NCBI GenBank assembly: GCA_045642565.1
Contig: JAZUJE010000008.1
Coordinates: 38,223-62,222, forward strand
Source: Anaerovoracaceae bacterium
Lineage (GTDB): Bacteria > Bacillota > Clostridia > Peptostreptococcales > Anaerovoracaceae
Length of the DNA: 24,000 nucleotides
Reading direction: 5' to 3'
The notes beneath the pieces were generated by a model that was given only the letters and a program-made list of their open reading frames with translations, was not told the origin of the DNA and made no database searches. The number at the start of each line of letters is the position of its first letter. The stretch's first letter is position 1. Shown piece after piece: positions 1 to 24,000 of the stretch. The translations under genes were made by a program, and so were the position numbers.

Positions 1-1299
1 GTGAAACAACGTATGTCTATTGTTGTGCAAATGGTTATAGCAATTTTCCATCTTGGCAATCTTATCTTGCGGTATCCCTCCTGCAAGCTCCGGCTTGAAT
101 CTGTACACTCCTGAATCAAATGTAAACATATTGAAATTATAAGATTGCATACTAATTCCACACTTTGTAAGGTTGTACTTAAGTACACCTTCTAACGCCC
201 GTAATGCAGGGAATGTAAACATAGAAAATTCAGTGTCATTTCTCGCAGGATTATTTAGATTTATTATTGCCTGTTTTAGCAAGGTTACTATATTTTGAGG
301 AAGAGCTTCTTGAGAGATAGTCGGTAATTTACTGTTGTAATCATCATCAACTCTAACTTTGTTTATTGAAATGCCATATGCGCTTTTCAAAACTTGAATA
401 AAGTCTCCACATTGAAGAGTCTCTACAACACCGGTTGTAATAATTTGAAACAGATTATTCTTTTTACCTTGGACAGTCATTTTTATATCATTAAATAACG
501 TAATTTGAGTCTTTTCTTTTCCAAATGTCAATGACCAACTTTTTTTATTTCCGGTTTTAGCCTTAGACAATTCAATTCCTTGACATTCTTCTTGAAGTTT
601 AACAAGCAGATCATCTATGTTTTTTTCATTAACAGGACTAATAATATAACCAGAATTTCCATCTAAATCACGAATTACTTTATTCTCAAATATAGCGCTT
701 TTTGCAAGTTTATCGGCCCTATCGTTGTACTTGTTGTTCGAGTGGCCACTTACTTTTACGAATTCTATAGAAATAATGCCGGATTTATCATCAATGTATC
801 TTTTGTAATAACTTGTTAATGATGTTTTTGCCTGCCATTCACCAGAAGCCCATTTTCCTATACCTTCATAATCATAAAACACTGTCATATTGTCAAAGCC
901 ATTTTTCCATGACCAATCCACTGCATTCATAACAGCTATTATTTCGCCAGCAACATTACGAAGCTCAATATATTTTTCGTTTTTTCCGATATTACATAGT
1001 TCCACATACACATCAGATGGTGCAAATAAACACACTCCAGATCCATACGCTTTTTTCCCCGCATCAAAACTACCATCCGTAAAAGCTACAACTTTACCTT
1101 TTTCAATACGAGGCAACACATCATTATTCATTACTATATCTATATCGTTTAAAAAAGCTTCTGCCTCTTCGACAGATTCAAAGCTTTTGTATATGGCTCC
1201 TGAATAACCTTCAATTGCAGTTTTGCACTCTTCCCATGATTTAAATATGCCAGTACGAAGGCCTTGCTTAACAGCATATATTTTTACTTTACTTCCCAT
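1..1299 (-). CDS. RNase H1 (hybrid-binding domain + RNase H domain) fused to an RnlA/LsoA-like repeat domain and HEPN (Rx4H) domain; C-terminus cut by window edge
   Basis: Absent from the ORF track because it runs off the window. My own minus-strand translation from ATG 1299-1297 gives 433 codons with no stop down to base 1. RBS AGAGGAG lies at 1308-1314, 8 nt upstream, inside the end of the previous gene. The N-terminus KIYAVKQGLRTGIFKSWEECKTAIEGYSGAIYKSFESVEEAEAFL is an RNase H1/viroplasmin-type hybrid-binding domain. The DEDD set is present in the usual contexts: FTDGS (D75), NVAGEIIA (E119), FYDYEG (D143), NDRADKLAK (D196). KSWSLTFGKEKTQITLFNDIKMTVQGKK resembles the RnlA/RNase HIII TBP-like repeat. 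The C-terminus FPALRALEG...NNRHTLFH carries Rx4H (R428-H433, bases 18-1). Confidence 0.8.
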   Translation of the reverse strand, partial: MGSKVKIYAVKQGLRTGIFKSWEECKTAIEGYSGAIYKSFESVEEAEAFLNDIDIVMNNDVLPRIEKGKVVAFTDGSFDAGKKAYGSGVCLFAPSDVYVELCNIGKNEKYIELRNVAGEIIAVMNAVDWSWKNGFDNMTVFYDYEGIGKWASGEWQAKTSLTSYYKRYIDDKSGIISIEFVKVSGHSNNKYNDRADKLAKSAIFENKVIRDLDGNSGYIISPVNEKNIDDLLVKLQEECQGIELSKAKTGNKKSWSLTFGKEKTQITLFNDIKMTVQGKKNNLFQIITTGVVETLQCGDFIQVLKSAYGISINKVRVDDDYNSKLPTISQEALPQNIVTLLKQAIINLNNPARNDTEFSMFTFPALRALEGVLKYNLTKCGISMQSYNFNMFTFDSGVYRFKPELAGGIPQDKIAKMENCYNHLHNNRHTLFH

Positions 1300-1301
1300 A
1301 T

Positions 1302-2456
1302 CTATTTCTCCTCTGCAATGCTTGCCTTTTTGTTAGACTTCATTTCTTCCTCAGAAAATCCATTCTCTACAATTATTCTATACGCATCAATTATTGTTCC
1401 TGCGATTTCTCCAATTCTGTTTTCGACCTGATTGATATCTGCCAAGTTAATAATAGAATCGTTTTGAGCGGGATCCGAATGAAGTTCATGACATCGAATG
1501 CTTTCCCATGTAGTAGCAAGTTTATCTGATACAAATTCATTTCGACGTACATCACGTATGTATTTTTCGAGCTTCTTTTTTCTCAATGCATTGCCTATGT
1601 CAGCAATCTCAGGATTACTCTTATATGCATCAAATGTAAAAAATTCTTTTTCAATCAATAATTTAATTACAAATCCTTCGAAAACTTTTGCAAAGGGATA
1701 TAGTATCGGATTGTAGAGTGGTATGTTTAGGTTATTTTCTTTCACCACTTTTAATATTCCTATAGCGCTAATAAGTGTATCTTGGTCATTTTTATAAAGG
1801 AACGAAAAAGCCTGCTTTGATATTCTTTCTTCGGCTAATAAACGTATTTCTTTAAACTCATCTGCTGAAGCTAACATTGCCTTTTGTACTTCATTTTTAT
1901 TCTTTTTTGGTACATAAAGCATTGAATTTTCAATATTACTAAGAGGATTAATACTTTTAATTATTCCCAACACTTCTGTGAAAAGCAAAGAGGATTGACC
2001 TTGTAGCAATAGTGTTCCAGTTTTGTATTGTGTAATAGTAAACTTTTCATTTTTGTTTTGCAGTTGTATACGATAAAACTGCGTTGAATTCGTTTCAAAT
2101 AATGAATAATCTTCAAAGTGGTTGATAATAGCATTTTTTATTTTCTCTATTTTTTCTTCGCTATCTATCTTAATTGAGGTATGTATCTGTATCGTTTTTT
2201 GAGGAATACCATGAGTTTCTTTTTCTTCACCAAAACATTCCACAAGTTTAGGAGTTTCCTTCTCGAAAACAATTTTAGATGATATTTCTCCCTTAAAATA
2301 AACAATTATTGAATATTCATCTCCACTTATCTTATAACCATATCCGTTATTAATTATTTTTTCCTGTTTAATGGGAAAAGAATTTTGTTCCAAAATATTT
2401 CTTATTTTTTGAATTGCGAATTCCTTTTGATATTTAAAATCCACACTTTGTCCCAT
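1302..2456 (-). CDS. RnlA/LsoA-family HEPN RNase toxin-like protein (NTD + repeat domain + HEPN domain)
   Basis: The ORF track gives 1302..2474 from a TTG. I prefer ATG 2456-2454 (MGQSVDF...), which has a GAGGAAG RBS at 2464-2470, 7 nt upstream. It has two TBP-like modules, including FTITQYKTGTLLLQGQ, the signature shared by RnlA/LsoA and the RNase HIII N-domain. The C-terminal helical domain has YPFAKVFEG and SIRCHELH (Rx4H; R at 1494-1496, H at 1479-1481), matching the RnlA Rx4H arrangement. Confidence 0.7.
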   Translation of the reverse strand: MGQSVDFKYQKEFAIQKIRNILEQNSFPIKQEKIINNGYGYKISGDEYSIIVYFKGEISSKIVFEKETPKLVECFGEEKETHGIPQKTIQIHTSIKIDSEEKIEKIKNAIINHFEDYSLFETNSTQFYRIQLQNKNEKFTITQYKTGTLLLQGQSSLLFTEVLGIIKSINPLSNIENSMLYVPKKNKNEVQKAMLASADEFKEIRLLAEERISKQAFSFLYKNDQDTLISAIGILKVVKENNLNIPLYNPILYPFAKVFEGFVIKLLIEKEFFTFDAYKSNPEIADIGNALRKKKLEKYIRDVRRNEFVSDKLATTWESIRCHELHSDPAQNDSIINLADINQVENRIGEIAGTIIDAYRIIVENGFSEEEMKSNKKASIAEEK

Positions 2457-2470
2457 GCCAGTACTTCCTC

Positions 2471-3367
2471 TCAATTCTCGTTATATGATCTATCAATTAG
2501 TGGCTTGGCTTTTTCAAAATCAGCCTTATTATGTATTATGACTTCAACATCACCGGTTGCCCAATGACCGATTTTAGAGGTATCTCTGGTAAAACCTTCT
2601 TCATAATCAATAGTAGTTACATCAAGCCGGAGATGCAAAAGCAACCTGTTATTGAAAACCTCTACGCAAACAAAATTCTTGATTTTCTTAAATGCCGTAT
2701 AGAGTTTCAAACTGTTTTCGCTGATGTCATCGCCAAGACTCAGAATATAATTTCGGAGATCATCATATAACGTTTTTATCTCAAGCTTTGCATTTTTGTA
2801 TTGCTCAGCAAAAGATTTATCTTTCGTCTGCTTTGCGGCAGGCACAACATCATTGTCTGGAATTGCATCTGCAATGTTTTCATTGACCTGCTCAAACATA
2901 AGCAAATCATCACCAAACTTTTTATATCTGATCAGGCTGATGTTTCGATTCATTTGCTTGATAGCAGATTCGTCATACTTTGTGAAATCGCCGGCGACAC
3001 ATACTACGCGAGGCATGGTCCAGTCAATGCTGTCAGCTTCTTTTAAACCAAGCTTTTCTATCACAAGCACCTTGAAGCTATCTTTGTGATCTAACAACCA
3101 GTTGAGATAAAAGAGACCTTGGTTAATGACATTCTCTTTCATGGAACGCTTGTACTCAAAAATGACAGGGCAATGGTTTTCATCAATACCTATGCTGTCC
3201 ATACGACCACCGTCTGTTGTTCGGTATTCCGACGCAAGAAATGTTACGCCAAAGAAAGTGGTCATGTTATTTTCAATGACAGTTTGCAGTTCTTTTTCAA
3301 GAGTTACTGTACCGCTCTGATATTCCGTAACAGTTCCTTTTATGTTGAATAATTTAATGTCAGCCAT
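2471..3367 (-). CDS. PD-(D/E)XK nuclease (NucS/DUF91-like N-terminal domain) with DUF5655-like C-terminal domain
   Basis: 298-aa ORF with RBS AAGGAAGG upstream of ATG 3367. The N-terminal core GRMDSIGIDENHCPVIFEYKR fits D...E-x-K of the restriction-endonuclease fold. The tail ...LHLRLDVTTIDYEEGFTRDTSKIGHWATGDVEVII resembles DUF5655. Family names are from memory. Confidence 0.6.
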   Translation of the reverse strand: MADIKLFNIKGTVTEYQSGTVTLEKELQTVIENNMTTFFGVTFLASEYRTTDGGRMDSIGIDENHCPVIFEYKRSMKENVINQGLFYLNWLLDHKDSFKVLVIEKLGLKEADSIDWTMPRVVCVAGDFTKYDESAIKQMNRNISLIRYKKFGDDLLMFEQVNENIADAIPDNDVVPAAKQTKDKSFAEQYKNAKLEIKTLYDDLRNYILSLGDDISENSLKLYTAFKKIKNFVCVEVFNNRLLLHLRLDVTTIDYEEGFTRDTSKIGHWATGDVEVIIHNKADFEKAKPLIDRSYNEN

Positions 3368-3382
3368 AATAAACCGCCTTCC

Positions 3383-3595
3383 TTAATTCTTCTTATCGGG
3401 TACAAAATCCATGATATCGTTTGGTTCCACCTCAAGGGCAGCACAAATCGCACCGATGACGTCGGTGGTGATATCTTTATCGTTGGCAAGCTTGTACATC
3501 TGATAGTGGGTGATGCCAGCGGCTTCTTCCAGATCCTTTTTCTTCATGTTTCTGTCAACAAGGATGTGCCACAATTTCTTATAACTAACAGCCAT
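3383..3595 (-). CDS. XRE/Cro-C1 family helix-turn-helix transcriptional regulator
   Basis: 70-aa ORF with RBS AAAGGAG upstream. KKDLEEAAGITHYQMYKLANDKDITTDVIGAICAALEVEPNDIMDF is a typical short HTH_XRE protein. It is the first gene of the four-gene operon. Confidence 0.85.
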   Translation of the reverse strand: MAVSYKKLWHILVDRNMKKKDLEEAAGITHYQMYKLANDKDITTDVIGAICAALEVEPNDIMDFVPDKKN

Positions 3596-3636
3596 TTTGA
3601 ATCTCCTTTATGAGCTATTTGGCGCTGGATACAATA

Positions 3637-3675
3637 ATACTAATATAGTATATCACAGTTCGACTGGAAAATCAA
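3637..3675 (-). promoter_or_regulatory. Sigma-A type promoter of the XRE-led operon with an overlapping palindromic operator
   Basis: On the minus strand: TTGATT (3675-3670), a 17-nt spacer, then TGaTATACT extended -10 (TATACT = 3652-3647). The palindrome ATACTA-n3-TAGTAT at 3637-3651 overlaps the -10, consistent with autoregulation. Confidence 0.45.
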
Positions 3676-3745
3676 GAATATGATAAGAATTTCAAACTTT
3701 CGACAAGAAAAATAATGATCTGTTTGAAAGAATCAGAAGAGCAAT

Positions 3746-3807
3746 TTGCCGCTATCGGCAAAAACATTCGATGTTTTTACCAACTTTTTTTCGAATTTTG
3801 CCGATAG
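3746..3807. repeat. Inverted-repeat set: palindrome TTGCCG-CTAT-CGGCAA plus a 12-bp perfect inverted repeat
   Basis: The palindrome is at 3746-3761. CTATCGGCAAAA (3752-3763) is the exact reverse complement of TTTTGCCGATAG (3796-3807), with a 32-nt spacer. The two structures are mutually exclusive. Confidence 0.5.
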
Positions 3808-3810
3808 AAC

Positions 3811-3846
3811 AGAAAAATCCGGCCCTGCCGTATGGCAGAGCCGGAT
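3811..3846 (-). terminator. Rho-independent terminator downstream of the 3888-4193 gene
   Basis: GC-rich hairpin ATCCGGCcCTGCC-GTAT-GGCAGaGCCGGAT at 3817-3846. On the minus strand it is followed by TTTTTCT (3817-3811), about 40 nt after the stop. Confidence 0.7.
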
Positions 3847-3887
3847 CGTGGTTTCAATAAGGGCTGAAAGCCCGTCATTCAAAGAAG

Positions 3888-4193
3888 TTATATCTCGTCT
3901 TTTAGGTAGTCCGCGTAGGGTGCTTTCGTGGTAACGAAGGTATCGAAAGCGAATTGTGCTCCAAGGCGGAAGCCGGTGATGAAACTGTCGAGGGTAGATT
4001 CGCCGTTGACGGATGCCCAGGCATCGACATATTGAAGGAAGCGTTTCTTTTCCTCGCCGGAGAGTTTGTCCGTGAGGAAATCTTCGCTTTCGTTCAGCGT
4101 CTGCATATCTCGCTGCACCTTTTTGTTCTGCTCGGAGCTTCGCGCCTGCGGATCGATATTGCCGTAGTAAAACTCTTCGATAAAACTATTCAT
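3888..4193 (-). CDS. Small conserved hypothetical protein (FYYGNIxP motif) of the kind carried by Clostridia integrative/conjugative elements
   Basis: 101-aa ORF with strong RBS AAGGAG 7 nt upstream and its own terminator. It sits in a locally GC-richer block. The family is recalled only loosely, so no name is assigned. Confidence 0.55.
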   Translation of the reverse strand: MNSFIEEFYYGNIDPQARSSEQNKKVQRDMQTLNESEDFLTDKLSGEEKKRFLQYVDAWASVNGESTLDSFITGFRLGAQFAFDTFVTTKAPYADYLKDEI

Positions 4194-4220
4194 GGCAGTT
4201 TCTCCTTAAATTTAGTGAGA

Positions 4221-4255
4221 AACCCGTGCGTCCATGCCTTAAAAATGTAGTATTT
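4221..4255. repeat. Copy A of a ~35-nt dispersed repeat (promoter-like region upstream of the 3888-4193 gene)
   Basis: AACCCGTGCGTCCATGCCTTAAAAATGTAGTATTT aligns with 8610-8645 at about 30 of 36 columns, in the same orientation. Confidence 0.6.
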
Positions 4256-4310
4256 TCAATAGTTTTTGTTCGCGTTCTCTCAGGTAAGTTCTACCCTTTA
4301 TGACCAATTA

Positions 4311-4375
4311 GGAAGATACAAGACGATATGGGAAGTTATAGGTCGTTATGGGAAGATACAGGAAGATAAGGGAAC
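4311..4375 (+). repeat. Iteron-like array of GGAAG(A/T)TA motifs in helical phase
   Basis: GGAAGATACA at 4311, GGAAGTTATA at 4331, GGAAGATACA at 4351, GGAAGATAAG at 4361 and GGAAC at 4371. It can also be read as about 3 copies of a degenerate 20-mer (..CGATATGGGAAGTTATAGGT / CGTTATGGGAAGATACAGGA..). Confidence 0.55.
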
Positions 4376-4522
4376 ACTTTTTGATGCAAAAGCACCGAAG
4401 TTCAAGTCCGTTATTCACGCCCGACCAGATTGCACAATGAAAAAGCTCAATAATATTGTCCAAAACGGATATAATGATAACGAAATCACGTTTTGAAATT
4501 CAACGAATGTGTTTAATAATAA

Positions 4523-4551
4523 TTAACAAATGTCTTTAAATGTGCTATCAT
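4523..4551 (+). promoter_or_regulatory. Putative sigma-A promoter for the ATPase gene
   Basis: TTAACA (4523-4528), a 17-nt spacer, then TGcTATCAT (-10 at 4546-4551). It lies 35 nt upstream of the GAGGTG RBS and ATG 4586. Confidence 0.45.
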
Positions 4552-4585
4552 ACTGTCATAGAAAAGCATAAGTAGAGGTGCTAAT

Positions 4586-5866
4586 ATGGACTATAAAAAG
4601 CGAATTGTCGATAATTTACTCGATTTGAAATTGGAATCATTTGGTGCCACCTTGATAAAAGGTCCCAAAGGATGCGGCAAAACCACATCTGCAAAGCAAA
4701 AAGCAAAAAGTTATGTGGAATTTCAAGATGAAGAAGTGCGCGATAATTTGTTGGCAGTTGCTGAAACTGCTCCCAAAAAACTTTTGATTGGTGAAAAGCC
4801 ACGCCTTTTTGACGAATGGCAGGATGCACCGAAACTTTGGGGAACAATTCGCAAGGATATTGACGACAGCGGTGAAAACGGGCAATATATTCTGACGGGT
4901 TCATCCTCCAAAGACGTCAAAGTTGCGCATACCGGAACGCTCCGTATCAGCCAGTTACAGATGTATCCAATGAGCTTATACGAAAGTGAAGAATCAAACG
5001 GTACGGTTTCCTTGCTTGATCTTTTTGATAACCCCGACTCGTTTGACGGTTGCGAATCAAACCTAACAATAGACGATTTAATTTTTGCTATTTGCAGAGG
5101 AGGATGGCCTCGTGGACTTTTGAACAAAACGCCCCGCTCCAAATTGGAAATTGCAAAAGACTTATTCAAGCAGACTTATTCAGTGGACATTTCTAACATT
5201 GACGGCAAAAAGCGCAACGCCAGATGTGCTCAAGCAATCCTGCAATCTTATAGCCGCAATATCTGCACTTTGGCAGAATCGAAAACGATCATAGGAGATG
5301 TGCAGGCAAATTATGATGTCAGTCCGGCTACCATTTATGACTATATACATGCCCTTGAAAAGTTGTATATTATCGAGGATGTAGAAGCGTGGTGTCCGGC
5401 GATTCGTTCCAAGAGCAATCTCCGTTCTTCACAAAAGAGAAATCTGATCGACCCGTCTGTTGCCGTCGCTGCGCTTGGTCTGTCTCCAGATTATTTCAAC
5501 ACCGATTTCAAGACGCTCGGCTTCTTATTTGAATCGCTTTGCATTCGGGATTTGAAAATCTATTCTTCCGCTTTTGACGGAAAAATGTCCTATTATCATG
5601 ACCGATACGGATTGGAGGCAGATGGTGTTTTGCACCTGAACGACGGCAGATATGCTCTACTTGAATTCAAACTCGGCTCCAAAGAAATTGAAATGGGTGC
5701 AAAGCATTTGTGCGATATTGAAAAACTGATCAAAGAATACAACAAAAAAGAAAACCAGTGTCCGCTTCGGATTCCGGATTTGAAAATAGTTATCACCGGC
5801 GGACAGTACGGATATAAACGCGAGGACGGAGTGTTTGTTATCCCGATCGGATGTTTGAAAAATTGA
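4586..5866 (+). CDS. AAA_14-type ATPase with C-terminal DUF4143 (PD-(D/E)XK-like) domain
   Basis: 426 aa. Walker A is GPKGCGKTT and Walker B-like is LFDEWQ, followed by YILTGSS. The C-terminal GLEADGVLHL...ALLEFKLG fits the D/E-x-K pattern typical of DUF4143. Confidence 0.85.
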   Translation: MDYKKRIVDNLLDLKLESFGATLIKGPKGCGKTTSAKQKAKSYVEFQDEEVRDNLLAVAETAPKKLLIGEKPRLFDEWQDAPKLWGTIRKDIDDSGENGQYILTGSSSKDVKVAHTGTLRISQLQMYPMSLYESEESNGTVSLLDLFDNPDSFDGCESNLTIDDLIFAICRGGWPRGLLNKTPRSKLEIAKDLFKQTYSVDISNIDGKKRNARCAQAILQSYSRNICTLAESKTIIGDVQANYDVSPATIYDYIHALEKLYIIEDVEAWCPAIRSKSNLRSSQKRNLIDPSVAVAALGLSPDYFNTDFKTLGFLFESLCIRDLKIYSSAFDGKMSYYHDRYGLEADGVLHLNDGRYALLEFKLGSKEIEMGAKHLCDIEKLIKEYNKKENQCPLRIPDLKIVITGGQYGYKREDGVFVIPIGCLKN

Positions 5867-6003
5867 AAACTGCTTGATTCGGTCATGGCAAACTCTGCTT
5901 ATTATGAATTACTTTTTTCTGTGCACCACTTGAGCCCCAACGTTTCTCGACAATAGTTAAAATTACAAAAATATAGCAATCACAATCAATAGGAGCAATT
6001 AAA

Positions 6004-7695
6004 ATGTTAGATGCAAAAAGACTTTTGGAATTCGAATATTTTCCGAGCGAATTACCCGAGTGCTTTACTTCAAAAGGATTAGCACAACATTATTCGGAAA
6101 TAAAAGGCCAAATTAATTCTCATTCATTTCCTTCATCACTTCCCTTGGAGTTTTCAATTTACAAAGGGGAAAACTCACGGCGAAGAATGGCGTTGCCGAA
6201 TCCAATTCATTATTTCAAAATTGTAGATTTGTTGGTCGAAAACGAAAGGGACTTATTTGATCTCTTTGAAAAAAGTGATTATTCGCTAACAAAGCCTTCG
6301 ACCGATCAAAGCGATACACAAAAAAGAGCATATAATAGGGTGTCAAACAATCCTATGCAAACAAGACTTATCAATGAGAAAAATTTTTGCGATAATACCA
6401 TTTGTATAAAATTAGATATAAGTAATTTTTTTGATAGCATTTATACTCATTCGATTTCATGGGCCATACATACAAAAAATGTGGCTAAACAAAAAACAGG
6501 CGATAAAACGCTTTTGGGCAACAAGATTGATAAAGCGTTACAAGAACTTAATTACGACCAAACACATGGGATATTGGTCGGCAATGCAGTTTCAAGAATC
6601 ATTTCTGAAATAATACTTTGTAAAATTGATGCTGAAATAAAAGTAGCATTTCCTAATATAAAAATGTGTCGTTTTGTTGACGATTATTCTTTTTACATCA
6701 AAGAAAATGAGTCGCCAAACGCCATTATTTCTTTTGTTCGCAATCGTTTGTTAGAATATGATTTGGTACTAAATGAAGCAAAAACAAAATTATATAACGC
6801 TCCATTTGTTTTAGAGCGAAGTGGAATAGATGAAATTAAAGCGATAAATACACATGATGCCTATACCTACTATAACAGACTTATAATCATGTTTGACAAA
6901 TACAAAGATTTATCCTTGTTAAAATATGGATTGTCAATATTATCACCAATCATAAATGATAGAAGCTTTCACACGGTATTTCCGCTTTTAAATAATTTAT
7001 GGGTTACATATCCTTCCTTAGCCGAAAAAATCTTGCCGATTTTTTATTCAAAAAAAGATTTGTTTGATTCAAAAGAAAAAAATGTTTTTAAAACATCATT
7101 ATGCTCAATAATTAATTTAGGCATTCAATACCGTCAAGAAGCAGAAACCATTTGGGCAGTTTGGGGAATGACTCTGTTTGATTTTAATTTTAATCAGAGA
7201 TTATTTGAAAACTTATGCACATCCAATAATGACTTGGCAATAATTATTGCAGCAGTTTATATGAAAAAATATGGTTATAAGTATTATGATGAAGTTATAA
7301 ATGAATTGGTCAAACGAATTACAGACGAATCGATCGATTCTTCCCCCAAAAACAGAAAAGATATATATTTTCCACATTGGTTGTTGATATATGAGCTTAC
7401 CAAGAAAAACATAGTCTGCAACACAACCTTTCAAAGTGTCAAAACTGATCCATTTTTCAAAAAAATATATGATTTAGATGTAGATTTCTATGATTGCAAT
7501 ATAGTACCGAATGCCAATGAGAAGGTTAAAGTAAAAGCAAAAATGAGCGAAATGGACAAGCAGAATTTGTCTGTATTGCTCGAGATGATTGTACCGGAAA
7601 AAATGTCAAATAACGAAAAAATAAAAGAAATAGTTGAGAGAATTAACAGCATTGTTTTTGATAGCGACGAAAATTGGGTTTATGATATACCGTAA
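6004..7695 (+). CDS. Abi/UG-type (defence-associated, non-retron, non-intron) reverse transcriptase with long helical C-terminal domain
   Basis: 563 aa with RBS AGGAG. RT motifs: RRRMALPNPIHY; IKLDISNFFDSIYTHSISWA (motif A, D138); HGILVGNAVSRIISEI (motif B); RFVDDYSF (motif C, DD at 6679-6684); LVLNEAKTKL (motif D/E). About 280 aa of helical tail follows, as in the AbiA/AbiK/UG classes. The subclass cannot be assigned by eye. Confidence 0.85.
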   Translation: MLDAKRLLEFEYFPSELPECFTSKGLAQHYSEIKGQINSHSFPSSLPLEFSIYKGENSRRRMALPNPIHYFKIVDLLVENERDLFDLFEKSDYSLTKPSTDQSDTQKRAYNRVSNNPMQTRLINEKNFCDNTICIKLDISNFFDSIYTHSISWAIHTKNVAKQKTGDKTLLGNKIDKALQELNYDQTHGILVGNAVSRIISEIILCKIDAEIKVAFPNIKMCRFVDDYSFYIKENESPNAIISFVRNRLLEYDLVLNEAKTKLYNAPFVLERSGIDEIKAINTHDAYTYYNRLIIMFDKYKDLSLLKYGLSILSPIINDRSFHTVFPLLNNLWVTYPSLAEKILPIFYSKKDLFDSKEKNVFKTSLCSIINLGIQYRQEAETIWAVWGMTLFDFNFNQRLFENLCTSNNDLAIIIAAVYMKKYGYKYYDEVINELVKRITDESIDSSPKNRKDIYFPHWLLIYELTKKNIVCNTTFQSVKTDPFFKKIYDLDVDFYDCNIVPNANEKVKVKAKMSEMDKQNLSVLLEMIVPEKMSNNEKIKEIVERINSIVFDSDENWVYDIP

Positions 7696-7869
7696 AGAAT
7701 CTTGATGTTGTCTGGCAAAACAATGACCTTGAGCACATTCAAAATTAAAAAGGCCAAACTTTCAATTAGAATACTGTTAATCAGCTCAGAAGTTGATTGA
7801 AGTTCAGAAATACTCTGAAGCAAAACGCCAATATATAAGGATTACAAAAATATGTAAGGCAGCAAAAAT

Positions 7870-8514
7870 ATGTTAAACAAATATTTTAGAATGGATGGAA
7901 ATAATAGTCTTGATTTTATGTATGCAAACATTGCAGTAAAAAATATATATTTTGCGTTAATCTCATTGGACTATATCTTTGATTCCGACAAGTATAATAT
8001 TGGTGTCTACCATGATGAACACACATATTACTTTTTCCACATTCAAAGTTTGCTAACTGCTTGCGGAAATATAGCTAATGTTTTTTATAATCTGGGTGTT
8101 CATAATGGACGTCGATCAACCGAACGTTGCCGAAGACTGCGTAATACATTCAATATAAGCAAGGGCATGTATCAACTTGTTTTTCAAAAAGAAGCACGCA
8201 ATACGAACGAGCACTTTGACGAACGTTATGAAGAATTCGGCGGAAATTTGGGAGACTATAATTTGTTAGACCATGATACAGATGCATATATGAGAGCTGT
8301 AATACAAACCAATCCTCATTTAAGAACATATGACATAGAGAATCATATATATCATACATTCATTCGCAGATCGGGAAGATTTGAACGATTTGAGTACAAC
8401 TTAATAGAATTACGACGAGAATTAGAGCGAATGCGTGATAGCATAATCGATAATCCAGTTTTTTCTTCTGCTTGGGTAGAAGAAATGCCAATAGAACAAG
8501 TCGAGAGACATTAA
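7870..8514 (+). CDS. Small HEPN-like (Rx4H) protein, putative RNase effector partner of the RT
   Basis: 214-aa helical-looking protein. It has a single EARNTNEHFDER motif (R110 at 8197-8199, H115 at 8212-8214) with the polar Asn after Arg that is common in Abi-type HEPN domains. It is on the same strand as the RT and 174 nt downstream. The call rests on one motif plus context. Confidence 0.5.
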   Translation: MLNKYFRMDGNNSLDFMYANIAVKNIYFALISLDYIFDSDKYNIGVYHDEHTYYFFHIQSLLTACGNIANVFYNLGVHNGRRSTERCRRLRNTFNISKGMYQLVFQKEARNTNEHFDERYEEFGGNLGDYNLLDHDTDAYMRAVIQTNPHLRTYDIENHIYHTFIRRSGRFERFEYNLIELRRELERMRDSIIDNPVFSSAWVEEMPIEQVERH

Positions 8515-8544
8515 GCGTAATTCCGATAAAAAATTAAAGTAAAG

Positions 8545-8590
8545 GATCCGACTCTGCAGTACAATATGGCAAAGCCGGATTTTATTTTTT
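8545..8590 (+). terminator. Weak candidate terminator after the HEPN-like gene
   Basis: ATCCGaC...GcCGGAT imperfect stem with a ~21-nt loop, followed by TTTTATTTTTTT (8580-8590). Confidence 0.3.
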
Positions 8591-8609
8591 TGTTCAATTC
8601 CCAGCATTC

Positions 8610-8645
8610 AACCCGTGCGTTCGCTGTCTTGAAAATGTAGTGTTT
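8610..8645. repeat. Copy B of the ~35-nt dispersed repeat (orphan, no gene downstream on the minus strand)
   Basis: AACCCGTGCGTTCGCTGTCTTGAAAATGTAGTGTTT, paired with 4221-4255. Confidence 0.6.
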
Positions 8646-8763
8646 ATGCGGGTTTTGGTCAAATCCGTTATCAACCACGCGACCAAAAGCAAAAGCTTGG
8701 ACTCTCAATGATTTCCAGGCTTTTTTCTTTTTCTTCAAATAGTTGAAATGGCCTAGTTTTTAG

Positions 8764-8791
8764 TTTTTGGACAACTTTTGGACAACTTTTT
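8764..8791 (+). repeat. 28-nt direct repeat, left copy (tandem TTTTGGACAAC x2)
   Basis: TTTTTGGACAACTTTTGGACAACTTTTT is identical at 26 of 28 positions to 12325-12352. Confidence 0.75.
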
Positions 8792-8798
8792 ATGTAGT

Positions 8799-8832
8799 AA
8801 ACAGCTTCAGAAATGAAGCTGTTTGCTTTTTT
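8799..8832 (+). terminator. Rho-independent terminator
   Basis: Perfect 11-bp stem AAACAGCTTCA-GAAA-TGAAGCTGTTT (8799-8824) followed by GCTTTTTT. It lies 285 nt after the nearest upstream plus-strand gene. Confidence 0.7.
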
Positions 8833-8873
8833 GATGCTATCATTACGGTGGCAATTCATGTTCTCTGGAAATG

Positions 8874-8921
8874 TTGACAACGCGAACACATTTATGGGAT
8901 AATATTACTAATAGTATTAGT
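8874..8921 (+). promoter_or_regulatory. Sigma-A promoter of the MarR cassette with a downstream palindromic operator
   Basis: TTGACA (8874-8879), an 18-nt spacer, then TGgGATAAT (-10 at 8898-8903). The perfect 7-1-7 palindrome ACTAATAgTATTAGT at 8907-8921 is typical MarR-box geometry. Confidence 0.55.
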
Positions 8922-8939
8922 TAAATTTGAGGAAAAATT

Positions 8940-9380
8940 ATGGAATCAGAATCACAAATTACTCAATCATTTATTGATATGAGATCAAGCCAAGAGTATA
9001 GAGATTATTTAAGAGCTTTTGCACAAAAATCTTTTAACATAACTCAAATACTTACATATATTCATGGGCATGGTGGTAACGTGCATCCAAATAGAATAGC
9101 AGAAGATTTATCAATTACCACAGCCCAAATGGCTGTGTTGTTAAACCATCTTGAGAAATGTGGATATATAGAACGCATGCCAGATAAAGACGATCATAGA
9201 AAAACAAATGTTAGACTAACTGAAGCTGGAAAAAACTATCGTAAAGAGCTGAGTAAGAAGTATCATTCGTTTATTAATGAAATATTTATACGCATGGGGA
9301 AACGGGATTCTGAACGATTTGTCGAACTATTTTCTGAGTTTGTAAAAACCGGCGCGCAGATTTATTCAGAAAGGTCATAA
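8940..9380 (+). CDS. MarR family winged-helix transcriptional regulator
   Basis: 146 aa. IAEDLSITTAQMAVLLNHLEKCGYIERMPDKDDHRKTNVRLTEAGKNY is the canonical MarR HTH plus wing (DxR..). The stop is 1 nt from the next ATG. Confidence 0.85.
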   Translation: MESESQITQSFIDMRSSQEYRDYLRAFAQKSFNITQILTYIHGHGGNVHPNRIAEDLSITTAQMAVLLNHLEKCGYIERMPDKDDHRKTNVRLTEAGKNYRKELSKKYHSFINEIFIRMGKRDSERFVELFSEFVKTGAQIYSERS

Positions 9381-9381
9381 G

Positions 9382-10056
9382 ATGATAAATAGGGTTAAGG
9401 GATCCATTCAAGAAAATAAAGATAAAAAGCAATACATGAAAATTCTAAACATTCAGGACAAGCATAACAAAGAATTCTTTGATATGGATGGCTGTGGATT
9501 GGAAATTGAATTTGGTGTTATCTATGAACCAAGATGCAGAGTCTATATTGCTACGGGGCTTAAAAAAATGAAGGAGTTTGTAGCTAATAGGGGTAAATTT
9601 GTTTTGGATGACAGCATCGGAAAATTTTTGAATGTGGAAATTGTTTTAAATCCATTTACTTTGGAAGATCTTAAGCCTATTTTTAATGGTATTGTTGATA
9701 TATTGAATTTCTACGAAAACTTTGTATTTGATGATAACTGTGGTATACATGCGAATTTCAGAGCTGATGATAAATTAAAGGAGAAGTTTTACAACATTAT
9801 CACAGATGGTCGGTATGACAGTGAGAGGTTCAGTCATAGTAAATACAAAAAAGATTTTAACGAAACTGTTATTAATTCTGATGGAACGAAGAAAACATAT
9901 GAAGAGTACCTCGTTTATCAAAATACAGTTGGTGCAAAATACTGTGGCATTAACTTCCTTAAGCCAAACTTGGTAGAAGTGAGGACATTGAATCTTGAAT
10001 GGGAAGATATAGAGTTTTTTTATAGCGCGTATGAAGAATCTAAAGGCTTAATATAA
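9382..10056 (+). CDS. Putative amidoligase (Amidoligase_2 / glutamine-synthetase-like fold), short form
   Basis: 224 aa. The motif series is CGLEIEF (ExE), NVEIVLNP, CGIHANF, then NLVEVRTL (E-x-R). This order matches my recollection of the amidoligase family. The assignment is tentative. Confidence 0.45.
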   Translation: MINRVKGSIQENKDKKQYMKILNIQDKHNKEFFDMDGCGLEIEFGVIYEPRCRVYIATGLKKMKEFVANRGKFVLDDSIGKFLNVEIVLNPFTLEDLKPIFNGIVDILNFYENFVFDDNCGIHANFRADDKLKEKFYNIITDGRYDSERFSHSKYKKDFNETVINSDGTKKTYEEYLVYQNTVGAKYCGINFLKPNLVEVRTLNLEWEDIEFFYSAYEESKGLI

Positions 10057-10072
10057 TTAGTGACAGTAAGCT

Positions 10073-11599
10073 ATGCAATTTAAATTTTTATTCGACAAAA
10101 TTAAAGAGGCGTTGATATCGGTATTACCGATTAGTGTGATGGTAATATTGTTGAACTTTACGTCACTTGTAAACTTTTCAACTACAGAAATTATCATTTT
10201 TCTATCCTGCACTTTATGTTTAATAGTTGGAATTGGGATGTTCAATTTAGGCGCTGATTTAGCGATGTCTCCTATGGGCGAATATATTGGTGTTGGCCTG
10301 ACAAAATCAAAAAAACTTTGGATAATTATTCTAGTCTGTTTTGCAATGGGACTTTTAATTACAGTTGCTGAACCCGATTTAAGTGTGTTAGCAACACAAC
10401 TAGAATCGGTCATTAAGCCTAACAGTTTGATATTCGCTATTGGCGCAGGTGTAGGGCTATTTTTGGTTGTATCAGTTCTTAAGATATTATTTAAAAAAGA
10501 TCTGTCATCGTTATTGCTGTTTTTCTACTTAGTAATGTTTGCGTTAACGAGCCTTGTTATTCTAAACGAAAGAACAGCACTCCTTGCTTTGGCTTTTGAT
10601 TCCGGCGGGGTTACAACAGGTCCTATTACGGTTCCGTTCATAATGGCTTTGGGAATTGGTATTGCAAGTTCTATTGGTGGAAAGGACGCTAGCGAAAACA
10701 GTTTCGGCTTAATTGCATTGTGTTCGGTTGGCCCGATTGTTGCAGTTATGATTTTAGCAATTAGTTCTGATGAGAGCTTAATTTATGCTATTCCTGATTA
10801 TTCAATTGATAGCATTTCGTTTGGATATTTAGCAGAGGTGATTCTTGGCGTTAGCAAAGGTATTCTTAAATCTGTTATTCTAATTTTTGGCTTCTTTGTC
10901 TTTATTAACGCAGCGATAATTAAATTGCCTGTAAGAAAAGTAGCAAGATTATTAAATGGAATCATAATTACTATTATTGGTTTGGTTATTTTTCTCTCAG
11001 CTGTAGAAATTGGTTTTATGCCTATAGGATATAAATTAGGGCAGGAACTCGCTACTTCACCATTTTTGCTTATTACTATGGGATTTTTAATTGGTGCAGT
11101 TGTTGTGTTGGCCGAGCCAGCAGTACATGTGCTTAACAACCAGGTTGCTGATGTAACAAATGGGCTCGTTTCAAAGAAAGCCATGATGATAGCACTCTGC
11201 ATTGGGGTTGGCATTTCTATAGGTTTATCAATGCTTAGAATAGTATTAGATTTTAGTATTCTGTATTATTTGATCCCCGGGTATCTTTTGTCTTTGGGCT
11301 TATCTTTATTTGTTCCAAAGATTTATACCGGTATTGCATTTGACTCCGGCGGAGTTGCTTCTGGACCGCTTACATCAAGTTTTATTCTACCATTGGCAGT
11401 TGGTGCATGTATTGTTCTAAACGGAGAAGACGGTGTATTATACAATGCATTTGGTGTTGTCGCAATGGTTGCAATGACTCCTTTGATTACAATTCAGTGC
11501 TTAGGATTTTCTGCAATATATCATAAAAAGAGAAAACAAAAATATGCCATAAAAAAGATTTCAAATGCAAGTGATAAACAGATAATTAGATTTAGATAA
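10073..11599 (+). CDS. DUF1538-family polytopic membrane protein (tandem internal duplication)
   Basis: 508 aa and very hydrophobic. It has two homologous halves carrying LAFDSGGVTTGPITVPF (~10592-10640) and IAFDSGGVASGPLTSSF (~11335-11380). It is followed by PII-like genes, the usual DUF1538 neighbourhood. There is no convincing RBS before ATG 10073, so the start is uncertain. Confidence 0.7.
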   Translation: MQFKFLFDKIKEALISVLPISVMVILLNFTSLVNFSTTEIIIFLSCTLCLIVGIGMFNLGADLAMSPMGEYIGVGLTKSKKLWIIILVCFAMGLLITVAEPDLSVLATQLESVIKPNSLIFAIGAGVGLFLVVSVLKILFKKDLSSLLLFFYLVMFALTSLVILNERTALLALAFDSGGVTTGPITVPFIMALGIGIASSIGGKDASENSFGLIALCSVGPIVAVMILAISSDESLIYAIPDYSIDSISFGYLAEVILGVSKGILKSVILIFGFFVFINAAIIKLPVRKVARLLNGIIITIIGLVIFLSAVEIGFMPIGYKLGQELATSPFLLITMGFLIGAVVVLAEPAVHVLNNQVADVTNGLVSKKAMMIALCIGVGISIGLSMLRIVLDFSILYYLIPGYLLSLGLSLFVPKIYTGIAFDSGGVASGPLTSSFILPLAVGACIVLNGEDGVLYNAFGVVAMVAMTPLITIQCLGFSAIYHKKRKQKYAIKKISNASDKQIIRFR

Positions 11600-11612
11600 G
11601 GGATGGGAATAT

Positions 11613-11987
11613 ATGAATATTATTGATATTTTAAATAAAAATGCAATACCTCCTGAGCTTAAACTGCTGGTGGTAATTGTTAACAGGGATAGAAGTGAAA
11701 TATTTTTAAACATTCTTCAAGAGTTTGAGATTAATGCGCAATTGTATATTAGTGCGACTGGTACTGCTAGCGAAGCTATGCTACAGAAAATGGGTATCGG
11801 AACCCAAAAAGCTGTAATTGTTGCGGCAATTAGAGAAGACTTGGTAAAAGATGCATTAAGTTTTCTTGAAGATAAATTTAAAAATATTAAAAATGGGAAG
11901 GGTATTGCTTTTACAATTCCTTTTGCTTCGATTATTGGGGCATCTGCATATGGCTTTTTAAGCAATCAATTAGTGGAGGCTAAGTAG
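11613..11987 (+). CDS. PII-like (GlnB-superfamily) small signalling protein
   Basis: 124 aa. It has a ferredoxin-like pattern LLVVIVNRD...AVIVAAIRED...KGIAFTIPFASIIG and is paralogous to the next gene. Confidence 0.65.
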   Translation: MNIIDILNKNAIPPELKLLVVIVNRDRSEIFLNILQEFEINAQLYISATGTASEAMLQKMGIGTQKAVIVAAIREDLVKDALSFLEDKFKNIKNGKGIAFTIPFASIIGASAYGFLSNQLVEAK

Positions 11988-11989
11988 CG

Positions 11990-12319
11990 ATGAATGAATT
12001 TGAATTAATTATTTGTATTGTAAATAAAGGATATAGCGATACTGTAATGGATGCTGCAAGAAGCAATGGCGCGGGTGGTGGAACAATTGTAAATGCCCGC
12101 GGAACTGCTAACCCTGAGTCTGAAAAGCTTTTTGGAGTTGTTGTTCAGCCTGAAAAGGAAACCGTACTTATTGTTGCAAAAAAAGAGAAAGTCGATGCAA
12201 TAGTGAGTGCTATTTATGATGTTGCAAATCTTGCAACAGATGGCCACGGCATAGCGTTTACTTTACCTATTGATTCGATAGTGGGGCTTCCAGAAAAGCA
12301 ATTAACGTGTAATTACTAA
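11990..12319 (+). CDS. PII-like (GlnB-superfamily) small signalling protein
   Basis: 109 aa with RBS GGAGG. LIICIVNKGYSDTVMDAARSNGAGGGTIVNARGT...GHGIAFTLPIDSIVGL is typical of the PII-like proteins paired with DUF1538. Confidence 0.75.
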   Translation: MNEFELIICIVNKGYSDTVMDAARSNGAGGGTIVNARGTANPESEKLFGVVVQPEKETVLIVAKKEKVDAIVSAIYDVANLATDGHGIAFTLPIDSIVGLPEKQLTCNY

Positions 12320-12324
12320 TTCCT

Positions 12325-12352
12325 TTTGTGGACATCTTTTGGACAACTTTTT
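12325..12352 (+). repeat. 28-nt direct repeat, right copy
   Basis: TTTGTGGACATCTTTTGGACAACTTTTT begins 6 nt after the stop of the last PII-like gene and pairs with 8764-8791. Confidence 0.75.
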
Positions 12353-12467
12353 GTACAAAATAGTCCAAAGCAAGGCTAAACAATTCAACACGAAAAATGA
12401 TAGTTTTGCTTGAAATTACAATACATTAAGCTGTTTTAATAAACATGGTAAAACGCAAAAATAATGT

Positions 12468-12512
12468 CTCATAACCCGGACGTCGCAGGCTCAAATCCTG
12501 TCCCCGCAACCA
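12468..12512 (+). pseudogene. 3' fragment (anticodon loop to CCA) of an initiator tRNA-Met; att-site-like island boundary
   Basis: CTCATAACCCGGACGTCGCAGGCTCAAATCCTGTCCCCGCAACCA contains a CAT anticodon loop followed by CCC, then T-arm, acceptor 3' strand, discriminator A and CCA. It matches my recollection of the Bacillus-type tRNA-fMet 3' half at about 41 of 45 positions. No acceptor 5' strand or D-arm lies upstream. T54 is C and the T-stem has a G-U pair, so it is not a functional tRNA. Confidence 0.75.
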
Positions 12513-12521
12513 TAACTTAAG

Positions 12522-12556
12522 CAGTAATTGATACGAAAGTCTTGATTACTGTTTTT
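12522..12556 (+). terminator. Terminator hairpin immediately after the tRNA fragment
   Basis: CAGTAAT(tga)...(ttg)ATTACTG stem (12522-12551) followed by TTTTT (12552-12556). Confidence 0.55.
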
Positions 12557-12694
12557 ATTATCCTATAAGCACATAATTTGTTGATTATGCTCTTTTTAGG
12601 GTATAATTAAATGTTAGTAATTAGTAACATAGCTTAAATTTATATAGCTTGTATTATAAAAAATATAATACATATACTGAAAGGAAATTCTAAA

Positions 12695-14359
12695 ATGAAG
12701 AAGCGTGTTTTAAGTATTATATTATCAGTAATAGTGTTTATTTTATTGTTTACTGTAATAGTTGTGGCTAATGAGCAAGATGTTGATAGACTCATTATGC
12801 CTGAGCTAACCCAAATAGATTACAATGATGATTCATTTGATATTACCTGGCCAGAGAACCAGCTTTATACAGGCGAAGAATTAACCCCAAAGCCTGTGAT
12901 TAAATTTGGAGATTTTACGCTTGAAGAGGGTAAAGATTACACAGTTTCTTATGAAAATAATATCGGACCTTCATACTTTGAATGGGCGAAGATTACGGTT
13001 CAATTTCAAGGAGATTACAATGGCACTGTTTCTGAATATTTTGATATAAGAACGGTTTGGCAGGAACTTCAGAGAGCTGTTTCTTCTGGATATAATGTCT
13101 CAGCCGGAAAAGAATATATTTCCGAAGTATATTCTGAGATTGATGGTGTTACAACTGTTACATTGCTAAAAGATATACCTATGACTGAATTTGATACGGA
13201 GGGTGTAAGTATAAAAGGCATCAGCAATAAGGTAATACTTGATTTAAACGGGCATACGATAGATAGAAATAAAACAGAAATTTTTGTTATTGAAAGCGCA
13301 GAATTAACTCTTTGCGACAGTAGCGATGCAAAAAATGGAAAGATTGTGAATGGGCTTGCGAATTACGGTGGTGCTATTAAAATAACTCAAGGTGGCAAGC
13401 TTACTGTTGAAAATGGCACAATTTCAAATTGCCGTGCAAAATATGGCGGTGGCGCAATCTATGCTGAAAGTGGAGATGTTGTAATTAGCGGTGGTACAAT
13501 TACAGAATGTTCTGCCAGTGAAGCAGGCGGAGCAATCAGCATGAAAAATGGCAATTTGACAATGTCTGGTGGCACAATAAGTAAATGTTATGCCAGCAGT
13601 GTAGGCGGAGGTGTTAATGTTGATAGAGGCACTTTCAAGATGACAGGAGGATATATTATAGAGAATCAAGCACGCAACAACAGTTATGGTGGCGGAGTAT
13701 ATTTAGACTCAACAAATGGAATCTTCATCATGACTGGTGGTTTTATCACTAATAATACTACTCTTTATGCAAACAATTTTGGTGCAGGTGTTTCATCCGG
13801 AAAAAGTGTAACTATCGGTGGCACTGCTGTTATTGAGAATAATCTAAAAGGTGTATCTTTAGGCATGGAACGAGGGACGGCAGATGATCTTTATATAAGT
13901 TCAAGCAGACCGATTTCGATAGCTATCGGTGAAGACTCTCCTGTGGAAGGTATGCATGTAGGGGTTGCTATGATTAAGAATGGGCATAGTATTGCCGGTG
14001 CTTTTACCCAAAACTGCGATAGCGATTTAAGTGAATATTTCTTTTCAGATGATATAAGTTTAGAAACAAAGTATTTGAATGCTTGTATGGAACTGTCTGT
14101 AAAGGAAATGACTGTAGAAAAGAGCGAAGGAGTGGTGTCGACTACATTTTATTCTTTAGAGGAAAAAGAGGTTATTTTCTATCTTGCGGTATATGATGAA
14201 AATGGCAAGATGTGTGGAATTGCTTCAAAAACCATTACAATTAATCATGGAGCGAATAGTGTCTCTATGGATCTTCCAAGTGAGCCTTATAGCGAAGGGA
14301 TAGTGTTTGCTCTTAATAAGGACACAGCTTCACCACTTTGTAAAGAGGTGGATTTTTAA
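12695..14359 (+). CDS. Secreted/anchored right-handed beta-helix protein with GGAI-type (PMP-like) repeats and an N-terminal MBG-like domain
   Basis: 554 aa with RBS AAAGGAAA and an N-terminal hydrophobic signal/anchor. It has repeated G-G-(A/G)-(I/V) turns: NYGGAIKIT, KYGGGAIYAE, EAGGAISMK, SVGGGVNVD, SYGGGVYLD. YTGEELTPKPV...GKDYTVSYENN is MBG-like. Confidence 0.75.
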   Translation: MKKRVLSIILSVIVFILLFTVIVVANEQDVDRLIMPELTQIDYNDDSFDITWPENQLYTGEELTPKPVIKFGDFTLEEGKDYTVSYENNIGPSYFEWAKITVQFQGDYNGTVSEYFDIRTVWQELQRAVSSGYNVSAGKEYISEVYSEIDGVTTVTLLKDIPMTEFDTEGVSIKGISNKVILDLNGHTIDRNKTEIFVIESAELTLCDSSDAKNGKIVNGLANYGGAIKITQGGKLTVENGTISNCRAKYGGGAIYAESGDVVISGGTITECSASEAGGAISMKNGNLTMSGGTISKCYASSVGGGVNVDRGTFKMTGGYIIENQARNNSYGGGVYLDSTNGIFIMTGGFITNNTTLYANNFGAGVSSGKSVTIGGTAVIENNLKGVSLGMERGTADDLYISSSRPISIAIGEDSPVEGMHVGVAMIKNGHSIAGAFTQNCDSDLSEYFFSDDISLETKYLNACMELSVKEMTVEKSEGVVSTTFYSLEEKEVIFYLAVYDENGKMCGIASKTITINHGANSVSMDLPSEPYSEGIVFALNKDTASPLCKEVDF

Positions 14360-14470
14360 ATATAGAGATAATTTATATCTTAAAAGCTTGTTATTGTTTG
14401 TATATTCGTTATCTTTTTAATGCTATGATTATAGAATAGAAGTTATAAAATTTAGATTTAGCCTTATTAA

Positions 14471-16657
14471 ATGGAAAATTCATCAAATTTTAAAAAATCA
14501 ATATTTGGGGAATTAATTGTCTTTGTGATAGTTTTAGCTTTTGTTTTGCCACCACAAGTTTTGTTTGCAAACGATTTAGAAACAGATGTTTTGTCGTGGC
14601 GACTTTATGGAGATATTCCTCAAGATATCATGGTTTATGCTGCTCAATATACCAAAGAAGGTCAGTGCATTGATGTTAAGACTTTAGCGTTGGATAGAAA
14701 AGGTAGCATAGAATTCAATTCTGTAAATGATTGTGAATATAGCCTATTTTTTGTGAATGAAAATCTGTCTTCAGCTATGCCGGCGATAGATATGACAAAA
14801 AATGATTCAAATAAGTATTTCATAGACTTGCATAATCCAAGTGAAAATATAGCAGAACTAAATACGAATTTTATTAACTGTGTAAAAAATGGCTATATTA
14901 CAGCTTTTACCAGCCCTCGTAATAATTATAGTAATGAATCTACTTTAGACCAGCTTGTTTATAATGAAGATGGTTCAATTAAAATTTCTACAGTATATTA
15001 CAGTTTAGAAGAATTTGCTAAACTTACAGATCATTTAGCGCGAACTTTAAAATTAGCATATGAATATTGTAATACTGAAGATTCTGAGCTTAAGGAACAA
15101 ATATCAAAGGTTATTCCTGGGCTACTTTTATATTGGACTGAAAATGATTTTGAAAGTACAAATTGGTGGTATAACGATATAAGTACTCCAAATTTATTAG
15201 AGGAGATTGCTTTGCTTGCTCGTGATGTCATTTCTCCGGCGATTATGGAAGAAATAGAACCGTTTATGGCAAAAGGAAGCTTTACTGAAAATACATCTTT
15301 ATTAAACGAAACAGGGGCTAATGCGGCATGGATTGCTTTTTCTACATTAAAATATGGAATACTTACAGAAAATAAGGAAGCAATAGAGCTTGCTCTTGAA
15401 AAGATAAAGAGTCAAATCACTATTTCTGATGGCGAAGGGATACGTGCTGATGGAAGCTTTATGCAACATGGTATTCGTTTTTATAATGGGGCATACGGCA
15501 AAAATTTCATTGATAATATTGTGCCTATTTTGTATGTGATAGACGGAACTTCTTATGAATTCGACCAAAATGAACTTGATCCGTTATATACATTAATTTT
15601 TGATGGGATGAAATATATAAGTATTGGGAATCAAGTTGAGCCTCAATCTATAGGGCGAGATATTTGCAACCCAGGATCCACCTCACTTAGCGGATTTGCA
15701 GAAAGCCTAAGAAAACTTACTGCTCTTGATGTAATTGGTAATAAGGAAGAAATTGAAAATTATTGTTTATCTATAGAGAATAATACGCGGCAATCGTTAG
15801 GGCTGAAATATTTCGATTCTGCGAAATTAATAGTTATTAATAATCCTGATTTTTATTTTTCTTTCAGATCTTGTGATGAAGACTTATTCTATGGCGAAAC
15901 TTTAAATGATGAAAATATCCTGGGCTATAATAGTTCATATGGAACTACAACAAGTATAATAGGGGATAAAGTTGATATTGCAGAGCTGCCTCCGGTAATG
16001 GATTATGCACTTATACCTGGGACAACAGCTATTTATGAAAATGATGAACAGTTACTTGCTCACGGTGACTGGAATAAGCGCAAGTTGAGTGGAATTTTTG
16101 GCGGAGAATGTTTTGATGATTATGCCGTATCGTTTGCTCAAACAAGTCATGAGGGTATTAATTTTACGGTTGCATGTTTTGCTACGAATAGTAGTGCTGT
16201 GATTCTTGGTGCTGGCCTAAGCAATTCTGATGATACAAATATGATTACAACGTTACAACAAGAAATTGCTCAAGGAAGCTTTAGCCAAAATGAAAATATT
16301 GTTATTCATAATGGTGTAAAATATACGAAATATGAAGGTGGAACGCTTACTGCAGATATAATTAATAGAACTGGCAGTTGGAGACGTAATGATGTAAATG
16401 GCGTTACAGATCCTGTTTCTAAAGATATTTTTACATTAACTATGGAAAATGAAGGCTCATATGCATATTCTGTTATGTCTGAACAAACTAATGAGGAATA
16501 TGAATTGATTGAAAATAGTGAAGAGTTTCAGGCTGTAAAGATGCCTAACGGTATTGTTTGTGTTATATGTTATAAGGATGGCGACTTTGAGTATAATAAT
16601 AACACCTATACTATGTCTGCCGGAGATATTCTTGAAATTTCGGCCAAACTTAATTAG
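14471..16657 (+). CDS. Polysaccharide lyase family 8 (hyaluronate/chondroitin/xanthan lyase-like), secreted
   Basis: 728 aa with a signal/anchor segment. It has NWWYNDISTPNLL and RADGSFMQHGIRFYNGAYGKNF (His, then Tyr at +9), the PL8 catalytic signature. No obvious Shine-Dalgarno sequence precedes ATG 14471. Confidence 0.85.
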   Translation: MENSSNFKKSIFGELIVFVIVLAFVLPPQVLFANDLETDVLSWRLYGDIPQDIMVYAAQYTKEGQCIDVKTLALDRKGSIEFNSVNDCEYSLFFVNENLSSAMPAIDMTKNDSNKYFIDLHNPSENIAELNTNFINCVKNGYITAFTSPRNNYSNESTLDQLVYNEDGSIKISTVYYSLEEFAKLTDHLARTLKLAYEYCNTEDSELKEQISKVIPGLLLYWTENDFESTNWWYNDISTPNLLEEIALLARDVISPAIMEEIEPFMAKGSFTENTSLLNETGANAAWIAFSTLKYGILTENKEAIELALEKIKSQITISDGEGIRADGSFMQHGIRFYNGAYGKNFIDNIVPILYVIDGTSYEFDQNELDPLYTLIFDGMKYISIGNQVEPQSIGRDICNPGSTSLSGFAESLRKLTALDVIGNKEEIENYCLSIENNTRQSLGLKYFDSAKLIVINNPDFYFSFRSCDEDLFYGETLNDENILGYNSSYGTTTSIIGDKVDIAELPPVMDYALIPGTTAIYENDEQLLAHGDWNKRKLSGIFGGECFDDYAVSFAQTSHEGINFTVACFATNSSAVILGAGLSNSDDTNMITTLQQEIAQGSFSQNENIVIHNGVKYTKYEGGTLTADIINRTGSWRRNDVNGVTDPVSKDIFTLTMENEGSYAYSVMSEQTNEEYELIENSEEFQAVKMPNGIVCVICYKDGDFEYNNNTYTMSAGDILEISAKLN

Positions 16658-16673
16658 AATTATTAATTTTTAT

Positions 16674-16697
16674 AAAAACAGGCTTATGCCTGTTTTT
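16674..16697 (+). terminator. Rho-independent terminator of the PL8 gene
   Basis: AAAAACAGGC-TTAT-GCCTGTTTTT is a perfect 10-bp stem with a T-tract, 17 nt after the stop. Confidence 0.8.
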
Positions 16698-16756
16698 ATA
16701 CTTTGGCTTGATTTCGGCTACTTTATCTCAATTATCTGTTTGTTTATACGTAATAA

Positions 16757-16765
16757 TGATATAAT
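16757..16765 (+). promoter_or_regulatory. Extended -10 promoter element for sstT
   Basis: TGaTATAAT (TATAAT at 16760-16765), with only a weak -35 (TGTTTG). It lies ~30 nt upstream of the GAAAGGTGA RBS. Confidence 0.4.
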
Positions 16766-16807
16766 ATATTGGGTGAAAATTCAGTTACATAAGAAAGGTG
16801 ACCATTT

Positions 16808-18022
16808 ATGAAAAAAGTAATGAAAATTTGGACCGAAAGCAGTCTTATCATTAAGATTGTAATAGGTTTGGTTCTTGGTACTGCATTTGGCTTATTATTC
16901 CCTGCTGCAGACTTTATTGGCATTCCCGGAACTATTTTTATCGGAGCTTTAAAAGCAGTTGCTCCTGTACTGGTATTTTTCCTTGTATGTTCGGCAATTG
17001 CAAGCGCCGGAGAGGGCATTGGCCCAAGATTTAAGACAGTAATAGTTCTGTATCTTTTATCTACATTTGTTGCAGCTATCATTGCTGTAATCGCAACAAA
17101 TATCTTCCCTGTAACCATCAAACTTGAAACGGCTGTTGAAGCAACTGCTCCTGGTGGTTTAAAAGAGATATTTGAGACATTGCTTGTAAATGTTGTAGAA
17201 AATCCTATCTCAGCATTAGCTGGCGGAAACTATCTTGCTATTCTTTTCTGGGCTGTAGTTCTTGGCTTTGCATTAAAAATTATTAAAAGTGTAAAAGCTG
17301 TAGAAGTAATCACAGAGGTTGCAGATGCTGTGTCTAAGATGGTTTCATGGATTATTCAGTTTGCTCCAATTGGCGTACTTGGTATTATGTATACTAATAT
17401 CTCAGGAAATGGACTTGCTATATTTGCAGATTATGGAAAGCTGATTCTCCTTTTAGTTGGAACGATGCTTACTGTTGCATTTGTTGTTAATCCGGCTATT
17501 GTAGGAATTACGCTTAAACGTAACCCATATCCACTTGTTCTTAAATGTATCAAACAGAGCGGTATCCCGGCATTCTTTACCAGAAGCTCTGCTGCTAATA
17601 TTCCTGTTAATATGCAGCTTTGTGAAGAACTTGGGCTTGATAAAGATTTCTATTCTGTATCAATTCCTTTAGGCTCAACAGTAAATATGGATGGGGCAGC
17701 TATCACTATTACTATAATGTCACTTGTTGCAGCAAGGACGCTGGGATTAAACATTCCTCTTCCTTTAGCAATAGCGCTTAGTATCATTTCTACACTTGGT
17801 GCATGCGGATCTTCCGGTGTTGCCGGAGGCTCAATTCTTCTTATCCCTATGGCTTGTTCGTTAATGGGTATAGGCGGTGATGAGGCCATGCAAGTTGTAG
17901 CTGTAGGCTTTATTATCGGAGTTATTCAAGATTCTGTAGAAACAGCTCTTAACTCAAGCGGTGATGTACTTTTCACAGCTACTGCAGAACTTCGTGACAA
18001 GATGAAAAAAGAAAAGAAATAG
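16808..18022 (+). CDS. sstT: Serine/threonine:sodium symporter SstT (DAACS family)
   Basis: 404 aa and collinear with E. coli SstT as I recall it. Shared segments: GALKAVAPVLVF, NPISALAGGNYLAILFWAVVLGFAL, FTRSSAANIPVNMQLCEELGL, YSVSIPLGSTVNMDGAAITITI, GSSGVAGGSILLIP, MQVVAVGFIIGVIQDSVETALNSSGDVLFTA. Confidence 0.9.
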   Translation: MKKVMKIWTESSLIIKIVIGLVLGTAFGLLFPAADFIGIPGTIFIGALKAVAPVLVFFLVCSAIASAGEGIGPRFKTVIVLYLLSTFVAAIIAVIATNIFPVTIKLETAVEATAPGGLKEIFETLLVNVVENPISALAGGNYLAILFWAVVLGFALKIIKSVKAVEVITEVADAVSKMVSWIIQFAPIGVLGIMYTNISGNGLAIFADYGKLILLLVGTMLTVAFVVNPAIVGITLKRNPYPLVLKCIKQSGIPAFFTRSSAANIPVNMQLCEELGLDKDFYSVSIPLGSTVNMDGAAITITIMSLVAARTLGLNIPLPLAIALSIISTLGACGSSGVAGGSILLIPMACSLMGIGGDEAMQVVAVGFIIGVIQDSVETALNSSGDVLFTATAELRDKMKKEKK

Positions 18023-18094
18023 ATTTTTATTAGTTATAAGGGATATAAGTGATTTTAGCCAATTTAATACAAAAGCTGGAGGGTTAATCTCTGT

Positions 18095-21000
18095 ATGAAA
18101 CATATGAAAAAAAATAAGTTAAGAAAAATACTGACAATCCTTTTAGCTGTAATATGTTTACTTGGTAATGTTCAGTTTTCTTTTGCTACTAACGCAAAAA
18201 CTAAATATAGCAATGCAATCGATTTGGGGTATGACATAAGTTTCAACCCATCAGAGTTGTTTGCCGGGGCAACGACTAGTTTTAGTTTGGATATAGCTAA
18301 AATTTCAGCTATACTTGCAAGTTCCGGTAAGTATTCAGATTATATGAAACAAGTTATTACCAAGGAATGTCAATTACAAAAATACATTTGCTACAGTTCA
18401 TCTGAAGATTCCTTACCAGATTGTGCCACAACTTTTTATACCGCTAATATTCCGTTTTCTCGTAATGGACATAATGCCAGACTTGTTTTGATTGATATAG
18501 GAGAGACAGCCAAGGATAGCAGTGGAGCTGTTATGGCAGATTTTATGAACAAAGAAATAAATGGATCTGTAGATTATGCTAAGACTGCTGTCTTAAGCTA
18601 TTCGGAAGAGGCGGAAAGAATTCAGGCTCAAATCAAGGAAAGTATAACGGACAAATATATGAGAGAATATATTGACTGTGTATTTTGGGTTGTTGGATAT
18701 GACAGGGGCGCAAACGTTGGCAATTGCCTGGCTAAACTTCTTATTGACGAATATGGTACTTCTTGCGTAACGGCATATCTGTTTGGCAGTGGCAATACAG
18801 ATAAACTTGCCAAAGAAAATAATTCAAGCAAATATTATAGTATTTTTAATATAGTTAATCTTGATGATTTAGGAACATATTTTCCTTTAACCGAATGGGG
18901 CTATGGTAGATGGGGCGTTGATGTTGAACTGGGACTCCCTTCAAAAAATAGGGATGATTTCAAGAGAAAAATTAATAATCTATATGATGAATATACAAAG
19001 AATGCAAATCGTAGTAAAACCTTGCATTTAGGCAAAGATTATTACTTCTTCTCAGATTCTGAGTGTAATGGGGTCGCTATCCAAGCTCTTCTTCATAATA
19101 GTGTGTACAAGATTATTGATTCAATGCAGGCATATTATACAAAGCCTATAAGTATTAAAAAATATGACAGTATTGCTTCAATTTTATTTGGAGGGTATTC
19201 AACAAAAAATATTGTGCTTTATGACTTTTTAAAAGATACATTTGGCATTATCAGTCAGGATGAATTATCTACCAGTCAAAAAACAGATTATCTTTTAATG
19301 GGTGCTGCAAGCTTAAAATATAAATGTGATGTTCAAGAGGTTATGAAATTTGTCTGTGAAAAGGGTGTAGGTATAACAGATTTGGGAGATGTTGTAATGG
19401 ATTTTATCACAGGAGATTCAACGTTTGAACTTCATGAGCTTCTTGTAAATCATTTAGCAGAGAGCTATCTTATTTGGCTTAATATAGATGATCCGACTTT
19501 GGGCATACTCAATTACAATGAATTGCCCGATGTATCAGCAAAAAGTACTCTTGAAAGTAATGGGGTAAGTATTAGCTCTGAGGATGCTTTTTATGATCAG
19601 AGTTTTGTCGCAACAAAAACTGAAGAGGGATATACTTTTAAATTTACTGATTGTGATGGCAATGAATTCCGACCAAATAATACAGTAAAAGTTAGTGTTC
19701 CTGTACCAACACTTGTGTCACGGCTTCAGTTTTATGATGAAGAAAATGACAAAACTAAAGATATTTCATTTGATTATAATGAGCAGACTTCTTCAATTGA
19801 GTTTAGCACAACAAAAATTAATGGAAGATTAATAATTACCGGAAGCAATCTCATTTCACTGCCACAAGGTAATCAAATTGTTTATGATGGCAGAATTCAT
19901 ACCGGACTTGATATAAGTTCGGAAAAATATCTTTGCTATGGAGAATTAAGTGCCACTGAGGCCGGGACATACAAGATAAATCTCAGTTTAAAAGATCCAA
20001 GTTCTGATGTTTGGACAGATGGTACTACAGAGGATAAGACAGTCAACTGGGAAATCTTGAAGAGACCTGTGACAGTTACTGCCGGAGAACTAACTGTGAC
20101 ATATGATGGTAAAAGCTATGCTCCATCTTATACTTCGGAGGGGCTCGTTCCGGGACATAGCTTGAGTGCGACGGTTGCAACAAGAAGCAAGGCCGGAGAT
20201 TATGTTACAGATGGTCAAATTACTGTTAGCAATGTAAAAATAGAAGATGGAAACGAAATAGATGTAACAGATAATTATGATGTTGAAACTATTAGCGGCA
20301 AGTTACATATAAAAAAGAGGCCACTTACAATAGATCTTTATGAACCCAAGCGTGCATATAGAGGAAAATCAATATCTCCAGATTATATTGTGACCGGTCT
20401 TGTAGAAGGGCATAATATTGATGTTACCATCACAACAAGAACTAATGTTGGTTCCTATGGCATAGACAACGAAAGTGGGCAATACAAAATATGCATAACA
20501 GGATATAAAATAACTGATGAAAAAGGAAAAGATGTGACAAATTATTATGATGTTACCAAAATAGAACAAAAATTTGATATCAAGGAAAATGTTCCTGTTC
20601 CACAGATTATAGAAGGATTGGTCTATAACGGAACTGAACAATATGGCTTTTCACAGTCTGATGATGACTTTTATGAACTTGTTGAAGGTGTTGCAAAAGC
20701 TATAGAGCCGGGAGAATATTCAGCTACATTGAAAGTCGTTGATGGCAAGAAATGGGATGATGGTTCTACAGAAAACAAAACTATTAATTGGAGCATAGGT
20801 AAGCGTCCTTTGACAGTTACATTTGAAGATAAAGAACTTATATATGATGGAGATAGTCATTCTTGCGATTATCACATTGAAGGGCTTTTATCAAAAGATA
20901 AGCTTGTATCAAACGGTGAATCTGATTTAGCAAAAGATACCAGATCTAAAGTTGATACTTATAAATCTAAGGATTACAAATATGCCGATTCGGCTAAGGT

Positions 21001-22303
21001 TATAGAAAAAAGTTCAAACATCGATGTAACAGAATATTATGATATTTCATTTTCTAAATGGAATATGACAATTGCAACTCGTATAGTAGATATTCCTGAA
21101 GTATATGATTTAATTTACGATGGCAATATACAAGGTCCGTTTAATGGCGACGATTTTTATTCTATTGAGAACGGCAGTGCGACTGATAGTGGTACTTATA
21201 CTGCAACACTAACTCTTCCATCGACGGAATATTGCCAATGGTCTGATGGAACTTATGACCCTAAGAGCTTCACATGGAGCATTGTCGCTCGCCCTGCAAT
21301 TGTAAGAGTCGGAGATTTAGAAACAACATATAACGGAGTTTCTCAAAATCCAGATTATGAGATATTGGGTTTGGCAGACTCCCATGAAGAGTATGTGCAT
21401 GTAGAGACTAGAACGGAGGTTGGGGAGTTTGGACCGGAAAAAATTTATGTAACTGATACCGGTTCCGATAAATTTTTGATTAAGGATGCAAAAGGTAACG
21501 ATGTTACAAAGAACTATGATGTGATAAAAGAAGGAGGCAATCTTGTAATTAAGAAAGCTGAACTAATTATCAAAGTTAAAAATGTTGAAGCTGTCTATGA
21601 TCAACAATCACATGGTGCTAATAGTGAAACTGATTATGAAACAGAGGGCTTATTAAACAATCACATTATTTCTGAACTCTCAATTACAGGAACAGCTACG
21701 AGCCCCGGCCTTCATGAAGGTATTTTGCAGGCTGGTGGTATAAAAATTCTTAATCAAGAGAGAGATAACAAAGACATGACCCATTGCTTTGATATACAGT
21801 TTATACCTGGTGATTTGAATATAGTTATGCCAGAGCTTAGTTCTATTGAGATAAGCGAACAGCCTATTAGAACTGAATACACAGAAGGCGATTTATTTGA
21901 TGCAACAGGAATGGTTGTTATTGCGCATTATGTTAATGGAATTTCTGAAGTTATTACAAAATATACTGTTAGCAAAATTGATGCGTTAAGCTTATCTGAT
22001 ACTAAAATTGTAATCAGCTATGGAGGTAAAACAGCAGATTGTAATATTACAGTAAATCCAAAAGTAAAAGCCACAATTTCTGTTACTGGTAAAGAATATA
22101 AGGTTGAATTGCTTGATGATACAAACTCTGCTTATATAATTCTTGCGTATTATTCAAATGGAAAACTGAAATCATGTAAATGCGTTAATATGAATGATGA
22201 ACGAGAGCTTTCAGGAACTTTGTCTTCAGGAGATTGTAAAATATTTTTATGCAACCCATTATATAATCCTTTATGCATACCTTGGTCGGGGTTAATTCAG
22301 TAA
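18095..22303 (+). CDS. Giant secreted surface protein: lipase_3-like N-domain (degenerate nucleophile elbow), MBG-domain repeats, Ig-like domain, C-terminal beta-sandwich module
   Basis: 1402 aa with RBS GGAGGG and signal peptide KILTILLAVICLLGNVQFSFA. VFWVVGYDRGANVGNCLAKLL...AYLFGSGNT resembles a class-3 lipase core. At least five MBG-type units follow (..TYDGKSYAPSYTSEGLVPGHSL..., ..AYRGKSISPDYIVTGLVEGHNI..., ..IYDGDSHSCDYHIEGLL..., ..TYNGVSQNPDYEILGLADSHE..., ..VYDQQSHGANSETDYETEGLLNNH...). LSSIEISEQPIRTEYTEGDLFDATGMVVIAHY is a bacterial Ig-like domain. No LPXTG motif is present. Confidence 0.8.
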   Translation: MKHMKKNKLRKILTILLAVICLLGNVQFSFATNAKTKYSNAIDLGYDISFNPSELFAGATTSFSLDIAKISAILASSGKYSDYMKQVITKECQLQKYICYSSSEDSLPDCATTFYTANIPFSRNGHNARLVLIDIGETAKDSSGAVMADFMNKEINGSVDYAKTAVLSYSEEAERIQAQIKESITDKYMREYIDCVFWVVGYDRGANVGNCLAKLLIDEYGTSCVTAYLFGSGNTDKLAKENNSSKYYSIFNIVNLDDLGTYFPLTEWGYGRWGVDVELGLPSKNRDDFKRKINNLYDEYTKNANRSKTLHLGKDYYFFSDSECNGVAIQALLHNSVYKIIDSMQAYYTKPISIKKYDSIASILFGGYSTKNIVLYDFLKDTFGIISQDELSTSQKTDYLLMGAASLKYKCDVQEVMKFVCEKGVGITDLGDVVMDFITGDSTFELHELLVNHLAESYLIWLNIDDPTLGILNYNELPDVSAKSTLESNGVSISSEDAFYDQSFVATKTEEGYTFKFTDCDGNEFRPNNTVKVSVPVPTLVSRLQFYDEENDKTKDISFDYNEQTSSIEFSTTKINGRLIITGSNLISLPQGNQIVYDGRIHTGLDISSEKYLCYGELSATEAGTYKINLSLKDPSSDVWTDGTTEDKTVNWEILKRPVTVTAGELTVTYDGKSYAPSYTSEGLVPGHSLSATVATRSKAGDYVTDGQITVSNVKIEDGNEIDVTDNYDVETISGKLHIKKRPLTIDLYEPKRAYRGKSISPDYIVTGLVEGHNIDVTITTRTNVGSYGIDNESGQYKICITGYKITDEKGKDVTNYYDVTKIEQKFDIKENVPVPQIIEGLVYNGTEQYGFSQSDDDFYELVEGVAKAIEPGEYSATLKVVDGKKWDDGSTENKTINWSIGKRPLTVTFEDKELIYDGDSHSCDYHIEGLLSKDKLVSNGESDLAKDTRSKVDTYKSKDYKYADSAKVIEKSSNIDVTEYYDISFSKWNMTIATRIVDIPEVYDLIYDGNIQGPFNGDDFYSIENGSATDSGTYTATLTLPSTEYCQWSDGTYDPKSFTWSIVARPAIVRVGDLETTYNGVSQNPDYEILGLADSHEEYVHVETRTEVGEFGPEKIYVTDTGSDKFLIKDAKGNDVTKNYDVIKEGGNLVIKKAELIIKVKNVEAVYDQQSHGANSETDYETEGLLNNHIISELSITGTATSPGLHEGILQAGGIKILNQERDNKDMTHCFDIQFIPGDLNIVMPELSSIEISEQPIRTEYTEGDLFDATGMVVIAHYVNGISEVITKYTVSKIDALSLSDTKIVISYGGKTADCNITVNPKVKATISVTGKEYKVELLDDTNSAYIILAYYSNGKLKSCKCVNMNDERELSGTLSSGDCKIFLCNPLYNPLCIPWSGLIQ

Positions 22304-22308
22304 AAATG

Positions 22309-22346
22309 AAAAGATGTTTAGCATTTCTGCTAAACATCTTTTTTTA
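22309..22346. terminator. Bidirectional terminator between convergent genes
   Basis: 13-15 bp stem AAAAGATGTTTAGCA-TTTC-TGCTAAACATCTTTT with T-runs on both strands. The right arm overlaps the last codons of the PqqD-like gene. Confidence 0.75.
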
Positions 22347-22683
22347 TGTAAGTAATGAATTCGTTATTATATAAAATTTTTACATATGTTGAGAGTCTTT
22401 CGTATAATGGTTCGGCTTTATCTCCATATGTTGCTTTCATTAGCTCTCCAAGTTTTCCTATATCTTTTTTCCCGTCAATCTGTTTCCAAATGAAACTTCC
22501 GATTTCATCTAAATCGATATTACTAACAGGAGGGCGTTTAAAAAGCTTTTGAGCTATCTTATCATAGATTGTTTTATGTTCAATATGAATTGTTACAGTA
22601 CCATTTTCATTAACATCCCAACTGTGTTTTGTGTTGATTGCCGGAATGTAATCTAAATAGTTGTCTTGTTTTTTCTTTCTCAT
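22330..22683 (-). CDS. PqqD-family (RRE-type peptide-binding) small protein
   Basis: The ORF track starts at 22734, which overlaps the OPT gene. I prefer ATG 22683-22681 (MRKKKQDNYL...), 1 nt after the OPT stop. LDEIGSFIWKQIDGKKDIGKLGELMKATYGDKAEPLYERLSTYVKILYNNEFI fits the PqqD pattern. Confidence 0.65.
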   Translation of the reverse strand: MRKKKQDNYLDYIPAINTKHSWDVNENGTVTIHIEHKTIYDKIAQKLFKRPPVSNIDLDEIGSFIWKQIDGKKDIGKLGELMKATYGDKAEPLYERLSTYVKILYNNEFITYIKKDV

Positions 22684-22684
22684 T

Positions 22685-24000
22685 TTATTTTGCTTTTTTC
22701 TTCTTATCCAATGTGTAAAGAACAATTGTAGCAAGAAGGATTAAGAAAGCAACAGCTCCGCCGATATTGCCAAGATTAATTTTGCTGCTTAAGTCGATTA
22801 TATTCCCAAGGGAACGCCCGTTAATATCGATTACAGCTAATACTGCAAGCCCGATACCAACAATACCTTCTCCTGCTATAAGTCCTGATGTATATAGTAT
22901 TCCAGATTGAACTGTACTATCTTTCTCTTCATCAGAATTATATTTACGTTTTTCTACAAAGTAACGGATAAGTCCACCTGCTAAAATTCCTGCATTAATA
23001 TGAATAGGAAGGTAAATTCCCATAGCAATTGTAAGTACAGGAAGCTTAAGAATTTCAAATGTAATGGCAAGAAATACACCCATAATTACAAGTGCCCAAG
23101 GAAGTTTTCCACCCATAACACCTTCTATTACCATTTTCATCATTGTTGCTTGAGGTGCAGAAATTTCCTGCGAGCCAAAGCCCCATGCTTCATTAAGTAA
23201 TGTAATAATTGCTCCAATAGAAATAGCGGCAGCTACAGCTCCGATTATTTCACCATACTGTTGTTTCTTTGGTGTCGCGCCTACTAAAAATCCTGTCTTT
23301 AAGTCTTGTGACATATCTGCAGCCATAGTTGTTATAAGGCAGATGACACATCCGATGGAAAGTGCACTAACCATACTTGCGTTTTGTGATGTTCCTGTAG
23401 CTTTAATAATTACTGATGTAATCAGCAATGTTGCTATTGTCATGCCTGATGCAGGGTTATTTGATGATCCGACAATTCCAACAATTCGTGCTGCTACAGT
23501 CGCGAAGAAGAATCCGAAAATAAGGATGATTAAGCTTCCTAAAAGATTTGTCTTAATACCAGGATATAAACCAATAAAGAGACAAATTAAAACTGCAGCG
23601 ATAAATGATACCTTTTGAGGAATTTCTTGTTCTGTACGGGCAACTGCAACGCTATTTTTTTTATAGCCTTTAAAAGCGGCTTTAAATGTGGAAAATATCA
23701 TTGGCATATTCTTAATTAAAGAAATGATTCCTCCTGTAGCAAGAGCTCCTGCTCCAATATAACGAAGGTAATTGCTCCAGATTCCGGAAACTCCGGATTC
23801 TTCAAATACTTCTGCGATAGTAGTAGTTGCAGGGAAAATTACTATGTCGCTACCAAAGAGCATCATTAAAGGCATTAATACAAACCATCCTAAAATGCTT
23901 CCTGCAAACATATATGATGCTGTTTGTGGTCCGCAAATATAACCTACGCCTGCTAATGCCGGAAGGACATCAACACCAAATGCAGAGCCTTTAAATTTAT
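22685..24000 (-). CDS. OPT-family oligopeptide transporter, N-terminus beyond the window
   Basis: The track starts at M 23911. The frame stays open to base 24000 (...KFKGSAFGVDVLPALAGVGYICGPQTASYMFAGSILGW...), which continues OPT-like sequence. The protein is polytopic and Gly-rich, and the visible part is shorter than typical OPT proteins. Confidence 0.85.
   Translation of the reverse strand, partial: KFKGSAFGVDVLPALAGVGYICGPQTASYMFAGSILGWFVLMPLMMLFGSDIVIFPATTTIAEVFEESGVSGIWSNYLRYIGAGALATGGIISLIKNMPMIFSTFKAAFKGYKKNSVAVARTEQEIPQKVSFIAAVLICLFIGLYPGIKTNLLGSLIILIFGFFFATVAARIVGIVGSSNNPASGMTIATLLITSVIIKATGTSQNASMVSALSIGCVICLITTMAADMSQDLKTGFLVGATPKKQQYGEIIGAVAAAISIGAIITLLNEAWGFGSQEISAPQATMMKMVIEGVMGGKLPWALVIMGVFLAITFEILKLPVLTIAMGIYLPIHINAGILAGGLIRYFVEKRKYNSDEEKDSTVQSGILYTSGLIAGEGIVGIGLAVLAVIDINGRSLGNIIDLSSKINLGNIGGAVAFLILLATIVLYTLDKKKKAK

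Follow-up and report, generated by a model that had tools for sequence, protein, structure and literature searches.

The minus-strand genes at positions 1..3675 of the window (the whole 24,000-nt stretch that was analysed, from contig JAZUJE010000008.1 of an Anaerovoracaceae bacterium) are likely to be the first, 5' portion of a longer run of genes in one orientation, in which three modules lie side by side in a mobile-element defence hotspot and the third is a variant of RnlAB. In this proposed arrangement, set in a gut Clostridia-type genome, module 1 would consist of an XRE repressor gene and its promoter, an element backbone that leads variable cargo. Module 2 would be PDC-S18, a single-gene candidate defence nuclease combining a NucS-type PD-(D/E)XK domain with DUF5655, and module 3 an extended RnlAB-type toxin-antitoxin/abortive-infection unit made up of gene 3, gene 4, RnlB and a gene for a TPR-cold-shock-domain protein (TPR-CSD), after which a type I R-M system would come.

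Gene layout and continuation beyond the window

The features of the locus, from its 5' side, are:

3888..4193, minus strand: DUF6809 gene, 101 aa (DUF6809, E=1e-23), a backbone neighbour
3847..3816, minus strand: terminator-like hairpin of 14 bp, upstream of the promoter-like site
3762..3745, minus strand: terminator-like hairpin of 7 bp, also upstream of the promoter-like site
3675..3647, minus strand: promoter-like sequence ahead of the XRE gene, TTGATT-17-TATACT with extended -10 TG
3595..3383, minus strand: XRE gene, 70 aa
3367..2471, minus strand: gene 2, 298 aa
2456..1302, minus strand: gene 3, 384 aa counted from the ATG
1299..1, minus strand: gene 4, 433 codons in the window, open at the window edge

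The initial annotation had described four closely packed minus-strand genes, each with its own RBS, and this was borne out: the genes are spaced by 15, 14 and 2 nt, and a purine-rich RBS precedes every start (AAAGGAGA, AAGGAAGG, GAGAGGAAG and GAGGAG). An alternative TTG start for gene 3, at 2474, would create a 4-nt overlap with gene 2. The proposal of a single promoter held in part, in that the promoter-like site ahead of the XRE gene agrees with the consensus at 9 of 12 positions, but such sites do not occur above chance across the region (17 observed vs 16.1 expected) and a function for this one is suggested only by its position. The upstream DUF6809 transcription unit ends at the two hairpins, which delimit the XRE-led unit on its 5' side. 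The one terminator-like match within or between the four genes, at 1176..1160 in gene 4, has a weak stem of 6 bp. Because the genes are closely spaced, have one promoter-like site and lack a convincing internal terminator, all of them may be co-transcribed here, and there may be functional cross-talk, such as regulation of all of them by the XRE protein.

Purifying selection acts on all four genes (dN/dS 0.03-0.13, relative to loci of ~95% identity), and synonymous divergence varies by module (dS 0.09 to 0.41). The locus had also been thought to lie in a tRNA-anchored island; neither ARAGORN nor Rfam searches detected a tRNA in the window.

Both the apparent end of the operon at base 1 and its seemingly missing antitoxin were overturned when the sequence was followed leftward in contigs 99.6% identical to the window. 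In these contigs (loci L009 and L242), an RnlB gene (PF15933, E=1.3e-14) is found 9 nt past gene 4, followed by the TPR-CSD gene and then by a type I R-M system (HsdR/M/S), such that the gene string runs on beyond base 1 with at least RnlB and TPR-CSD.

The RnlA paralogues and their conserved neighbours

Gene 3 is a full-length RnlA-like protein with two TBP-like domains followed by a HEPN domain, in agreement with the initial annotation. Its AF2 model (pLDDT 87) retrieved from the PDB nine top matches, the sole ones at E<=0.001, all of which were E. coli RnlA structures, and direct phmmer matches included Pfam-validated RnlA proteins. The active site is intact (K257, E260, R321 and H326), and the Rx4H motif, here part of the sequence SIRCHELH, is invariant, with R321, C322, E324, H326 and D328 as invariant residues. 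Gene 3 represents the short form of its family; the long forms bear a C-terminal RNase HIII catalytic domain of roughly 230 aa, which is present in most relatives.

Gene 4, for which the window holds 433 of the 471 codons found in full-length homologues of 97-99% identity, was likewise upheld as an RNase H1-RnlA-like fusion. It comprises a hybrid-binding/viroplasmin domain, an RNase H1 catalytic domain, a TBP-like NRD and a HEPN domain with the motif NNRHTLFH, with matches to Cauli_VI (1.4e-18), RNase_H (1.7e-6) and RnlA-toxin_DBD (1.1e-12), and profile matches to LsoA (5hy3, 5e-29) and RnlA (4i8o, 5.5e-20). Catalytic residues are intact in both the RNase H (D75/E119/D143/D196) and the HEPN domain (R428/H433). 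Profile and structure searches thus place both HEPN proteins in the RnlA/LsoA family, and the two protein families could be aligned with each other (hhalign 95%, E=4e-8).

The locus had been held to match no named system, a view that the above assignments and published work do not sustain. It is a variant of RnlA-RnlB, its gene 2 corresponds to PDC-S18, and the RNase H1-RnlA fusion of gene 4, including its operon with RnlB, has the exact architecture described in 2013 in the HEPN catalogue of Anantharaman et al. (PMC3710099), in which gene 3 corresponds to the TBP-like + HEPN form. As far as a text search of that catalogue shows, C-terminal RNase HIII fusions, the two-form tandem operon and the TPR-cold-shock partner are unmentioned there. 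With E. coli RnlA-RnlB (RNase LS) and the plasmid-borne LsoA-LsoB (type II toxin-antitoxin/anti-T4), the locus shares the TBP-like NRD and HEPN (DBD) domains, the Rx4H motif, an upstream R/K-x-x-E helix and an RnlB-family gene directly downstream of the toxin. It differs from them in that gene 4 carries hybrid-binding and RNase H1 catalytic domains in place of TBP1, two RnlA paralogues stand in tandem with one RnlB, TPR-CSD is an extra conserved component, and its host is a Gram-positive anaerobe from the gut; no Dmd-type phage context is known.

Linkage was surveyed with 145 anchor proteins, which collapsed to 81 clusters at 90% identity; the survey is a sample rather than an exhaustive census, and it was based on home-made ORF calls and iterated profiles. 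RnlB was found directly 3' of the RNase H1-RnlA fusion in 46 of 50 de-replicated clusters and a TPR-like gene in first or second place after the fusion in 11 of 43, with a gene 3-like gene upstream in three of 49 and PDC-S18 upstream in a single cluster. Loci L090, L091-94 and L115-122 have the block gene 3-gene 4-RnlB-TPR-CSD but no PDC-S18, the pairing of the two HEPN paralogues being conserved across block loci, and the four block proteins co-diverge (identities of 57-61% for gene 3, 73-74% for gene 4, 55-60% for RnlB and 57-59% for TPR-CSD). Across these neighbourhoods, the conserved unit is this block of four genes. Neither the association of gene 3 with gene 4-RnlB-TPR-CSD nor that of RNase HIII-fused relatives with TPR-CSD was found in the searchable literature.

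Proposed mechanism and partnerships within the RnlA block

The observations show which genes are present, what domains they encode, which catalytic residues are conserved, how the genes are linked and where the modules end; toxicity, neutralisation partners, trigger and substrates we infer by analogy. As in E. coli RnlAB, RnlB would bind the dimeric HEPN groove and hold the RNase or RNases silent until phage infection halted host gene expression or removed RnlB, whereupon the released HEPN RNases would degrade RNA and the infection would be aborted. Through its fused RNase H1 and hybrid-binding domains, gene 4 probably targets cleavage to RNA:DNA hybrids or couples it to them, a role that agrees with the need of E. 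coli RnlA-RnlB for free RNase HI (PMC8266594). TPR-CSD also occurs beside RNase HIII-fused relatives without RnlB, and its likeliest role is therefore to regulate or sense RnlA-type RNases as a nucleic-acid-binding protein. Two-headed HEPN RNases and HEPN toxin-antitoxin modules such as HEPN-MNT (SO_3166/SO_3165) similarly have a HEPN toxin curbed by the product of a neighbouring gene, and dimeric active sites (PMC8266594); the present locus differs in that MNT nucleotidyltransferase is absent, the neutraliser would be of the RnlB type, possibly with TPR-CSD, and the fusion adds another nuclease domain, one with the RNase H fold.

It is tentatively possible that the block instead consists of nested pairs, with TPR-CSD controlling gene 3, RnlB controlling gene 4 and each RNase acting as a homodimer. 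An active HEPN RNase normally requires a neutraliser, gene 4 and RnlB are bracketed by gene 3 and TPR-CSD, and of the 15 RNase HIII-fused gene 3 relatives, none of which has RnlB, 12 have a member of the TPR-CSD family as the next gene downstream; homology between the two TPR groups moreover extends along the entire proteins (hhalign 100%, E=4e-62). However, the TPR-CSD of the window's lineage is orthologous to that of gene 4-RnlB-TPR-CSD loci without gene 3 (L010 and L011; 48-52% identity) and would therefore have a role with gene 4-RnlB alone, and its antitoxin activity is putative.

A heteromeric RNase, in which gene 3 and gene 4 would form a heterodimer with a composite Rx4H site, as the initial annotation suggested, blocked by RnlB, and TPR-CSD would be an RNA/DNA-sensing or targeting subunit, is a similarly tentative possibility. 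Of the seven short gene 3-type clusters for which downstream sequence is available, five have an RNase H1-RnlA gene immediately next. Gene 4 also supplies an RNase H domain, which the short forms, unlike their long relatives, do not have, all four block proteins co-diverge, HEPN RNases require dimerisation (PMC8266594), and two RnlA paralogues share a single RnlB gene. Gene 4-type proteins nonetheless mostly occur without gene 3 (46 of 49 clusters), so gene 3 is not needed by gene 4, and the two HEPN domains are so divergent that BLAST gave no significant match. That gene 3 is a decaying, non-functional remnant of an RNase HIII-fused gene is very improbable, for whilst it lacks the C-terminal domain of most relatives, short forms of 382-394 aa persist with 57-78% identity in several unrelated settings, no catalytic residue varies, dN/dS is 0.12 and the AF2 model is confident.

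The XRE gene and gene 2 as separable modules

Returning to the reading of three adjacent modules, the XRE protein was confirmed as an XRE/Cro-C1-type HTH regulator (HTH_26, E=1.3e-18). It is 100% identical in locus L107, where the cargo differs, and DNA identity over window positions 2856-4309 is 88%. In related elements the DUF6809 gene accompanies the XRE gene, its position unchanged in L001-L008 and L107-L113. By these comparisons, the XRE gene appears to be part of a mobile-element leader common to loci with other cargo.

The match of gene 2 to the PADLOC single-gene candidate PDC-S18 spans residues 1-297 from end to end (E=1.5e-132). The earlier description of a NucS/DUF91-like nuclease with a DUF5655-like tail proved sound: the C-terminal domain matched DUF5655 (E=6.6e-13), the top Foldseek matches of the model (pLDDT 70) were EndoMS/NucS 5gke (1.3e-4) and 2vld, and residues D57, E71, K73, Q83 and Y87 are invariant. 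Gene 2 is thus predicted to be a candidate nuclease with a NucS-type PD-(D/E)XK domain, sharing with NucS/EndoMS the fold and the D...ExK and QxxxY residues. Membership of the NucS family itself was rejected, as Pfam NucS_C matched with only E=0.084 (13 bits vs a threshold of 24) and the layout differs, the nuclease domain being N-terminal with a DUF5655 tail and without the NucS N-terminal DNA-binding domain. A defence function of PDC-S18 is a prediction only, and our literature search found no paper on it. Elsewhere a single-gene unit, it lies here between the XRE gene and the RnlAB-type module, and probably shares a transcript with both.

The initial annotation had proposed that the XRE, nuclease, RnlA-like and RNase H1-RnlA genes form one integrated, unnamed defence or toxin-antitoxin system, combining a DNA nuclease with two HEPN RNases and with no RnlB-type antitoxin visible in the window. 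Tight packing, the single promoter-like site and the lack of a convincing internal terminator would suit such a system, as would the order XRE-gene 2-gene 3-gene 4 kept in L001-L009 and L242, but at 95-99.6% identity to the window these loci carry little information. RnlB lies directly downstream of gene 4, and the RnlA four-gene block exists without gene 2. Among ~45 species-level loci (L010-L089 sample), none had gene 3, PDC-S18 or XRE adjoining the RNase H1-RnlA fusion. Gene 2 occurs alone, for instance as a homologue of 89% identity, or with unrelated cargo, as where a DUF6809-XRE-gene 2 leader of 78% identity precedes PLD, methyltransferase and helicase genes. Breaks in DNA homology fall on gene boundaries, including the gene 2/gene 3 junction, and in L099 homology is confined to window positions 2467-3392. 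Comparative genomics thus largely refutes the integrated system, which we regard as extremely unlikely, and beyond the lineage of the window itself the XRE and nuclease genes appear unlinked to the HEPN genes. In L162, a window-type XRE gene of 41% identity immediately precedes a distant member of the gene 3 family, and the association of XRE with RnlA-like genes may, given this locus, not be purely accidental.

Gene layout and transcription signals

The four genes at the left end of the window are closely packed on the minus strand, as the initial annotation had described; their coordinates were confirmed, with intergenic gaps of 15, 14 and 2 nt and a purine-rich RBS preceding each of the four starts. 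The ATG start of gene 3 agrees with the N-terminus of its family ('MxxSIxF'), the alternative start being a TTG at 2474.

Features of the four-gene string
3847..3816 and 3762..3745, minus strand: two terminator-like hairpins upstream of the promoter-like site, which close the preceding DUF6809 gene
3675..3647, minus strand: promoter-like TTGATT-17-TATACT with an extended -10 TG, placed by position
3595..3383, minus strand: XRE regulator, 70 aa
3367..2471, minus strand: gene 2, PD-(D/E)XK and DUF5655 protein, 298 aa
2456..1302, minus strand: gene 3, RnlA paralogue, 384 aa
1299..1, minus strand: gene 4, RNase H1-RnlA fusion, 433 codons, open at the window edge
1176..1160: weak 6-bp terminator-like stem within gene 4

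The single promoter proposed for this string was borne out in part, in that a TTGATT-17-TATACT site is indeed present, but promoter-like matches were no more common in the region (17) than in shuffled sequence (16.1), so it is position alone that argues for a promoter at 3675..3647. The sole terminator-like signal found among the four genes was the weak stem within gene 4. An Rfam scan of the window returned no RNA family, and small RNA antitoxins and riboswitches, which were both considered, were rejected. Relative to loci of approximately 95% identity, dN/dS values were 0.035, 0.035, 0.12 and 0.05 for the XRE gene, gene 2, gene 3 and gene 4, respectively, and purifying selection thus acts on all four genes.

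Separable modules in a defence gene stack

Gene neighbourhoods were surveyed across 242 loci using ORF calls and iterated profiles, with anchor proteins de-replicated at 90% identity. The gene encoding RnlB, an antitoxin, lay directly downstream of the RNase H1-RnlA fusion in 46 of 50 de-replicated clusters, and a gene of the TPR-CSD family, which encodes TPR and cold-shock-domain proteins, was found no more than two genes downstream of the fusion in 11 of 43 clusters; in 3 of 49 it immediately preceded the fusion. A gene 3-like gene preceded the fusion in 3 of 49 clusters, and PDC-S18, the PADLOC single-gene candidate defence system that gene 2 matches, did so in a single cluster, that of the window's own lineage. 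Within the species-genome sample (loci L010-L089), gene 3, gene 2 and the XRE gene adjoined none of the fusion loci.

Breaks in DNA homology between these loci and the window fall at gene boundaries. Loci with alternative cargo matched the window over 2856-4309 at 88% DNA identity, weakly to 2475 and not at all further left, whilst loci carrying the RnlA block matched only over 2-2068 and the locus with a solitary gene 2 (L099) only over 2467-3392. Synonymous divergence (dS) between the window and the homologous locus L001 rose from 0.09 in gene 3 through 0.22 in gene 4 and 0.34 in the XRE gene to 0.41 in gene 2, and this four-fold range among adjacent genes indicates a mosaic history with recent recombination within the string. 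Linkage, breakpoints and dS together resolve the 'operon' into a regulator at its head, a cassette of one gene and a module of RnlAB type placed side by side, and the earlier proposal that the XRE regulator, the nuclease and the two HEPN proteins constitute one new defence system is not supported. Tight packing in a defence hotspot can mimic a single multi-gene system, and here the XRE-led leader carries interchangeable cargo.

The XRE protein is a Cro/C1-type regulator of the HTH_26 family (E=1.3e-18). The leader to which its gene belongs, comprising the DUF6809 gene, terminator, promoter and XRE gene (3383-4309), was present at 88% DNA identity in loci (L107-L113) with entirely different cargo, and in one of these (L107) the XRE protein was 100% identical to that of the window. 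With TnpV, TraG-like and HipA genes nearby, this leader resembles a 'cargo-leading' cassette conserved within an integrative mobile element. Comparing positions 1-3000 with 3000-6000, G+C content rises from approximately 0.30-0.34 over genes 3 and 4 to approximately 0.40-0.42 over the XRE gene, the DUF6809 gene and PDC-S01, a step consistent with modules of different origin. Megablast searches of positions 1-3700 against plasmids and phages retrieved no match.

Gene 2 matched the PADLOC PDC-S18 model PDLC04946 along its full length (E=1.5e-132), with residues 1-297 aligned to positions 18-322 of the 365 in the profile. The initial annotation of this protein as a NucS-like nuclease with a DUF5655-like tail held, with the likeness to NucS being one of fold only. 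The tail is DUF5655 (E=6.6e-13), and the N-terminal domain has invariant D57, E71, K73, Q83 and Y87 residues, constituting a PD-(D/E)XK core with a QxxxY motif. The best PDB matches of its AF2 model were EndoMS/NucS structures (5gke, 1.3e-4; 2vld, 5e-4), with SfsA, Shedu and Card1 nucleases ranking next; the model is of moderate quality (pLDDT 70, pTM 0.48), hence the fold match was taken as support for the nuclease domain alone. Membership of NucS/EndoMS proper was rejected, as gene 2 falls short of the sequence models for both NucS_C (E=0.084; 13.3 bits against a threshold of 24) and NCBIfam NucS (15.9 bits against 216). Gene 2 and NucS/EndoMS share a nuclease fold, whereas their domain order and partner domain differ.

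An exact-sequence look-up of gene 2 found no match, whilst its family, with over 7,600 matches, is a very large one. One homologue at 89% identity is solitary among unrelated genes, and at 78% identity the DUF6809-XRE-gene 2 leader seen in the window is followed by PLD, Dam methyltransferase, N6/N4 methyltransferase and helicase-nuclease cargo. Gene 2 thus occurs as a single gene without fixed partners, with a predicted role in defence. PDC-S18 is already catalogued, and no paper in the searchable literature mentions it.

The first 8.5 kb or so of the window is a dense stack of defence genes, comprising PDC-S18, the RnlAB-type module, PDC-S01 and a DRT, the last of which agrees with the reverse transcriptase system that the initial annotation had placed next to the locus.

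Genes to the right of the string
4586..5866, plus strand: AAA_14/DUF4143 ATPase, PADLOC single-gene candidate PDC-S01 (E=9.8e-47)
6004..7695, plus strand: DRT4/DRT6-class reverse transcriptase (PADLOC Drt6 7.6e-108, Drt4 2.9e-100; Pfam RVT_1)
7870-8514, plus strand: 214-aa ORF without a Pfam or PADLOC match
9382-10056, plus strand: 224-aa ORF without a Pfam match
12695-14359, plus strand: 554-aa ORF without a Pfam match

The reverse transcriptase and the 214-aa ORF possibly represent a DRT with an uncharacterised partner. The 224-aa and 554-aa ORFs are situated among housekeeping-type genes, including those for a DUF1538 membrane protein, P-II, a PL8 polysaccharide lyase, an SDF symporter and a 1402-aa Big_3 surface protein. 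The island had been described as tRNA-anchored, a description rejected for this window, in which neither ARAGORN nor Rfam detected a tRNA gene. Integrative mobile elements are suggested by related loci, in which relaxase, TraG-like, TnpV and serine-recombinase genes occur.

Two divergent RnlA-family proteins

The reading of gene 4 as a fusion of RNase H1 with an RnlA-like protein was upheld. Its N-terminal half is of RNase H1 type with a hybrid-binding domain and a DEDD catalytic core, judging from matches to Cauli_VI (PF01693, E=1.4e-18) and RNase_H (PF00075, E=1.7e-6; 28.7 bits, threshold 25.8), PDB matches including 2kq2, 6vrd, 1qhk and 3bsu, and the D75, E119, D143, H186 and D196 residues that are invariant in the family. 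The remainder belongs by sequence to the RnlA/LsoA (RNase LS) HEPN family, in which a TBP-like NRD precedes the HEPN domain. Pfam placed RnlA-toxin_DBD/HEPN here (PF19034, E=1.1e-12; 48.9 bits, threshold 27), along with PF18869 (E=2e-5), and the RnlA_toxin NRD model (PF15935, E=4.8e-4) was below threshold for the window protein. A 15-sequence family profile matched LsoA (5hy3, 5e-29) and RnlA (4i8o/6y2p, 5.5e-20) in the PDB, spanning residues 69-338 of LsoA and 105-354 of RnlA, that is, the NRD and DBD; R428 and H433 of the C-terminal Rx4-6H motif were invariant across the 15 homologues.

Gene 3 was only weakly recognised by Pfam (RnlA_toxin, E=0.011, 16.5 bits, threshold 27; DUF3378, 0.012), and when its family profile was searched against PDB sequences RnlA was not reached, the only matches being RNase HII/HIII, through the C-terminus of longer family members. 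Phmmer searches of a 1.84-billion-protein library did retrieve, as direct matches, proteins that pass the Pfam thresholds for RnlA_toxin and RnlA-toxin_DBD. The AF2 model (pLDDT 86.9, pTM 0.71) has two alpha/beta domains followed by a helical domain, and in a Foldseek search of the PDB the top nine matches were all E. coli RnlA, these being the only ones at E<=0.001 (next, E=6e-3). Eight were full-length chains (E 1.6e-9 to 1.6e-7; 387-403 aligned columns), against which TM scores were only 0.28-0.39 because domain orientation differs, and the ninth was an NRD-HEPN truncation (7aex, E=7.6e-7, TMt 0.52). The modelled architecture is accordingly that of RnlA, TBP1-TBP2-HEPN. Among 64 homologues R321, C322, E324, H326, D328 and E260 were invariant and K257 nearly so, constituting an Rx4H motif and an upstream basic-x-x-E helix; the family motifs are the invariant R321-C-x-E-x-H326 and an FEGF helix.

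Between genes 3 and 4, BLAST similarity was not significant (E=3), so the term 'paralogous' relies on profile and structure evidence alone, including an hhalign match of the two families (95% probability, E=4e-8) that takes in the TBP-like domain and the first of the HEPN helices. Motif, hhalign, structure and phmmer evidence assign gene 3 to the RnlA family, so that both proteins belong there with catalytic-site residues intact, in agreement with the RnlA-like identity first given to the two, and they are very divergent paralogues.

Exact-sequence look-ups of gene 3 with either possible start found no match. A scan of genome contigs seeded by gene 3 alone confirmed no relative; the gene 4 family alignment succeeded. 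With 143 representatives at E<=1e-3, the family of gene 3 is a small one, and most of its members are 600-630 aa long and end in an RNase HII/HIII catalytic domain (PF01351; PDB RNase HIII, 1e-36). In these long forms the RNase HIII domain carries a DESGKGD motif, and the TBP-TBP-HEPN part keeps the invariant Rx4H. PADLOC models matched none of gene 3, gene 4, RnlB or the RNase HIII-fused form.

RnlB, TPR-CSD and the RNase H connection

An RnlB/LsoB-like antitoxin had not been visible within the window, with a gene beyond base 1 considered possible; it lies just outside. Two contigs share 99.6% identity with the window, L009 over positions 1..3487 and L242 over 1..3471, and continue with the last 38 codons of gene 4 followed by rnlB, TPR-CSD, hsdR, hsdM and hsdS. 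The encoded RnlB (121 aa; PF15933, E=1.3e-14) begins 9 nt past gene 4 on the same strand, so the antitoxin does exist, and the TPR-CSD protein is of 417 aa (TPR_19, 1e-14; CSD, 7e-10). Gene 4 and rnlB are thus adjacent and co-oriented, as in a type II toxin-antitoxin operon.

A block of gene 3-like, RNase H1-RnlA, RnlB and TPR-CSD genes recurs without gene 2 in several contexts, L090, L091-94 and L115-122 among them; in L090 it adjoins Fic/GmrSD genes on a conjugative element and in L091-94 it stands behind a different HTH_26 gene. In that order, the block proteins are 57-61, 73-74, 55-60 and 57-59% identical to those of the window lineage, a pattern of co-divergence. The nearest loci lacking gene 3, L010 and L011, have diverged further in each of the three proteins that they share (64-65, 50-55 and 48-52% identity), making the four-gene form a subclade of the three-gene form.

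The long forms of gene 3 show a different partnership. In 12 of 15 clusters they are directly followed by a 416-450-aa TPR-CSD-family protein, and RnlB is absent from all 15. BLAST between TPR-CSD and the 416-aa partner was not significant, whilst hhalign gave full-length homology (100%, E=4e-62) that extends to the CSD-like domain at the C-terminus; the partner also matches a PADLOC ancillary profile for a fusion of TPR repeats and a cold shock-like domain (1e-51). This two-gene module of an approximately 600-630-aa 'two-headed' RNase HIII fusion and TPR-CSD was observed at L095 7001-10118 and about 30 further loci (L123-L162). At L162 a distant relative of gene 3 with an RNase HIII fusion, together with its TPR-CSD partner, is preceded at a distance of 21 nt by a gene (6764-6979) for a 71-aa XRE protein 41% identical to that of the window; small HTH_26 regulators may recur ahead of RnlA-like modules.

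E. coli RnlA has the TBP1-TBP2-HEPN architecture and is active as a canonical HEPN dimer whose groove RnlB blocks (PMC8266594), and the title of Naka et al. 2017, cited there, states that RnlB needs RNase HI to inhibit RnlA. Some RNase LS-family HEPNs were found to be fused to viroplasmin/RNase H, and others to an RNase HIII-type TBP-like domain, by Anantharaman et al. 2013 (PMC3710099), who also noted the occurrence of this family in operons with RnlB and suggested that it targets the RNA of RNA:DNA hybrids. By analogy, gene 4 and RnlB would form a canonical RnlAB-type TA/Abi pair; a labile antitoxin, direct toxin binding and autoregulation would be carried over from E. coli RnlAB (PMC8266594). 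Gene 3 may be a second RnlA-type RNase taken into this module, and TPR-CSD a regulator or sensor that binds nucleic acids and is shared among RnlA-type enzymes linked to RNase H.

Two arrangements of these parts can be envisaged. The pairs could be nested, with TPR-CSD neutralising gene 3, or gene 3 could join gene 4 in a heteromer, with RnlB controlling both. In a broader and rather doubtful reading, the block of gene 3, gene 4, RnlB and TPR-CSD would be an integrated multi-component RnlAB derivative in which the HEPN paralogues form a heteromeric RNase and TPR-CSD acts as sensor or regulator; TPR-CSD would then be generally a dedicated partner of RNase H-fused RnlA-type nucleases, replacing RnlB in the RnlA-like/RNase HIII enzymes. 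The RNase H1-RnlA fusion with RnlB was previously known. In the searchable literature there was no report of two tandem RnlA paralogues with one RnlB, of RnlA linked to either TPR or cold-shock proteins, of RnlA-like/RNase HIII fusions paired with TPR-CSD without RnlB, or of RNase HIII fusions beyond the 2013 survey.

Naka and colleagues reportedly found in 2014 that RNase HI stimulates RnlA. The dependence of E. coli RnlA-RnlB on free RNase HI is still without a mechanistic account, and natural fusions of RnlA-type HEPNs to RNase H1, and to RNase HIII in gene 3 relatives, provide a direct handle on this link. Such fusions suggest that the substrate, whether targeted or sensed, is an RNA:DNA hybrid, and the recurrence of a TPR-CSD partner both alongside RnlB and in its absence points to an uncharacterised component of RnlA-type systems that serves in regulation or sensing.

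The RNase H1-RnlA fusions form 55 clusters, distributed across Clostridia, Bacilli, Veillonella, Ureaplasma, Fusobacterium, some Deltaproteobacteria, an archaeon and IMG/VR viral contigs. Pairs of RNase H1-RnlA and RnlB were observed on viral-classed IMG/VR contigs (L164-L181), some with longer fusions of 570-625 aa; these pairs may be prophage-borne, or phage-encoded for inter-phage competition.

Follow-up and report, generated by a model that had tools for sequence, protein, structure and literature searches.

Does the open reading frame at the edge of this locus encode an RnlA-family toxin that carries its own RNase H, and what would the RNase H contribute to such a toxin? The window, by which we mean the whole 24,000-nucleotide stretch of DNA that was analysed, opens within this frame, which lies on the minus strand and runs from an ATG at position 1299 to base 1 as 433 stop-free codons before leaving the window at its edge. 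We judge it likely that the frame encodes the toxin component of a type II toxin-antitoxin or abortive-infection module of the RnlA-RnlB kind, carried by a low-GC, Clostridia-like genome from the gut. The first-pass annotation had described a hybrid-binding domain (HBD) and an RNase H1 domain joined to an RnlA-type repeat domain and an Rx4H HEPN domain, and this architecture is borne out by sequence and fold in the following features.

1..1299, minus strand: N-terminal part of an HBD–RNase H1–TBP–HEPN toxin of the RnlA family (open reading frame, Pfam, PDB sequence matches, fold)
1153..1284, minus strand: hybrid-binding domain (Cauli_VI, or RNase H1 N-terminal domain), residues 6-49 (Pfam; PDB matches 1qhk and 3bsu)
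691..1095, minus strand: RNase H type 1 catalytic domain, residues 69-203 (Pfam, match to 2kq2, fold, HMM alignment)
1075-1077, 943-945, 871-873, 742-744 and 712-714, minus strand: codons of the RNase H catalytic residues D75, E119, D143, H186 and D196, respectively (residue mapping)
412..660, minus strand: single TBP-like domain equivalent to the RnlA NRD/TBP2, residues 214-296 (sequence and fold)
1..402, minus strand: RnlA/LsoA-type HEPN domain, residues 300-433, cut by the window edge (sequence, fold, conservation)

The frame supplies the N-terminal 433 residues of a protein of ~471 residues with the domain order HBD–RNase H1–TBP–HEPN. From contigs that carry a 97%-identical protein, we infer that the last ~38 codons, rnlB and a gene for a TPR and cold-shock-domain (TPR-CSD) protein lie beyond the window edge. 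An intact 471-aa homologue (P0001), 97% identical to the window fusion, is present in 88 contig-index blocks. Neither the three complete proteins encoded next to the fusion nor a 52-nt stretch of DNA, the latter scanned against metagenome contigs, gave an exact match, and the contigs with the 97%-identical protein served in place of the source contig. The gene had been absent from the supplied list of open reading frames, as the first-pass annotation explained, by virtue of running off the edge, and its concern over a frameshift or pseudogene is answered by a frame that stays open in the window and by intact close homologues. Two plus-strand open reading frames (173-298 and 890-1207) were dismissed as short, antisense and contained within the conserved gene at 1-1299. 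A terminator-like site at 1176-1160 was also set aside, as it falls within the coding region and is no more than expected by chance. The AF2 model of the fusion protein reached a pLDDT of 90 and a pTM of 0.84. Foldseek searches with this model returned RnlAΔ1-91 (7aex, E 5e-14, TM 0.72) and LsoA first, followed by RNase HI/H1 structures (TM 0.7-0.85).

At the N-terminus, Pfam places the Cauli_VI/hybrid-binding domain (PF01693) at residues 6-49 with an E-value of 1.4e-18, and the corresponding PDB sequence matches are 1qhk (9e-12) and 3bsu (7e-7). Residues Y8 and W22 are invariant among the homologues and K38 is found in 106 of 114; the aromatic and lysine positions correspond to W43 and K59 of human RNase H1. 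The RNase_H family (PF00075) matches residues 69-203 (E 1.7e-6; 28.7 bits against a gathering cut-off of 25.8), and 2kq2 is the best PDB sequence match of this part (8e-21). The DEDD set had been placed at D75, E119, D143 and D196 in the first-pass annotation, which proved exact; together with H186, these residues are conserved in at least 113 of the 114 homologues, down to 34% identity. An HMM-based comparison with E. coli RNase HI, whose sequence agreed with the known residue numbering, sets E119 against E48, H186 against H124 and D196 against D134, and D75 shares an F-T-D-G-S motif with D10. Judged from its sequence, the fusion holds a type 1 RNase H domain with a conserved DEDD+H site, and cleavage of RNA:DNA hybrids is predicted.

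The C-terminal half is related to RnlA. The RnlA_toxin (NRD) family (PF15935) matches residues 218-293 at an E-value of 4.8e-4, which is under the Pfam cut-off, and the match of the fusion to HEPN_RnaseLS is likewise under the gathering score. RnlA-toxin_DBD (PF19034) matches residues 317-433 above its cut-off (E 1.1e-12). Phmmer with the fusion found the RnlA structures 7aex, 6y2p and 4i8o at 4e-10 to 9e-10 and LsoA at 2e-8; the PDB sequence alignment begins at RnlA residue 122, and the β-α-β4-α unit of the model superposes within 7aex. Because the NRD and HEPN_RnaseLS matches are sub-threshold, the RnlA assignment is based on RnlA-toxin_DBD, the PDB sequence matches and the fold. The N-terminal TBP1/NTD domain of RnlA (PF19417) is absent from the fusion by Pfam, and the HBD and RNase H domains fill the N-terminus. 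The earlier statement that they replace the RnlA N-terminal domain holds as a description of the layout, not of an evolutionary direction.

Within the HEPN domain, which models as the RnlA HEPN fold as the first-pass annotation had required, R367 and E370 of a RALEG motif (nt 190-201) align to RnlA R255 and E258, while the Rx4H motif RHTLFH (residues 428-433, nt 18-1) brings R428 and H433 into register with RnlA R318 and H323. Among the 114 homologues, R428 is present in all, H433 in 113 and E370 in 110; the position of R367 is held by arginine in 91 and lysine in 20, or 111 of 114. In E. coli, R255, E258 and R318-x4-H323 of RnlA are essential (PMC8266594). The C-terminus is an RnlA/LsoA-type HEPN domain, with both R-x2-E and R-x4-H in place, and RNase activity is predicted from sequence and model.

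The gene neighborhood supports a toxin-antitoxin assignment. On six contigs that carry the 97%-identical protein (L001-L006), rnlB (PF15933, 1.3e-14) begins 10 nt 3' of the fusion and is followed by the gene for a 417-aa TPR-CSD protein (PF00313, 5.5e-10). In species-representative genomes, rnlB directly follows 40 of 45 intact fusions, 42 of which had downstream room for it, and on viral contigs it follows all 14. One lineage (P0110) was considered as lacking rnlB; this was rejected, as an intact RnlB frame is present there (hmmsearch 3e-45) but without an ATG, GTG or TTG start. RefSeq also annotates such fusion proteins adjoining RnlB. PADLOC has no model for the fusion, the upstream paralogue or RnlB, and hence gives no system name. 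The distribution of the fusions is sporadic, spanning plasmids, prophages and defence islands. On Lactococcus plasmids, RNase H, rnlA and rnlB occur as three separate genes, and the split RNase H retains the conserved DEDD+H and HBD residues.

A mechanism can be proposed by analogy with E. coli. There, Naka et al. (2017, PMC5308261) report that RNase HI attaches to the NRD and boosts RnlA activity, and that RnlB depends on it to act; this is the work to which the first-pass annotation had referred. Direct contact between RnlA and RNase HI was not seen in vitro in that study. In an uninfected cell, RnlB would clamp a canonical HEPN dimer, as it does in E. coli. Upon infection, RnlB would be lost or displaced, possibly with the TPR-CSD protein as sensor or regulator, and the freed dimer would then cleave mRNA. 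The HBD and RNase H module may stand in for the substrate-anchoring TBP1 of RnlA and could supply in cis what host RNase HI gives E. coli RnlA in trans by binding next to the NRD, activating the toxin and recruiting RnlB. The module would probably also steer the enzyme to the RNA:DNA hybrids of replicating phage DNA (R-loops, primers and transcription bubbles) and cut them. The fusion suggests hybrids as a possible trigger or substrate of the toxin.

Upstream of the fusion, the operon contains the following features.

1302..2456, minus strand: second RnlA-like paralogue, TBP1-TBP2-HEPN, with K263, E266-G267 and R327-x4-H332 (TBP-like domains by fold)
2471..3367, minus strand: DUF5655/NucS-like protein, PADLOC candidate PDC-S18 (Pfam, PADLOC)
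3383..3595, minus strand: HTH_26 (Cro/C1-type) regulator, first gene of the operon (Pfam, neighborhood comparison)
3647..3675, minus strand: promoter-like site ahead of the HTH gene, its -10 element TG-extended (consensus match only)

The paralogue has the canonical three-domain layout of RnlA and measures 384 aa if translation starts at the ATG at 2456, and 390 aa if it starts at a TTG at 2474. The gene ends 2 nt ahead of the fusion ATG, and the fusion RBS (GAGGAG) falls within its 3' end; it is immediately upstream of the fusion and translationally coupled to it. The HTH_26 gene is kept upstream of the cassette in other lineages. Only in the window's lineage does the DUF5655 gene share a transcription unit with the cassette; it probably serves defence as an accessory gene in its own right. 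The window also encodes defence genes (PDC-S18, PDC-S01 and a DRT reverse transcriptase), and BREX and type I R-M genes occur on sister contigs; the operon is located in a defence island.

These neighbors raise a possibility that we regard as real, if clearly the less favored one: that what functions here is a larger conflict system of the TOTE kind (TPR-OB, TBP, effector) and not a simple two-gene toxin-antitoxin pair. The tandem RnlA paralogues would then cooperate, perhaps as a HEPN heterodimer under TPR-CSD control, and the RNase H1–RnlA–RnlB cassette would functionally replace an RNase HIII domain. Most relatives of the paralogue have such a domain at the C-terminus, which the window copy lacks; in these long forms (~615 aa; TIGR00716, 203.7 bits against a cut-off of 161.2), the HEPN domain is inserted between the TBP domains and the RNase HIII catalytic domain. 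In favor of a TOTE-like unit, window-clade short paralogues with enough 3' sequence are always followed by the fusion, rnlB and the TPR-CSD gene (L001-006, L011-012, L104-109 and L111). The long forms, for their part, directly precede a gene for a homologous 416-aa TPR-CSD protein, which matches PADLOC PDLC01170 at 1e-51. BLASTP of this protein against the 417-aa TPR-CSD protein was not significant; an iterated HMM seeded with the long-form partner recovered all but one of the fusion's TPR-CSD partners, and the homology is seen only by this search and by the common TPR/OB annotation. Pfam includes a TBP-TOTE family (PF22721), which weakly matches Lactococcus RnlA (0.0034), yet it has no match in the window proteins even at E ≤ 10, their TBP-like domains being recognized by fold. 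A further argument against the larger unit is that, in species-representative genomes, a TPR-CSD gene is near only 8 of 45 fusions and the short paralogue near none of the 45. Most fusions occur with rnlB alone, and the fusion and RnlB are therefore self-sufficient in most lineages.

A further reading, which we consider rather doubtful, makes the locus a hybrid: an RNase H1–RnlA–RnlB cassette would have been inserted between the two genes of a TOTE system (TBP-TBP-HEPN-RNase HIII and TPR-CSD), the ancestral effector would have lost its RNase HIII domain, and the two RnlA paralogues would form a heteromeric HEPN nuclease that takes hybrid recognition from a type 1 or type 2 RNase H interchangeably. 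If this were true, hybrid sensing or cleavage would be a conserved core of the whole RnlA/TOTE superfamily, and there would be a mechanistic reason for E. coli RnlA needing host RNase HI.

It is unlikely that the RNase H module works without catalysis, as an adaptor that serves only to dock and activate RnlB and the HEPN domain, with hybrid cleavage playing no part in defence. The effects of RNase HI in E. coli are of this kind (NRD binding, RnlB recruitment and RnlA stimulation), and no requirement for its catalysis, as opposed to binding, was reported for RnlA (PMC5308261). Against an adaptor, DEDD+H and the HBD residues Y8, W22 and K38 are near-invariant in 114 proteins, to 34% identity, and the split RNase H of Lactococcus has them too; such conservation is unexpected of a purely structural domain. 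Least credible by far is that the gene is a remnant, whether truncated or pseudogenised, or that it encodes a housekeeping RNase H1 whose C-terminal extension is mere decoration. The window edge that cuts the frame, and source annotations that call relatives 'ribonuclease HI' or 'ribonuclease H family protein', might be read in this way; against it stand the near-universal rnlB adjacency, the sporadic spread on plasmids, prophages and defence islands, the conserved HEPN catalytic residues and 433 open codons with intact 97%-identical homologues.

The preferred reading, an RnlA-type toxin with a built-in RNase H, bears on a relationship between RNase HI and RnlA that the E. coli literature terms 'not well understood' (PMC5308261). 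The first-pass annotation had taken the fusion as a Rosetta stone for this partnership, and that logic is strengthened because both a split three-gene form in Lactococcus and parallel RNase HIII fusions in the paralogue family exist. We argue from the fusions, the split operons and the RNase HIII fusions that the RNase H–RnlA partnership is ancient and general and no E. coli quirk. All three arrangements are tractable models for the RNase HI–RnlA question, the fusions as single polypeptides. The E. coli papers (PMC5308261 and PMC8266594) make no mention of natural fusions, and the link between the fusions and RNase HI is therefore under-used. A search of the accessible literature turned up no experimental work on the fused family.

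Contrary to what the first-pass annotation had implied, neither the fusion nor the idea of hybrid targeting is new. Anantharaman, Makarova, Burroughs, Koonin and Aravind (2013, Biol Direct 8:15; PMC3710099) described RNase LS-family HEPN domains fused to RNase H and a caulimovirus viroplasmin domain, and proposed that such proteins act on RNA within the DNA-RNA duplexes that form when a virus replicates or is transcribed. The architecture is exactly that of the window fusion and nothing essential differs; the fusion, its RnlB partner and the hypothesis have all been known since then, and the window protein is one more member. That study was purely computational; it did not connect the fusion with what was found afterwards for RNase HI in E. 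coli, nor did it describe the tandem paralogues. The contribution of the window is one further fusion member together with a conserved four-gene context.

Both sequence (E 4e-10) and fold tie the TBP2/NRD and HEPN domains of the fusion to E. coli RnlA-RnlB (RNase LS) and plasmid LsoA-LsoB, with which it also shares equivalents of R255, E258, R318 and H323, rnlB immediately downstream (in sister contigs) and, by prediction, an anti-phage toxin-antitoxin role and a functional dependence on an RNase H. E. coli RnlA is TBP1-TBP2-HEPN with host RNase HI in trans, whereas the fusion has an HBD and RNase H1 in cis and no TBP1, is ~19% identical to RnlA, and adds a TPR-CSD protein and a second paralogue at its locus. 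HBD-type RNases H1 (eukaryotic RNase H1, Bacillus halodurans RNase H and the 2KQ2 'RNase H-related protein') share the HBD, the RNase H fold and the DEDD residues with histidine; they are stand-alone housekeeping or R-loop enzymes, whereas in the fusion the same part is the N-terminal half of a toxin. Operons of TPR–OB, TBP and effector genes have been named TOTE (Annu Rev Biomed Data Sci 2022), and, as outlined in a preprint that cites this review, they resemble the present operon in that a TPR–cold-shock (OB) protein is encoded together with proteins bearing TBP domains and with nuclease effectors, RNase H domains among them; unlike systems of that description, most RNase H–RnlA fusions have no TPR-OB gene. 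Finally, RNase HIII consists of a TBP-like N-domain and an RNase HII-type catalytic domain. The RnlA TBP domains resemble this N-domain, and proteins related to the upstream paralogue have a genuine RNase HIII catalytic domain at their C-terminus, whereas the window paralogue has none.

The gene at the window edge joins an RNase H1-type hybrid-binding domain (HBD) and an RNase H domain to the NRD, or TBP2 equivalent, and HEPN domain of an RnlA-type toxin, and this architecture, proposed in the first-pass annotation, was confirmed by Pfam, PDB sequence matches and an AlphaFold2 model. On translation, the frame runs from an ATG through 433 codons with no stop (window 1299 to 1, minus strand), and a ribosome-binding site, GAGGAG, lies 8 nt ahead of the ATG. 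As had been noted, it is missing from the mechanical ORF list because it leaves the window. Its domains, in residues of the fusion, are as follows:

6-49, Cauli_VI, the RNase H1 N-terminal hybrid-binding domain (Pfam, 1.4e-18)
69-203, RNase_H (Pfam, exceeding the gathering score)
218-293, RnlA_toxin/NRD (weak Pfam match)
317-433, RnlA-toxin_DBD (Pfam, 1.1e-12)

The RNase H residues D75, E119, D143 and D196 lie where they had been placed, with H186 in addition, and the Rx4H motif of the HEPN domain is RHTLFH, coded by the first 18 bases of the window. Database searches returned 518 relatives at E <= 0.001, with full-length members of ~470 aa; P0001, a relative of 471 aa with 97% identity to the window protein, has entries in 88 contig-index blocks.

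Across 114 aligned full-length fusion sequences, with identity down to 34%, the RNase H carboxylates and histidine are retained in at least 113, and the HBD residues Y8 and W22 are without variation (114/114). The HEPN residues are similarly preserved (R428 in 114, H433 in 113, E370 in 110; R or K at R367 in 111). In the family RNase H HMM, E119, H186 and D196 pair with E48, H124 and D134 of E. coli RNase HI. Sequence searches of the PDB with the fusion matched the RNase H-related protein 2kq2 (8e-21) and the hybrid-binding domains of yeast and human RNase H1. They also matched E. coli RnlA (4e-10) and LsoA (2e-8), where RALEG aligns to RnlA R255/E258 and NRHTLFH to R318/H323, residues found essential by experiment (PMC8266594). 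The AlphaFold2 model of P0001 was confident (pLDDT 90, pTM 0.84), and its top structural match was RnlA delta1-91 (E 5e-14, TM 0.72), with full RnlA and LsoA also matched and RNase HI/H1 enzymes next (TM up to 0.85). A HEPN fold, a conserved DEDD set and intact homologues were thus all found, and the doubts raised beforehand on these points were not borne out. The near-invariance of both active sites favours a nuclease with two active heads over a dead adaptor.

The fusion is gene 4 of a closely packed minus-strand operon, preceded by the following features:

3816-3847, minus strand, strong intrinsic-terminator-like hairpin (14-bp stem, 9 G-C pairs, T-rich tail)
3675-3647, minus strand, promoter-like site, just past the strong terminator of the preceding gene
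3595-3383, minus strand, HTH_26 regulator, operon gene 1
3367-2471, minus strand, DUF5655/PDC-S18 protein, operon gene 2
2456/2474-1302, minus strand, RnlA-like protein of 384/390 aa, operon gene 3

The hairpin closes a DUF6809 gene, just upstream of the promoter-like site. The region past the window edge was read from six contigs carrying P0001, in which rnlB (121 aa; PF15933, 1.3e-14) begins 10 nt past the fusion and is followed by a 417-aa protein with TPR and cold-shock (OB) domains (TPR-CSD) and then by a type I R-M system. To the left these contigs differ (BREX, arginine genes, others), a pattern that fits a mobile defence block. The best 80 loci out of 185,579 species-representative genomes include 45 with an intact fusion, with rnlB directly downstream in 40 of the 45, and the same holds for 14/14 intact fusions on IMG/VR viral contigs. 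This adjacency argues that the fusion locus is a genuine RnlAB-type module. Hosts are mainly Bacillota (Clostridia, Negativicutes, Mollicutes, Bacilli), with scattered matches in Fusobacterium, in MAGs of deltaproteobacteria, Dehalococcoidales and cyanobacteria, and in a single MAG from an archaeon.

One apparently rnlB-less locus was rejected as such: L021:6392-6743 holds an intact rnlB frame (hmmsearch 3e-45) that has no ATG, GTG or TTG start and was overlooked by gene callers; its translation may begin at an unusual codon or be weak. Proteins of ~409 aa at L061, L071, L077, L086, L095 and L101 (about 5000-6224) match fusion-profile positions 4-427, are shorter than the fusion and have no adjoining rnlB; they may represent a different HBD-RNase H-TBP architecture with the HEPN end reduced or missing. 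Six viral-contig fusions (IMG/VR; L160, L165, L167-L169, L177) are 570-625 aa long, with extra sequence inside, and keep rnlB downstream.

The DUF5655 protein (2471-3367, minus strand) has a NucS-like N-terminus and is the PADLOC candidate PDC-S18 (1.5e-132); its gene, between the HTH and RnlA-like genes, occurs only in the window's lineage and is absent from the related cassettes at L011 and L104-L111. The DUF6809 gene (3888-4193, minus strand; also L001:7144-7449 and L011:10760-11038) forms one cassette edge in several differing contexts, adjoins a TnpV gene in L011, and might belong to the mobile element carrying the cassette. An AAA_14 + DUF4143 ATPase (4586-5866, plus strand; PADLOC candidate PDC-S01, 9.8e-47) is divergent from the operon. 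The window also holds a defence-associated reverse transcriptase (6004-7695, plus strand; PADLOC Drt6 7.6e-108, Drt4 2.9e-100, also AbiK-like) and, after it, an ORF of 214 aa that matches no family (7870-8514, plus strand) and may encode a partner or effector of the reverse transcriptase. Around these two, GC falls to ~0.30.

Pfam hardly recognises the paralogue upstream of the fusion (1302-2456, minus strand). The sole significant PDB matches of its model (pLDDT 87) are to E. coli RnlA, across the full TBP1-TBP2-HEPN; its family matches the fusion family in profile-profile comparison (95% probability), and E266-G267 and R327-x4-H332 are invariant within it. Together these mark the gene as a predicted second RnlA-like toxin paralogue of canonical TBP1-TBP2-HEPN layout. 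The majority of its relatives (P0135-P0192, L007, L112-L149) are long forms of ~615 aa with a C-terminal RNase HIII catalytic domain (PF01351, 2e-32; TIGR00716, 203.7 bits, exceeding the NCBIfam rnhC cut-off), which the sources label just 'ribonuclease HIII'. A TPR-CSD gene, matched by the PADLOC model 'TPR fused to cold shock-like OB' (1e-51), lies directly downstream of the long forms, which have no rnlB. In the window's clade, short forms always have the fusion, rnlB and TPR-CSD downstream wherever the contig suffices; other short forms stand alone (L119) or separated from their own RNase HIII domain (L126). The TPR-CSD protein (~415-450 aa; L001:11791-13044, L007:7868-9118, L015:6801-8057, L021:6743-8047) is a recurrent partner, after rnlB in some of the fusion loci and straight after the RNase HIII long forms. 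RnlA-like HEPN modules thus occur joined to either of two unrelated types of RNase H, in both cases with the same TPR-OB partner.

On Lactococcus and Carnobacterium plasmids, the HBD-RNase H, a canonical three-domain RnlA and RnlB are separate adjoining genes, in agreement with their RefSeq annotation as RNase H, RnlA and RnlB. An example is the following operon:

2992-5396 of Lactococcus lactis plasmid pHJ218 (L231, NZ_CP129880.1), split operon of HBD-RNase H (306 aa), RnlA (356 aa) and RnlB

The 306-aa protein has an intact DEDD set and ~100 C-terminal residues without an assigned domain. Next to the operon lie genes for abortive infection and for a type I R-M S subunit. On a Priestia plasmid the fused form bears the label 'viroplasmin family protein' and sits beside an annotated RnlB antitoxin. 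The series of fused, adjacent and unlinked (E. coli rnhA) genes is the classic pattern behind the Rosetta-stone reading of the first-pass annotation, which is supported and somewhat strengthened by the split plasmid operons and the parallel RNase HIII fusions; RNA:DNA hybrids, as that annotation suggested, may be the trigger or substrate.

[quoted passage not shown] The relationship with E. coli RNase HI named in the first-pass annotation exists in print: RNase HI is associated with the NRD and stimulates RnlA, and RnlB needs it in order to neutralise the toxin (PMC5308261). Compared with E. coli RnlA, the fusion has its RNase H domain directly N-terminal to the NRD equivalent, in the place of TBP1. 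The HBD-RNase H module would anchor the toxin on RNA:DNA hybrids and cleave them, and would act as an in-cis activator and RnlB-recruitment platform; when RnlB disappears or is displaced, the HEPN dimer would degrade mRNA. A heteromeric, sensor-controlled system, which would involve the paralogue and the TPR-CSD protein, is a live alternative to this favoured reading.

In Anantharaman et al. 2013 (PMC3710099), a table gives the RNase LS family a fusion to RNase H 'along with Caulimovirus viroplasmin domain'; other members have a TBP-like domain, and the family shares an operon with RnlB. The same source places this N-terminal RNase H module on the HEPN domain 'in most cases'. Both the fusion and the RNA:DNA-hybrid hypothesis were already published there. 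In the literature searched, we found no experimental work on fused RNase H-RnlA proteins, which the E. coli RnlA papers (PMC5308261, PMC8266594) do not mention, and no HEPN paired with RNase HIII besides PMC3710099, the relevant portion of which discusses the TBP-like domain only. These gaps are modest, and the fusion is not a new kind of system. The TPR-CSD protein seems to correspond to the TPR-OB member of TOTE systems. That name (Aravind, Iyer, Burroughs 2022, via PMC12458937) stands for operons of a TPR-OB protein with TBP domains and effectors, 'often' with RNase H domains, and Pfam has a related entry (PF22721). The context of tandem paralogues and RNase HIII exchange is a small bonus that the TOTE description may already cover. 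The fusion gene itself offers a sound, experimentally still unexploited model for the question of how RNase HI and RnlA are related in E. coli.

Follow-up and report, generated by a model that had tools for sequence, protein, structure and literature searches.

A DRT6-like reverse transcriptase gene and an adjacent gene with a conserved HEPN-like motif in a defense island of an Anaerovoracaceae bacterium

Two co-directional genes in a defense island are easily taken for an operon-encoded system, and the locus described here raises the question of whether such a pair belongs together. A sequence-only reading of the window (the whole 24,000-nucleotide stretch of DNA analyzed, from an Anaerovoracaceae bacterium) had proposed a two-gene defense system made up of a reverse transcriptase (RT; 6004..7695, + strand, 563 residues) and a HEPN-like protein (ORF2; 7870..8514, + strand, 214 residues). 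Both open reading frames are exactly where that reading had placed them, on the same strand and 174 nt apart. Based on the class of the RT, the family of ORF2 and the neighborhoods of their relatives, we consider it probable that these are two independent genes that are adjacent in one defense island, with the RT a self-sufficient enzyme of the DRT6 type and ORF2 a stand-alone HEPN-like RNase effector.

Class and architecture of the reverse transcriptase

An AGGAG ribosome-binding site lies 8 nt upstream of the ATG start codon of the RT gene. The product is a complete, stand-alone class 1 UG/Abi reverse transcriptase, in keeping with the Abi/UG-type assignment of the sequence-only reading, and its best matches are to DRT6 (UG12), with DRT4 (UG15) next. 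Among PADLOC families the best of 52 was Drt6 (PDLC03748; 359.6 bits, 7.6e-108), with residues 3-515 of the RT aligned to profile positions 3-496 of 511, and Drt4 was close behind (334.5 bits, 2.9e-100); AbiK was matched at 2e-50, UG22 and UG19 were missing among the top matches and AbiA was missing among the top 25. The NCBIfam Drt4 equivalog (NF041749) gave 209.1 bits, far under its cut-off of 450 bits. When PDB sequences were searched, residues 4-499 were covered by 9wy8 at 1.4e-33, and this same structure, described as "hexameric DRT6," was the leading Foldseek match of the AF2 model of the RT (pLDDT 87), with E 3.9e-24, TM 0.78/0.88 and an rmsd of 3.2 Å over 517 columns, at a sequence identity of only about 24%. 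After DRT6 the Foldseek ranking continued with UG15/DRT4 (E about 1e-22, TM 0.71-0.82), AbiK and Abi-P2, with AbiA (8oz7; E 2e-7, TM 0.42-0.47) far behind. The suggestion that the locus might hold a split or variant AbiA is thus not sustained, as the RT is distant from AbiA and keeps a complete alphaRep domain; it falls in a characterized single-gene class.

The fingers/palm domain of the RT spans residues 1-280 (6004..6843, + strand), a region that is mixed alpha/beta in the AF2 model and includes the Pfam RVT_1 match (residues 127-264, 4.3e-14). The RT motifs remarked on in the sequence-only reading are real, including the catalytic FVDD (F224-V225-D226-D227; 6673..6684, + strand), which lies in the sequence RFVDDYSF (residues 223-230). 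All 37 relatives share V225, D226, D227 and Y228; at position 224, 30 of them have F and seven have Y. Also real is the long helical C-terminal extension, which we identify as the alpha-helical repeat (alphaRep) domain at residues 286-490 (6859..7473, + strand). In the model this region is all-alpha, with consecutive helices throughout (pLDDT mostly >90), and it aligns with the structures of DRT6, DRT4 and AbiK; the alphaRep domain is the defining trait of class 1 UG/Abi RTs (PMC9226505). Past this domain the tail contains two further helices at 516-553, and model confidence is low after residue 554. A candidate counterpart of the DRT4 priming residue Tyr125 is Y110, a tyrosine in 33 and a phenylalanine in four of the 37 relatives; this equivalence is drawn from spacing, not alignment, as Y110 lies ~116 residues before the catalytic DD and Tyr125 lies 115 before it in DRT4.

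The closest known system is DRT6 (UG12; 9wy8; Mestre et al. 2022, PMC9226505; PMC12783706), with which the RT has in common a fingers/palm plus C-terminal alphaRep architecture over its full length, a (Y/F)VDD site, single-gene organization with variable neighbors and a defense-island location. The RT differs from DRT6 in having FVDD rather than YVDD, in its additional C-terminal tail of about 60 residues and in its gut-Clostridia lineage. DRT4, which shares this architecture, follows DRT6 closely in both sequence and structure matches, but the RT scores below the Drt4 equivalog cut-off, and the DRT4 priming tyrosine is absolutely conserved whereas the candidate Y110 is a tyrosine in 33/37 relatives. 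For both DRT6 and DRT4 a single gene suffices for protection, and both produce protein-primed, template-independent ssDNA (PMC9226505, PMC12783706); according to PMC12783706, their mechanism and trigger are the same. As the sequence-only reading had noted, there is no intron, retron or CRISPR context: searches of the window gave no match to any Rfam family, group II introns and retrons included, and neither a CRISPR-like array nor a tRNA.

The ORF2 family and its conserved motif

ORF2, which has an ATG start codon, belongs to an unnamed defense-island family with 165 homologous clusters, none of which has a name; an exhaustive profile search that included distant members brought up 285 representatives (50%-identity clusters). 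Its putative active-site motif, K107-x2-R110-N-T-N-E-H115-F-D-E-R119 (8188..8226, + strand; residues 108-119 are EARNTNEHFDER), was examined in two sets of relatives. Among 39 close relatives K107, R110, N111, T112, H115 and F116-R119 are invariant, and among 52 members of the wider superfamily, at 17-48% identity, H115 is the sole invariant column, with R110 and N111 conserved in at least 90%. A single Rx4H would be expected by chance at about 0.2 per protein in one sequence of 214 residues (a rough estimate), but the conservation in these two sets of relatives argues that the motif is under selection, and the sequence-only reading was right to point it out.

HEPN proteins are defined by an Rx4-6H motif in which the R is directly followed by a polar residue, and the motif is described at a helix end (PMC3710099). 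The HEPN fold is a four-helix up-down bundle whose third helix ends in the motif. The R110-N111-T-N-E-H115 of ORF2 is a motif of this kind, and in the AF2 model (pLDDT 85, pTM 0.83) the motif sits at the end of the helix formed by residues 107-114. Four helices (12-37, 50-73, 80-94 and 107-122) are followed in the model by a beta-sheet (130-177) and a last helix (178-193). The motif and its helix context are compatible with a HEPN-type active site, and together they are the whole basis for that comparison. HEPN families in Pfam were matched by none of the 39 members (E ≤ 10) and none of the 52 (E ≤ 1), ORF2 itself had no match in Pfam, PADLOC, NCBIfam or PHROGs, and sequence and profile searches of the PDB returned no HEPN match. 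Foldseek comparison of the model with the PDB gave nothing significant, with HEPN toxins appearing at E 3-4 only, and the sole significant structural match was an uncharacterized Gordonia phage protein (E 1.7e-4, TM 0.61/0.69). Of the claim that ORF2 is a HEPN protein, then, the conserved motif and its placement stand, while the searches by sequence and structure did not bear it out. Carriage of the family by phages or plasmids was considered and dropped, as no ORF2 homologs were found in INPHARED, PLSDB or IMG/VR.

These negative searches and the match to a phage protein are what would be expected if ORF2 were neither a HEPN RNase nor a defense effector but, for instance, a regulator or an accessory protein of a mobile element or prophage, in which the R, N and H serve another role and the presence of the gene in islands reflects hitch-hiking on mobile DNA. 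Integrases and relaxases, which often adjoin ORF2 relatives, are consistent with this explanation, as is a feature unusual for HEPN proteins, the beta-sheet inserted after the motif helix and before the last one. We regard this explanation as improbable.

By analogy, ORF2 probably works like the stand-alone HEPN abortive-infection proteins of the ApeA, AbiJ/PDC-S32, AbiU2 and AbiV type, which likewise are single genes of defense islands, lack a constant partner and have a conserved R-polar-x3-H motif and a helical core. It differs from them in having no detectable sequence or Foldseek similarity to them and in the four strands of its beta insert.

Neighborhoods of the two genes

The RT and ORF2 genes lie among other candidate defense genes. 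Upstream of the RT, and outside the RT unit, is PDC-S01 (4586..5866, + strand; PADLOC 9.8e-47), an ATPase with the Pfam domains AAA_14 and DUF4143, and further upstream is PDC-S18 (2471..3367, - strand; PADLOC 1.5e-131), a match to Pfam DUF5655. Between these is a small DUF6809 gene (3888..4193, - strand; Pfam 1.8e-22), of a kind that recurs at the borders of related variable islands: DUF6809 genes flank RT relatives in loci L037/L038 and L040/L041, and one is near the ORF2 relative in L002/L004. The G+C content of the RT and ORF2 genes is low in both (0.30-0.33 vs. 0.41 upstream).

Reciprocal neighborhood surveys ruled out an obligate two-gene system. No RT was found in loci seeded with ORF2 relatives, whether by tblastn (0/34) or by an RT-family HMM (0/41), and an ORF2 relative was present in one of 64 loci seeded with RT relatives. 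Beyond the window's own cluster, the nearest ORF2 relative (83% identical; L047/L048) is without an adjacent RT and is preceded, at 10 nt, by a non-RT gene. Among RT relatives at 56-60% identity the downstream genes are different ones, and the slot 3' of RT relatives is occupied by more than 30 unrelated clusters across about 48 loci. ORF2 has no constant partner either. Its neighbor clusters hold at most three members, mostly from closely related genomes, and the neighbors of its relatives, which do not cluster, include PDC-S07, PDC-S04/SoFic, HerA, AbiO, Nhi, type I R-M, Gabija, SMODS and integrases. The two outcomes that the sequence-only reading had itself named as counting against a two-gene system, an RT of a characterized single-gene class beside an incidental neighbor and an ORF2 that neither models as HEPN nor co-occurs with RT homologs, are largely what we found.

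Several ways in which an RT might have escaped these surveys, or in which the arrangement might have arisen, were considered and rejected. Upstream of the ORF2 relatives in L001 and L043 lie genes of 494 and 563 residues that are not cryptic RTs: they have no PADLOC hit and are negative with the RT-family HMM, and BLASTP of the window RT against the L001 upstream protein showed no significant similarity. None of the longer ORF2-family proteins (P0293, P0296, P0354 and P0328) resembles the RT family, as an RT-ORF2 fusion would. A comparison of L047 with the window might suggest that the RT had been inserted between ORF2 and an orthologous DUF4143 ATPase gene, but this was rejected because the two upstream proteins are unrelated. 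Assignment to DRT8-type or other multi-gene RT defense systems was also rejected, as there is no conserved co-occurrence across divergent members. AbiA (an RT-HEPN fusion), UG22 and the type IX retron RT with HEPN resemble the window in placing an RT beside a HEPN-type motif, here the Rx4H of ORF2, but a conserved RT-effector pairing defines those systems, whereas the pairing in the window is unconserved.

Adjacency of RT and ORF2 is confined to the shallow clade of the window and, independently, to L056. In the clade the pair is co-directional in three related loci (L035, L036 and L046) with about 85%/82% nucleotide identity to the window, and it outlasts both this ~15% nucleotide divergence and a swap of the upstream gene, which is PDC-S01 in the window and GajB in L035. 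In another RT clade, by comparison, the downstream slot was replaced within 4-7% divergence. In L056 a distant RT (38% identity) and a distant ORF2 relative (27% identity) lie on the same strand with a gap of 115 nt.

The spacer between the genes (7696..7869, 174 nt, + strand) is unconserved. It is 309 nt in L035/L046, an indel of about 135 nt with poor identity, and alignment of the window with L035 shows two separate homology blocks on either side of it. No terminator-like site was found in the spacer, its folding is no stronger than that of shuffled controls (z -0.01), and there is a weak promoter-like site at 7745-7772. A ncRNA partner and an intergenic terminator were both dropped as candidates, as Rfam gave no match and the spacer contains no structured element. 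Because terminator prediction was negative between the two genes, RT and ORF2 may be co-transcribed. After ORF2 there is an imperfect hairpin with a U-run (8545..8595, + strand; -13.5 kcal/mol, z -2.0, then UUUUAUUUUUUU), which is a probable weak intrinsic terminator.

The sequence of this hairpin also provides one of the two arms of a 35-nt inverted repeat, the other being at 3814-3848.

These observations bear on whether the two genes form a facultative module, in which, in the window clade and separately in L056, a DRT6-like RT recruited a HEPN-like protein of the ORF2 family as an accessory effector or sensor, e.g., an RNase activated by the ssDNA of the RT. Such a module would resemble other class 1 UG/Abi groups where a nuclease gene accompanies only some of the members. 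The persistence of the pair despite differing upstream genes, the second adjacency in L056, the hairpin with a U-run after ORF2 when no terminator precedes it in the spacer, and the low G+C shared by both genes can each be read in its favor, and there are precedents in UG22 with its HEPN-like neighbor, UG7 with a nuclease in only 150/385, AbiA-HEPN and the type IX retrons (PMC9226505). Against it are the lack of RT in any of the 41 ORF2-seeded loci and of ORF2 in 63/64 RT-seeded loci, the RT-less ORF2 relative at 83% identity and the spacer of variable length. DRT6 and DRT4 are also experimentally functional as single genes (PMC12783706). Furthermore, the two recurrences of ORF2 next to an RT fit ordinary defense-island clustering, because they are no more than its recurrences next to PDC-S07 (five) or PDC-S04/SoFic (three). 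A facultative partnership in the window clade is consequently unlikely in our judgment. We give still less credence to its boldest form, in which the ORF2 family would be a new HEPN-like RNase captured at least twice independently by DRT6-like RTs (in the window clade and L056) as an effector that reads out protein-primed ssDNA, with each part also able to work alone; were it true, the two would represent a facultative RT-to-RNase signaling pair.

Proposed modes of action and significance

For the reading that we prefer, two independent genes in one island, the analysis itself shows the family assignments, the structural similarity of the RT to DRT6, the conservation of the motif and the lack of co-occurrence. 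From these we infer the enzymatic activities of both proteins, and the defense role of ORF2, as follows. By homology to DRT6 and DRT4, the RT would most likely form a hexamer and would carry out constitutive, protein-primed, template-independent synthesis of ssDNA, whose level would be kept low by host 3'-5' exonucleases. Upon infection, a phage ssDNA-binding protein would shield the ssDNA, and the build-up of this DNA would lead to cell death or arrest (abortive infection). Neither a partner protein nor a ncRNA should be needed for this action. As the identity of the RT to the solved DRT6 is so low, this mechanism is an extrapolation.

Members of the ORF2 family are stand-alone proteins of about 200 residues that are scattered in defense islands and mobile elements of gut Clostridia. 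The R-N-x3-H at the helix end of the predicted structure most likely makes up a metal-independent RNase site of the HEPN type, with the inserted beta-sheet as a possible module for regulation or sensing. Probably, ORF2 works by itself as a toxin-like effector of abortive infection.

The RT represents a divergent gut-Clostridia branch of a defense family whose mechanism was recently solved, and as such it maps the diversity of that family and is unsurprising. The 214-residue family is the more useful by-product of the analysis, being conserved, unannotated (it is missing from Pfam, PADLOC, NCBIfam and PHROGs) and resident in defense islands. Because of its single conserved R-N-x3-H signature and its location beside many different defense systems, we consider the ORF2 family a sensible candidate to be a new stand-alone effector of abortive infection.

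Gene layout and the surrounding defence island

The window reverse transcriptase gene (RT; 6004..7695, + strand, 563 aa) and the downstream gene with a HEPN-like motif (ORF2; 7870..8514, + strand, 214 aa) lie exactly where the sequence-only reading had placed them, each with its own ribosome-binding site and separated by 174 nt; that observation was correct and its component parts were well recognized. Its claim that the RT lacks an intron, retron or CRISPR context also holds, as the Rfam family search of the window returned zero families, and therefore neither group II intron nor retron RNA, and the window contains no CRISPR-like array. It likewise has no tRNA. The G+C content is 0.30-0.33 over RT and ORF2 vs. 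0.41 upstream.

A defence island extends from ~2.4 to 8.6 kb. In it, RT-ORF2 is flanked by two single genes that PADLOC classes as "phage defence candidate", PDC-S18/DUF5655 (2471-3367, - strand, 1.5e-131) and PDC-S01 (AAA_14 + DUF4143; 4586-5866, + strand, 9.8e-47), and the island also holds a DUF6809 gene (3888-4193, - strand; PF20648, 1.8e-22). A 390-aa gene with no family match (1302-2474, - strand) shares 4 nt with the end of the PDC-S18 gene. Beyond the island, starting with the MarR gene at 8940, the gene content resembles that of ordinary chromosome (DUF1538, a P-II-like protein, a PL8 lyase, SstT, and a large surface protein).

Several repeats were observed in and beside the island. 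A 35-nt inverted repeat (3814-3848 and 8549-8583, 71% complementary) brackets DUF6809, PDC-S01, RT, and ORF2; its 8549-8583 arm folds into a hairpin followed by a U-run, and by eye the 3814-3848 arm resembles such a terminator hairpin, but for the minus strand. Just inside or outside these arms is a 21-nt direct repeat (86%; 4235-4255 and 8625-8645). The bracketing repeats might be the scar of a recombination event or just terminators that resemble each other. Between the DUF6809 and PDC-S01 ATPase genes, three tandem copies of the 20-nt unit GGAAGATACAGGACGATATG (4309-4374, 75% matches) may represent an operator or iteron-like element. At 8765-8827 there is a perfect 11-nt tandem repeat, TTTTGGACAAC (2.4 copies), with a strong intrinsic terminator directly after it (14-bp stem, -20.3 kcal/mol, z -5.2) and, 3' of both, a near-consensus promoter for the MarR operon (8874-8903). 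Small DUF6809 genes recur at the edges of variable defence islands with RT or ORF2 relatives, sometimes in two to three copies per locus (L037 535-705, 4504-4782, and 8711-9070; L040 4513-4788 and 9929-10204; L002 11075-11359), and are possible markers of a hotspot, or of a mobile scaffold, for the defence cassettes of these Clostridia.

Classification of the reverse transcriptase

When the RT was compared with PADLOC-DB its top match was Drt6 (7.6e-108, covering residues 3-515), closely followed by Drt4 (2.9e-100) and then RT_UG30, AbiK, and Abi-P2. Pfam recognized solely the RVT_1 core, and the NCBIfam Drt4 model scored 209 bits, under its 450-bit cut-off, in a collection that has no Drt6 model. 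The nearest solved relative by sequence was 9wy8 (1.4e-33, residues 4-499), with AbiK, Drt3b, and UG15 behind. An AlphaFold2 model made from 37 relatives (pLDDT 87, pTM 0.84) comprises a fingers/palm domain (1-280), an all-alpha repeat domain (286-490), and two more helices, and its first Foldseek match in the PDB was again 9wy8, "Cryo-EM structure of the hexameric DRT6" (E 3.9e-24, TM 0.78/0.88, rmsd 3.2 A), ahead of UG15/DRT4 (TM 0.71-0.82), AbiK, and Abi-P2. A fused alphaRep domain is the defining trait of class 1 UG/Abi RTs (Mestre et al., PMC9226505). Based on these profile, sequence, and structure matches, the RT is a complete class 1 UG/Abi enzyme of the DRT6/UG12 type. The proposal of a defence-type Abi/UG RT with a helical C-terminal extension is thus borne out, whereas the suggested AbiA-like arrangement is not, AbiA being far down the structural matches (E 2e-7, TM 0.42-0.47). 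Rather than an unmatched architecture, it represents a new and divergent addition to a single-gene defence class that is already known.

The catalytic sequence RFVDDYSF occupies residues 223-230; the alignment of 37 relatives shows no variation at V225, D226, D227, and Y228, with F (30 relatives) or Y (seven) at position 224. Y110 is a candidate for the priming tyrosine: it precedes the catalytic aspartates by ~116 residues, and Tyr125 of DRT4 does so by 115. The assignment is uncertain, as the residue is Y in just 33 of the 37 relatives.

A single gene, UG12 (named DRT6), suffices to protect E. coli, and an intact catalytic site is required (Mestre et al., PMC9226505). DRT4 and DRT6 synthesize protein-primed, template-independent ssDNA, requiring neither a partner protein nor RNA; host exonucleases such as ExoI/SbcB normally degrade this ssDNA, and the trigger of toxicity is the T5 DNA-binding protein ORF55, probably through protection of the ssDNA (PMC12783706). 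By homology, this mechanism most likely applies to the window RT, which would produce such ssDNA without a partner, the product being kept degraded by host exonucleases until a phage DNA-binding protein triggers toxicity, probably by protecting it.

Association of RT and ORF2 across loci

The sequence-only reading had also proposed a two-gene RT-HEPN system, which the locus surveys do not support. Surveyed from both genes, the pairing is not conserved. In 34 loci with ORF2 relatives (~28 independent, 6-7 kb of flank each) tblastn found no RT relative (0/34), nor did an RT-family HMM over an enlarged set of ORF2-seeded loci (0/41), and no RT fusion was present among longer ORF2-family proteins. 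The nearest ORF2 relative beyond the window's own cluster (L047/L048, 83% identical) begins 10 nt after a non-RT gene unrelated to the window's upstream ATPase. From the RT side, the downstream slot is occupied by >30 unrelated clusters (56 metagenome loci plus earlier loci); behind relatives of 56-60% identity lies an opposite-strand PDC-M63B-like gene or a PDC-S32/AbiJ-like one, or else no gene at all. PDC-S32 (AbiJ_NTD4 + Abi_C, HEPN-type) is a second recurrent HEPN-type RT neighbor of variable order, being directly downstream of a 57%-identical relative in L039 (6705-7565, 30-nt gap) and directly upstream of a 60%-identical one in L042 (1-708).

The pair does occur in three contigs of the window's shallow clade (L035, L036, and L046), with the RT 86% and ORF2 80-81% identical to those of the window. 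Two blocks are similar, 5989-7739 and 7796-8512; between them the spacer is poorly conserved (174 nt in the window, 309 nt in the others), and upstream of the pair lies PDC-S01 in the window vs. a complete Gabija in L035 (GajA 3e-212, GajB 9e-197). This Gabija (1222-4942), itself preceded by an Eco57I-like methyltransferase gene, is directly upstream of the pair, with 58 nt from the GajB stop to the RT start codon. In a small tree the RT-linked ORF2 copies group together with the RT-less L047 as nearest outgroup, which fits one juxtaposition event. L056 represents one further, independent juxtaposition, in which an RT (38% identity) and an ORF2-superfamily gene downstream of it (27% identity) are 115 nt apart. 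The downstream slot turns over in this group: in relatives with RT genes 93-96% nucleotide-identical, similarity to L056 ends ~20-30 nt past the RT stop.

We therefore believe it likely that RT and ORF2 function independently, because of their overwhelming lack of co-occurrence and the experimentally shown self-sufficiency of DRT6/DRT4. Pure coincidence is countered by an adjacency that survives ~15% nucleotide divergence, the second adjacency in L056, the absence of a predicted terminator in the spacer while a hairpin and U-run follow ORF2, and the low G+C common to both genes. However, a facultative partnership appears quite unlikely, as two recurrences are no more than those of ORF2 beside PDC-S07 (five loci) or PDC-S04/SoFic (three loci), and are thus normal for genes sharing defence-island hotspots.

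The ORF2 family

ORF2 belongs to a family of 165 clusters (E <= 1e-3) with unnamed members of ~200-215 aa, nearly all from metagenome-assembled genomes of gut or rumen Clostridia; an exhaustive profile search gave 285 cluster representatives at 50% identity. Family members matched nothing in PADLOC, NCBIfam, PHROGs, or, even at E <= 10, Pfam, and PDB sequences yielded no profile hit. The motif EARNTNEHFDER spans residues 108-119, and K107, R110, N111, T112, H115, and F116-R119 are invariant in 39 close relatives. In a wider set of 52 relatives reaching down to 17% identity, only H115 never varies, and conservation is >=90% at R110 and N111; therefore R-N-x3-H is the family signature, and the Rx4H-type motif originally noted in ORF2 is genuinely conserved. 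In the AF2 model (pLDDT 85, pTM 0.83) long helices (12-37 and 50-73) and a shorter one (80-94) precede a helix (107-114) that ends in the motif, followed by a four-stranded sheet (130-177) and a helix (178-193). The sole significant structural match was an uncharacterized protein of the actinophage Gordonia phage Madeline (BFVD A0A514A2X7; E 1.7e-4, TM 0.61/0.69, 15% identity), so the fold occurs in phages too.

Other ORF2 relatives were observed as two tail-to-tail paralogs in one genome (L012; 7001-7627, + strand, and 7702-8367, - strand), as fragmented pseudogenes (L013, L020, and L027), and in L031 as a ~44%-identical copy (6956-7531) separated by ~40 nt from an upstream SMODS + AGS_C nucleotide cyclase (5441-6916), a layout resembling a CBASS cyclase with its effector.

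That ORF2 is not a HEPN or defence protein, a reading in whose favour the silent family databases and the phage match count, seems improbable. The unannotated ORF2 family is probably a stand-alone HEPN-like effector, and it merits modest follow-up in its own right.
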